In this document: positions 1 to 64,000 of the stretch, piece after piece
How the letters are laid out: each line of letters opens with the position of its first letter
Numbering within the stretch: position 1 is the stretch's first letter
Origin: Corallochytrium limacisporum Hawaii
Lineage: Eukaryota > Protista > Pluriformea
Assembly: GCA_002811645.1 (NCBI GenBank)
Contig: PDIP01000073.1
Location: forward strand, 167,524 to 231,523
Length of the DNA: 64,000 nt
Reading direction: 5' to 3'
The notes under the pieces: generated by a model
Told to the model about the DNA's origin: nothing
The model's input: the letters and a program-made list of their open reading frames with translations, nothing else
The model's database searches: none
Translations under genes and position numbers: made by a program

Positions 1-821
1 TATTCTTTGCTGTCCTGATGGAACTTGTGCTCGACGGTCACCTTGAGTATGGAATTTCTAGGGTTATGGTTGACGAAGCTAAGGCCAGAGCTCGGGAGAA
101 CGAGGAAAAGATGCAGCTACAGGATGAATACGGTATGATGAGCAGAGATAGCGCAGCCAGTCAATCAACTAGGGGCAGTCTGGACACACAAGGAACTGTA
201 TCTGAAGCCACAGATTGCGGATATACTCCGAAGGCAGTTGCCGAGCCATCTCTTCTGCAGTACCGCATCCGTGCCCTCCATAAGATCCCCACTGGTGTAG
301 AGATCCTGGACGAGGCCGTAAATCACGTCGCGCGCCTCAAGAACCCTCACACGTTTGCTGGATGGGTGGACCATTTCTCCACTCGCGGTGATGGTATTGG
401 GGTCCGTATCCGTGATCCTCATTACAAGACTGCCAGGTCTCTGCGCGAGAAACATATAATTACTCGCTACCAACGCACTATCACTAGGTCTCGTATCGAG
501 TATGACGAGAGTGTCCGCGAATCTCTGGTTCAACAGATGTCCCTTCTGGTGCACGCTCCTGAGAAGATAGACTGTGCTGGTGATGATCGCATTCGCCTGG
601 AGTTCTTGCTTTGCATTGCCAAGTACAATGACTTGTTGTATGTCGAACTGACTGGCAACGACAAGAAGGGTAAGGCTGCTTTTGATGCTAGTGTTGACAA
701 TCTGGTTCAGAAACACGAGCTATGCCGCATCATGAACCACAGCTTGGAATATCTCAAGTTTACTCGCAAGAGTGAGCGGTTCTTGCCTGGGGCAGGACTG
801 ATCCGAGAGTTTGCATGGTAA
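1..821 (+). CDS. Divergent GOLPH3/Vps74 (GPP34 family) protein, 5'-truncated by the window edge
   Basis: The frame is open from the window edge (FFAVLMELVLDGHL, like GOLPH3 'GCMLIELALRGRL'). PTGVEILDEAVNHVARLKNPHTFAGWVDHFS resembles GOLPH3 '[31 protein letters not shown]'. ARSLREKHII resembles 'AKNLVEKGVL', and DDRIRLEFLLCIAKYNDLL resembles 'DRRLLALIYLAHASDVL'. Confidence 0.7.
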   Translation, partial: FFAVLMELVLDGHLEYGISRVMVDEAKARARENEEKMQLQDEYGMMSRDSAASQSTRGSLDTQGTVSEATDCGYTPKAVAEPSLLQYRIRALHKIPTGVEILDEAVNHVARLKNPHTFAGWVDHFSTRGDGIGVRIRDPHYKTARSLREKHIITRYQRTITRSRIEYDESVRESLVQQMSLLVHAPEKIDCAGDDRIRLEFLLCIAKYNDLLYVELTGNDKKGKAAFDASVDNLVQKHELCRIMNHSLEYLKFTRKSERFLPGAGLIREFAW

Positions 822-1073
822 CAACATCGCAATTGGCATCAAAAGTTTTAATCCTTTGTGATTTTCGTGTGATGATATATCGTTCACGCACCGCAATGGC
901 ATGGGGAGATTTCTGCTGGCAAGAATAGTTACCCATGCAACAACTACACATTTTCATCTTTCCAACCTTAGTGTACATTATCTTGCCACAATTCTACGAA
1001 TACAGCATAACATACACTCATGAGCACCGGAAACCTTTGTTACGAGTTATGAACGAAAGCTAGTTGACTTTAA

Positions 1074-4000
1074 TTATGCCATGGAGATTCCTGCTGGGCC
1101 ATAGATATCGTCCGCCTCGACACTGCCCTTGACGCAACTGTTGTGCTTGCCATTTGAAAACGTCGGCGGGTTCGTGACAATGGCCTCTCCCGGCTTGGAA
1201 ATGGAAGTTCCATATTCATCCTCCTCATCTGCGCGATCGGGGAACATAGAGACCAACCACTGCTCCCTCGCATATTCTGTGGGCAGTGGTTTGATGCGAA
1301 TTCTCAGATACCTGATGGTGAAGTTGGGAAGGATACAGATGACAATGCAACAAAACAACGAGAACCAGAAGGAGGCCAGGGAGGCAGTCTCAGCGAACAC
1401 ACCGGCAGCCTCTGGGGCCAGACTGGGCAGTGCAGAGTAGACTGGAGCAAACACGTAAATGGCAATCACGGACAGGAAGATGCCCAAGGAAGTGATCCAG
1501 TTCCATGTGTATATCATGGAAGCATTCTGAAGATTCACTACAGTGGTGGTGATCGCACCATAAACAAATCCAATTGAAGCTACCCCAATATCAGACTCGT
1601 AGAATGCTCCAAAGGTTATGAAATAGATGACTGCACCCTGATAAATGCCATCGACCAGCGACAGCAAGAAGATACGATTGTTGTAGAACGCGTCCACCTG
1701 TCCTCCACGGTACAATTCAGGGTAGGCAATAAGGGTTTCACGCTGGACGTGTTGCTCGAAGATGCCCATAAATAGAGGAGGCAAGGCAGTGAGCACAGAA
1801 TTGTAAATAAGGATCCAGAGCTGATCGACGTTATACTGACCACTAAAACCATTGAAAAATTGGTAGTAAAACAGAACAAAGACCAAGACGACATTCTTGT
1901 AGAAGAAGAAAGACAGCATGCGTGCCAAGCGAGCATACGCCCAGGCACCATTGACCAGCAACAGTCCCTGTAGGTGTCGGAACTTGGCTATAGCAAAATC
2001 ACTTGCCATGACCGCCTGCATACCTTCCTTACCACTGACACCAATACCAATGTGAGCACCCATAATCATACTCACATCGTTTGCACCATCACCAATCGCC
2101 AGAGTCATGCGGCCGAAGCGGCTCTTCACCAGCTTCACCACTGCTGCCTTTTGCAGAGGGGTCACACGGCAGCAGATACACACTTTGATCATCGAGATAA
2201 GATGCAGGAAGTCCTTCTCGCAGGTATTGTGGAGGCAGTGAGCCAAAGTAGACCCCTCGATTATCAGGGCCAGATCTGCTTCTGTCTCCAGCATAACCTG
2301 TTTATCTCGTTCCTCCTCATCCTGAATGCTGGCATACTTTCTGACGTGTCCACGGATGATGTCTCTGGCGGCGTCGGCACTATTAGCCTGCAAAACGATG
2401 CGTTGCGTATTTGGTAGAAGAAGTTTGCAGGAGACACCAATATTCACAGCAGTTTCGAGTTTGTCTCCAGTCAACATCCACACTCGCATTCCCGCCTGCT
2501 GCAACTTGAAGATGGTCTCCGGTACACCGTCCTGCAGTCTGTCCTCCACAGCAGTGGATCCGAAGAGTACAAAGTTTTTCTCGATCATTTCAGTTTGGGT
2601 CTGGAGGAGATGCTCCTTAAGCGACTTGTCGCCTTCGATGTTTGCCTGTAGATAATCCTCACTCCATTTTTCAAACCATTCTTCATCCAAGTCATTGCCG
2701 GCAACACCGAGAGTGCGCAGACCTTCCCGTGCGTAGTCGTCTAAATAGTTTTGAGTCTGCTCCTTGATGTTCTCTTCGGTCTTGTCAACCAATTCCAGCA
2801 TCACACTGTCCGCACCCTTGCTGTAGATTCTGATCTTACCTTCAGGGGTACGAATGATGGCAGAGCTACGCTTGCGGTCACTGTTGAAAGCAATGGTATC
2901 CTCTACGCTGTATGTACGTGCCTCACCATTAATGAAAATAGTCACACTGTCACTGTCCCTGGCCTGCAATACATAGCCAAAGTCGTTGCATCGCTCGACC
3001 AGTGCTACCTCATCCGGGCTCTCGCCTTCGTAGTTGTAGGGTGTCGCAGGATTTCTTGACGGCAGCACAGTAGAATTCAAAACGAGGCCCAAAATAAAGT
3101 GGTGCATCATACAATCTGGATCATTGCGATCGATTTCAGCGTCCAATTCCACGACGCTCTTGTTGAACAGTGGCCATCCTAACCTCTCCTTCTGGGACGC
3201 ATCCAAATGGAATTTGCTGCTGCGCACTGAGAACTGGCGCCAAATCATTTCGTTCTCAGTGAGTGTGCCAGTTTTGTCACTGAAGACGAACTCAATCTGA
3301 CCCAAATCTTCGTTCAGGTTGAATGCACGCGGTTGACAATGCTTGCCACTTTCGTCATCGTACATCGAGCGATCAAAGCGGATGAAGAACAACTGTCCAA
3401 GCTTGATCAGTTCCATTGTAATGTACAACGAGATGGGAACCATTACGTTGTAAAGAATGATGAACTGGAAGAAAGATACGAACGCGCTCAGATCCTCATT
3501 GTCAATACCATCTTCAAAGGCAAAATACGGGAGATCGCTAAGATCTCGACGAGAGAGAAAGATCTTGTGTCCAATGGCGCTGATAGCACACATAATCGAT
3601 AGTAAGAACAGCTGAAAGAGAACATGAGAGTTCATCATTTTTTCCAGCTTACTGCGCTTAGGCTTTGGTGGCGATGTGTTCAGTACCACCTTGGTGTCAT
3701 GTCCCGTATAAAGCACCACTCCGTACGCTTGAGGACAATTCCGCAGAACACAGCCACGTAAGAGGAGGTTTCCGCTGTCGATTGAGTATACCTCCTCCTG
3801 CCATTCAACAAAACCACTGAATTCGTAAATGCGCACATTAGGCGGTTCGCAGTTGACCACAAGGCTATCCACAACTTTGTCTGGTCCTTCCGTCTCGATT
3901 TCATTCTGCAAAACTGGCAACGCACGGCGTTGCTTAAGATTGGTCTCTCCATCTATGTTGGCAGTCTCTAGGAAGGCAAGACCATTCTCCACCTCGGAAT

Positions 4001-4568
4001 GGAGCATCAGAATATCCGCAGGGATAATTTCCCCGTCCTCAAGCTTTACAATGTCCCCGACTTGCACCTGGCGCCACTCCACAACATGCCAGTCTGTACC
4101 GTTCCAGACCTGCGCCGGGCGAGCATTTACTTCCCTATCTGACCGCCAGCGTTGTAGGTCTTCCCGTGCGTCCTTTAAGGCAGTCACTGTGAGGACGAAA
4201 ATTAAAGGAAATGCTGCCAGTCCGGATCCGAACGTAGATAATTGAGGAATGTAGTTCAGAACAATGAGAATCAAGAAGTAGATGTTCGCAATTCTATGGA
4301 ACTGGTAGTACAGATTCTTTGGCAGAAAGGTCAAGAATGTGTACTGTGTTGAGGAGATGGAGTTATCGCAGAAAGGCATGTGATGGTGATGATCCCTGTG
4401 GGGGAAGAATGTTCTAAAATGTGTCGCCTCATTGATGCTTGCCCCAGTCTTCTGGCGCTTTAGCCTCCTCTTTGCCTTGCTCAACTCATTTTTACCATAC
4501 CGGAAGCGAGCAGAACGCCTTGACCCCGTGGATCTCTGGCTCTGCTCATCTTGGATATCGAGAGCCAT
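1074..4568 (-). CDS. P4-type ATPase phospholipid flippase (ATP10/Dnf-like), single exon
   Basis: 1164 aa with DGETNLK actuator motif, PISL in TM4, DKTGTLT phosphorylation site, TGDK, GDGANDV and EGMQAVMASDFAI. PISLYITMELIKLGQ is ATP10-like. Confidence 0.97.
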   Translation of the reverse strand: MALDIQDEQSQRSTGSRRSARFRYGKNELSKAKRRLKRQKTGASINEATHFRTFFPHRDHHHHMPFCDNSISSTQYTFLTFLPKNLYYQFHRIANIYFLILIVLNYIPQLSTFGSGLAAFPLIFVLTVTALKDAREDLQRWRSDREVNARPAQVWNGTDWHVVEWRQVQVGDIVKLEDGEIIPADILMLHSEVENGLAFLETANIDGETNLKQRRALPVLQNEIETEGPDKVVDSLVVNCEPPNVRIYEFSGFVEWQEEVYSIDSGNLLLRGCVLRNCPQAYGVVLYTGHDTKVVLNTSPPKPKRSKLEKMMNSHVLFQLFLLSIMCAISAIGHKIFLSRRDLSDLPYFAFEDGIDNEDLSAFVSFFQFIILYNVMVPISLYITMELIKLGQLFFIRFDRSMYDDESGKHCQPRAFNLNEDLGQIEFVFSDKTGTLTENEMIWRQFSVRSSKFHLDASQKERLGWPLFNKSVVELDAEIDRNDPDCMMHHFILGLVLNSTVLPSRNPATPYNYEGESPDEVALVERCNDFGYVLQARDSDSVTIFINGEARTYSVEDTIAFNSDRKRSSAIIRTPEGKIRIYSKGADSVMLELVDKTEENIKEQTQNYLDDYAREGLRTLGVAGNDLDEEWFEKWSEDYLQANIEGDKSLKEHLLQTQTEMIEKNFVLFGSTAVEDRLQDGVPETIFKLQQAGMRVWMLTGDKLETAVNIGVSCKLLLPNTQRIVLQANSADAARDIIRGHVRKYASIQDEEERDKQVMLETEADLALIIEGSTLAHCLHNTCEKDFLHLISMIKVCICCRVTPLQKAAVVKLVKSRFGRMTLAIGDGANDVSMIMGAHIGIGVSGKEGMQAVMASDFAIAKFRHLQGLLLVNGAWAYARLARMLSFFFYKNVVLVFVLFYYQFFNGFSGQYNVDQLWILIYNSVLTALPPLFMGIFEQHVQRETLIAYPELYRGGQVDAFYNNRIFLLSLVDGIYQGAVIYFITFGAFYESDIGVASIGFVYGAITTTVVNLQNASMIYTWNWITSLGIFLSVIAIYVFAPVYSALPSLAPEAAGVFAETASLASFWFSLFCCIVICILPNFTIRYLRIRIKPLPTEYAREQWLVSMFPDRADEEDEYGTSISKPGEAIVTNPPTFSNGKHNSCVKGSVEADDIYGPAGISMA

Positions 4569-6621
4569 TGTGCAAACAATAGTTTGTCTGCTTGGGGAAA
4601 GCGTGCAAAAGTGTTCGCACCCTAACGGTCACAATCCGTTGACCTAGGTCTACTGCTTCTCTAACTTATGCATTCAATTTCATATATTCTCGTTCAAAAT
4701 TTTATGCCGTCGAATGCGAAAATGTATATGATTCCGATAAAACTATGTATGTCACCGATGCCCATGGAATATAATGTACACTGATACAAGCAATGCCGTC
4801 ATAAAAGAACGGAGAAACCTGTACTCCCTGTCATACCTTACCACCGCAGCAGGCCTTCATTGGATTCTTGACCAGCATGGCAGAGAAAGGTGCCATGTGT
4901 ATTTACTTTACATTCTGACTTCTCCTCTACCCAAACCAACGCATACGGAGAAAAGCGTATGAAGCAGATGACACCATCACTCGCCTGTCCTCACTTTCCA
5001 CTCACCCGTTTCTGAATTCTGATCTTCAAACGTCGTGCGCTCGCTTTGCCCTTCCGACCGTAGAGAACGGACGCACCCTTTGCGGGAGGGGAGTGGGCAT
5101 TGCCTTTTGCCACCAGGACAAACCCTGGCCATATATTTACCACTGCACACAATGACAGAGCTCTGAGGCAGCGATGTGCATCGGATATGTGATGAGGTGA
5201 GTTATCAACTCAAGAATAATCGGACACTGCACCCTTAAACGGCAAGGGAAAAACTCATCGGTAGACGGGGACTCACCTCCTCCTTCGTTTAATCCCCAAA
5301 CCGTGGACGTGTTACAGAATCTTTTGTGGCGACCGTAGCTTTCTTTGGCCTGCTTATGGCTCTCCACTCCGTCGGCTCCGCCCCACCGGTCCCATTTGTC
5401 CGTTTTCTGAATTTTTTCTATGTGTGGGAGAGATGAGAGACGACATAAAGAATACCCGAAAAAGAAACATTACTGGGAAGATAAATGAAGAAAAAAAAAG
5501 GGGTGAAAAGAAGCAAAAAAAACCCGCATTACTAAGTACTAAGTTTCGGGGTCTCAAGACGACACCGAGACGGTTGACAATTGAAGTGGTGGTGCAGCCG
5601 TCAACTTTTTCCCGTACACTTTCATCGGAAATCCGAAGGAAGCGGGGAGATAAGCGCATTGTGTCCCCTAGAGCTCGTAGAGAACCCCCCTCAATCGGCA
5701 AGCGGAAGGCTGGTGTACTGTTGGCGGTACTGAATATAAGGACAGCGTTTGGCAGTAGACTCGTATCTAAGTATCTTTCTGAGTTAGTCCGTCGACAGTG
5801 GTGAGGGGGAAAGCGGCAAGTGGGAGGCTCCTCGGATTCTACAACTTTGCATTGACAGATGGGCAGCAGTTATCAGTTGTGTAGTTGGAACCCATCGATA
5901 GATATCGTACGTAGCACTATGTGTATCCGTCACAAGACATTCTGTGCACTGGGATGATGCTCTTGCATGTTTAAATGATGGTGTCCTCTGCTGCCCCGTA
6001 ACCACAGAGAGGCCGGGCCCTTGCCGTAAAATGCGGTAGAGGGCGCCCGTTCGGTGGGGTGCATTGCAGCAGTAGGAAGAAAGGAAGAGCAGGTCCTGCC
6101 TCATTCTAAACCGGTAGCATAGATATGGAGGACGGGAGTTCGGAATTGGATGTTTTAACCAAGGGAACCCATAGGTCCGGGCCGCCCTCTCCCGCGGGAG
6201 TGGAAGGGACGGGGGAAGACTAGCTGAAGAAAAAAATTGAGACCGATGGTTCCACCACATCCTCGCCGCCTCCGCGATGGGTGCACCACCTAACACTTGG
6301 GGTCTCACTACCCGCTCAGTAACCAAGACAGTTCCGTGTGTGTCTGAGAGTGATGCGGCCAGCGGGGAGAAGGGTTTCAAAAAGAGGAGATCTTACTCCG
6401 GTTCTGTCCTGCGCTGTCCCTTTCTGCTCCCATACCACCACCACCCCCCTTCGTTTCTGCCTTCCGCGGCGGCGCGGGAGGGGAAGCTAAAGAAAGCGGC
6501 AATCGTGACGAAGCGTCAGAAGTCTCCTCCGGCGCAGCGTTGGGATTTGGAAGAGAATTTTTTCCCCCACTTTCTTCACTATTGCCGCATCGGCACCAGT
6601 TGCTCCGCAGAAGAGGGCGGG

Positions 6622-6689
6622 NNNNNNNNNNNNNNNNNNNNNNNNNNNNNNNNNNNNNNNNNNNNNNNNNNNNNNNNNNNNNNNNNNNN
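6622..6689. other. Assembly gap (N run)
   Basis: Run of N flanked by G-rich sequence. Confidence 1.
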
Positions 6690-9451
6690 GGGGGCAACTG
6701 CCGTATACTGTCTGATGCGTTCACCGGACGGGTGGCGTTGCCCGCGACGTTTTGTCCCCTTCGGTGGGTCAGCTGTCCACTTTCGCATGTTTCAAATCAT
6801 CACCTGGGTTGTTCCCCATATATAATGTATTGACCATAGCGCATCTCTCGTGGCTGACGATGATTTGGACGCGATTCGTGTTTACTTACCTGCCGATGTA
6901 CCTGGCAACTCATAGCAGTGAAACATTTCTGCACCGGTAACACTTGCCGGCTAAAGCAGTATGCCGGGCAACTGAATGTTTCTGGTCTGTGTACACATGA
7001 ATGTGTATGAAATGCAAACAGATGGGCCAACGCTTTCAGCTTTTATCATACTTAAATGGTCAGCGAAGTTTCCCAAATGAGCGAAAGTGACCGAGGAAGG
7101 GCAAAGGGCCTAATAAAGAGATCAGAAGAGACCCATTTTCTTGGGTACCGTTCAAGAGCAACTGACAGCTAGGTCAAATTTGGCTGACAGGGTGCAATAC
7201 ATTTAGTACTGAGCACACATACAATTCGGCTGATTTCTTTCCAATTTCCTTAGGAACTACTGAAGCGGCAACATGACCTGCTCCCCAGGATCAACGCTCT
7301 GCCCCTTGCACGCTGGTAGGGCTTATGTAATTGCTACGACGTAGGCAACAGAATTCATCGGGGGGAGGGAAGCGGGTGATCGGGGACTCTGAATTTTCCC
7401 TTGGTAGTGTTTCGTTTGCCTCTGTAGTTTTCTGTGGTCCGATTGAAATACTGGATGACTGGGGGATCTGTGAGGATAGACAACCGACGATTATTTTCTG
7501 ACCAACTTGTCCGGACGCTCTCAGGGTCGTTCGTTCCAGGGAGAGTCAGCCCAAAAGGAACTCGTTCTTCAACCCCCACACTCATTCCTTATGCATGAAG
7601 ATAGGAACATTCACCATTCGGGGCCTCATATGCAGAAACCTGTTTCCTGGTGATCCTGTAGACTGGGGTTCGCTCAGCAATCTGGGCAGTCCCTCGGTAT
7701 TAGCTGCCCCACTGGTGTCCGCTGGATCGGGAGAAGTGCTTGAAACATTCCGGTATCTACCTGCCTCAAGCGAAACTTTCCTCCGCACGCCACAGATACA
7801 CCCCGCTCGACAACCGGTTAACTTCTCCCACACCTGATGAACCGTGGTCGGGATCATTACCGATTGAACCAGCAACCAACTATTCATTAATACGCCCGGG
7901 TTGCATCACAGAACTGAGAGGAGAATACAATGTCAGTTTGGTTCACGAAAACGCACAAAACGTCCACTGTGCGTAAGCACAGTTTTGCCACACAACAGTT
8001 TTCTCAGAAAAGTAGCACGCAGTGGCCGGTAAGAAGGGGCTCCTGTTGGATCCTGCATTTTGCCAGTCGGGTGTGTGTGATCGCCCGGCAAATAAACCCC
8101 CAACTGGTAGCGCACCCACAAATTGTTATACAGCAGTTGTAATAGTTCGATAAAAACGTCAGCCACATATGCTCTATGCAGCAGCATTGTCGGCCGCGGT
8201 GCTACCTGTGCAATTGGTGGCGGTGCGTGAGCGAAGTCTGCAATTCCGGTTCGCTGGCGTTGGGAGGGTCTGACACCGGTGAGTGTGCGTGTCTGTCTCA
8301 CAGAGACGAACAAAAGCATCACTGAAAACACCGTCGGTGTGAGAATGCGTGCCTTGCACTATGACCTCCGTGCGCAATTGAGCTTTGCATGCCACCGACC
8401 GCTTGACCATCCGCGGTAAACGGTGTCTGAGGTGTACGGTGTGCATGCGCATTTGGTCTCTGTCCCGGTTTACGTCAGTGCCGAACGTTTAATCTCTCTT
8501 CATCCCCCACATCTCAAATCAACGTCACTGGGGCGAAAGAAATAGAAACGCGACTAACAGCAACTAAGGCGTTAGTGCCCACGCCTGAAAATGGGCAAAT
8601 AAACCTGAAAAGAAGTGTTAGCGTAATATTGAAACCGTTGACATACATTGGCAAGGAGTTTGAAGTAGGTGGTACCCTTACACTGGATACTCAACACAAC
8701 CTCCATGGTTTCACGTCCCAGGAAACAACACTCTAGCAGGGCAGCTAGGAAAGGCTCATCTGATCGCGATGTGTGAATGAGGCCAAGAACCGGTGGCTAT
8801 CGGTTTGTCTCGAGCACTCATTTGACAGATCCTATTCCAAAGGCGAGCGAGATATGCAGCAAATGCATGGGTTTCGATCTCTTCGTTCGGGGTCCCCATT
8901 GCCTAGGACGGAAGATCTTCATAGTTGCCCGGCATCGCCCCATCCGAGCAAACACGGGATGGATGCTCCACGATGTTTCAGGCAATCTAATGTCATCCGG
9001 GGTATATCCCTAAATATTCCGTACGGATTCATATTGTCAATTAGTAGGAGGCTGTGACTTGGCAGTCCCTTGGCACCGGCCGATAGGGAAGGTACGCCAG
9101 TAGAACGCGGCGGAGAAAGTTGTGGGGTGGGGGTGGGGGAACCGGTTTCGCGCTTGTATCTACGGATATTCGCTCGCGGCAGCCACTTCTCAGATTGTAC
9201 GTGCCCAGAGGCTTTCACCAGAGACCCAGAGATGGCGGTTGGGGGTCGGGATCTCTCTCGGCTGCGTTTGTTTGGCTTTTTTGGGGGCCTACGAAGCTGA
9301 CGTGGCGGGTCCAACAGCCGCGACAGAAGGTTTACTCAAGGTTTGTGTGGGTAGATCAAGGATGACGCGTAAGAGCAAGACTCCACAGCAATACGCGCCG
9401 AACCAGATGAGAAAGAACCACCTTCATCAATAGTGTTGTATCACCGATTCC

Positions 9452-9886
9452 ATGAGCAACAGGAACCAGAGCAACATGCCCCGGCCAGGTGCCGGCGGTG
9501 GATTTGGCGGAATGTCCAACAGGCAGCAGCAAATGGCTCAGAAGCTCATTCTGAGTCTCATCGTTGATGGCATTGGTGCTGCGTCATACATTCTCCCGGG
9601 TTTGGGGGAAGGTGCAGACGTGGCCTGGGCTCCCATCTCGGCCATGATTGTGCAGCAAATGTACGGCAGTTATAGCCTTTCGGCATTGAACTTCTTCGAG
9701 GAGCTTCTGCCTTTCACCGGTAAGTATCCTTCGTGTAAAGTATATGTGAGAAATGGTGACGACGGGGAATGATTGACTAACGGATAGTATGTGTGTATCG
9801 TATTGCAATATATAGATTTTGTTCCAACCGCGACCATCGGATGGCTGCTGGAAATGAACGGTCAACTCAAACCCAACACTTCATAA
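9452..9886 (+). CDS. Small two-exon membrane protein, 112 aa (exons 9452-9719 and 9816-9886), DxxWAPIS...EELLPFTDFVPTAT family
   Basis: Intron 9720-9815 has a GTAAGT donor, GACTAAC branch point (9775-9781) and TATAG acceptor. Splicing restores FFEELLPFTDFVPTATIGW, a motif I recall from a hypothetical membrane protein family common in Bacteroidota. Confidence 0.8.
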
Positions 9887-9922
9887 TGCTAGGGAAAGAT
9901 GACGAACTAGGGATCAGGAGGC

Positions 9923-12331
9923 TCATTCTGCATGGCCAGTATCAGGGGAGAATGCAAACATGATGATGAAGATGACATAGGTAGAGAAGAGAACCGTTCC
10001 CTGGAAGTAGTTACTGGTTGAGTCCTGGTGTAGAAAATTGATGATGAATGCAGCGAACACAACGCTGAAGAACTGCAGGTCAGGAAAGATTAACACGAAG
10101 CTCTCGTGAGCAGGGAAGTCCAGGAACGCGCTGAATGCAACCAGAACAGGAATCTGCACCAGACAGACCTGGACTGCAATGCTGTTACCAATCTCAATGC
10201 TCAGATCAACCTGATTCTGCAACGCAAACTGTATGCCATTGATAATCTCTGCCACGTTCGGGATGACCGCGATCAAGGTGACACCAATGAAGACCTCGGA
10301 GACACCGAGGATCTCTACTACGGGTTGCAGCTTGCTCACCATGGCCTCAGCAATGAAACTGAAGGCCAGGGTAGCCGAGAGCAGCACTCCGTAAGCGACC
10401 GGTTTGCTCCACTCTGGGACGTGGTGGCCGTTGTGGCCGTCTCCATCACCGCTGTTGTTATCATCACTGTCGTGGATGTGAGCATGGGTCTTCAGCGTAA
10501 ACACGAGACCGACTATGTACGTTATCGGCAGGCAGAGGGCTACAGCATACTCCATGGGCAAAAAATGATCCGTGAAGAACTGGTTGTCATCAATCACCGG
10601 CACATATCTGCAGTCTGTGCAGTCGACCGAGATCTGGGTCGGTTTACCCAGTGCAGTATTGTCGCAAAACCCACACTGCAGATCATAACTTCCATAGATT
10701 TTGTAGAATAAAGAGGGCGCATAACCGCCCGCAACGGACACAAACAAAAGTACTGCATTGACAGAGGCAGATCGTGGATTCAGGTACTGTTCCTTGAACT
10801 TGAGACCACCGATGATCATGCACAAACCAGGCACCAACAACATGGTACCCAACAAGGATCCCGTCAGAGCACTTTGCACTAATTGAACGTGCTTCTGCGT
10901 GTTCTGGCGCAGGGCACTGATATAAAGAACAATTTCCACAATCGACCCGAAACTGGCGTTTAGGATGGCACCCGTTGTGAAATTCGACTGGGCGCTGATC
11001 AGGGCAATAGCCAGACCAATATAGTGAGCCAGTGGGATCGCACATGCCGTACAGAGTAGGAACACCGCAAAGTCGTTGTTAATGTCAAAGCCTGGCACAT
11101 AGCAGATTAGAAGCGTTACAAGGACAAGGGCAATCTGGTTCAGCATGATCACATTCACACCCGCGTACTTGTACTTGTAGAAATTAATGTTGGAAGCCCG
11201 TTCTAAGACCATCTTCAAGCACAGGCACCGATCCTGGGACTCTGCCTCTTCCGCATACGCACAGACATGGATGCCCGTTGGATCCATAGTCATCAGCCGC
11301 AGGCCTGTTCGGAACTCACGGCACACGGGGATGTATACTACAGACAGCCATGTGACTGCCATGATCAACATGTGCCACGGAGCCAGAAGCACGCATGCAA
11401 AGAAGCACCACAGCGATCGACCGACCAAGTTGCTCTTATCCTTTAGTCCAATTGGAGACTTACGATTGCGTGCGACAATCAGAGGGGTATACTCATTAAA
11501 GGACCCATTACTGCTAGTGGAACCCATGGATTGAATCGATCCGCGCGGCTTACACACTCGAATGTAGACGGCCCGATCGAAGGGCCAGAGGTAGAACTGC
11601 GCAAGACGAACGATGTGTGTACAGCTTCGTGTGTCTACCAACGCAAGGAAGGGTACCGGAATCATGTACAGCAGGAACGTCGGCAGTCCAAACAGACAGA
11701 GATAAAAGAAATTACCGAAACTATGCGTGATGGGGATCTTCTCCTCCTCGTGCTTGACCTGCACATCGTCGTAAAGACGCCTGACTTCCCTACTGCGTTC
11801 GCTCAAGGGTCTGCGCGTCAGATGACCCTTCCAGCGCTTGAAACCAAACATCCTATTCTGCTCAGCCCTGCGTTCCTCCAGACGGTCAACGGATTGTCTC
11901 TGTGCAACTTCCTCGTCCAGTGGCATTGAATTGGATCTGACTAGCTCATCCCTAGCCACATTAAGAGCACTGTCAGATCCCCGATTATAGGTCGCACTCG
12001 GCAGTCCTGCAACGCCGCAGAAGGAGTAGTTTTGAACTAGATGACCAGGTGGGTGTGGTGCATTTGGATGCTGACGGTGCTGCCACATCAGCTGACCAAT
12101 TGGTGTCGGTGAATGGGGTGCGTGACTGGAGTCCAAGGGCCGAGTGTTGGGACTAATCGGGGGTGTGCCATGAGGTGCATCACTTGGTCCCATGGGTCGA
12201 TCGTAAGGACTGACCGGGGGCGTTAAGGTAATGCTGGTGGTGGACACTGGCCTGTCCCCGGCAAGGTTGGGCCTTTGGCGTGCTGACTGGCCGGTTCCGC
12301 CGGACAACTTTGAAGGACCTGCACGTACCAT
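9923..12331 (-). CDS. VNX1: Type II CAX / VNX1-like vacuolar cation:H+ exchanger
   Basis: Two CaCA alpha-repeats (GAILNASFGSIVEI and PNVAEIINGIQFA...SIEIGNS) plus an N-terminal YccF-like segment (GNFFYLCLFG...FYLWPF). First ATG is at 12331; the ORF track starts at a TTG. Confidence 0.9.
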   Translation of the reverse strand: MVRAGPSKLSGGTGQSARQRPNLAGDRPVSTTSITLTPPVSPYDRPMGPSDAPHGTPPISPNTRPLDSSHAPHSPTPIGQLMWQHRQHPNAPHPPGHLVQNYSFCGVAGLPSATYNRGSDSALNVARDELVRSNSMPLDEEVAQRQSVDRLEERRAEQNRMFGFKRWKGHLTRRPLSERSREVRRLYDDVQVKHEEEKIPITHSFGNFFYLCLFGLPTFLLYMIPVPFLALVDTRSCTHIVRLAQFYLWPFDRAVYIRVCKPRGSIQSMGSTSSNGSFNEYTPLIVARNRKSPIGLKDKSNLVGRSLWCFFACVLLAPWHMLIMAVTWLSVVYIPVCREFRTGLRLMTMDPTGIHVCAYAEEAESQDRCLCLKMVLERASNINFYKYKYAGVNVIMLNQIALVLVTLLICYVPGFDINNDFAVFLLCTACAIPLAHYIGLAIALISAQSNFTTGAILNASFGSIVEIVLYISALRQNTQKHVQLVQSALTGSLLGTMLLVPGLCMIIGGLKFKEQYLNPRSASVNAVLLFVSVAGGYAPSLFYKIYGSYDLQCGFCDNTALGKPTQISVDCTDCRYVPVIDDNQFFTDHFLPMEYAVALCLPITYIVGLVFTLKTHAHIHDSDDNNSGDGDGHNGHHVPEWSKPVAYGVLLSATLAFSFIAEAMVSKLQPVVEILGVSEVFIGVTLIAVIPNVAEIINGIQFALQNQVDLSIEIGNSIAVQVCLVQIPVLVAFSAFLDFPAHESFVLIFPDLQFFSVVFAAFIINFLHQDSTSNYFQGTVLFSTYVIFIIMFAFSPDTGHAE

Positions 12332-13355
12332 GGTTATTGATATGCCCGCCAATAGGAACTACTTTTTTCTAGGTTAGAGCCTTTGATAGATCTCTTAAGG
12401 AGGCTTCAACAGGAGGTATTCCCTAAGCATCTCAGGTTTGATCTGTAATATTCAGTTCGCTTCACTAAAGCTTACTAAGAAAGGGAAGTTGGATCATCTG
12501 AGCCTTGAGGATGGTTGCCCCTTCTCAAATATCTTCAATGAGATGAAATCTGTTGCCAAGGCCTAACCCACACCAACGCACACGTCTCTCACATGAATCA
12601 ACGCGGGGTTCGCAACTCGGGGTTCACCCCTTGCGGACGTCACAAAGGCACGACAGGCGCTTCAGGGGAGGTTGTGTACTGGGTCCCCCCGTTTTTCCCT
12701 GAAGGCAGACCGACGCGACGAAGACCACCCGTGCCAAACATACAAAGGGACCCAAAAAAAATGGAAAGGGAGTTAAAAAAAAAGCCAACAGCTCTCGAGC
12801 TCGTCTTGGATAGCGAGTGATGACGAATCTACAACCCCTCCCCCCGGGGGTTCTACTTATTTTTGGAAGCAATTTGTTAACCTCACCGGCCTTTCCCCGA
12901 GGGCTCGGGAGTGAATCTGGTACCTACGAGATCTATATGTCCCTTCCCACCCTATTTACGCAAAGGCAGTACGTTTTATATTACGCTTTTCTAGTGCAAT
13001 TTCACAATGTGCGTCATTTTATGCAGGGCCTTTCCTGACCATCCTGCGCGGCGACGAGGAGAACCGTTTCAATGCGTCCCGCGACCGTGGGTGGGAGCCG
13101 CTGGAAACGGGCGCAGACAGTCGTCTGTGAAGAAATTCGAGCCACCAAATCCTTCGGACTCGCCCTGTACTTTCAGTACGCCCACCAACGCGAGACAAGG
13201 GCTGGCCGGGAAGGGAAAAGAGGAGCTTGAGGTTGGCGGGGCGGGGGATCCTAGGGGAGGACTCGCAGTCCCAGGACGGACCGCGCTGCAAATGATGTGC
13301 ATCTCTGCCATGCCAAATTCGGCACCCTTGGGCACCCTCGAGGGTGCGTATGTGC

Positions 13356-13360
<5 letters not shown>

Positions 13361-13424
<64 letters not shown>
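13361..13424 (+). repeat. (TG)n microsatellite
   Basis: About 32 perfect TG units. Confidence 0.98.
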
Positions 13425-13430
<6 letters not shown>

Positions 13431-13684
13431 CGCAGCAAAAAGCCTAAGGATCATTCGCGTGAATAATTCAGCCAATGTGCCAAAACCGAGGTTTCAGTAT
13501 AACACCCGTGAAGAAAGCTTATGCAAAAACGTTTGTGGCCCGGTTGGTTTTCATTTTTTCCTTTTTCTTTTTTTTTTGGTGCCAGGGTGCTTAGGAGAGG
13601 GTAAACTAAGGAGCCATGCGAAGCGATAGAGGCGGGGAGACGAATGAGTACACACCCGCAAGTCTCCGACAGCCCTGTGCAGGG

Positions 13685-13747
13685 CTACCGCCCAAGGCCT
13701 ACCGCCCAAGGCCTACCGCCCAAGGCCTACCGCCCAAGGCCTACCGC
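13685..13747 (+). repeat. 14-bp minisatellite CTACCGCCCAAGGC x4.5
   Basis: Four perfect head-to-tail units plus CTACCGC. Confidence 0.95.
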
Positions 13748-14486
13748 AATGCAACGGTTTTGCAAGATTCGGGGAATCGTACAGGTGTTTGATCGATAGC
13801 GGCGTTTGCAAGTGAGACATCAACCCACATTGCTTTGTGTGTGTGTGCAGTCCTTGAAGACGAAAGATCCGAGGACCTGATGATCATGGTGATACTGATG
13901 ACGATGATGCTCCTGGATGCTGCAGCACCGAACGATAGTTTGTCTATGCCAGCGCGGGATTCAGCCCAGTGCTCGTACGCCCAAAACACATGGGTCTCAA
14001 AATCCTTCGGAGGCGGATATCTGATCCATCTCTTGGCCCATTGGGGGGGGGGAATTTTTGCCAGTCCATTGTCCACCAAAAACTCTCTTGGCACAAAAAA
14101 AATACCAAGCTGGTGCTGTGCGCCAGGACAGAGTGAAAAAAGGTGGAAAGAAAGTGTCCCCCCCCCTTCTCCTCCCGGCCTTCCTTTTCCTCCTTTTTTT
14201 TTTTTTTGGTGCCTGGCAGGGGGGGGGAGACGGCGCGGTGGGTTTGTTTGACCTCCCCGCAGTCGGTTGGCGCGCACGGTGATTGGACGCTTGGACAGGT
14301 GCGGCCGCATCCAACCCAAGGAGAAGGTGCACATGCCATAGGCGCCGTACTGAGAGCCTCCTACGTGATCTCTTTAGATATTTGTGACCGACCACTCGCA
14401 AGTGAATCGTAAGCACGGAAACTACGGATTGATGCTCGACGCGCTCAGGGCTACAGAATTGAGCGTTGGGACCAGAGGCTTTTAAT

Positions 14487-15161
14487 ATGCAGGGTCTCAA
14501 CATCCCCGACAAGGCCAACATTGCACTCTGTGCCGCGTTCATTGCCCTGGTCTTTTCTGCAGGAATACATCTACTGTTTTTGGGTGGCGCGGGATCCACA
14601 TTCGGGGCGTATCTGGTCGCACTGAGCTCGTTCCATTTCTTTGAGTTCCTGGTACAGGCCATCTACAACGAGAAGCTGACTTCGTCGGAGTCTTTCTTGC
14701 TCAACCACAGTACAGCGTATCACATTGCTGCTGTGGTCAGCTGGACCGAGTTTTTTGTAGAGCTTTGGTTCTTTCCGTGGTTAAAAACATTTTGGCCGCT
14801 GCAGATTACCGGGGTGGTGGTCGTGGTGGCGGCAGACATTGTGCGCAAAGGATCTATGGTCCATGCAGAGCACAATTTTACACACATTGTTCAGGATAAA
14901 AAGCGTGACGATCACAAGTTGGTGACCACCGGAATCTACAGCTATTGCAGACATCCATCGTATGCAGGTTTCTTCTGGTGGAGTGTGGGCACCCAGATCT
15001 TGCTAGCGAATCCCATCTGTGTCCTTGCTTATGGATACACGAGCTGGAATTTTTTTGACGATCGGATAAAAGAAGAGGAGTCACACTTGGCGCGCTTTTT
15101 CGGACTGGAATACTTGCGCTATCGGGATCAGGTTAGCTCTGGAGTACCTTTTATCAAGTAG
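14487..15161 (+). CDS. ICMT: Protein-S-isoprenylcysteine O-methyltransferase (Ste14)
   Basis: SFLLNHS, NFTHIVQ..K..DHKLVTTGIYSYCRHPSYAGFFWWSVGTQILLANP, FFDDRIKEEE..L..FFG.EY and a GVPFI C-terminus. First ATG is at 14487. Confidence 0.97.
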   Translation: MQGLNIPDKANIALCAAFIALVFSAGIHLLFLGGAGSTFGAYLVALSSFHFFEFLVQAIYNEKLTSSESFLLNHSTAYHIAAVVSWTEFFVELWFFPWLKTFWPLQITGVVVVVAADIVRKGSMVHAEHNFTHIVQDKKRDDHKLVTTGIYSYCRHPSYAGFFWWSVGTQILLANPICVLAYGYTSWNFFDDRIKEEESHLARFFGLEYLRYRDQVSSGVPFIK

Positions 15162-15186
15162 AGAATGTAATCCGAAAAGAAGCTAA

Positions 15187-16977
15187 ATGCAGTTCAGATT
15201 TAAAGTACAAGGTATGCGTTCTGTAGAGGACCGTAGTGGAGCCTTTCACACGCAGTACGTGATAGAAATGCTTCTGTTTGACTCAGATAAAGTGAATCCT
15301 CGAACGCCACAAGCGAGTGCCTATGGCCGGCTCTTGGGCAATGAGAACACCACACGGCATCCTGGTGATCCCAGTGGAGATGTCTGGGTGAGACGCTACA
15401 GCATCTACCGAAGGTACAAACAGATCCGCAAGCTGCACCAACACCTGGTGAAACATTTTCCGGAGTGCGCATGTGCCACTGCAGATTTTCCCGTGAAGAT
15501 TCCCTTCGGAGGTAATATCAAAGTTGTGGGCCTGAGTCGTATGGAAGCATTCCAGAAGTACTTCGATCTCCTGAGCGGGTGTAGTGATGTATTGCAGGAG
15601 AGCATTGCTGTGCGGCATTGGCTAGAGGCTGTTTACAAAATCAATTGCCTACATCGCACATCGGTGTTGTGTTATCTATGCAGTAAACAGGGACGGACAC
15701 TGCTTTCCTGTCCCGCGACATACACTGTGGACCAGAACGGGACTCTGTGGCTCCAATGGCGGTGCCGGGAGCACGGAAGTCAGCGACACATCGTGGCCCA
15801 GAGTGCGAACGACTGGCTCAAGACGCATCACTATTTCACCATTCCGCGGAGCCTGAACATCATTATTCGAGGGGATCGCAATCCCGCGGTACGCACGATT
15901 GTGTTAGGGAAGGATGAAGGGAGCTGGAACTCTGCTTTGTCCTCAGTCAATTCATCTGTCCACAAAGTTGTGTGCTCTGATCCGGAGAGAGTCGTACAGA
16001 TGAGTGATCATCTGCTGGAAGTCCTTAAGCAGGAACCGAAAAGTGTCATCCCTGTGATCGTGGAGGGCACTATTGGTAGCTTAAGAAACTTAGCTGCCTA
16101 CGAGCAAACCTGTCTTCTAAATCGCCGAGTGTACCCATCACTCCTGCTTGACATCGATGCAGACACAGATGTAGAAATCATCATTTCGGAACTGAAGTCC
16201 CTACTAGCTCATCTGCGCACCATCACCAAGCTGAGGGTACTGATCCATGCTGTCCTACATGTGGTGGAAACGGAGATTGTCGGTCCTGTCATTGCTTCAC
16301 TGATGAAGTACGTGAATAGCGAGATACCTCTGATCCGGTGCTTTGTTATCGGTCTCAAGCACGACCCTCTGCGGCACCTACGACTGCAACGGAGCCAGAG
16401 AGAGGTTGTCAATGCATCCTTTGATACCCTGGCAATGATCCGCAGCATAGGGAAAGCCCTGCCCTATGAATTGAAACCCGACGACTTCCGGCCGCTACAG
16501 TATATGCAAATGGCGGCGCCCTTACTGTCCGTGCTGAAATGGGGCGAGTTGAACTTTAATATCTGCCCGCATCAGGCCATCGGTACTGTATTATACAAGG
16601 CCTCGTCATCTACCGGCGAAGTGGTCCCAATGACAAAGTACATTGACGTAGACGTCCTGCGGGATCATCTCTATAAGTCACTGGACGATCTGCGAGAGGA
16701 TAGCCCGTCAACATCGTCCGTGCTATCCCTTCTCTCCACATACAACCAAGCATTCGGAAAATCAATGCTCAAGAAGCACCGACCGAACGTCTTCCGCTTC
16801 CTCAGCTCCGAGGGCTATCGTCAAGATGCGCTGAACTTTAGCAAGCGTCTACAGTACATTGTGGTGCGGCGGGAAGCCACAGCGCTGAATAACCCAGACG
16901 CGGAATGCATTGGATGGCCGGACATGGAGGATCCAGAACATGCTCGGCTCTATGACATCATTCACGGTCACAGATAA
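15187..16977 (+). CDS. PX-domain protein fused to a degenerate Tes/GDGT-MAS (MJ0619-family) radical-SAM-like region
   Basis: aa ~1-148 form a PX domain (TQYVIE, IYRRYKQIRKLHQHL..HFP, FPVK, R.EAFQKYF..L). aa 156-197 (TSVLCYLC...PA....NG.LWL.WRCREHG) match the Tes N-terminal CxxC...CxxHG site. DDFRPL and CPH.A.GT.LY......VVPMTKYIDVD match the Tes C-terminal half. No CX3CX2C motif. Confidence 0.7.
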   Translation: MQFRFKVQGMRSVEDRSGAFHTQYVIEMLLFDSDKVNPRTPQASAYGRLLGNENTTRHPGDPSGDVWVRRYSIYRRYKQIRKLHQHLVKHFPECACATADFPVKIPFGGNIKVVGLSRMEAFQKYFDLLSGCSDVLQESIAVRHWLEAVYKINCLHRTSVLCYLCSKQGRTLLSCPATYTVDQNGTLWLQWRCREHGSQRHIVAQSANDWLKTHHYFTIPRSLNIIIRGDRNPAVRTIVLGKDEGSWNSALSSVNSSVHKVVCSDPERVVQMSDHLLEVLKQEPKSVIPVIVEGTIGSLRNLAAYEQTCLLNRRVYPSLLLDIDADTDVEIIISELKSLLAHLRTITKLRVLIHAVLHVVETEIVGPVIASLMKYVNSEIPLIRCFVIGLKHDPLRHLRLQRSQREVVNASFDTLAMIRSIGKALPYELKPDDFRPLQYMQMAAPLLSVLKWGELNFNICPHQAIGTVLYKASSSTGEVVPMTKYIDVDVLRDHLYKSLDDLREDSPSTSSVLSLLSTYNQAFGKSMLKKHRPNVFRFLSSEGYRQDALNFSKRLQYIVVRREATALNNPDAECIGWPDMEDPEHARLYDIIHGHR

Positions 16978-17063
16978 CGCGAATAGTGAGCCATGCGGAA
17001 GCAAATACGTGTATCATAAGAACGTCACCAATACTACTATTTTACATATGCTTTTGTCGTGCA

Positions 17064-17546
17064 TCATGCTGATTCGTCCAGCGTAAGCTCAAAGCTACAT
17101 GCTGGCAATTCCGAGAGTTCTGCCCGCACCACCGCATTGTAGCGCAAAGCAAATAGTACGCCTCGGATGATACCACACGGCAGCGCCAGGAGTGAAGCCG
17201 CTTCCTCAATGTACTGCCGTCCCGTGGCCAGGGGTATGAAGAGGCTGAGATCGTTGTCCTGGAGAACGTACGTGCCCTTGTGGTTGGTGCGCAGATTATC
17301 GATGGGTTTGTTGAAACAAGTTTGCCATACATCGCGACAGATAAGTTTAATGCACTCCAGTTGGTTCATAGTGGATGGCCGGTTGAGTGACAGTTTCTGT
17401 GCCAAACTAAGTCCCACCTTGTAACCCATATATTCTAGTTTCGAGTACGCTAGATCTCTTGTGTCAGTTGTCACACTGTTGGCAATAAGCTTCACACACT
17501 CCGTGTGAAACACTTGGAAGAGCACATCTGTAGGTCTTGCGTCCAT
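17064..17546 (-). CDS. TRAPPC6: TRAPP complex subunit 6 / Trs33 (Bet3 family)
   Basis: KLEYMGYKVG..L, IKLICRDVW...F.KPIDNLRTNHKGTYVLQDN, PCGIIRG, LPACSF. Confidence 0.96.
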   Translation of the reverse strand: MDARPTDVLFQVFHTECVKLIANSVTTDTRDLAYSKLEYMGYKVGLSLAQKLSLNRPSTMNQLECIKLICRDVWQTCFNKPIDNLRTNHKGTYVLQDNDLSLFIPLATGRQYIEEAASLLALPCGIIRGVLFALRYNAVVRAELSELPACSFELTLDESA

Positions 17547-18270
17547 AATTGTTAACTTTCCGTTTCTTCGGATCTGGTGCCTTCACTCTGTTCGGATCCG
17601 ATGCCTTCACTAACTCCTTTTGTTTTCGAGATCTCTCAGTGCGCATTATTCGCACAGCATGGAAGAGTAAAGACACGTTCTGTTCATATTAATTACACCA
17701 ATTATAGAGAACATACGGTCCAAATTTCTACTGTTTCAAGAACCCGTTCTGATTACCATACCCGTGTTGTTCAAAAACAAAGTCCGTACGCGCCCCAGCA
17801 GGGCACTAAAGGCAGACACCTGGAAAGATCGAGAGACCAGGGGACCCCCTCGCCCGCCCTCCCGCCTTTCTGTGCGGGACGAGATGCCAATGTCCAATCG
17901 AGGAGAATTGGATTTCCTTCTCCCTCCCCCCCTCACACAGCTCCCAGCCCGACAAGGACTCACCCGAGGATCTATGACCAGTCCCTCTTCCGGGGGAGGA
18001 CTTCATCGTGTACAGTTTCTACTGAACTGGTTCTTCTTATGAGAGAACACTAGGCTGACGTTAAGTGGGATTGATTCTTACGGCGAACCTGCGACAATGT
18101 TCGTCGCCGCGCCTTGAGTTCAACGCATTGCCCTACATTAAGCAGCAGTACTATTAAACGAAACATACTATCCATGAATGACATCTTGGTCAAGGAGTAT
18201 CATCTGCAGAACCTGAGAGAAATTTCCATAGAGATAGCTTCGAAGCAGAACGGTTTGGCGCTAGAAGAAG

Positions 18271-19224
18271 ATGGCTTTGTCTGTGTCTCCTCGGAATAGT
18301 CAGGGATCATGGGGGGAGCAGGAGGCACCATTACCTAGGCGCCTCTCGACTTTTGAGATCTCACCACGGAATTCAGTTTCATTTGCCGGAAGTTCCATAA
18401 GTGTGGGCGGGTACCCGAATCCGACTGGAGTATCTACACGGATGGGCAAAGCCAGAAGCGACTGGGTGGACTGGGCCGCTGCTACTGTGTTGGTAGTTAC
18501 GGTCAGTATAATCTGCAAGCTTGTGCCCACTATCTACCGAAAATATCCACAGATGCTCGAGGGTACAGATGATAATGTAATTGGGTATCAGTATAACGAG
18601 GATACCGTCAGCGTCGTCAACCTATTCCTGATTATCATCCTTGGGCCCCTCCTGACCTTCGGCAGTTGCTATTATTTCCGCCACAAGAACAGTCAGGAGT
18701 ACCATGACATCTCACTGGCATTCTACGAAGGCCTTAGCCTAGTAATCTCTGTGACGGAGATCCTGAAAAAACTGGGCGGCCGATTGCGGCCGGATTTCGC
18801 ACAGCGGCTACAATCGGGTGATGCGTCAGTCATTGCGGAAGGTCATCTCAGCTTCCCTTCGGGTCATGCATCTATGAGTTTCTACGCGTATGTAATGATC
18901 AGTCTCTACCTTGCCGGTACATTTCACGTCTGGGGTCGGGTCAGGCAGCCGTTCTGGAAATTTGTGCTCACGACGTTCCCGCCGATGGTGGTGCCAGGTT
19001 TCATCAGTTTTACACGGGTATGGGATAATCGGCATAACTACGATGACATCCTGGCCGGGGCTTTGATTGGGAGCGTGATTGCTTTCATGGCATACCACCG
19101 ACACTTCCACTTCATTCTCGATCCGAATGTGTCAGGATTCAGGCGCTTTGTGGACAAGGAGAGCCTGTTGCAGGAAGGGGAAGTCAACGCTCCCCTGCTT
19201 GTGCCTTCGGACGACAATGTGTAG
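18271..19224 (+). CDS. PAP2-superfamily lipid phosphate phosphatase (Dpp1/Lpp1/PLPP-like)
   Basis: All three catalytic motifs: KKLGGRLRP, SFPSGH and TRVWDNRHNYDD. About six hydrophobic segments. Confidence 0.95.
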   Translation: MALSVSPRNSQGSWGEQEAPLPRRLSTFEISPRNSVSFAGSSISVGGYPNPTGVSTRMGKARSDWVDWAAATVLVVTVSIICKLVPTIYRKYPQMLEGTDDNVIGYQYNEDTVSVVNLFLIIILGPLLTFGSCYYFRHKNSQEYHDISLAFYEGLSLVISVTEILKKLGGRLRPDFAQRLQSGDASVIAEGHLSFPSGHASMSFYAYVMISLYLAGTFHVWGRVRQPFWKFVLTTFPPMVVPGFISFTRVWDNRHNYDDILAGALIGSVIAFMAYHRHFHFILDPNVSGFRRFVDKESLLQEGEVNAPLLVPSDDNV

Positions 19225-19366
19225 ATCCATCCACAAAGAAAATTTTCAAAACGCATACAGTGATTAAAGAATGTCAACGCATTTCAAATAGGTACATGTC
19301 GCTTTAAGGGTGTATACTGGATCTTTGCGTGAAGGCAGAGATATTAGCCGTTGATAGATCCTTTAC

Positions 19367-20078
19367 TTACTCGTCATCATCCTTGCCAGTATCCTTCCAG
19401 TCTTTCTTGATGGCAAAGGACCAGTCCCAGGCCAGGTGCACGTTCTTGTCATCATCAATGAATTTGCTCTTGACTGTGTAGGTGCCACGGGCCAGCATGC
19501 CGGCGGGAGCTTCCTCAACGGCGCCTTTGTAGGTGTACGGTTCTTTGCGAGGACCGTAGCTGCCGACCATGTACTCGCTCTTGTCCACACGGACACCCTT
19601 GCGATAGACTACCTGCAAATACTTCAGACCGGAAACGATCTCCCGTTGGACCCGGAACTGGATGTTCAATTGATACTCACAGCCTTCCTTGATGATAAAT
19701 CGCTTGTCTTTAAGGTTCTTGTCGTTGTGGGCATCTGTATAATTGCAAAGGAAAGATAATAGTCATAGGTGCAAGTCAGTATGGTTAGTTATCCTGTTTT
19801 CATGCTAAGCCAAAAGGAAAACAAAATGTCCCCGTGTGATACTTACTTCCTAGGTCGAGCTCAATATCATCCCGGTCCTCAGCCTGCAGGATCAGCTTCT
19901 CGCCAATGAAGCAGCGAGTGTCGTTGGGGTCAGAGTCAGCCTGTTCGGAGAGCAGTGACGCCTTCCATTTGTTCAATGCTTCGTCATCAGCATCGAGGTT
20001 CTTCAGTGTATCCAGGTCAACCTTCTTGGGCGCGACGTATCCGGGGGTCTCCTCGGGGAGCTCCTCAGCCTCAGGCAT
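19367..20078 (-). CDS. ARHGDI: Rho GDP-dissociation inhibitor, two exons (20078-19847 and 19734-19367), 199 aa
   Basis: [16 protein letters not shown] in exon 1. [37 protein letters not shown] and W.F.IKKDW in exon 2. Intron 19735-19846 (GTAAGT...ACTAAC...TACAG) joins the two exons in frame. Confidence 0.96.
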
Positions 20079-21810
20079 ATTGAATCACTTCAAAAGTTGG
20101 ACCCAGTCTTCGAAATGTACCAGGGGTCTTCGTCCCTTTACACTGTACACACGCTCACTATGTTTGTGATCAACAGAGTATGCCCCTCGCTTCAAGTAGG
20201 AGATCACCCCTAAAGGCCACACGAAAGTCAAGTTTTGCTGTAGTGGTCCACTCGCGGCGACACTCCTTAACCTGGTCCACCAATTTCCGAAACCATCAGC
20301 GCTTCACAGAACACTAAGCGAGCCTGCTATGAAACCTTCTGCGTTTGATTGAATGATAGTTGTGGCTTCGATGTGTTTGTGCGCCCTTTTGAAGTGCTGG
20401 GAGCTAGCGACCGTCCAATCGAACTGTGGCTGTCGGTTCCGTCCATACGCGTCGCTGATTGGTCCATTTGAACTGGGTCCCATCCCTGCGGGAAGAGTAA
20501 TTAGAGAAGAAAACAAATAGTTTTGGCAATTTGGGACTCGGTACCATTGCATTTGGAGGTTTGGTATAAAATTTATACTGAAAAGATTTCACCAAAATTA
20601 AAAAATAAGAAGGGCACCAAGCACGGCAGGGGCTGTCCAGCGGTAACGAGGAAGAGCATTTGGGCGCTGCGCAACACCGGATAGGTCACCAACTCCTGGG
20701 CTCAGCGCTTTACTAGGGACTATCAAGCGGACAGATCCGGTGCACGAGCGGCACTTTTTTTGACTTTGTTCGACGAAGGAGATTTTTTTCGCACAGGAGC
20801 TGCTATTTTCTGTGTGGGTCCACGCCCCTGTCTCGCAGGCGCCGGATCGGGAGCTCTCAGGTCGAATGGGGCTTTTGCGTCGGATCCGCCTGTAAATTTA
20901 TATACCTTTTATGAATCTTTGAAATTTGCTATCCGCGCGCCGAGGCGGTGGTGTGTTCACTATGAAATTCAGGATCCTTCATACATTCAGTACTGCGCAT
21001 TTGGCACGGATAAACAAAAATAGGGCCTCTACAACCCACCCCCCCCTTCTTCCCCGGGGGTGTCAATTGGAGCTCAACACAACCCTCCCTCCAACCCTCC
21101 CCAAGAAGTCGGTAGACGGCACCAGAGATCAGAGGATCCGACGGGTAGTGGGGTGCGTAACACAGCGGTTCATGGTCCCGTCGTCTCGTGGTTCCGTCAC
21201 AATCTGTGCGCGTGTGTGTGTGTGTGACCCGGCATTTTCATCGATCGTAATTGAGGGACTTCGAATGCCCATGAAAGCGATCGCACAGAGCAGTGAAGAG
21301 CGTGCTGTAGCTTTCGTGCGTTGGATGTTCTGGATGCCATGGTGGGTCATAGATCTCACAACCCAGTTTTTCTGTAGCAGTGCGCACGCAGGCTGGCCAT
21401 TCCCTTCTCCCTGTACCGTCAGTCTGAAACTTTGGTGGTTTGATTGACAGCAGCGGTGGTGTGTGCCAGAAAGCCAGGAAAAATATTCGAAATGCCCCCC
21501 GAACCCGGAACAGAGAAGAACCCTTGGGGAGCCCAAAAAAGTATGTGGGCAGCCCAAGAGAAGTTGGTGGCGGGAGGGAATACAACTACACCCGGTCGCG
21601 GTCACTTATAACACAGGGCAGATAGTCGTGTCTGCCCGTGATCCTTTTCGCTTCGGCTGGCTCTTCTGGTGCCGTGTCCCTCGGTGCGGGACTCGATACG
21701 TTTGCTAAAGCCATGTCTATTCTGTGGCGGACAAATTCTCAAACACCATCTTCATTGAACATCCATGCCGTGGCTGTGCGGGTACTTCAGCATTAAAATT
21801 TAGTACAGCA

Positions 21811-23028
21811 ATGCGGACAGCCAAACAGCAACTCGTTCTCAAGTATTCCTCAACCATGGAGGGCATCAGGGAAGACAAGAGGCTTCTGAAGCCATCCTAT
21901 TTACTATGGTACTTACACACTGCCATGGCGTTCGTGGGTGCTTACGGCGTGTACTTAGCATTTACACGCTTCACCCTCATCTGCCTGGGTCTGGTCGGGA
22001 TTTTCTTTGCTTACAGATACCCAATCTATATGGCTAAGCGTAAGCAGAAGGATTACGAACCGCAGGCGACAGCAAAGACCCTGGTGGCGCGGGACAGAGT
22101 CAAGGTTCACTACGAGACCATGAACGAAAAGGGAAAGATGGGCTGGATTGGTCTGGCTAATGGTCTCGGGGGCCGTCTATACTCCTACAACCGTCTGGTG
22201 AAGTGGGCCATCGCCAAGGACTACGCTGTACTCACCTGGGACTACCGAGGCCTGTTCGTGCACGAAGGCCCTAAGCGCCCGCGCCACTTGAGTATCCCAG
22301 AGCATGCTGAGGACCTGAAGGAGATCATGAAGCAGGAAGGAATCGATGAACTGAAGTTACTCGTGGGTTGGTCGACGGGTGTCCAAGTCGCGTTGGAGTT
22401 CGCAGCTGTTTATCCGGAGAACGTAGACCGCTTGGCTCTACTCAACGGATGTTGGGGGCATGTCTTTGCTGCTGGTGGTCAGCCCCTGTTCCGCATCCCG
22501 GGTTTCAGTGTGGTGGTGAGCACAATATTTGAGTTACAGATGTGGCTGCTCCCGAACAATACTTTCGCGTACGCTGCCCTGAAGGCGGGTGCCTTCACAT
22601 ACATGCGCTACGTCATGCTCCCGTGGGCGTTCATTACGAATAATCCGTCTCTGGAGGTACTGACCGAACGATACCTAACGGATATCTTTGGTCACGGTCC
22701 CAAGCACACGGCTAACTATATTCGTCTGTTTCAGGAACTGGATGCTCATAGTGTCTATCATGTTTTGCCATACTTGGCCCCTCCGGCCCTCTTGGTGAGT
22801 GGCTATTTTGACTTCCTCACCCCTGCTTACATGAGCTACGAGATCGCTCATCGCATGCCCACGACCTATCACTCCGCCTACTTCGCCGCCAGCCACTTTG
22901 CCATGGCTGAACGGCCGGAGGACGTGGTCAGTGACGTAGCCTCGTTCTTGGCCATGAAGGACATGCGGCGTCGATTCTCTAAGGTTGGCACTGCAGAGAA
23001 CCAATATGCCCGAAAGAGAATTACTTAA
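21811..23028 (+). CDS. Membrane-anchored alpha/beta hydrolase (start ATG may be 21811 or 21856)
   Basis: Two N-terminal TM helices, LANGLGG oxyanion region, WDYRG, nucleophile elbow GWSTG, acid GYFDFLTP and His in ASHF. Confidence 0.9.
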   Translation: MRTAKQQLVLKYSSTMEGIREDKRLLKPSYLLWYLHTAMAFVGAYGVYLAFTRFTLICLGLVGIFFAYRYPIYMAKRKQKDYEPQATAKTLVARDRVKVHYETMNEKGKMGWIGLANGLGGRLYSYNRLVKWAIAKDYAVLTWDYRGLFVHEGPKRPRHLSIPEHAEDLKEIMKQEGIDELKLLVGWSTGVQVALEFAAVYPENVDRLALLNGCWGHVFAAGGQPLFRIPGFSVVVSTIFELQMWLLPNNTFAYAALKAGAFTYMRYVMLPWAFITNNPSLEVLTERYLTDIFGHGPKHTANYIRLFQELDAHSVYHVLPYLAPPALLVSGYFDFLTPAYMSYEIAHRMPTTYHSAYFAASHFAMAERPEDVVSDVASFLAMKDMRRRFSKVGTAENQYARKRIT

Positions 23029-23275
23029 AGAAGCCGGGATCTGATCCACTAGAATTAAAACAGATACGGTGCTGCCATAGACTCACTGCATTACAACACC
23101 CATCGTCTTGGCGAACACAGCTCTTGTTTCATAAGGGAGTAAATGATTCCTGTATTTCACGATAAATCATAACAGATATGAGCAATATGGTATGGCCCTA
23201 AATTGGATTCCTGGCATGCTTTGGTTAAAATGACGGATTAAGGAATAAATTGGTTGGATGCATGCTGCGTCTTCT

Positions 23276-24049
23276 TCACTGCTGCATGTCTGTGCCAGGA
23301 GGATGATGTTTGGGCCAGCTCTCTTTTTCGTAGACTTTATGCGTGTCCTGGGAAGCCTCGGCTTCCGCGATAAGGTCCTCACGTTCGCTTTCTTCAAGAC
23401 TATAGTGCAGTTCCGGTCCGGGATCCAACGGATCTAGTGTAGTGGGTTGTCCTAGTGATGATCGCAGCGGGCTCTTGGGACTTGAGTGCTGCAGGCTCAA
23501 GTTTTCATTGCCCACCGGTGTGTTACTTGATGTAGCGGTGCGATCGGACGAGAGGCTGCTCTTGTTCCGCCGTGAGCTCTCTTCGCTGAAGCTGACATGT
23601 CTTCGAGGTCGTTTGTGAGGATTCACCACCATTCCGCGCCCGCGCTCGTAGGTGTCGTTCATAATTTCCTCGTCTTTGTCGCTTAGGGCCCGAGGCATAG
23701 TGCCCCCTCGCTTACGGTGCACTGATTTCATGAGAATTCCTGAGGCTATCCGCGGTTCCGAATGGATATCTCCTTCGCTGCTGCTTTCACTGTGGTCCTC
23801 GACATCGCTGAGGTCAGTGCCTTCCCGTTTGCGCTTTCTGTGTTCTTCGTCGTTTCTAAAGGTCGGCATATTACCTCCGTAGCTGTCCGATAAACAGACA
23901 CTACTGTCCGATGCGGCATAGAAACCGATTGATCTGTTGACTGCCGTGTTGTGGTTGGTTAGTGACTCAAGGCCCTGGTCATCCAAGTTCGGGTCCAAAG
24001 ATGTGTTCACCGACGAATGTATGGGTAGGCGGCCTGGTGAATCTGTCAT
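23276..24049 (-). CDS. Hypothetical intrinsically disordered, Ser-rich, probably nuclear protein
   Basis: About 257 aa from the first ATG, in the typical convergent-pair position. Contains NLS-like RKRKR and HKRPRR and an RVxF-like RHVSF. Confidence 0.6.
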   Translation of the reverse strand: MTDSPGRLPIHSSVNTSLDPNLDDQGLESLTNHNTAVNRSIGFYAASDSSVCLSDSYGGNMPTFRNDEEHRKRKREGTDLSDVEDHSESSSEGDIHSEPRIASGILMKSVHRKRGGTMPRALSDKDEEIMNDTYERGRGMVVNPHKRPRRHVSFSEESSRRNKSSLSSDRTATSSNTPVGNENLSLQHSSPKSPLRSSLGQPTTLDPLDPGPELHYSLEESEREDLIAEAEASQDTHKVYEKESWPKHHPPGTDMQQ

Positions 24050-26794
24050 GGTTTCCCTCCGTTCCACGCTACAGGCCTACAGATTCAGAATGAAATTTAA
24101 AAACTTCTTAGTATTTGCTGTTTGATAATGACGCGATCCCGCGTAGTTACATTGTGCCGAGACTGCTGTTTTCCTGACTCTCGTTGCTCTTCTATTCCTA
24201 CCGATAAGTAAAGCTGTCACTGTGACGGTCTCCATGGCGTACTGATCTTACGCTTCAGGTGCGTTCTCTTCTACCTTCAATCAAGGATGATTTCGGCAAT
24301 TCATTTCGCGACAATCTACTCATTACCATCGACATTTACTATACGAGGTCAAAGAACTCTTCATGACAAGATGGAAATGATACAAAAAGCCAACGAAAAC
24401 AGGACAAAACCCCATTTGCACCGATTTTTCTGGCAAAACCTTCCGCCTGTGCTAGATAGGGGCCGCGCACTCTCTAACCTCGCATTCCCTCCTTTGTTTG
24501 AATTCGGTGCCCCCTACCCTGGTCAGCAGGCTTCGGCAATCCCTTGGCCAATGAATGGGAAAATTTGAATCGGTCGGTTTGGTCCCGGCACACCCTCCGT
24601 TCCTCTTTTTTTTTCTCGATCGGAACCATGGATGCACCTCACAAGGTTGCAAAATACGGGAGGAGGTGAGGGTGTGTGTGGGGGGGGAGGAGGAGGAGGG
24701 AGGAGGGAAAGAGCGGCTTCAGATCAATTCGAACGGACGGGACGGAGCGCAAAAAGTGAGGTGACCTCAGCTGACTTAGTCAATACGCTGAAGCCTTCTT
24801 CCCTCCCCCTTTGCCCCTGGCTGCGAACCCTTTCGTTGTCCTTTCATTCTGTCCCTGGGTGACGATGCAAATAGAGTCAAATCCCCCCCCTTTTCCGGGG
24901 TCTCCCCTCCCCGGTGAAAAGGGGGGGGATCGATCGCGTCATTGTTTGCTACGTTCAATAGTGGGAGAATGACACAATTTTCTTCACGCTCTGAGATCGG
25001 CTATCCGGATGAAGGGCTGCTGCCTTCTGTGCACCCTTCCGGTTCGTGACGTTCCAAGGTACACACTTCGTACCGTGGCTTTCCATAGCGAATACACCGG
25101 CCTTATTTCAAAACTGTGAGCAAGAGCAAAAATTTTATGGCAACAGCGATGATCCCGCCGACGGTCCATTAATCAGCTCTCGTCCCCTCCTTTGGACGAT
25201 TCGACTGGACAGAAACTGCAATATTCTCAGTATGGAACTCGCGTACCGAAATTCGTCCTTCCCCAGATGTGCAGCCCAGCTCGCAGTCCTCACCTGCCCC
25301 CCCCCCCGTGCACCTCCCTTCCCGTTCAGCTCGCGCGCGGGCGCGCTCGGGGCTCCATAGCCTCAGTACTTGAAGCGCACGCAACGTAACCGGCGGGAAG
25401 TTCTACACAGCAACGAGGAAGCAAGGAATCTCGAAATTACGGAAACCAACATGATACACTGCCATGCTAAAAGTATGAGGACAAATATCGCTAACCTACA
25501 AGACTAGTGAGGTGTACCATGCCATGTCGGACTATCGATTAGAAGTTTGAATTTTCTGGTACACAATGCACTAGCCAAAGTAAGAGAATGTACGGTGTGG
25601 AGCGGTGGGGCCTAATTTCTCCCAGGAAACTTAACAAGCAGGCCCCCTTCGATCAATTCCCGGGTTTACTATAGTCAATGTACTGAAATTCTTTACCAGG
25701 AGTTTCGGGATTTCCAAACTGACGAGGAAGAAAATGGAGAACCGGGACGTAAATTTTTGGAGGGAGCGGGGAGAACCATACGGTACTGAATGTACTGCAG
25801 TCCGTGGTTGTGCGATACCGCGACTGAAGCTACCGCTCTCATGACCCAATGTAGTATACCAATGCATCGAGGCGGTCGCATGACCGCGGTTATCGCCACT
25901 AAGGATCCAAGTACGCGGCAATTCCAAAGTAGGGATCGGATCCGGTGTGCGCGGCGATCGCATAAATTGCGTAGTAGTTTCAGGACCATTGTTTACTGCT
26001 CGCCTACCACTTCCTACAAGTCGGACCCAGGGACAGCGGTACTTGTGCGGGAGCAAGTGGCGCTAAGAATAGCATTAATGTTCTTGGGATGCCATGATTT
26101 CTTACTGAGCGATATGAAGCCAATTCATTGGTGGCGAAACCCTGAGTAAGGCGTTGTCCGAGAACTACAGGTGGGATTACGCCACATCTCATTGCGTTCT
26201 TTCTTGCATGGACTACCATGCACCTTCGCAACTCGACCAAACTTGGAGTGTTGGAGAAGTCCCCACTGGGGCATGCCGATAGAAAATCTACTGGCTGGGA
26301 CCTCAGTAGCCGAGTAGTGGTGGAGGGTCCGAACCCGCTGGGCACCGGCCTCGCCCATTTCCTATTGTTGGTCCCGAATTCACGAAAACTCCGTATGCAG
26401 AAAATGCCTCGATAGATTGAGTATGGATGGCGGGGTGAAATGGGTACATTCAGTACCGAAGCCCTTAGTCGTTCCCTGCTCTAGGCCCGAAGACCCCGAG
26501 GTGTAACCCGCCCGCCATTTTCCGCATGGTGGGTCTCACGCGGTAGGTTGGTTATGCACTGCACAAGGGGACAGTGGGACACCGGATGGAGTTCAGGTCA
26601 ACCTTCATCAGTCATGTTCTAGCCCTGAAGGCCTCAGATGATGACGCTCATATGTTGCTATTTATGAAAGACGGCCTGTGTATGAGGCACCTATGTGTGT
26701 ACGGGTTGATGGATTGTTAAAGAATGGAACATCACCAACCTTGAAGTTGTGAAAGGAACGGGGAAGACTAGCATCCTGGACCATCACAGCAAAC

Positions 26795-29700
26795 ATGGTG
26801 CGTAAGAAAATTGATGTGCGCGTGCGCACCTTGATTGAGAACAGTGTGATGTCGGGACACCGCTCGTTCATTGTTATGGTCGGAGACTACGGAAAAAATC
26901 AGATTCCGAACCTGCACTACATGCTCACCAAGGCGTCCACACAGGGAAGACCAAGCGTGCTCTGGTGCTACAAGAAGGATCTCGGGTTTAGTACACATCG
27001 CAAAAAGCGCATGAAAGAGATTAAGAAGAAAATCCAGCGCGGTCTGCGTGATGCGGACAGCGAGGATCCGTTCGAGCTCTTCATTGCGTCTACGGAGATC
27101 CGATACACGTACTATAGCGAGACCCACAAAATCTTGGGTAATACCTATGGCATGTGCGTTCTACAAGACTTTGAAGCATTGACGCCGAATTTGCTAGCCA
27201 GAACCGTAGAGACCGTTCAGGGTGGTGGCCTCGTAGTCATTCTGCTGCGCTCCATGAAGAGTTTGAAGCAGTTGTATCACATGAACATGGACGTGCATCG
27301 GCGCTATCGGACGGAGAGCCACTTGGACGTTACAGGCCGATTCAACGAACGATTTATCCTCTCTTTGAGCAATTGTGAGACTTGCCTACTGCTTGATGAT
27401 CAATTGAGCGTCCTACCCCTGTCATCACACATTCTTGGGCTGCAACCAAAGCGACGGGCTGAAGTGGAATCTAAGCAACGGGAGCAGGACGACGAGCTAA
27501 AGATTCTTAAGGACTCACTCGAAGGTGCAGAGCCAGCGTTTTCTCTGTCCTCGGTCTGCACGACTCTGGACCAGGCAAAGGCCTTGCTTGTGTTTATTGA
27601 TGCGATTTCGGAGAAAACGTTGCGCAGTACCGTTGCACTGACCGCAGGACGCGGACGCGGGAAGTCCGCTAGCATGGGCCTTGCAGTCGCGGCAGCCATT
27701 GCGTACGGCTACTCGAATCTATTTGTCACCTCACCCTCGCCGGAGAATCTGAAAACTTTCTTTGAGTTTGTGTTCAAGGGATTGGATGCCATGGGCTACC
27801 AGGAGCATGTCGATTACACGGCTGTGAAATCGGTGAATCCTGAATTCAATAATGCATTGATCCGCATTAACATCTACAAAAACCACCGCCAGACAGTGCA
27901 ATATGTCCGACCTCAGGACCACCAGCAACTGGCGCAGGCTGAACTACTGGTCATTGACGAGGCCGCTGCCATACCTCTGCCCATCGTCAAGAAACTGCTC
28001 GGGAACTATTTGGTCTTCATGTCGTCCACCATCAACGGCTATGAAGGTACGGGTAGAAGTCTGAGCCTCAAGCTGTTGTCCAATCTACGACAGCAGTCCG
28101 CAACCACGAGAGGGGCAAGTACTGCCAACGACGGTAGTCAGCGCAGGACTTTGCGGGAACTGACCCTCGAGGAGCCCATTCGGTACCGCAGTGGGGACCC
28201 GGTCGAGAAGTGGCTGAACAATTTGCTATGCCTAAACATTTCAGAGGTCAAGCGCGTGAGCTCCAGTTGCCCGCATCCATCTGAGTGCGAGCTCTACTAC
28301 GTAAACCGGGACACGTTATTCAGTTACCACCGTGCATCAGAGGCATTTCTACAGCGCATGGTAACTATCTACGTGGCTAGCCACTACCGGAATACTCCAA
28401 ACGATCTGCAGATGATGAGTGATGCACCGGCCCACCATCTGTTTGTGTTGCTTGGACCGCTCAAGGAGGATTCCACAGCCTTGCCCGAAGTGCTGTGCAT
28501 CATCCAGGTTGCCCTGGAAGGCGCCATCACACGCGACATGATGCAACGCAGTCTAGCACGCGGTGTCCGCATGGCTGGTGATCTGATCCCATGGACCATC
28601 TCTCAACAGTTTCAGGATCACGACTTCGGCGCACTCAGCGGTGTTCGCATTGTGCGCATCGCTACACACCCAGATTACACGGGTATGGGATACGGACGCC
28701 GTGCCATGGAACTATTGGAAGACTACTATGGTGGAAACATCACGCTTTCCATGGAAGCACCGAAGGATAAGAGGAAGAATAGTATGAAGAATGGACGCGG
28801 TGACGAGGACCAGTTTTCAAGCGACGTTCTGCACGAAGAGGTGCTGGAACCGCGCAAGGAGCTGCCTCCGCTCTTGCAACGTCTGGATCACCGGAAGGCA
28901 GAGCCCGTTGATTACATTGGTGTCAGCTACGGCCTCACCAAGGAATTGTTCAAGTTCTACAATCGCATCGGCTACGTGCCTGTCTACCTGCGACAGACTG
29001 CCAACGAGCTGACAGGGGAACACACATGTATCATGTTGAAGGGTCTGGATGGTGCCAGCGTTGAGGATCGGCACTGGCACCACGGCTACTTTATGGACTT
29101 CCGTAGCCGCTTGATCCATCTCCTTAGCTACGAATTCAAGGATCTTGGGGTGATCACTGGTCTGTCCCTGATGCACTCTATCCAGGGCCAGAGCGATGCG
29201 GACGTTGGCTACCTGCCTGCGCATATGAAGAAAAGCCATGGTCCATTCGGAGCCCGCGATCTACACCAGAGCATGACCAGCTGGGATCTGAATCGCCTGA
29301 ACAGCTACGCACGCAACCTAGTTGATTACCACATGATCCTGGACTTGGTTCCGAAGTTGGCCGAACAGTTCTTCAAGGCCCGAATGGACGGCGGCGTCAG
29401 CCTGAGTCCCCTGCAATCCGCCATTCTCCTCGGAATCGGTCTGCAGCACAAGAGTGTGACCGAGCTAGAGACAGAGCTTGGTGTGACCTCCACCCAACTT
29501 CTTGCTAACTTCAACAAGATTATGAAGAAGTTTGAGAACTATCTGCAACAATTGGAACGAGAACGGGTGGACCGTATGCTACCGGACGAGGGCCATGGTG
29601 GCAAGGACTCGCAAGGGAGGCAAGGTGGCCTGGCCATTGCCGACCTGGACGAAGTCGATGGGCAAGATGCCGAACTGGAGCAGGAAGGGAAGGCTGCACT

Positions 29701-29971
29701 GAGGAATGCCAATGCTTCTCTGGTCATGGCAGATGGTAAGATTGACCTGCACGGCATTGACCAGAGCTACGAGATTAACAGCGACGACGAAGGATGGCAG
29801 GAGACACTCGCCAAGGGTGTGACAGTCACATCTGGCGGCAATGTGAGCATAAAGCGCAAGGCTACAGACAAGCGCAGCACACCGCAATCAGAGCCCCGAA
29901 AGAAGAGATCCAAGGATGGCCATGGATCGAGCAAGAAATCGAAGAAGAGCAAGAAGTCCGCAAAGTATTAG
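26795..29971 (+). CDS. NAT10: RNA cytidine acetyltransferase (Kre33)
   Basis: MVRKKIDVR.RTLIEN start, LTAGRGRGKSA P-loop, IDEAAAIP, STINGYEGTGR and GNAT RIVRIATHP..GMGYG. Lys-rich C-terminus. Confidence 0.99.
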   Translation: MVRKKIDVRVRTLIENSVMSGHRSFIVMVGDYGKNQIPNLHYMLTKASTQGRPSVLWCYKKDLGFSTHRKKRMKEIKKKIQRGLRDADSEDPFELFIASTEIRYTYYSETHKILGNTYGMCVLQDFEALTPNLLARTVETVQGGGLVVILLRSMKSLKQLYHMNMDVHRRYRTESHLDVTGRFNERFILSLSNCETCLLLDDQLSVLPLSSHILGLQPKRRAEVESKQREQDDELKILKDSLEGAEPAFSLSSVCTTLDQAKALLVFIDAISEKTLRSTVALTAGRGRGKSASMGLAVAAAIAYGYSNLFVTSPSPENLKTFFEFVFKGLDAMGYQEHVDYTAVKSVNPEFNNALIRINIYKNHRQTVQYVRPQDHQQLAQAELLVIDEAAAIPLPIVKKLLGNYLVFMSSTINGYEGTGRSLSLKLLSNLRQQSATTRGASTANDGSQRRTLRELTLEEPIRYRSGDPVEKWLNNLLCLNISEVKRVSSSCPHPSECELYYVNRDTLFSYHRASEAFLQRMVTIYVASHYRNTPNDLQMMSDAPAHHLFVLLGPLKEDSTALPEVLCIIQVALEGAITRDMMQRSLARGVRMAGDLIPWTISQQFQDHDFGALSGVRIVRIATHPDYTGMGYGRRAMELLEDYYGGNITLSMEAPKDKRKNSMKNGRGDEDQFSSDVLHEEVLEPRKELPPLLQRLDHRKAEPVDYIGVSYGLTKELFKFYNRIGYVPVYLRQTANELTGEHTCIMLKGLDGASVEDRHWHHGYFMDFRSRLIHLLSYEFKDLGVITGLSLMHSIQGQSDADVGYLPAHMKKSHGPFGARDLHQSMTSWDLNRLNSYARNLVDYHMILDLVPKLAEQFFKARMDGGVSLSPLQSAILLGIGLQHKSVTELETELGVTSTQLLANFNKIMKKFENYLQQLERERVDRMLPDEGHGGKDSQGRQGGLAIADLDEVDGQDAELEQEGKAALRNANASLVMADGKIDLHGIDQSYEINSDDEGWQETLAKGVTVTSGGNVSIKRKATDKRSTPQSEPRKKRSKDGHGSSKKSKKSKKSAKY

Positions 29972-30078
29972 GATTTAATACGAGATTAGACAGTGTAGTG
30001 TCAAAGAATTAAGAATTGAATTGAAAAGGTCTATTTCTCCTGATAACGCTTTCAACTGTCCAACGAACGCACAATTGT

Positions 30079-31605
30079 TCAATCCTCGTCTATGTCTGTT
30101 TTACGCTTGTTCAGCGCTTCAAAGTCATCATCATCGTCGTCATCATCGTCAAAGGCGTCATGCTGTTGGACTGCGGTGCCTGTTCCTTGCGCAGGCTTTA
30201 TGTTTGCATCAATATCAAAGTCGTCGTCATCATCGTCGGAGGCCATAATGTCTCTACGACCGTTCAGTTGGCCGCCGTCGCCTCCGTTTACCGCTCCTAC
30301 ACCGTTGTTCTCATCATCTACAGCATTTTGCTGGTCGTCCACCCAAGCAGATGGCAGAACAAGGATCGTCCGTTCGTCGTGTCTCTCGTTTTCGAGTTCG
30401 TTAAATTTGCGATGCTTCAGACGCAGCTTTGTGTGGCGTACAATGGTGTCCCGACTATCGGTCATGGTCGGGTTCTTGCGACGGGTAAGACGCAGCCGCG
30501 TGGGCATCTGGTTCCAGAGCAATTCTTTCCCTGTATCACGTAGCACCAGCGCACGATTCTGTGGGAAATCATCACGATTCCAGTCGTACTCGCGTGTGAG
30601 ACGGTAGTCATACTCTTCAGTCTTCGTCGTTTCCTTGTCAGCTGCGGCTTCCTCTCCGTTTTCGTTGGTTTCTCCTGCTTCATCCGGAAGCTCTGCGGTG
30701 CGGTCAAATGCTTCGGCATGGTCATGGGCGGAGGCCAGCTTTCGTTTTAATGCCTCGTCCGTGGGTACAAAGTGTTCCAGGTAGACCTCGTCATTCTTCT
30801 TGCCGGACGCGGCGGCAGCGGTACTGTCCTGCTGCACCCGTACAATGCCCAGTTCCATGAGATTCTTGATCCGTTCGATTTCTTCTGGGGATTTCTTCTC
30901 GAGATCCTCTCCTTTGCGCATCAATGGATTGGAATCAAAGACCATGGTGTGGTATGTAAAGTGCCACAGATCGAAATCCGGGAACACTGGTTTGACGGAA
31001 ACTGGCTTCATGCCCGGTTTCGATGGGTGCGTAATATCGTCCTCGTTCATGACATCGTCAAAGGTCTTCTGAATGAATTTGATCTGTTCTTCTGGCAAGA
31101 ACAAGTTGCTGTCCTCCTCCTTGGTCTTGCTCTCAACCTCTCTCTTAATATCTCCGTAGCCCTTCATTCTTTCCAGTTCAGGAATTGTGATTTCTGCACG
31201 GCGCATGAAGCTCATGGCTTCCGCATGCTGATTTTGGCGACGCTTAGTGCTGTCATCAAGAGTTTTAGCGTCCTTCAACAGCGCCTGGTCATCGGGATGA
31301 AGCGCTGGGAACTGTCCCGGAGGTGTGGGTGCATACTGTGACAGACTCATCAGGTCGATTTTAATTCCCAATAAGGGTCCCGCGTGGTAGTTATGTTTTA
31401 CACGCCTTTCTAGTTCCGTCTGATTGTAACCCACGAACCGATCTTTTTCATGCGGATATTCCAGGGTCTTGGGATCTACAGGAACATCCGGTACTCTATT
31501 GAAGTATTGTACAGGATAAATGAATGGTGGCTTTTCCATGTGGTTGCTGCTTTGTGCAGCATTCGCACCAGGTTTCTGATGTGACATGGCTGACCTATGT
31601 ATCAT
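30079..31605 (-). CDS. PAF1: RNA polymerase II-associated factor 1
   Basis: Y.N.VPD.P.DPK, LGIKIDL, LHPDDQALL, IQKTFD, HPSKPG..PV.V.PVFPDF and REYDW. Acidic tail. Confidence 0.93.
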   Translation of the reverse strand: MIHRSAMSHQKPGANAAQSSNHMEKPPFIYPVQYFNRVPDVPVDPKTLEYPHEKDRFVGYNQTELERRVKHNYHAGPLLGIKIDLMSLSQYAPTPPGQFPALHPDDQALLKDAKTLDDSTKRRQNQHAEAMSFMRRAEITIPELERMKGYGDIKREVESKTKEEDSNLFLPEEQIKFIQKTFDDVMNEDDITHPSKPGMKPVSVKPVFPDFDLWHFTYHTMVFDSNPLMRKGEDLEKKSPEEIERIKNLMELGIVRVQQDSTAAAASGKKNDEVYLEHFVPTDEALKRKLASAHDHAEAFDRTAELPDEAGETNENGEEAAADKETTKTEEYDYRLTREYDWNRDDFPQNRALVLRDTGKELLWNQMPTRLRLTRRKNPTMTDSRDTIVRHTKLRLKHRKFNELENERHDERTILVLPSAWVDDQQNAVDDENNGVGAVNGGDGGQLNGRRDIMASDDDDDDFDIDANIKPAQGTGTAVQQHDAFDDDDDDDDDFEALNKRKTDIDED

Positions 31606-32263
31606 AGCGATGAATTAGATTGTTTCTCAAGCCCCATTAGATTCTTTACATGTTTTCCTCTTTTATTTGTCGCGTTCGAACTAATATCCAAATAGATAAG
31701 TAACACAATACTGTTCAGCGAACGGAAAACACTTTCTATTAATTCATAGTTTCACAAATACCACCTTTTTCGACTCGAACATAATGTCATGAATTAGTCA
31801 AAATACAACGGTCTGTAGCAAAAATGGTCGCAACGGACACATTTCTTCCCTGTATTTCTCGACGACCGTAGCCTCTGAAACCGCCTTGCACAATTCCCGT
31901 CTTTGGGAGTTGGAAGACATGCGGAGCCGGTGCCTCTGTTCGCAAACGGGAGTCTATTTTTGCCCTCCGCCTCCTTCCCCCGTCCCTCTCTCCCAAAAAT
32001 CGTGCCTTCCCCGAGGTCTTACTCCATTCGAAGAGGCGGGAAATATTTGAGGATGAGACCCCATAGAAACTTTACTGCAGGATCTGGGATGAGGGAGGCG
32101 GGAGCGAAGAGCGAGTCGGGTCTCTACCCAAGGAAGGCGGTTGCGGGGCATTCAGGCCTGAACCGGAGAGCAGGAAATGACAGTAAATACGGGAGTCGGA
32201 TCGGTAGTAAGTAAGGCCTCATTGGTACAAGAATGACAGCAGGGTCGGACTGATCCAGAACAG

Positions 32264-33424
32264 ATGAGTGGAATGGAGTGTTTTATCAGATTCATACAAT
32301 CGTGCGGTGCCACGGGTAAAGAAAACTTAAAAGCTCGCTCTCAGAGAAGAATCCCGAGAACCATGTCCAAAGTGTCGGACTTCGCTATTGAGGCCCCCCA
32401 GACAGCCCTGGTCGTGAGCAATTCGGTCGCAGCAGACCACTGGGCTGCCACTGACATCACCAAGCAGGCACTGGAGGGGTTGTTTGAATATCTACGTACC
32501 AATGTCCATAACAATAAACTGTACGAGGTTACCCGCGAGCGGAAAAAGCTACAGGCGATCAAGAGGAGGAAGCGCAAGTATCAAGAGACTTTGGTTGGAC
32601 CTTCTGCGGATATCTGTGACGATATGTTATCCATGGCTGTGAACTTTGTAAAGGAGACCATCGGCGAAGCTGCGTGGGCCGTCCGCAATCTGGTAGATCC
32701 CGTGGATCCGACCCCTGCCAGCGTAAAGGCTGACAGAGTGGTGGATAACTTCATTCAGGAGGCCCAGATGGTCCACGACTACGCCGTCAGCTGCGACCCG
32801 GCACAGTCACACAGGCATAACCGTATGTTTAGGCCAATTCATTCGGTTGGCGACATCGGCCTGGACACGATAATGCCCTGCGAAGATCAGCCCGCTCGCA
32901 AACGGTCGAAGCGTACTGCAGGAACTCCGGGCGCTGGCGCCCAGCAGGAAGTGCCAATCGAGAGCACTAATCCTGAAGCAAATGGGGCCACCCTCAAGGA
33001 GCGAGTTGAAAACCAGAGCGAGGCCCGCATCGCCGTTCTGGCTGCCATTCGTGAGCGGTCGACCATCGTCGCATCGTCCCGTGTGCCTGTGCCTCCTCCG
33101 CTTCCTCCGATGACAAAGCAGCAGAAATCGCAGGTCAAGAAAAAGACGTCAGGAAAGAAGGGCAGCAAGAAGAGCAAAAGGCAGAGCATCAGCAACAGCA
33201 GTAGCAAAGGTATCAGTGTTGGCATGGCAGCTGTCTTTCACGACATCACCAACCGTGGTGTAAACCTGCGCAAGATCGAGACCCCGAAAACTCGTGCCGC
33301 GAAGAAAAAGTCCTCTAAGAAGGCCGGCTCCGTCGGGCCCACGCCCGCCAAGGGATCATCGCTTCACGAGGTGCTGAAGCATGCACTCAAGAAGCGGGCC
33401 AAGACCATGGCAGCCAGTCCCTGA
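32264..33424 (+). CDS. Hypothetical protein with polyproline, WH2-like and WASP 'C'-like C-terminal motifs (alternative start 32363)
   Basis: 386-aa ORF containing PVPPPLPP, AVFHDITNRGVNLRKI (WH2 helix plus LRKI) and SLHEVLKHALKKRAKTM. Confidence 0.65.
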   Translation: MSGMECFIRFIQSCGATGKENLKARSQRRIPRTMSKVSDFAIEAPQTALVVSNSVAADHWAATDITKQALEGLFEYLRTNVHNNKLYEVTRERKKLQAIKRRKRKYQETLVGPSADICDDMLSMAVNFVKETIGEAAWAVRNLVDPVDPTPASVKADRVVDNFIQEAQMVHDYAVSCDPAQSHRHNRMFRPIHSVGDIGLDTIMPCEDQPARKRSKRTAGTPGAGAQQEVPIESTNPEANGATLKERVENQSEARIAVLAAIRERSTIVASSRVPVPPPLPPMTKQQKSQVKKKTSGKKGSKKSKRQSISNSSSKGISVGMAAVFHDITNRGVNLRKIETPKTRAAKKKSSKKAGSVGPTPAKGSSLHEVLKHALKKRAKTMAASP

Positions 33425-33736
33425 ACACAGTGTCCGCCAACCGTGCCATTTAGAAGGGTCAAACAGATCTCAACTTAAAGCCATCATGATCCGTTATGTT
33501 CCAAATCACCCATCGGTACTGTGCCCGCATGCTGTAAGCCTGCCCAATACTGAATACAAAAGACATCGAGAAACATGATATTAAGGGCAGGAGATTGATG
33601 AAATCATTATATAAACGAGAACTTGATGGAGGTCTTCTTCAGCAAATGACAGTTGTCACGCACTACACTCCGGTCACACTAAATCGAGGTGTGAATATCA
33701 CGCAAAACGTATGTGATGTTCACTTGTCAGCCAAAC

Positions 33737-34384
<648 letters not shown>

Positions 34385-35116
34385 TTATAAGGAGGGCTAG
34401 ATATGTCTATGCACCCTACTAGAGTTGGATTGTCTTTACAAAAATAGACCAGTGAATGGCACGTAAACCATACTCCTTAATACCATTGACACTTGGGTCA
34501 CGGGGACTGAGAGATATGGAGCAACAAAATTGGCCCAGCGACCAAACCAATGAGCCCCCAAGTCAGAGAGCCCCCAGACTTATCCTCAAGTCCCGGTACC
34601 TTCCGGACCGCTTTCCGTTACCCGCGGAGCCGGAGTAACCCCCGCCTATCAGACCTGGCTGAAACAAGGGGTGCTACCAAGACACATACAAAGAACGCGA
34701 AACTAATGTCAATACAAATAATATAAAGCTGAGCAAGGGCAAACTATATGGGACCTATTTCATCCTTGTGCTCCCGACCACCTTGACTCAGTCCCTTTAC
34801 CATTCCAACAGTCAGTCTCTCTTCCTCCTTTGCTGATTTGTCCCAGTTTTAGATTGATAGCGCTCATAACGGGACTACTGGAGATGTCGCAGAGAGTGGG
34901 GAGGACCCGCAAACGCACCAGATAAAGTCGCATGCACGCTCCAAACCTGCAGCACTACCACCGGGCAGGGAGCGGGTGTATCGGTGAGAAAAAAAAAACT
35001 CTCCCCATCCTGCAGCTATTTTTGGGGCAGTGGAACTACGTTCAATGGCTGAGAACGGTTGCGAAGTTGTGGCTGCCCCCGCCGTTCCCCCGGCTTTGCT
35101 TTCCCGCCCCCCCCCC

Positions 35117-35454
35117 NNNNNNNNNNNNNNNNNNNNNNNNNNNNNNNNNNNNNNNNNNNNNNNNNNNNNNNNNNNNNNNNNNNNNNNNNNNNNNNNNNNN
35201 NNNNNNNNNNNNNNNNNNNNNNNNNNNNNNNNNNNNNNNNNNNNNNNNNNNNNNNNNNNNNNNNNNNNNNNNNNNNNNNNNNNNNNNNNNNNNNNNNNNN
35301 NNNNNNNNNNNNNNNNNNNNNNNNNNNNNNNNNNNNNNNNNNNNNNNNNNNNNNNNNNNNNNNNNNNNNNNNNNNNNNNNNNNNNNNNNNNNNNNNNNNN
35401 NNNNNNNNNNNNNNNNNNNNNNNNNNNNNNNNNNNNNNNNNNNNNNNNNNNNNN

Positions 35455-35488
<34 letters not shown>
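35117..35488. other. Assembly gap (35117-35454) bounded by poly-C and an (AG)n microsatellite (35455-35488)
   Basis: N run flanked by a C tract and (AG)17. Confidence 0.98.
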
Positions 35489-35491
<3 letters not shown>

Positions 35492-36358
35492 TCTTGTAGT
35501 GTGGTTCCGCCGAGTGTTCCCTCCCCGGAGGGGGGGGGTTGTCGTTGGACAGGAGTCTTAGGACGCGCGCGAAAACGGAGGATTTCGAACTAAACACGGC
35601 GATGCGTTCACGATACGGGCGGGAGGAAGGTGGTGTTGGTCCGCAAGCCGTTCACCGGCCGCCATTCATCGTCCTTTTATTTCAGAGGGCTCATTTACTT
35701 ATGAGCGCATTTAGCTATAAACCTGGCGGAGAAGAGTGGGCCCTGTGTCCGGGAGTGTAAAACGGAAAAAACAATATGACATGAATGTGCGGGGGGTCTA
35801 ATATAATATACGTTTAATAGAAACTTTGAAATTAAGGAAACACACACAAATCCGAGTCTTCCCGAACAGAACACACAAAAGAGGAACGAAAAAAATGAGA
35901 GGTGCGGGACCCCGGAGAAAATTTGAGAATTTAATGGTTCCAATGCCGGCCAAGAACATGGTCCCATTTGAATATTGAATGAACTGAAAATCAGGAACAT
36001 TCGTCTTCTTATGATAAATGAACTAAAAAGTGTCGCTCTGGGTACATTACGTATTAGTGTGAGCAGCCCATGGTCTGTTCGCGCGGCCTCAATGTACTAG
36101 AACAACTCGAACAGGCTGCGAGCATACGCCTACTGCAGGGCACCGGGCCATTTGCAAGAGGCAGATCGTAAGCCTATGTATGGTGCAGAGAAGAGCAAAC
36201 TGCTGCTGCTGGCGAGGTTGTATTACTGGTTGATAGCTCTATACTACTATTATCATGGCAAAGACACAATAATTGTCCTCCAACATATTTAAGACCGGGT
36301 ACTTGAATCTGTTGAAATACTTACCAGAATATAAGCATAGTCTTCATCGGGATAGTAA

Positions 36359-36832
<474 letters not shown>

Positions 36833-37227
36833 GTTTTGAATCGTTTTGACTTGACAATCCTTGGGTTTCGAAGTACTAGAATCAAGGGGCTCGGGGAACG
36901 ACGTTTGGACAACGTGAGAATGAGATTTATCTGATACAACATGCTATCACATGGGTTGAATTCTTCAGTTCTGAGACCCTTGGATGTCATGCTTGCATGA
37001 TCTTTGAAGCTCTTTCTCAAATTGTGAACACTTACCGTCGCACAAGACACAAGACCACATATGTTTTTCCATCTTCACATTAACATGTTATTTTTTCAAA
37101 CCTAAAGAGTTTTTCCAAGAATCCCTATGGATTCCGTAGCATATCAATCACATAAATGATTTAGTAATCTAACAACATCGTTGGCGTTCAATTTGTGTTG
37201 TACCATAAAAAATGTCGAATCCTCAGC

Positions 37228-37941
37228 CTATGACTTGGCCGTGAAGACGTGATTGACTTCTGTACCAGCCTGCACGAACGTGTTGTACAGTGGACAACGA
37301 GCCTCGACCTGCTTGCGTAGTTCGGTGATCTTGGTAGCATCACTAATCTCCATTGTAGCTGTTATGTCGGCCTGCGTGACGTGCTTCGGAGGTTCGGGGT
37401 CGCCCATTAGAGCAGGCATGCTGAAGCGCAGTGTCACATCCCAGTCGATCTTGCCCACCTTGATGCCAAGTTCATTGGCACAGACCATGACCTATTTACA
37501 AAGGAAAAGGTTATAAGGAATTTAAGGATGTCAGTATCAACCGCTCATGTGCAGGGACCAAGGTCCTTACCATAAAACTTAGAGAAACCTAGCATACTTA
37601 CCACGACCTGTTCGCAGGCGGCGAGACTACCTGCAAATCCAGAAACAGGGTCCGCTCCTGTCTCCGCACCGCCCATCTCTTTGGGTTCATCATGGTTCCA
37701 TCTGTACATTGAAGAAGATGAAGGAAATCCTGTTAGTATGTATGATACCAAACGGTCAACGAACAAGGGATCGGTGTACTTACTTGTACTTTCCAGCCTC
37801 CACAACGGTTGTCATACCCACACCGGTGGCCTTGATTGTGACCGGAGTAGTTTCGCTGGCAGAAGCGTACGAACGGCTAGCAAAGCGAGGGATAGGCTTG
37901 GGAATGCGCAGGGGCAGTCTTGTTGTTGCAAAGCGAAGCAT
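37228..37941 (-). CDS. OsmC/Ohr-family protein with mitochondrial-type presequence, three exons (37941-37784, 37701-37602, 37491-37228), 173 aa
   Basis: Spliced product has DEPKEMGGAETGADP, SLAAC (first Cys) and VEARCPLYNT (second Cys). Introns 37702-37783 (GTAAGT..TACTAAC..CAG) and 37492-37601 (GTAAGT..TACTGAC..TAG) keep the frame. The N-terminus is Arg-rich and lacks acidic residues. Confidence 0.9.
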
Positions 37942-39010
37942 GGTTTTGTTCTTGGATTTGTCAACTGTCCCAAGGGGCAAACTTGATCTGTGCATCCTCT
38001 TCCTTGCGTATGTGTGGACTTCTTCAATCTCTCAACTACCTTCATGACCCATCAAGGATCATCCAGCACGATTCTATGCCAGGGCCACCCATAAGTAAAC
38101 TCATCTCTTTCTAAGTCACATCATCACCTTGCCCGCACTGATTCCGTCATCTCGATACAGATCCAGTATCGTGAACAAGGTTCTACCGTTTGGGGCCATA
38201 CCCAATGGCCTGAGGGAGTTTGGGAGCCAAATTTTTCAAACAGGAAGATCGAATTTGCTAGATCGGGAGGGAGGGGGAACCGTAGGGACGGCCGGTTTGC
38301 CTGCGGACGGAGCCTCTGGTGGTGGGGGTATTGCCCTGCGGACCTGTTCGGCCTGGCACTTTCTTCATCAACCAGGACTGCAGTTTCAAGTCTCTGACTT
38401 TGCTTAGTACATAAGGCTTTTGTGAACTGTGGTTTGTATCGTAAAGAGGACAGATGGGGTCATGGTAAGTTCGGAGCAAAGTGCCGCATTAAGAGCCTGA
38501 CGGTCTGTGTAATCGGGGGATGCGCAATAGTCTCTCTGGGCTTGCCGCTTGTGATGCTGTAGCAGTATGGTAACAATGTTCTCTCCATTTGACATTGAGC
38601 AAGATGAAATCGGTTGGTATTGTCTGGTACGGGTTTTCTATCCTTTGAGAAAGCACTGAAGCAGCAGATCACGTTCAGAACTGCCTCCGATAAACCACAA
38701 AACGAAGTATCGCATGTCCTGCGTGTACCCCAGAGCAAACGGGATAGATGAAATTAGCCGCGGCGGAGTTCCGTGAAAGTGTACCACTGAGCATGTCCAC
38801 GGACTGACCGGTAGCCGCTGCACGAGTGTCTGATAGTACAGAGCGGCATGAGAAGAGAGAGGCATTCGAACAACTGGACCCCTCGCAAGTAAAGAACAAA
38901 CTGTTACAGAATGTGATCGGTGTGTATGTCAATTATGTGGAAATGTTGATGATCATGTTGCATGTCAATTTGAAGGATTTTTCATACGTTTGAGTTTTAC
39001 AAGCGGTTCC

Positions 39011-39766
39011 CTATGCAAAACTATACGTCGCTGACTGATACCCCCGTTGAATGTCTGGCCGCATCACTAGCAACTGGAATGGTGTGCTCTGTTTGTCGAA
39101 GTAGTAGCCTGTGATCTGCCCGGTGCGACGGTGGAAGCAAATGTAATAGAATCCAGCAATGGTCAAATTGCATTCTTCATGGCAGTCCACAAAGTACTTC
39201 TCCTTCCAGCGCATGTAAATGTACGGACAATTGTCCATGTCTACTTTGACTGATTCCGGGTGCTTCATCTTCTTGCGGAAATACTGCTTCCATCCTTTGA
39301 GCTTGCTCCAGTATGCATGGTCGTCGGCCCGTTCGGCGCCAAAGTTGCGGGTGTAGAATCCTTCCCAGTCCTGGATGATCTCTCCCTCCCAAAAGGTACG
39401 TACGGCCTTGGACATCCGTGGTACATTGCAGGCTTCCATGGTACCAGAGATGAGCCCAGTCTCAGGATCCACCGACAGGATTTCTGTTTTGACGTGCCAT
39501 TCTTCTCTCCCTGATCGGTCAATCTCACAGCTCTGTACTCCGATGAATTTGGTGCCGGCCTCGAGTAACGAAGACGGAGCGCGTTTTGTGCCGGTGCAGG
39601 GTCGTGCACTCGGCACCATTGCAGCACACCGAGGGCTCAGTGTGTATGTACCGCCCACAGTCAGCGGCTTATGCCGCGCCTGCCACTGAAGTGCTTTTAC
39701 AGTTGGCATACTTGAACTCCCTTTACGTCTACCTTTCCCAACTGTTCTGTATGATCTACTTTTCAC
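39011..39766 (-). CDS. GID4: GID/CTLH complex substrate receptor Gid4 (Vid24)
   Basis: SLL..G.KF.G.Q, W.V, TFWEGEII, D..YWSKL, YIYMRWKEKYFV, LTIAGFYYICF...TG.I.GYYFD..S.PFQ.L and an aromatic C-terminal anchor (YSFA). Confidence 0.95.
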   Translation of the reverse strand: MKSRSYRTVGKGRRKGSSSMPTVKALQWQARHKPLTVGGTYTLSPRCAAMVPSARPCTGTKRAPSSLLEAGTKFIGVQSCEIDRSGREEWHVKTEILSVDPETGLISGTMEACNVPRMSKAVRTFWEGEIIQDWEGFYTRNFGAERADDHAYWSKLKGWKQYFRKKMKHPESVKVDMDNCPYIYMRWKEKYFVDCHEECNLTIAGFYYICFHRRTGQITGYYFDKQSTPFQLLVMRPDIQRGYQSATYSFA

Positions 39767-40882
39767 TCATAATATCCATCGGGTATGCGAGTTTCTTCCC
39801 TTGACTACCAGTCCTCTTTGATCGGTCTGTCCCGTGTCCTCTCCACGTTCCTTGTTGTCAGGCGTGTTTCTAGAAACCAGAATCCTTTCGAATTCTCGCA
39901 ACTCCTTATCTTTTTCGCTGGCCCAGGATACCGTTCTTCCGGCAACTTTTGGTCTCATTTGTGCCGTCGTTTAGACATCAACGACGGGGTCATCGCTGCA
40001 CCGAGCTCAACCACGGAGTGGCATCTTCCCTTACGCTCTCGCAACCATACGCGCCGCCGCTCGCAAATCGCTGTGGGGTTCCCTCTCGACTCCCTCCTCT
40101 TTTGCAGCCCGGCCCCCCCGCAAGCACTCCATTTCGGGCTAAAAGTGCAGCCATTTTTTACACGCTTTGGCGAAATCTTTGTGTTTCGACCTCCCTTCCA
40201 CATTTTTTGATACCTCCCCTCCCTCTCTCTCCCCCAATTGGGCGGGTCATGACCGGCCGCACGCTAGCCAAGCATATTTCATCAATTTCTCATAGATCCC
40301 TTCTTCGCTTATCACACGTATTGGATACTAAATATACAGTAAAGAACGACAAACATGCATAAATAGCGATCGAATGGCCTTGAACCCGACTCATCAACTC
40401 TTACTTGCTGCGATGGACGGTCTCACTTTTCTTCTCTTCTTCTCTTCTTCCCTGTCTCTCTCTATGCAACTCTCTTCCCCTGCACCTCCCTCCCCTCCCC
40501 TCCTTGGCGGGCCCCTTTCTCCCCCCTCCCCCCGACGGGCGGTGGCGAAGGGGCGGGGGCCGGTTGTCGTACCCTCCCCTTCCCCCTTCCCCCCCCCACT
40601 CCTTGTTCACCCAATATCGCGGTTGATCATTTGATCCCTACCCGGTACGTGCCCAAAGAAAACAAAAAAAAAAAGGAAGGGAGAAAAAAGTCCAGCTGAC
40701 CTTGTCAGCGAAAAAAATTGGGAGCGACCACAGAGAGAGCAAAAAAAAAAGAAGGGGTATGTTAAATTCTGAAAAAAAAAGAAGACAGGAAAATAAATAA
40801 ATTAGTAAAACCCGGGGCCTCCCCAACCAAAAGAAGGGATCCGATATTAAAAAAAAATGGCAAAGCGAAACCCTTTGCGGAG

Positions 40883-40974
<92 letters not shown>
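40883..40974 (+). repeat. (GACA)n tetranucleotide microsatellite
   Basis: About 23 perfect GACA units within a polypurine/poly-A region. Confidence 0.97.
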
Positions 40975-43554
40975 GGGAGAGAAGGAGAGAGAGAACAGAG
41001 CGCTGCAACCGACAAAGGAGGCAAGGAACACACAAAATGATCCGACAGGAAACACCAAAAAAAAGGCCCGAGAAAGGGAAGAAAAACAGAAAAAGGAAAG
41101 GGGCAAAAGCCGCTCCTCCTCCCTCGCACCAAGAGAAACAGTGCCCAAATACGAAATCACCCAGCGCCGCGCGGACCAGGGAACAGTCCGGCGCAGAAAA
41201 ACCACCGCCCACTGATACCCGCCTATCATTGCCACCCACACTCCGGGGAGTTGTAAACCTTTTTCCTCTGACCACGTACGTACCACCAATACCAACCCTC
41301 TCTCACACCCAGCTCGAAGAGTTTATGGCAACCAGGAGACGAAGACCTCGACAGCACACCGCACATCAGCTCCTCAATATGGCTCGGCCCATAGTTTTAC
41401 CATAGGACTCCTCGGACTCTCGACCGGTTTGGAGGACCGTGTCGTGCATATGTCTGCATACTTGGTCTGCAGCCATTTGTAGTAGGGAAGATGGTAGCAC
41501 CGGTGATAGTGAATGGGGAGCACAGGAGCTCTAATTAAATTGCCATACATTCAGTACCTACAGGCTCGGATTCGCAGCGACAAAGGAGACAAAAATTTTT
41601 TAATTGGGGGCTGCTCGTAGGTGACAGTAGGAGACTCCAGGGGTCCCCCTCCGCCGCGGGCATCCACAGCGCAGTTACAGCTGATGTTGTAGAAGACGCA
41701 AGAGGAGACATGGACGAGAAACAACTTGGTAGTGGTAGTGACCAATATCTCCAGTGAGTCTTTGTGTGCGTGGTGGTGGCTTGCAAGCATGGTAGGGGAC
41801 GGTATTGCACCTTGTTCTGTGCGTGCTATCCGGATTCCGTCCGGTGTGATCCTCGGATGCGAATCATCCTGCGATACACACCCTTCCCTCCCCTTTTTTG
41901 CCCTACCCCCTCCCCATCTCTCTCTCTCTCCCCCTCTTCCTTCCTCGCTCTCTCCTCCTCCTCCCCCCCTTCTTCTCTTCTTGTTTTCCTCCGGGCAACA
42001 AGAAGTAAGCAGCGGTGAAACTAACCAATAGCAACCAATCGATTTTATTTATTGTTTTCTTTGCTGGTTCTTGTTTGGGTCCTGTTCTTCATAGCTGCAG
42101 CGGCAGCGGCAGCCGCAGGCACAGAAGTCCCTTCCCTTCCAAACACGGACATGAGAGTGGTAGAGAGAACCCCCGGCTCGGGTCCTTCCTTTATCTTGCA
42201 CGTTCCGTCGTCATTCGTTGAAATATTGTCCATAATAGATCAATTATTAGACTGCCATTGGCTTTGCTACGTTACCAACGGATAGGGTGATACAATTGAT
42301 TACTAAGTCAGAAAAGTTTATGTGCTGATGAGACTGACCCCCCGGATGGAGTGGGTTCGTAATGCCTCCGAATCTCATAGTGAATGTAGCGATGACGGAG
42401 GGCGGTCTCCAAGACGGCAAAAAAAAAAAAGAGGCAGAGCAATCTGCAAGAAACAAAAGAGAACAAGAGAATTGCTCGTATACTCAATTTTCCCGCCAGA
42501 ATTCGGGCAGCCAGCAAAGGTAATCGCTAGGCAGAAATATCCAGTCGAGTCAGGTAGGTAGGGTAGGGGTAGCAGGGGTGAAACCCATCGAAAAAAAGGA
42601 AAATAAAACACCCTATTCGTTGCAGAGAGATTGGCCGGGCGACGTATTGGAGACCGGCTCTCTCCTCTCATGGGCCAGCCAACCGCGGACCCCAAACAAC
42701 AATCGGCGAAATATAGACTCCCGAATTGTGAAATTTTAGAAAACGCCATTCTCAAGTATATTAAATATATTTTCAAGGTCCCAAGCTTCACCCCGGCTTT
42801 CTCCAGTGACCCGCCTGTGGGCAGTAAGGACATTTGAAGGCTCCCCGGGACAGTAGTCGGCTTTCGTGAGTGGAGTTTCCCCAGGTATGGCACTCATCTT
42901 GATACCAGTACATGGATGTCTTTCACATGTATTCAAGACCAACACAACCGCCTATTCCATGGCTAAGTCTAGCCACATTGACCTGATAGTTCAGCAAGGT
43001 CGTTTTCATGCTGGACTGACGGCAATGTCATGACTTCATGGTTGACCACGCTTCCAGCTTTCCTGAGTGCCAAACGTAATCGTGTTACAGACTACCGATA
43101 CAGAACATAACTAAGAAAAGAAATTGATCTTCTAGAAGCCAATGAGGCTAGAGAACATGGCGTGGTGGAGAATGCGAAGAGGAACGGGAAAGTGGAGCAG
43201 GCGGCGAATCTATTGCGAAGTCATGAACGGATTCAGGAGAGAATGTCCTCTCCCCATGTACGGTACGATCCGATAATGACAGTTGACTAACATGTTTCCT
43301 CAAGTGAAAGTGTAGTTCGAAGAACGATTCGAACAAAGGCTGGATGTTTAGTGTGTGCAACTCTTATGAGAATTTCTTACATTTGTTGTGCTGTTGTGGG
43401 ATCACAAACGGTCTAAAAAGACATGCCCGATGTCAACTACGTATGGGACATGTAAATTTTTGAACATGACTTTGCTCCCACCCCGTGATCTTTAGGTGAA
43501 CAGTATCAAGTGTTCATTTTGTGTGTGTGTCTGGCTCTTGGGAATTGTTTTCAT

Positions 43555-44409
43555 CTATCCAATGACAATACGGGTGTCCTCAGCAAAGGTGTACGGAGGT
43601 ACAGCCAGGTTGAGGGGAGCAGGTCCCTTACGGATACGGCCACTGATATCGTAGTGGGAACCGTGGCAAGGGCAGAACCAGCCACCGTAGTCACCAGCTT
43701 CACCAACAGGCACACAACCCAGATGGGTGCATACGCCAATCATGACAAGCCATTCCTGCTGTTCAGCGCGCTCCTTGTCAGTCTCCGGATCACGCAGAGT
43801 GCTTACATCGACAGAGTTGGCCTCAGCAATCTCGTCAGCAGTACGGTGACGGATGAAGATGGGCTTACCGCGCCACTTGAGGACCAGATTCTTACCCTCC
43901 GGAAGATCAGACAGGTCGACCTCGACCTTCGCCAGGGCCAACACATCGGCAGAGGCGCTCATGGTGCTCAGGAACTCAACAACGACGTTCTTGACACTCA
44001 TTGCAGCAAGGGCACCACCGGTACCAGCCATGAAATATGTGAAGGCCCGACGGGTAGGCTCCGAGGATTCCCGCTTGTACTGACTGCGGTCAGGGATGCT
44101 AATTGTGTTGTAGTAAGACTGCTTCTTGGATGTGCCCTTACTGGGGGTGGTGTAGAAGCGGACTTGCGTGGGACTAGTCATGCCCGTTGAAACAGTGAGA
44201 TCCCGCTTAACCTTAGACAGAGGGTTGGAAGTGTTAAAGGTATTGCTCTTGGGCTGGGTGTGGCTCACGGCAGATTGAGCAGTGGGGACCACCATAGCTG
44301 CTGAAGCGTACTTGGGGATTTCGGCCCGAACGTAAGGGCTGCCGACCATCTTGGTGGCATGGCGAGCCACAGATTGGAAGGGCTGCATTGTGGCTTTGAT
44401 TGCGCTCAT
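43555..44409 (-). CDS. UQCRFS1: Mitochondrial cytochrome bc1 Rieske iron-sulfur subunit
   Basis: RRAFTYFM TM anchor, MSASADVLA, KWRGKP.FIRHRT, CTHLGC and CPCHGS Rieske motifs, GPAPLNL. Likely start is MSAIKATMQ at 44409, since the upstream ORF extension is AT-rich and looks non-coding. Confidence 0.97.
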   Translation of the reverse strand: MSAIKATMQPFQSVARHATKMVGSPYVRAEIPKYASAAMVVPTAQSAVSHTQPKSNTFNTSNPLSKVKRDLTVSTGMTSPTQVRFYTTPSKGTSKKQSYYNTISIPDRSQYKRESSEPTRRAFTYFMAGTGGALAAMSVKNVVVEFLSTMSASADVLALAKVEVDLSDLPEGKNLVLKWRGKPIFIRHRTADEIAEANSVDVSTLRDPETDKERAEQQEWLVMIGVCTHLGCVPVGEAGDYGGWFCPCHGSHYDISGRIRKGPAPLNLAVPPYTFAEDTRIVIG

Positions 44410-45367
44410 TTTCGATGCCCGTTGTGTGGTATTTGCGTTATGTATAAACAATATTCCCGGCACGACCCAAACATATGATTTATGTTTACATACAAGGGGA
44501 ACAATGTCAAAAGTACCCTTTGAGAGACAAAGCCGATATTGCAATAATTTTTCCAACCTGATATATCCATTGATGACCATTGATGTACGATACATGCACT
44601 TTTGCTGCCCTTGTGTTTAGGGTCCAGAGACAGCCATTTGCATCACTCGCCGTAGGTTCAATACAAATCTGAGTGCCTGGTCCTTCTCATGTGTGTGTGT
44701 GTGTGTGCCGTGCCCGAGTGGGCCTGCTGCGCCTCTGTTTACGCTGAACCTCTTGCCTGGGGAAAAACGCGTGGTGTGCCACCTCCATTTTCCGGTTCCA
44801 TTCTCCTATACAAAAATAAGGCCACAAACAAAATTTGTCCCAGTTTTTTTTTTTGGGAGACTCAGAGTGGGCTAGCCAGAAAGGTCCCCCCACCCCCCCC
44901 CATCCCCCAAACACACGCCGCGATCACGAGCCCCACCGCCGTACACTGGCCGATAGTGTGGCGCACACATACACACACGGTCGGTCGGTCGGAAGGAGAG
45001 ATTTGTTCGCTTTGTGGCGGCGAGTGGGGGAGAAGGGGAGGAGTGTTAAAAACCAGCGGCAGGTGTTGTGCCTTCAGGCCCCGGGGGGGTCAAGGAAATT
45101 TCAGTGCCTGGCCAAGGAGGTACTAGCACCGGGGGAAGGGTGGGACGATTTTTTTTCTTCGTCCCATGGTCTTCGGCTTTTCGGGGCCTTTTGCTCTGGA
45201 TCCCTTCGGATTTTGTTTACCTCGGTACATTCACCACCGGCACTACAGATCACACCACTTATCAATATACGGATAACCATGAAAAACAGGCCAATTCTGT
45301 CAGTAGTATATATACATATTTTTGGCACTTTTAGCTACCATACTACTTGTATAGTAAGGATTTTTTA

Positions 45368-45440
45368 GTCGCTGTGGCCTAATGGATAAGGCATCGCCCT
45401 CCGGAGGCGGGGATTGAGGGTTCGAGTCCCTTCAGCGACT
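45368..45440 (+). tRNA. tRNA-Arg, anticodon CCG
   Basis: 73-nt cloverleaf: acceptor stem GTCGCTG/CAGCGAC, D-arm TGGCCTAATGGATAAGGC, anticodon arm TCGCC-CTCCGGA-GGCGG, T-arm GAGGG-TTCGAGT-CCCTT. Downstream oligo-T Pol III terminator. No intron and no encoded CCA. Confidence 0.97.
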
Positions 45441-45545
45441 TACTCTTTTATTTTTTTCCACCTCGTCATGAAGACATCCACAATGTGATTCTTTCGGTTA
45501 TCTGTTTCTTCATTTATCTACATTTCTGGCTTGATAGCTCTTTAT

Positions 45546-47696
45546 TTACTCATCGACCGCCATCTCCTGGACATCGTCGTCGAACTGTTGTAGGGCGGTG
45601 AGCACGCGATCACGAACGTCAATATCTGGGTCGTCCTTCATACCACGGATCTTCTCGACAACTTTCATATCGCGAAGGACCCGGATGCGTTCGGCGGATC
45701 CGGGGTCCTCTTTCCATGTAAGATTGATCACACACCACAAGGCAGCAACACGCAATTCGGGTCCTTCATGGCTGAGAGCGTCTATGACAGCCTCCAGGAT
45801 CTGCGAAGAGGGCATCAGTTGCGCCTTGTGCTCTTTGCTCACGGCCACGTTGCAGACAATGTACAGCGCCTGGAGCAGGACCTCCGGATGGTTCTTGTAC
45901 TGTAATGCACTGGCAATGGCATCAATGAATCCCTGCCCCATATTGTCGAAGATCTTTTCAATATCTGGATCCGGTCCCGATGCCATGTTTCGCAGCAGGG
46001 AGAGCCCTTGGACCTTAATCTCCGGACTCCAGTCTGTGAGCAGTGTTTGCATGGCAGTCCAGGGCAATTCACTCATGACGTAGTCCTTTGTTTCCGAGTC
46101 AGCCGAGTACAGCAGATTCTTCAGGGCCCACAGGGAGTTCAGGCGCAGTTCGTGTTGGTCACAATTGATTAGCTGTACGAGTTTCTTCACGCCACCCTGA
46201 GCAATCACCACCTTCTTCATCGGCGAGAAGTCCAGGACCAAGTTGCAGAGCGTTGCCGTGGCCGCAATCTGTACCTCAAGCGAGTCGTCATCCAGGAGCT
46301 CAATGATTGGAATGGCACACCCCGCGTCCACCAGCGCCGTCCGCAAGTTGTGCACTGACCGGCTGAGCATGCGCAGGCAGTTGCAAGCGGCAGCCCGTAC
46401 CCCAAGATGCTGGTGGCTCAGGCTCTGGACTATGGTGCTGACTACATTGGACTCAATGATTTGTTTGCGGCTTTCTTCCCTCTTGCTGCATAGGTCTGCC
46501 AGGGCGTTCAAGGCCGTAGCAGTCAATCGTGCCTCCCGTTCCGTCCACCGACGCAGGGCAGGATCGTTCTGGTCCGTGATCTCCGTACTGGTGAAATCGA
46601 TTGACATGGCATCACCTTGGCTCTTGTCCAGTAAAACATTATTCGACGCCGGTGCGGCACCCATGACCAAGCCAGACTCCAGGCGTCGGGTCTGCACCTT
46701 TGGACCGGATCCATCCTCTCCTGCTCCAAAATATTTGGCCAATTTCATAATAGCGTCCGCCTCGCAGGCAATCTGTTGCATGTTCTCACTCTCGTGAACC
46801 AAACGACCGAGTACCACCGGCGCTTTCAGTCGCACGTAAGCGTCCGTGTCGTCCAAGAGACGCACGAGAGTGGGCAGGACCTGCTGCTGCACATTCAATT
46901 CCATCTTTTGGCAGAACGGTTCGTCGAGGACGAGGTCAAGGCAGTGGAAGATTGTCAGTACCCAGCACACACGCACTCGTACCGAGCTAATGGGGTGCCT
47001 AAGCAGACTGAGCAGATGTTCCATTTGGCTCCGGTGATCGGTCAAGAACTCCAATGTATTCCCGGCATTGTTGATACACACTGCTGCGATAATGTCGAGT
47101 CCGGCTTCCACTAGCTTGCGCTTGTCCGACTGTGTCAGTTCGATGACTTTCTCGAAATGTTCATTTTTATAGACCAGGCGTTGGTGCCCACTATGGTCAA
47201 TCACTTTGCTCAGGGTTACGGCAGCGGAGTGCACTATGATCCAATTCGGTGATTCCAGTAGGAAACAGAGATGGTCAAAATCCTCCTTTTCTGCACTCAC
47301 TACGGTCCCGGGTTGCTGTTCACAAATAATCCGCAAGGTACGCGCATAGGCCTCCTGAAGGTAGCTGTCAGAGCTGCTGAGTCCGTCCAGTAGGTATCGC
47401 ACCAAAGGCGGGTACGGGCTATCTCCTTCAACTTCACCGTGCGCAAAGCTACCAACTACGATTGCGGTCTCTCGCAAAATGATTGTGTCCGTGCTGTGTG
47501 TGTTGCGAAGAATGTCTCCAAGGATGTCATAGGCGCCCTCCGACACATAGCATGCCTTTTTGGTCGGATTGCCAATGATTTCGTTTTTTATCTGTCGCAA
47601 AGCCTTGACAATTTCTGTTGGGTCCGTAACGCCCGGCTTTATTTGTCCCAGGACCGCGCGGCAGTGGGCCGCTTGCTTAGACTTTTGATCCTGCAT
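45546..47696 (-). CDS. ARMC8: Armadillo repeat-containing protein 8 (Gid5/Vid28)
   Basis: KALRQIKNEIIGNPTKK, IVVGSFAHG, VRAAACNCLRMLSRSV..LRT, TLCNLVLDFSPMK, LRLNSLWALKN and AALWCVINLTW. Confidence 0.95.
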   Translation of the reverse strand: MQDQKSKQAAHCRAVLGQIKPGVTDPTEIVKALRQIKNEIIGNPTKKACYVSEGAYDILGDILRNTHSTDTIILRETAIVVGSFAHGEVEGDSPYPPLVRYLLDGLSSSDSYLQEAYARTLRIICEQQPGTVVSAEKEDFDHLCFLLESPNWIIVHSAAVTLSKVIDHSGHQRLVYKNEHFEKVIELTQSDKRKLVEAGLDIIAAVCINNAGNTLEFLTDHRSQMEHLLSLLRHPISSVRVRVCWVLTIFHCLDLVLDEPFCQKMELNVQQQVLPTLVRLLDDTDAYVRLKAPVVLGRLVHESENMQQIACEADAIMKLAKYFGAGEDGSGPKVQTRRLESGLVMGAAPASNNVLLDKSQGDAMSIDFTSTEITDQNDPALRRWTEREARLTATALNALADLCSKREESRKQIIESNVVSTIVQSLSHQHLGVRAAACNCLRMLSRSVHNLRTALVDAGCAIPIIELLDDDSLEVQIAATATLCNLVLDFSPMKKVVIAQGGVKKLVQLINCDQHELRLNSLWALKNLLYSADSETKDYVMSELPWTAMQTLLTDWSPEIKVQGLSLLRNMASGPDPDIEKIFDNMGQGFIDAIASALQYKNHPEVLLQALYIVCNVAVSKEHKAQLMPSSQILEAVIDALSHEGPELRVAALWCVINLTWKEDPGSAERIRVLRDMKVVEKIRGMKDDPDIDVRDRVLTALQQFDDDVQEMAVDE

Positions 47697-48374
47697 TGGG
47701 AAATAGCGAGTTTAGGTCGTCTTTTCCTGCATTCTGTGCTTCGATCAGAGGCTACCTGTTCATGGAGACAAAACTTTTATCTTGCGCTAGTAACTTCTGG
47801 ATGCCATAAGCCCGGCGAATGACGCGCTCACCTTTACATGGTTTTAAGAAATATCCTCTAAGTCTCTAGTGTCATGTTTTAAATAATAGGGACCAAAAAG
47901 CTTCGGTAGCAGTGAGATGCACCGCTTAACCGTTCAAATTGGCCAGCAAATTCACGGCTACGGTCCGAACGGGCTCTCCGGGACAACCCCCTCCCCCTTG
48001 TGTGGCACACCCCGACCACCAACTATTGCTCCTTCCCTCTGAAACTACCGCGCTATCACTGGGGAGAGCGCGGAACGGGAGTGGGGCAACAAAAAAAAAA
48101 GAAAAGAGGGGGTGCAAGAATACCACTCTCTGGAGTACTATCGGGGATACTTTTTTAAGTGCCTATAAACTGATAACCTAATTAAAAGTCAATATTGGGG
48201 AACTCCGGCTGGTAATGGCAGCAGGTTGTCTCGCTTGGCCCCCCCCCCTGCCCTGGATTTTTACCCTAACTCTTCTACCATTCTCAGAACCCTTGTGCTG
48301 CTGGCCCCCCCCATCTCTTCTCTTCTTGGTCCCAAGCCTTTTTCGAAGCCGTCAGGGAGGGAGGGGGGGGGGGG

Positions 48375-48629
48375 NNNNNNNNNNNNNNNNNNNNNNNNNN
48401 NNNNNNNNNNNNNNNNNNNNNNNNNNNNNNNNNNNNNNNNNNNNNNNNNNNNNNNNNNNNNNNNNNNNNNNNNNNNNNNNNNNNNNNNNNNNNNNNNNNN
48501 NNNNNNNNNNNNNNNNNNNNNNNNNNNNNNNNNNNNNNNNNNNNNNNNNNNNNNNNNNNNNNNNNNNNNNNNNNNNNNNNNNNNNNNNNNNNNNNNNNNN
48601 NNNNNNNNNNNNNNNNNNNNNNNNNNNNN
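48375..48629. other. Assembly gap flanked by poly-G on both sides
   Basis: N run. Confidence 1.
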
Positions 48630-50736
48630 GGGGGGGGGGGCGCCGACCTTTGCAACCTTCCACCACCACAAAAACTTTAATTAGAAAAAAAAATCTTTTG
48701 TGGTAATTATGGTCATTTTTGTGTTCCCCTTTCTTTCCTCCAAGGTTGGTGGCCAAGGAGCGAAGGACCAGTGGGCAAATTATTAGGGAGCGAAACGGAA
48801 GGGAGAGAGAGAGCCCGTGCAAAAGGCAACCAAAAAAATTCCTGTTGAGTGTGGCACACACGCGCACACACACATACCCGTTCCGTGCAACCAGCGTTAA
48901 AAGGCTTTGAACGTATGGCGCACGGCACGTGCCCGTGGGCCGTGTTCCGCGTTCCTGCTCTCCGAGAGAGAAGGGTGAGTGGCTCTCGCGTACGAAGCAA
49001 TCAGAATCGGAGAAAACAGAACAGAAAAACTCGGACTTCTGAAGGTCATTATTTCAGTACTGCCAACCGCAGCGACGGAGCCGACGAGAGGTTCCAAAAT
49101 TAGAAGAGAATCAAGAATATTACAAATCGAAGGAAACGTTCTTGCGTTCCGAAGGGCGGAGGGAGGAGGCGGAAAATGGATAGGTGCCTGGATGAGTTAT
49201 TTAGTACCCATATTTACGCAATATGTCAGATATTATGTGATCTCGAATAAGAACAATGGAATGTGAAAAGGACCTATCCATTATGTCCGCGCAATCGGGG
49301 CAGCTCGCGATTCTCTCTCCCTTCCCGGTGTCCTGCTCCACTCTCGGCCTTGTGACCACCAACCACCCCCCCCCTCCCCTTCCCCCGGGCCCTGTTTTTC
49401 CCTTTTTTTTTCATTTCTTTTTCATTGTATTCTACCCTTTCTTCCCCTTTTTTCTTGATTGTGTTTGGGCCTAAAAAAGGGAACCCCGGGTCCCTCTTTC
49501 CCTGGTGTGAGCCCCCTACGCTCCGTGCCAAAGTTTTTTTGTTCCTTTGGCTTTCCTTTTTTTAATTGACCATCGTCGCGCTACCTGCCCAGCAAACAGA
49601 GGTGAAGAGAAGGGGGGGGCACGCGAGGGTGTTCCACAGTGGGGAGACGTAGTATCGTTGTTCCTGGCTGCAGTTAGTACTGGCACAAGGAAAGAGACCA
49701 AAATGCAACAGACGCAGGTGGCAAAAGGAACCGGAAGGCAGCTGAGCCCAAAAAAAAACAAAAAGAAAATGCCGGGCCTCTCTCGTTTTGCTTCGGCTTC
49801 GTCTCTACCGTACCTACTCTACCCACTTTTACTTTTTTCTCTCTGCACTGGGGCAACCTCACCTCCTTCTCCCCCCGAACTTTTTCTCTTGGTGCCCACC
49901 AATACTTCCATTGAAAAATATGGACAAACCAATGCGGCCATACTACTGCAAAACTATAACAAACGCAGAGAGAGAGAGAGGAGAAGATGAGAGAGCGAGA
50001 GAGCACGTAAAAGAAAGCAAAAAAAAACTGCTGAGGTCATTTTCCCCAAGTGCTTCGACGTCTCTTTCATCCGCTCCCCTCTCTCTCTCTCCACTACGCC
50101 GCCCGGGGGGGAGGGCCGGGAGAAGAGGAAAAAAAAAGGGAAGAAGGGAAGCGAAGGGAGGGGCTGTGTGGATGATACCATCCGCTTTACCACAAGAACT
50201 CTTTCACAAGGAACTTCGCGATTCCACCTCTCCCTCTCTCAAACTCTGCCATTTCAAAAAATTAAAACACGAAACAGAATCCCCAGCGCAGGAGGAGGAG
50301 TATGCGTACGTGTGTGGCTGGCAGTTTGCCACTTGGGTTTTTTTGAAACTCCACTATCTCGCCGATAGCGCAACTGCCATTTTTTCTCTTCGTTTTTATT
50401 TGGCACTCAAAGCCCTGGCTATCCGTATATACTGGGTGAACGAAGGGCCTGCATTCATATTGCGAAATTGTTGCAGCCGCGAACGCCTTGTTGCAGTCCG
50501 TGGGCCTCCACCTGAAACCCCTCACATGTGTTTACATTAGGCCACCAGTTTTATATACTTAATAAATGAACAATTTATTTCATCGGCTACGATTGTCTCT
50601 ACACAATGTTGTGCATAAACCGCAGCGCTACCAGCTCAAGGCTCGGTGGGCGCAAGCACGGCTCGACCACCGTGGCGAGCTGTTATGGTATGCCCTACAA
50701 ATCGTCCCCAGAATTCTATATCCAATATGCGATGTT

Positions 50737-51239
50737 NNNNNNNNNNNNNNNNNNNNNNNNNNNNNNNNNNNNNNNNNNNNNNNNNNNNNNNNNNNNNNNN
50801 NNNNNNNNNNNNNNNNNNNNNNNNNNNNNNNNNNNNNNNNNNNNNNNNNNNNNNNNNNNNNNNNNNNNNNNNNNNNNNNNNNNNNNNNNNNNNNNNNNNN
50901 NNNNNNNNNNNNNNNNNNNNNNNNNNNNNNNNNNNNNNNNNNNNNNNNNNNNNNNNNNNNNNNNNNNNNNNNNNNNNNNNNNNNNNNNNNNNNNNNNNNN
51001 NNNNNNNNNNNNNNNNNNNNNNNNNNNNNNNNNNNNNNNNNNNNNNNNNNNNNNNNNNNNNNNNNNNNNNNNNNNNNNNNNNNNNNNNNNNNNNNNNNNN
51101 NNNNNNNNNNNNNNNNNNNNNNNNNNNNNNNNNNNNNNNNNNNNNNNNNNNNNNNNNNNNNNNNNNNNNNNNNNNNNNNNNNNNNNNNNNNNNNNNNNNN
51201 NNNNNNNNNNNNNNNNNNNNNNNNNNNNNNNNNNNNNNN
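50737..51239. other. Assembly gap
   Basis: N run. Confidence 1.
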
Positions 51240-52206
51240 CTTCCCAAGCCTCCGGGAGGGAGACTCGCATCATTTTCCCTTTTGCTTTTTTTCGTTCTAA
51301 AAAGAAACTCTCTCTCTCTCTCTGAGCTCTTTCTCCTTTTCCTTTTTTTTTTGTTTTTTTTTTACGCAATGCCTGCCCACTTTTTTAACTTTCCTTCTTT
51401 TTTATCGATGGTGTCCCCTCCTCTCCCCCTTCCCTCTCTCTCTCTCTCTCTCTCTGTGTCTGTGTGCCTGAGCCGTAGAATGACTTTTGTATGGTGCCTC
51501 TGGCAGCTATGACAGAGCTATAGCCGTACGGACGGGAGAGAGAGAGAGGGGAGGGGGGGGGGCGGGACGGACCAAAGAGGGGAAAAAAAAAATAGAAAAA
51601 GCCAAAAAAAAGTCTCAATGGCCCGAAACACACCGAACCAAAAAAAAAAAAAAGGTTTACGAAAGCTCCCCGTTTCGCCTCCCTGGCGCTCCGTTTGCAA
51701 AGTCGGACTTGGGAGGGGGGGATTGGCTTTCTCGCTCGTCTGCGGCCTCGTCCGGTGCTGGTGATCCTGCACATTGCGTGGACAAACAAGACGATGGAGA
51801 ACCGCGGAGATGCTGGCTGATGTGGGTCAGTGGATTGGCAAGTGTTCCAAAGGAAGCTCTCCTTCTTCATAGTGCCTGCAGAAAGTTTGTGGTTGAATGT
51901 TTTATTGCTGCTCGCAAGAGACAGGATGTTATGCGCATAAATATTCTTTCATTGCTCGTGCGTCGACGGCTACAAAAACATGGCCCCTTTTAAGAGCGGT
52001 AAGCCTTCAATGAGTGATATGTATTACTACCAGTTCCGAGGTCCTCTGATGGGATGTACTTTGAGGACCAAGCAAAAGATCACAGCTAAAGAGAATTCTA
52101 TTTCAATAGCAGCAATTATGGCGGGATAGAGAAACTGGGAGGAGTTTTGTTCACAATTTAGCCGCAAACAGGAAAGCCGCCGTCACCTTGACACCTCCGA
52201 CATAGA

Positions 52207-54084
52207 ATGGCGAACGCTATTTTCGCCCATAATGCCAGGGCATCGGTGAAGCGGAGAACACACCCACCGGTACCGCCCCTGCGTCTTGATGAAACGTACG
52301 GCACGAATCAAAACCAAGGCCAACATGCGGCAGCCTGTAGCGTGAGTCCGCGGGACACAGGCAAGGGCCGCGTTGCGCAATCACCGGGATGGTCCATTCC
52401 TTCGGCCTCGAGATCGATTAGCACAGGTTCCGAGCCCTCGGTGCTGCCGAGTCCCAGGCGCACACCGTCCGTGATATCTCAAAGTGCGAGATCACTACGT
52501 ATTGGACAGTATGAATTGGGTGAGACACTGGGCGTTGGATCCTTCGGCAAAGTCAAACTAGCAAAGCATGCCCAGACCCAACACGAGGTGGCGATAAAGA
52601 TTTTGAGCAAGGATCAGATTGTTGCGAGGGACATGCAGCAGAAAATCCAACGCGAAATCCAGAATCTAAAACTGTTCAGACACCCTCATATTATCAAGTT
52701 CTACGAAGTCATCGCGACACCGAATGATATCTTTATGGTCATGGAGTATGTCAATGGTGGAGAACTGTTTGATTACATCGTTGCCAATGGCAAGATGGAA
52801 GAGCAGGAAGCACGGAAAATCTTCCAGCAGATTGTTAGTGGCGTGGACTACTGCCACCGGCACCAGGTTGTGCATAGGGACCTGAAGCCAGAGAATCTGC
52901 TTCTCGACCACAACAATAATGTCAAGATTGCCGATTTCGGCCTGAGCTGTGTCTTAGAAGATGGCAACTTCCTGAAAACTAGCTGTGGCAGTCCCAACTA
53001 CGCAGCACCGGAAATCATCGCTGGCAATGCGTACGCCGGCCCGGAGGTCGACATCTGGAGCTGTGGTGTCATTCTCTACGCCCTCCTCTGCGCCAAGCTT
53101 CCATTCGATGATCCCTATATTCCGAATCTCTTCAAAAAGATTCGTTGTGGCCAGTTTTCCATTCCGGATCACATTGGTTCCGGCCCGCGTGATTTGCTGT
53201 GCAAGATGCTAGTGGTTGACCCTCTTAAACGCGCTACCATGGCTGATGTCAGGGATCATTGGTGGTTCAAGGTGGATCTCCCTGAAAACCTTTTCCCGGA
53301 CGTCCTGCCCAATTCTCTTGAGCCGGACGAAGACATTGTGACCAAGGAGAGCATCCTGCTCGGTGTACCCAAGGAGGATATCCTGATCGCGCTGAGGAAC
53401 GGCCCGGCCAACGATCCGCTGACCGTGGCCTATAATCTCATTTTTGACAACACCCACGCCCACGGCAGACCGTCGGAGAAGCCCAAAACGCACCGTGAAG
53501 AAATGATCCGGCGAGTGCGCAAGGCCTCAATCGCCTCCGAGGGCGGTCCCCACAGCGTCCCAGCCAGTCCTCTGCGTGTCGCTCCCAATGGTAACAACAA
53601 CCTTAGCCGGAGCATGAACGATGGTTCACGCAGCGCCCGGCGGCGCCTCGACTCCACGTCTTCGACAAGTTCAACGTCCCATTCCGGGCGACGCCACAGG
53701 GGCCGCTGGCACTTGGGCATCCGATCTAAGAATAGTCCGCAAGCCATTATGACGGAGATCCTACATGCCCTCAAAGCCATTGACATCGAATGGAAGAAGA
53801 TTAGAGATCCGTTCACCATTCATTGTCGTGCCAGACTTCCAGAACCGGTCCGCAAAGGGTGCCACGCCGACTGTCTGGCCGAGGAAGAATTTACGTACTT
53901 CACGCTCCAGCTCTACAGCCTGCGCGAATCCCACTACCTTCTCGACTTTTGCGCGAAGACTACAAATGCGTTGAACGGCAAGGATCAGTTCGGTCAACCC
54001 GTCAAGCTCATGTCAATGGATGTACATGTCATTCGTTTCCAGGAGGTAATGACCCAGCTGATTACGGAACTGTCCAGTGGATGA
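52207..54084 (+). CDS. SNF1: AMP-activated protein kinase catalytic alpha subunit (Snf1/PRKAA)
   Basis: LGVGSFGKVK, REIQNLKLFRHPHIIK, HRDLKPEN, DFGLS...FLKTSCGSPNYAAPE, AID (DPLTVAYNLI.DN) and C-terminal RWHLGIRS...LQLY...YLLDF. Confidence 0.97.
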   Translation: MANAIFAHNARASVKRRTHPPVPPLRLDETYGTNQNQGQHAAACSVSPRDTGKGRVAQSPGWSIPSASRSISTGSEPSVLPSPRRTPSVISQSARSLRIGQYELGETLGVGSFGKVKLAKHAQTQHEVAIKILSKDQIVARDMQQKIQREIQNLKLFRHPHIIKFYEVIATPNDIFMVMEYVNGGELFDYIVANGKMEEQEARKIFQQIVSGVDYCHRHQVVHRDLKPENLLLDHNNNVKIADFGLSCVLEDGNFLKTSCGSPNYAAPEIIAGNAYAGPEVDIWSCGVILYALLCAKLPFDDPYIPNLFKKIRCGQFSIPDHIGSGPRDLLCKMLVVDPLKRATMADVRDHWWFKVDLPENLFPDVLPNSLEPDEDIVTKESILLGVPKEDILIALRNGPANDPLTVAYNLIFDNTHAHGRPSEKPKTHREEMIRRVRKASIASEGGPHSVPASPLRVAPNGNNNLSRSMNDGSRSARRRLDSTSSTSSTSHSGRRHRGRWHLGIRSKNSPQAIMTEILHALKAIDIEWKKIRDPFTIHCRARLPEPVRKGCHADCLAEEEFTYFTLQLYSLRESHYLLDFCAKTTNALNGKDQFGQPVKLMSMDVHVIRFQEVMTQLITELSSG

Positions 54085-54734
54085 AGCCAAGTGTTGCCCA
54101 TTTAATCAAAGATTCTAGTTATCCTATTGGCATTGTCTTGTCATGTTATCATTATAGTCATATTCTCAAATCATGAGGACGCCTCCTGTGACGTATCAGT
54201 GTCCCGAATAAGATCACCATGTTGCTACTTAAGAAAAACTACGAATTTGTTTATTGGTGCAATAAGTGTAGCATTCGCGAGACAGAAAGTGTACAAAGAA
54301 TTTCTGCAACTAGAGGATGGGTATGACACACGGATGGCTCTCGCCTGATGTCTTCACTGTGGTCATACATTGGACGTTACGCGACAAACCATCAGATTTT
54401 TCGAGTATTACAAATCACTGCACTTGGCTCAGCCAATGTAGGTAAGTAAATCGAAATCATCATAAGGAAACGCTACAAGCCAAGTTGCCACAGACGTCAT
54501 CGCCTGTCATACCCGACCATAGTCTATCGTGTGCGGAAATCCTCGCAAAATGCCCACCATTAATCATGCTCTGTGTTTGATTTGCAGTATGATGTTAAAT
54601 ATGATGTCATGCAATTGAAGTTGTGATTAACCCCGTGTTATGTGTTTGAGTTTTGGTTTGTTGATGTTGAACTAAAAAGAAATTGTGCGGCACATGATGA
54701 TATGAAAGTAAAAACCCGATACCCAGACACAAAT

Positions 54735-55196
54735 TTACTTCTTCTTCGTCACACCGACAGTGCGGCCACGGCGACCAGTGGTCTTAGTGTGCTGACCACG
54801 GACACGGATACCGAGGTAGTGGCGAATACCACGGTGGGCACGCATCTTTTTCAGGCGCTCCAAATCCTCACGGAGCTTGTTATCCAGCTGGTTAGCCAAC
54901 AGCTGAGAGAACTTACCGTCCTTGATGTCACGCTGCCTGTTGAGGAAGTAGTCAGGGATCTTGTACTGGCGGGGGTTCTGCATAATGGTGACAACGCGCT
55001 CGATCTCCTCCTCAGTGAGCTCGCCGGCGCGCTTGTTCAAATCGACATCAGCCTTCTTGCACACCAAGTTAGAGTAGCGACGACCGCAGCCCTTGATAGC
55101 AGTCAGGGCGAACATGATCTTGACACGTCCATCAACGTTAGTGTTGAGGATACGCAGAATATGCTGGAACTTCTCAGGGACCATAAGAGCCGACAT
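54735..55196 (-). CDS. RPS18: 40S ribosomal protein uS13 (S18)
   Basis: [39 protein letters not shown] and [28 protein letters not shown]. Confidence 0.99.
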
Positions 55197-55344
55197 GATT
55201 GCTGATTAATTTCCGAAACCGTAATTAACCCGATATGTAACCAGAGCTTGTCCAGAAGTTCACAGAGCAGCCTTGATTCGCCACTTAAATAGCAAGACTT
55301 AACAATTATAAGAATGCATGACGCTACAGTACAAACTAATTCTT

Positions 55345-55523
55345 TTCCAGAGGAGGACAGCCTCCCTGTGCCACGGCTCCACAGGGCCGCGATCCTTTGG
55401 CAATTGATACAACACAAGACTGGTGGAAATGTACTGCATGGGCCGAAGGCTCTGTGTATACAATGGTCCCCCAGCGTGTTCCGGGCCCATAGTTTTACTA
55501 TGATAGCAGTACATTGCACATTA
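55345..55523 (+). ncRNA. Candidate structured RNA with hairpin-hinge-hairpin-ACA (H/ACA-like) layout
   Basis: Hairpin A: CCAGAGGA/TCCTTTGG lower stem and CCCTGTG/CACAGGG upper stem around an internal loop. Hinge contains ATACAA (ANANNA). Hairpin B: AATGTACTGC/GCAGTACATT plus ATGGGCC/GGCCCAT, followed by ACA-TTA. No target identified. Confidence 0.35.
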
Positions 55524-55861
55524 CCCGAGTAGCGGCCTTGGTTCCTATATTGAATGTACTTGAATGTCCTTGGGCCCCTTCGCTCATTTGAGGGGAAAAA
55601 GGGGGAAATATCTCACTTGACCAATTTTTCACCAGAATTTTTTTTCAATGTTTGTGTGTGTTTTTCCCGGATTTGTGTGTGTTTCCGCGGGGAGGGGGTG
55701 GAGAAAGCGGGCGGCGCCGGACAGCGAGTCTCTCACATTGCGCAGGTATCTTGGTGGCCAGTCACACGTGGTTTTGGATGCACGTCAAAATATTCCCTGT
55801 CCGTCTTACGACCGATCGGTGAAAAAATTCACGTCCGTCCCGATGGAATCGGAAGGAGAGA

Positions 55862-57253
55862 ATGGATAAAGAAGAACGGTTCTACGAATGGTTAAAGAAT
55901 CGAGGATGTAAGGACTTTCCAGGCAGACTGGTGCTGCGAGAATTTCCGGTCACTGGTCGTGGGCTGAGCGCACAGGTACCCATTGACATCTCAGAATCAA
56001 TTGTAAACATACCTCAGAGTGCTGTGGTCAGCATTCGCGGACTGCAAGAAGCTGATGTCGAGTTGTATGGACATCCCTTGCAGGGCCTGGAGCCCCTCCA
56101 GGTCTGGCTGCTAATGGAAATGTTCTTGCGCCCACAGTCCGATTCTCAACAGCCATCTGTATGGCAGCCATGGCTAGACATGTACCCGGACCCTTCTGAT
56201 TTTGTTTCGATGCCAGTTTCCTTCAGTGATCAACAGATTGCCGGCCTGGCTTTAGAGTTCCAAGGGCCAGCCAAAGAACACCGTAAGTTCTATCTTGACC
56301 AGGTTCCTCGGCTGGTCCGAGCACTATCCAAGCGGTTCCCCCTGGAACTGGTCAGGAAGTGCGTTGAAGAGCATGGTGTGTACGTGTTTTGCTGCGTCAA
56401 CAGTCGGTGCGTGTTTACGGGGGTTCGGAATGGATACGATGACTTCGGGCTGGTTCCGGGCTTCGACATGCTAAATATGGATCCACAGGTATCGATGGAT
56501 AAAGGCATCGGATGGGGGACAAGCCCAGGGAATGGAGAGACGACCTTCCAAGTGTTTGTTAGTAACCGCATGTACTCGGTTGGAGATCAAGTCTTCATTA
56601 ACTACAGTAACGGCCGGGACGACTGGGAACTGATTAAGGAGTACGGTTTCGCCCTTGGACCGCACTTAAATCCGACCGCACTTGAGGTGCAATTGAACGA
56701 ACCGCATTGGAATATTTTTATCGAGGCATTCCTTGAACTGACTTGGGGTCTCGAGACTGTGAGGTCTGAGTACGTCGATATCACCAAGTGGGAAGACGAC
56801 CTGATGGAGCAGGTGTTTGTACCAGGCTCAATTCCAGGAAGGGGCCGGTACAACAGTTTGTTTCGTGTGGTAGCTTCGGAGGAAGAGCCAGTGCCTTGGC
56901 AGCTGGAAGGTGTTATGACCGTCCTGTCTATGTGTATCACAATGACTTCAGTCCGTATGGACCATCTGGCGCAAGCAATGTGGACTGGAATCGACAGCGA
57001 GAATCTGGTGACCGCCCGTGCCAACTGCACCGTGGGGAAAGATTGCTGTCCGTTGCAAGCATTGCTGCACAGCCTTCAGGAATCCCTTGATTTCCTGTCA
57101 AAAGTCAACCATGAGGAGCATGTCTCCAAAGTTGCCCTAAATGTTGAAACGGAGCATATCCTTAAGGGCAGTGTAAGAGGCCTTCACGACGTTTTGAGGC
57201 GCTACAGCTGTATCACTCAGCAGCAATCAGATCCTGGGCGCGGGAGGAAGTGA
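55862..57253 (+). CDS. SET-domain lysine methyltransferase of the Rubisco-LSMT/SETD4/Rkm class
   Basis: F..WL...G start, FPVTGRGL, S.WQPWLD..P, VNSRCV, LVPGFDMLN and GDQVFINY...D..L..EYGF. Confidence 0.88.
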   Translation: MDKEERFYEWLKNRGCKDFPGRLVLREFPVTGRGLSAQVPIDISESIVNIPQSAVVSIRGLQEADVELYGHPLQGLEPLQVWLLMEMFLRPQSDSQQPSVWQPWLDMYPDPSDFVSMPVSFSDQQIAGLALEFQGPAKEHRKFYLDQVPRLVRALSKRFPLELVRKCVEEHGVYVFCCVNSRCVFTGVRNGYDDFGLVPGFDMLNMDPQVSMDKGIGWGTSPGNGETTFQVFVSNRMYSVGDQVFINYSNGRDDWELIKEYGFALGPHLNPTALEVQLNEPHWNIFIEAFLELTWGLETVRSEYVDITKWEDDLMEQVFVPGSIPGRGRYNSLFRVVASEEEPVPWQLEGVMTVLSMCITMTSVRMDHLAQAMWTGIDSENLVTARANCTVGKDCCPLQALLHSLQESLDFLSKVNHEEHVSKVALNVETEHILKGSVRGLHDVLRRYSCITQQQSDPGRGRK

Positions 57254-57404
57254 AAATGGGACATGTAAAGCGCCAACTACCATTGTACATTACAGATTTA
57301 CCTGTTCTAGAAATTGATCTTCAGTGGCGGGTCTCTGCCGCTGAGGCTATTGATGTACGTATCCATCCGCGAGCTCTCACTCCTTGAGCATGCGACTGAC
57401 CATG

Positions 57405-58137
57405 TTAAGGGATCCGGGCTGCTGGGTGCAGGGTCTGCTCCTTCTTGAGCTGCTCCTTCTTGAGCTGGACCTTAAGCTGCACCCCCATGATCTCCAAATG
57501 GATACGCATCTCCATGGTCTCCTTGGGCTTCCGGTTGAGGACGCTAAAACAGTCATTGAGAGAGGTCTTCTCGAATTGTAGACGCGCATTCCCATACTTG
57601 AGCTTGTCGAGCTGAGCATTCGATTCGATGCCAGCGCGCTCAGCCACCATGCGGGCAATATCTGCCTCTTCAAATTTCTCCTTCGCCTCAATGTATAGAG
57701 CACGCTACGATCTGGAGTGATCTGTGACATACGGAGTATTTTAAAAATTAACGAAGGGCCCAGTTTCTTCCCGTTGTCAAGGGCGTTGATGGGGGTGGTA
57801 GAGAAGGCTGGGATGCTATGCAAGAACGACCTGGACTGGGAAGCTTGCGGTGAATGGATTTCTACTTCCAATAAATTCAGTGGCGATATGTACGCGCAGG
57901 GAATGCGATAGCCGGCTTCTTACCACATGAAACCCCTTTAGTACACGGCGACATCATCCTCCATGGTCTGCGTCAGCCTATCTTCTTGTCTGCCCCAGAT
58001 CAAAATGTACGTAGCAATCTCAGATTGATGCGTAGGAACCCAAGGAATTGTCACCGAAATGTTGTGGCCACCAGAGTCCGTCTGCCAAGGGCATGTGTCT
58101 GGCCGGGACGAGAGGACAGAAGAAGAATCAGAGAGTG
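57405..58137 (-). pseudogene. Possible decayed or frameshifted coding sequence of unknown family
   Basis: One minus frame is open from ~58137 apart from two TAA stops (MEDDVAVY*RGFMW*EAGYRIP...). Near 57690 the protein-like reading continues in another frame (IEAKEKFEEADIARMVAERAGIESNAQLDKLKYG...). Confidence 0.3.
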
Positions 58138-59629
58138 TTCAGTTCGTTTGACATTTAGCATGTTCAGAGTCTCGCGATCAATTTACACAAAATCTTTGCC
58201 TGGTACTCCTTAGCCCTTCATTGAGGCTGCCTGCCTCTTTGGGTGGTGGTGGTGGTAGCTACCCACCCCGGAATTTTCGATATTTGGCCTGCTGGGGCCC
58301 CTCTTATACTGAATGTACTGGTCAATCCCGCACTTCTCATTTTCAACCAATCAGAGGCATGGATCGCGCGGCAGTGACCAGCAGGAAGGAAAGGGGGACA
58401 GGGAGAGGAGGGGGGGGGCGGCGGTAAGCAAAAAAATTACACACAGAAAGAAAGGAAGGGCCGACGCTGGGAACGGTACTTTCGGTATTGAAAACGCTTC
58501 CGTTGCTAGTCAAAAGTCCGAGCAGGAGAAATAGCTAGGCCAGGAACTAGGGAAAGCGCCCAGCAAACGGTCCTCCCGCCCCGGGTCGCTCTGCTGTGTC
58601 CTGCGGGCCATCTGCACCAAGGAGATAGGTGTTCATGATGGATATTTCAGCAATCTATATATTAAATGTATGGGACTCAAGAACAACACGTAAATACTTT
58701 TTGTCCGTGCGCAACTAAGAGACACGGCCCTGTCAGCGTTAGAGGGGGAAAGGTTCTCCAAAGCCCCGTGGGTTTCCCCAGTGAACTCAAAGGCCTAATG
58801 GTCTACCGGGGAGCTCTCTGCGAGACGATGCAGTGATACCATATTGAATATATTGAGGTCGTCGGCTAATCTTCCCGCTTCTTGGAACAAGAAACGCAAT
58901 GCTCGGTGGGGTTTTGGCCCGCCCCCAACCCCTAACCCCTTTTCCGGTCGATCGGAGCAACGCAGCAACAGCGAAGGAACGGGAGAGAAGGAACTTTTGT
59001 GGGGTCGGGAAGGGCGCTTTCCCCTAGTTGCCAGTACTGAGGCCACCCCGCGAAATTGGAAGCGAGCCGGGGAGGGGGGGGGAGGGCCGTTCGCTGCGAG
59101 TCTCTTAGACCGGTTGCTGTCCGTGGCACGGTCCCTGTGGATTCGCCGTCGCCAACACTGCCACCGCTTCTGTTGGTCTCAAGGACTCCCTTTTATGGCT
59201 GTGCATGTGTATGTGTGTATGTATGTTTGTGTCAATGAGGAACAAATGACGAAGCAAGAATCGTTGTCCAGGGCTGTTTGTTTCAAGTTTACTCTTAGTT
59301 GTGTATCAATTCCAAGAAAACCATCGCGAACATGGAAAGCTATGTCAAAGAATCTAGCAACCATATTTTAGAGGATCATGAACAAAAATATTATTGACGA
59401 CGACTTGTAACATTATAATTGTATCCTGGTTACATGTGAAAGGGAAACAAAATTGAAGTCATAGAAAACTGTTATAAACCAAGCGATAAAGATAAAGAAA
59501 TCAAACAGCGAACGGTACAGCAATTCAGATCAAGAACAAAGAGGGCGAGAAAACAGGGCGAGAAAATAACATGCACTAAGAGTTTTAGCGGAATCCGAAC
59601 AGACCACAGAAGTTACACGTTACGTTCCA

Positions 59630-62104
59630 ATGAGGGAGGGCACAGTTGCACTCAAGGAGGTGCAATCTCCGCGAGATTCGAAGCCAGCAGGGATGGCTGA
59701 AACCATTGCTGAAGAACCGCACATTGTACACGACGAGTCTCGTGGTGACTGTGATGCCGATAGCCTCACTACAGATTCCATCAGCGAGGACCTCCTGGAC
59801 CAGGCCGAATATGGAGATCGGGACGTCGACGACGGAGATTCAGCGGCAGCACGGATCCGCGAGGGTCTGACCGTGCTGGATAACTTGCTACCCAGGATGG
59901 GAAGTTTGGAAATTGATAATGACGAAGAACCAGCGGCCAGTTCCACTGACTTTGTTCCGGCACTCCAGCCGACAGAGGACATTTCTCTCTCCCGCAAAAC
60001 GCTTTGCAACGAAGACAAAGCACCAAGTAATACCACAGTCAGTGCGGATGGCGACCAGCCTGACGCAGCCGCGACTCAGGAGCCAGAGGAAGTACTTACA
60101 GGAGAAGCGTTGAACGTTGTGAATTTCATGGCTGCCGAAGACGACCTCATTCAGTTCGTGGATGATATTAATGTGCAAGCCATGCCTAAGCGGGACAATA
60201 GTCGCATTAAACGTCAGTCGGCCCCCAAACCGGCTGCAGTCGTGGTTTCCAGCGACGAGAAGAAGCGCCACACCATGCCTACAAATACTTTGCCGGCCAT
60301 CAAGAGCGAGGGAAATATACTCAGTTCCACCGCCCCTGATCAAGCGGGAAAAAGTGGTAGTCAAGACCAATTGGTTGATCTACGGGAAGTGCTTGAGTCC
60401 GACAGTGTCAGCGAGCTGCAGGCAGATAGCAGCGAACTGAGCATCACCAATTCGACCGGACCCAGGAAGCCGAAGGGATCATTCAATGACATTTCGTCGC
60501 GCCTATCCGGCTTCTTGAAGGTGCGTGGTAGCAGCAGTAGCCGAAGGCAGGACAGTGATGGGTCAATAGTGGCAAACGGCAGACGCTCTCCATCACGGAA
60601 GAAGTCCGGAGACCACGATACGAGTATGATGAGCCTGGCGTCCACGGTCAGCACGGCCACAAACAAGCAGCGTAGATTGCGTCGGTCCAGTTCGGCGGAC
60701 CGGATTAGCAAGGAAGGTGGAGCACGAGGATCAAACATAAGTCTGGACGCACTAGACATGCAGCAAAGCGAGCATCAGAAAATGATGGCGCTACCAGTCT
60801 GCCAACGGCCGTTGAATTTTGTGCAGTTGCCGAAGACCGAAACAGATGACAACTGCGCGTCCCGCAACACACCGTCCATCAAGTTGCTCGGTGAAACTAA
60901 AGAACAGAAACAGGACGAAAAGATTGGTGGTGACATTGACACCCTCATCTGCAAGGCCATCAGTGCCACGCAATTCAACACGGAATATTTCGATGCATTC
61001 CTCATGACCTTCCGGCACTTTATGACCCCAGAAGCGCTCATTACCAAGATGCTTGAGCGCGTACAGAACCCTTGTCCACATGTTGAGACCGTGGAAGACA
61101 CAATACGCGAGGTTACAAAGCTTCGCCTTGTCACCCTGCTCGCAAAATGGGTAGAGCGGTCATGGTTCGACTTTCATCGTAATCAGACTATGCTGACCCT
61201 AATGCGCGCCTTCCTGCTGGAAATTTCCCGGAGAGACATGGGTGTGTTTGTCACGCGCATTATCAAGGCTGCCAAGGCCAAGGAAGAGGCGCTGGATGCC
61301 GATATTAAGCGCATGGGAGAGCCCGGGATTCAGATGAGGACAACTATCCCACAGTTGCATGCACCATCCCAGGTCATCATCAAGGCTACCGCCGACCAGA
61401 TTGCAGAGCAACTGACACTGATCGAAAGCCATTTCTTCAACAAGATCCGTAGCGAGGAGTTTATCGTCTTCCTGTTCATGGCCAAGAAGGGAGACAACAC
61501 TGTTCTGGCTGCCCATGCCGACCTCCGTGTTTACATTGATTGGTTCAACAAGCTGAGTTATTGGGTGGCATCGGAGATCTTGATGGCCAAAGAAAAGGAC
61601 GTGCGTGTACAGATCATAGAAAAGTTCGTTCGGGCTGCAAAGAGATGCTATCAGCTCCGCAATTTCAACACGATGTATGCAGTACTGTCCGGTCTTAACC
61701 ACTGGTCAGTAGCGCGCCTGAAATCCTCATGGAAAGCCGTCGGCAAACGGTATACTGCCCGTCTCCGTGATCTGGAAGGCAAGATGGATCCTCAAGGCAA
61801 TTTTGCCAATTACCGTGCCATTGTCTCAGATATTCCCATGCCTGTAGTGCCCTTCATTGGTCTTCTGGTGAAGGACATTACCTTCATCAACGAGGTCCCA
61901 AGGGAACTGGCACCTGGTATCTACAATTGGTACAAGATGGAATTGCTCTACAAGCAAATTATGCGTATCGGAGTCTACCAGAATTCTTGCAGTTACGACT
62001 TTACGCAAGATGATGTAGTGTACGGATATCTCCTAACAACGCGAGCCTACACCGACAAGGTTTTGGGTAATCTGTCCGAGGTTTGCGAACCCCGGGGCAA
62101 ATGA
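59630..62104 (+). CDS. Ras guanine nucleotide exchange factor (REM + CDC25 domains, disordered N-terminus)
   Basis: REM: GGDIDTLI, YFDAFLMTFRHFMTP, LRLVTLLAKWV....DF. CDC25: IAEQLTLIE..FF.KI, WFNKLSYWVASEI, NFNTMYAVLSGL, RLKSSW, NFANYR, PVVPFIGLLVKDITFINE. Confidence 0.95.
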   Translation: MREGTVALKEVQSPRDSKPAGMAETIAEEPHIVHDESRGDCDADSLTTDSISEDLLDQAEYGDRDVDDGDSAAARIREGLTVLDNLLPRMGSLEIDNDEEPAASSTDFVPALQPTEDISLSRKTLCNEDKAPSNTTVSADGDQPDAAATQEPEEVLTGEALNVVNFMAAEDDLIQFVDDINVQAMPKRDNSRIKRQSAPKPAAVVVSSDEKKRHTMPTNTLPAIKSEGNILSSTAPDQAGKSGSQDQLVDLREVLESDSVSELQADSSELSITNSTGPRKPKGSFNDISSRLSGFLKVRGSSSSRRQDSDGSIVANGRRSPSRKKSGDHDTSMMSLASTVSTATNKQRRLRRSSSADRISKEGGARGSNISLDALDMQQSEHQKMMALPVCQRPLNFVQLPKTETDDNCASRNTPSIKLLGETKEQKQDEKIGGDIDTLICKAISATQFNTEYFDAFLMTFRHFMTPEALITKMLERVQNPCPHVETVEDTIREVTKLRLVTLLAKWVERSWFDFHRNQTMLTLMRAFLLEISRRDMGVFVTRIIKAAKAKEEALDADIKRMGEPGIQMRTTIPQLHAPSQVIIKATADQIAEQLTLIESHFFNKIRSEEFIVFLFMAKKGDNTVLAAHADLRVYIDWFNKLSYWVASEILMAKEKDVRVQIIEKFVRAAKRCYQLRNFNTMYAVLSGLNHWSVARLKSSWKAVGKRYTARLRDLEGKMDPQGNFANYRAIVSDIPMPVVPFIGLLVKDITFINEVPRELAPGIYNWYKMELLYKQIMRIGVYQNSCSYDFTQDDVVYGYLLTTRAYTDKVLGNLSEVCEPRGK

Positions 62105-62223
62105 AATGTCATTTCACCATTGACTCACTAAACCCATGACCTCAATGTTAAAGTAGAAAATGATTAAAAACTGTGTTCGATAATTCAAACTAAATTTCAT
62201 GTGTCATTGTTTTATTGTGCTAT

Positions 62224-62832
62224 TCAGACCTTGGAAGTCAACGGGTTGTCCTCGAGTGACTGTGCTCTATCAGACTCGGCCGGCAAATCTGGTCCATTCG
62301 AGGCACTTTGTTCCTCATGCCGGTATTCATGCAGGATTTTCAGTACCCGTTCAACATCTGCAAATACTGTGGGTGTTCTAGGAGTGTAGCGCACTTCCTG
62401 GAAAGCTCTGAATGGTCCTGCAATGGCGTGCATATGTAAGTGGTCGATGGAATTGAAGGGAGGGATGTGGAAGCCCAGGCGGTGGTCATCAGCGGGTGCT
62501 CCGCGATCAGTTAGACACTGCTTACCCAACAGGACCATGTCCTGCAGCAACCTGATGTGACCACTGTCCAATTCCAAAACGCTATTAATGTGTTCTTTTG
62601 TGATTACCAGGTAGTGGAATTTTGACCGCGGATACTTGTCCTCAAGTAGATAAAGATCGTCTGTTTCGGAAATAATCTGTTCCGGTTTCAGTCCAGTGCA
62701 AAAGACACAGTGCTTCGGTTGTCTCCATGTCATCTCCTTTATGTTTCCTACGACATGGTGAATCCTGCCCGTCAGTCTGCTGCGCATGGTCTTCCGTCCC
62801 GTTGAGTCCGACCCTCGGCTGTGGTGAGTCAT
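62224..62832 (-). CDS. HINT3: Histidine triad nucleotide-binding protein, HINT3-like (start uncertain)
   Basis: CVFC, DKYP.SKFHYLVITKEHI and LGFHIPPFNSIDHLHMH (HxHxH triad). Confidence 0.9.
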   Translation of the reverse strand: MTHHSRGSDSTGRKTMRSRLTGRIHHVVGNIKEMTWRQPKHCVFCTGLKPEQIISETDDLYLLEDKYPRSKFHYLVITKEHINSVLELDSGHIRLLQDMVLLGKQCLTDRGAPADDHRLGFHIPPFNSIDHLHMHAIAGPFRAFQEVRYTPRTPTVFADVERVLKILHEYRHEEQSASNGPDLPAESDRAQSLEDNPLTSKV

Positions 62833-63308
62833 ACTCACGGGTATCTGTGTTCCCCGTCGCTCTCTTGAATGTGTAATTGTTACCGTATCATGTCCTTTCG
62901 AATAATAAACATTTTCTCCTGTGATCTTTGCATAGATTTCACCTATCGCGTTGGTAAATGCGCTGTGCTAAATAAAGACGCACGCACACGGGCGCGTTCA
63001 CACCCGCCCTTCAAGGACCCTCCGCCTGCTGAAAATGGCAGAGATGGGAGATGTGTGAGACCTCCTCAGTGTAGGGCTCCAACACCACCCCCAACCCCCA
63101 ACCCCACAGACAGAAAAATGGTGGGCAAAAAGCTTGAGCACCCCCGGGGTCGTCGAGTCTTAGTCCTCAATCCTCTCCCCCGTTGGGAGGGAGGGTTCGC
63201 GAGCACCCAGGGGCCCCCTCAGACGGGGAAAGCCGGTGGAGCCGATAAAATGGACTCCCGTCCGCATTATCACACTGTTTGGCGGTTCGCCACGTTCCGG
63301 TCCCCCCC

Positions 63309-63311
<3 letters not shown>

Positions 63312-63371
<60 letters not shown>
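63312..63371 (+). repeat. (CT)n microsatellite preceded by poly-C
   Basis: About 30 CT units in the HINT3/GOSR1 divergent region. Confidence 0.97.
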
Positions 63372-63374
<3 letters not shown>

Positions 63375-63866
63375 GTCTGTCTTTTTCGGCTTCGGCGGAG
63401 GCAACGCTATTTAACCCCCAAAAGAAAAAGTCACCCTTTTGGCGCGATCGGCTCATGCACTACGGGGCACCTCCGAGCGCGGGCCGGCGGCCCCCCCCCC
63501 GGGGGGGGCCCTTCCACTGCAGAATTGTGTTTTGTTTCACAAGTTTCGTTTGTTGTGTGTATTTTTGTTGTTTTGAGGAAGGATACTTTCTTTCAAGTAT
63601 GGTTGCTAAAAAACTACTGTTATGACTTTAAGGATCTCTGTTCAGGTACTTCGCTGTTATTATTTTGGTGAACCCAAAGTATAGTCATATTTTTGTATCA
63701 CGTATAGCGAATTTGAGAAAATATAAGTGGTCACAGAGACAGAGAGTGTGTGTACAATTGAAATCAACAGTCAGTGTTTAAGCACAATATTTCAGAAACA
63801 ATGTGAATTGAAAGAAATAATATTGATGATTTCTATAGAGTCGATCTCAAGTAACTAGAAACAAGA

Positions 63867-64000
63867 ATGCAAAGTTCACGCCGCCCACAGGAGGCGGGCA
63901 ATCGCGAATGGGACGAACTGCGAAAGCAGGCGCGACACATGGAAAGCGAACTCGATGTCAAGCTCATTCAAGTAAAGAAACTGTCATCAGCGTCAAGAGC
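63867..64000 (+). CDS. GOSR1: Golgi SNARE Gos1/GOSR1 N-terminus (partial, runs off the window; not in the ORF track)
   Basis: Translates as MQSSRRPQEAGNREWDELRKQARHMESELDVKLIQVKKL, matching GOSR1 'WEDLRKQARQLENELDLKLVSFSKL'. Confidence 0.85.
   Translation, partial: MQSSRRPQEAGNREWDELRKQARHMESELDVKLIQVKKLSSASR

Follow-up and report, generated by a model that had tools for sequence, protein, structure and literature searches.

A PX domain joined to a radical-dead Tes-like core in Corallochytrium limacisporum, and the eukaryotic family to which it belongs

Enzymes of the Tes/GDGT-MAS type (MJ0619; PDB 7TOL and 7TOM; NF045702; IPR034474) have so far been described from archaea and bacteria only (PMC9433317 Suppl. 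Fig. 5; PMC8941075). GDGT-MAS holds two lipids in hydrophobic pockets, phospholipids of E. coli were found to co-purify with it, and the lipid head groups are contacted non-specifically (PMC9433317). The ligands of its C-terminal cluster are three cysteines and Met439, and a comparable enzyme, the GMGT synthase Gms, is a three-cluster radical-SAM protein for lipid C-C coupling with a proposed Tes-like mechanism, which lacks a rubredoxin domain (PMC13459092). The fate of these enzymes touches on an open question, namely the replacement of archaeal membrane lipids in eukaryotes. Chen et al. reported in 2025 that most Hodarchaeia and Heimdallarchaeia are devoid of tes, inferred its early loss, and described GDGT synthesis as harmful to cells with bacterial-type membranes (PMC12042123).

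The window considered here is the whole 64,000-nucleotide stretch analysed from the genome of Corallochytrium limacisporum, a single-celled relative of animals. At positions 15187-16977 of its + strand, on which all features of the gene given below also lie, a complete single-exon ORF of 596 aa in an intact frame joins a PX domain to a Tes-like core that has lost the radical-SAM machinery. A search of the genome found this gene as a single copy; the second match to the Tes HMM is MoaA/MOCS1 and hence not a paralogue. Contigs of two public 2015 assemblies, probably made from RNA, span the ORF with neither gaps nor joints, and the interval 14300-14413 is uncovered in both; the gene is thus unspliced and probably expressed. 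Upstream, in the region 14466-15187, lies an ICMT gene whose stop at 15161 is followed after 25 bp by the ATG of the PX-Tes gene, and a convergent gene for a TRAPP subunit follows downstream. The contigs of both runs extend over all three genes, although contigs cannot demonstrate a shared transcript. A short ATG-TAA occurs at 15165-15170, with its ATG missing from the second strain, and spurious ORFs at 13300-13420, upstream of ICMT, stem from a long intergenic GT dinucleotide repeat.

The neighbouring genes are eukaryotic (ICMT, the TRAPP subunit, a cation exchanger, PAP2 and RhoGDI), and the GC3 of the ORF, 0.58, is similar to theirs. ICMT, PAP2 and RhoGDI, the last in two pieces (19367-20078), are clustered within 6 kb (14466-20078); this proximity is probably a coincidence, because the ICMT/RhoGDI neighbourhood is absent around relatives at the four other loci or genomes inspected. 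Two strains both have the ORF uninterrupted and differ within it at eight positions, five non-synonymous and three synonymous. All eight fall at 15210-15881 (aa 1-232) and none in the last 1.1 kb, numbers that are too small to interpret. A recent lateral transfer or a contaminant in decay might leave such differences, five of the eight changing an amino acid, and the long branch of the protein, described later. Against it, the gene sits among eukaryotic neighbours of matching GC3, keeps its frame in two strains, has an architecture in common with Capsaspora, and falls in a eukaryote-only clade in which relatives contain introns. This explanation is largely refuted, and we regard it as very improbable.

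The PX domain occupies aa 1-150 (15187-15636), much as the initial annotation had proposed. Pfam PF00787 matches aa 70-147 (E 8e-8, 33.1 bits against a cut-off of 21.6), and the region can be aligned with the PX domain of KIF16B (E 0.012). The start at ATG 15187 is favoured because M28, the start of the database model, is Val in the second strain. The canonical phosphoinositide-site residues are present: as in sorting nexins and other PX proteins, KIF16B among them, there is an RRY (R75-R76-Y77), a Lys after the proline-rich element (K104, in K104-x-x-F107) and a helix-2 Arg (R118), with the RR pair represented by one Arg only. We know of no described PX protein with a domain derived from a radical-SAM enzyme, and literature searches for such a combination found none. 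The residues R75-R76-Y77, K104 and R118 agree with published definitions of the PX phosphoinositide-binding motif (PMC8340361).

For the remainder of the protein, the proposal had been a degenerate homologue of Tes/GDGT-MAS, to be given up if profile or structural matches did not exist; matches of both kinds were clearly found over the whole core. NCBIfam NF045702 (Tes) is hit with E 5e-8 and 31.9 bits, well below its membership cut-off of 450, and a profile of 93 prokaryotic Tes-like sequences scores the core at 38.8 bits, compared with at most 3.9 for shuffled sequences and -3.1 for the reversed one. A profile built from eukaryotic relatives only finds the GDGT-MAS chain 7TOL with E 9e-17, with the next chain at E 0.99, and profile-profile alignment to the prokaryotic Tes-like proteins runs end to end over 431 columns (probability 99.7%, E 1.7e-25). 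The AF2 model of aa 154-596 has a pLDDT of 82 and a pTM of 0.86 (a single-sequence run, with pLDDT 37, was uninformative). Foldseek relates this model to 7TOL/7TOM at E 1.8e-14, the next match being at 2e-3, and VIA aligns 376 of its residues with 7TOM at Z 22.7 and rmsd 3.8, the next match scoring 8.5. Tes rows were part of the alignment from which the model was folded, so sequence and structure do not count as two wholly separate lines of evidence. Local matches to HIV protease, Sar1 and EgtD are weak and due to chance.

A partial TIM barrel, which the initial annotation had suggested looking for, is retained in the model as a degenerate, six-stranded structure at 15880-16371, with strands near aa 236, 259, 290, 315, 351 and 383. 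It is followed at 16414-16872 by the counterpart of the Tes C-terminal helical region, with DFxP at aa 433-436, Q463, P481 and Q556. In GDGT-MAS the lipid pockets are probably lined by this region. Columns that are hydrophobic in Tes (MJ 276-445) are hydrophobic here in 25 of 37 cases, against a background of 44%. The last part, aa 563-596 (16873-16974), is an eroded tail of low model confidence, from which the His/Cys cluster ligands of the family are gone. The protein thus has in common with Tes/GDGT-MAS its domain order, a fold of about 376 residues, the rubredoxin-like Cys3His site, the DFxP motif and the C-terminal helical region, but lacks CX3CX2C, the ligands of the N- and C-terminal clusters, the SAM contacts and Tyr459, and has an added PX domain. 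Judged by its sequence and model, it is clearly derived from Tes without being one.

Individual residues were compared using a Methanocaldococcus Tes with MJ0619 numbering as the ruler, and the motif positions first described were right: C162 (nt 15670), C165, C193 and H196, DDFRPL at aa 432, CPHQ at aa 460 and GEVVP at aa 477. The rubredoxin-like site (15649-15798) is retained, as had been claimed, its C162, C165, C193 and H196 falling in the columns of the MJ0619 ligands C9, C12, C33 and H36 (PMC9433317). The HMPTM zinc ribbon PF23545 matches aa 155-204 (E 5e-4), and the site is probably a structural one for Zn or Fe. Thereafter, at 15799-15879, there is just a short linker; by column counts and profile alignment two parts that Tes has here, its N-terminal [4Fe-4S] domain and its CX3CX2C loop, are missing, and the whole segment with the auxiliary-cluster ligands C73/C77/C80 is lost. 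As noted initially, both CX3CX2C and the C-terminal Cys cluster are missing, which was borne out by column mapping and by a scan of the + frames, none of which has a CX3CX2C in the ORF region. No Pfam match to radical SAM PF04055 occurs in the protein, the GGE motif is lost, and the MJ0619 adenosine contacts F106, G145, R210, Q268, S271 and R275 are not conserved.

The three C-terminal cluster cysteines of GDGT-MAS are, judging from conservation, probably 338, 455 and 470. In the Corallochytrium protein the first of these is Q463, the position of Met439 is R561, and the tail is unaligned. C460 had been paired with the cysteine of the Tes HxxC motif, a pairing three residues out of register: it is Q463 that is aligned with the Cys, and C460, which falls on the His, is therefore no retained ligand. 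That the C-terminal cysteines might be restored by an intron or a frameshift was considered and rejected, as the contigs are unspliced and the other + frames have no Cys motif. All three Fe-S cluster sites of Tes are gone; the predicted protein cannot function as a radical-SAM enzyme, and the coupling of phytanyl tails through C-C bonds would be implausible for it with no radical-SAM cluster.

This protein is not alone. Word-based searches for homologues recovered nothing beyond the protein and, at most, one relative, and exhaustive searching with phmmer was required to find 32 relatives, at 21-31% identity. The named ones come from Capsaspora, Chromosphaera, Thecamonas, Arcella, Gefionella, Hemimastix, Percolomonas and Spongospora; the others are environmental, and those inspected sit among eukaryotic genes. 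Relatives contain introns, and additional metagenome copies are split into exons (L012-L016, L018, L019 and L021); these were found by exon-by-exon search, were not joined, and were excluded from alignments and trees. A family profile built without the Corallochytrium protein gives it 165 bits (E 1e-49), compared with 103 bits for the best prokaryote. Collections of phages, plasmids and IMG/VR were also searched and returned no member. One member is automatically annotated as a radical-SAM superfamily enzyme, so that the similarity may already be visible in databases.

The closest described architecture is that of Capsaspora CAOG_02988 (A0A0D2WNG1, “PX domain-containing protein”), a PX domain with a Tes-like core that is 23% identical over 532 columns, matches by BLAST across both domains (E 2e-18) and has lost the same cluster cysteines. 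It differs in keeping a His at the Met439 position, in its multi-exon gene and in its neighbours. It is uncharacterised, and a literature search for it found no paper. The suggestion that PX-Tes fusions might be found in other protists therefore held for Capsaspora; the accompanying idea that some might keep CX3CX2C did not, the motif being present in none of the 33 aligned members. Most members have neither PX nor any other extra domain, and Spongospora and four environmental members have FYVE instead, with its basic HHC core motif retained. This motif binds PI3P. An environmental member (L006, 371-860) begins with a degenerate PX-like segment (pairwise E 0.002, no Pfam match), retains the C-terminal cluster ligands and groups apart from Capsaspora, and is possibly a second PX fusion. 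The broad family, the staged losses and the FYVE fusions go beyond what had been noted at the outset.

Among the 30 members other than the proteins of Corallochytrium, Capsaspora and Chromosphaera, the first C-terminal cluster position is Cys in 25, the second His in 24, the third Cys in 27 and the fourth Cys in 26, often with an extra Cys nearby. Most non-holozoan members thus retain three cysteines, with His in place of Met439, which suggests a predicted Cys3His centre; the three named holozoans have lost all three cysteines. The radical chemistry disappeared a single time, in the ancestor from which the broad eukaryotic family descends, and it was only later that the C-terminal cluster went, as holozoan members show. 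Another environmental sequence (L174:8001-9557, P0025) groups with Capsaspora and Chromosphaera (SH-aLRT 85-92), keeps the three cysteines, has Arg at the His position and shows no PX upstream; it is a possible intermediate in cluster loss.

With regard to function, we lean, without great assurance, towards a pseudoenzyme derived from Tes before LECA that would hold lipid tails and be recruited to PI3P membranes. Removal of the radical machinery from Tes would leave a lipid-holding shell, whose former two-lipid hydrophobic cavity could bind, sense or shuttle lipids, and the PX domain would dock the Corallochytrium protein on PI3P-rich endosomal or phagosomal membranes. Fusion to two unrelated PI3P readers, PX and FYVE, may be taken as the strongest clue to the family's site of action. 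The additional Cys3His centre of most non-holozoan members could add redox or oxygen control, which would be lost in the Corallochytrium protein; this protein, as the fastest-evolving member, may have drifted from the function of the family. A prenyl-specific role would have as its sole pointer the local neighbourhood, which is not conserved.

A less likely alternative, though one to be taken seriously, is a protein-binding adaptor of the sorting-nexin type, with PX as the endosomal anchor, the dead Tes fold as a scaffold and the lipid cavity in disuse. The loss of all cluster ligands in the Corallochytrium lineage, its very long branch, and new family-conserved residues with no counterpart in Tes, such as R298, P317 and the ER pair before P394, would all suit an adaptor, but full-length members retain the full core of about 420 aa with its hydrophobic pattern largely kept. 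It is also conceivable that members of the family act on lipids as metalloenzymes without radical chemistry, or as redox sensors, through the rubredoxin site and the C-terminal Cys3His, and that the Corallochytrium protein retains some activity. The cluster positions that are mostly Cys/His in 30 members, often with an extra Cys close by, speak for this, as does the location of the C-terminal cluster next to both lipids in GDGT-MAS, where the rubredoxin domain, on the other hand, lies at the surface (PMC9433317). The absence of all three cysteines from Corallochytrium, Capsaspora and Chromosphaera makes such a reading possible for the family but hardly for the gene in question; it is more plausible for members with the C-terminal centre retained, and as an account of the whole we consider it improbable.

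In phylogenetic trees the eukaryotic sequences come together in a single clade (100/100), whose stem is about 4 changes per site long. The Corallochytrium protein lies inside this 33-member clade (SH-aLRT 100) and has its longest branch (2.6-5.9). An AU test permits (p 0.43), but does not establish, a placement beside Capsaspora and Chromosphaera, so that a single PX fusion in holozoans is likely rather than proven. In one phmmer pass, which cannot show absence from animals, fungi or plants, members were found in seven lineages (Holozoa, Apusomonada, Amoebozoa, Malawimonada, Discoba, Hemimastigophora and Rhizaria). This distribution points to presence in or near LECA, although the internal tree is poorly resolved; transfer among protists could also have spread the family.

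The source of the family is of the Tes type, because it has the rubredoxin domain that Gms lacks. In an LG+C20 tree the clade attaches within the main group of Asgard Tes, at low bootstrap values of 22-56. When the clade was regrafted on all 63 prokaryotic branches (LG+F+G4), a Promethearchaeota/Helarchaeota pair was best, Methanothermococcus and another Asgard row followed within 2 log units, and most archaeal positions were not rejected, in a comparison biased by its sampling, most Asgard rows having been selected for the highest scores against the eukaryotic profile and the remaining prokaryotes having been taken from one motif scan. Nesting within the deltaproteobacterial/Synergistota clade is rejected (AU p at most 0.002), and sisterhood to this whole clade is not (p 0.18). 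From these sequences, the family appears to be an archaeal-type Tes, with an Asgard origin weakly favoured. No radical-dead intermediate was seen in Asgard archaea, where 121 of 251 genomes gave matches, and the near-complete top ORFs keep both CX3CX2C motifs in 29 of 29 cases. It is quite possible, though we would not call it probable, that the tes gene of the Asgard host was disarmed before LECA by deletion of the radical-SAM loop, kept as an endomembrane lipid-handling protein, and later coupled repeatedly to PI3P readers; if true, the family would be a direct eukaryotic relic of archaeal monolayer-lipid biosynthesis.

The eukaryotic Tes-like family is apparently undescribed. Literature searches, with thin coverage of many subscription journals, found no report of eukaryotic Tes homologues, and the accessible portion of a 2026 paper on Asgard contributions makes no mention of Tes. 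A radical-dead Tes in seven lineages suggests that early eukaryotes possessed the gene and that it was then inactivated, not deleted, which bears directly on the early loss inferred by Chen et al. (PMC12042123). The proteins also offer a stepwise pseudoenzyme series, from four metal sites in Tes through a predicted two in most protist members to one in the Corallochytrium protein. Capsaspora and Corallochytrium are both in culture, which makes the question directly open to experiment.

A few observations concern the prokaryotic sequences. Tes-like genes from bins labelled Bacteroides and Anaerovoracaceae (L023 and L107) resemble the Tes of Methanomassiliicoccales and are probably binning contamination. 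One Tes from an Asgard phylum (L162, G006:C1) groups with a Desulfurococcaceae sequence and Hadarchaea/Archaeoglobi, apart from the other Asgard copies, and several Asgard genomes contain two or more Tes-like genes.
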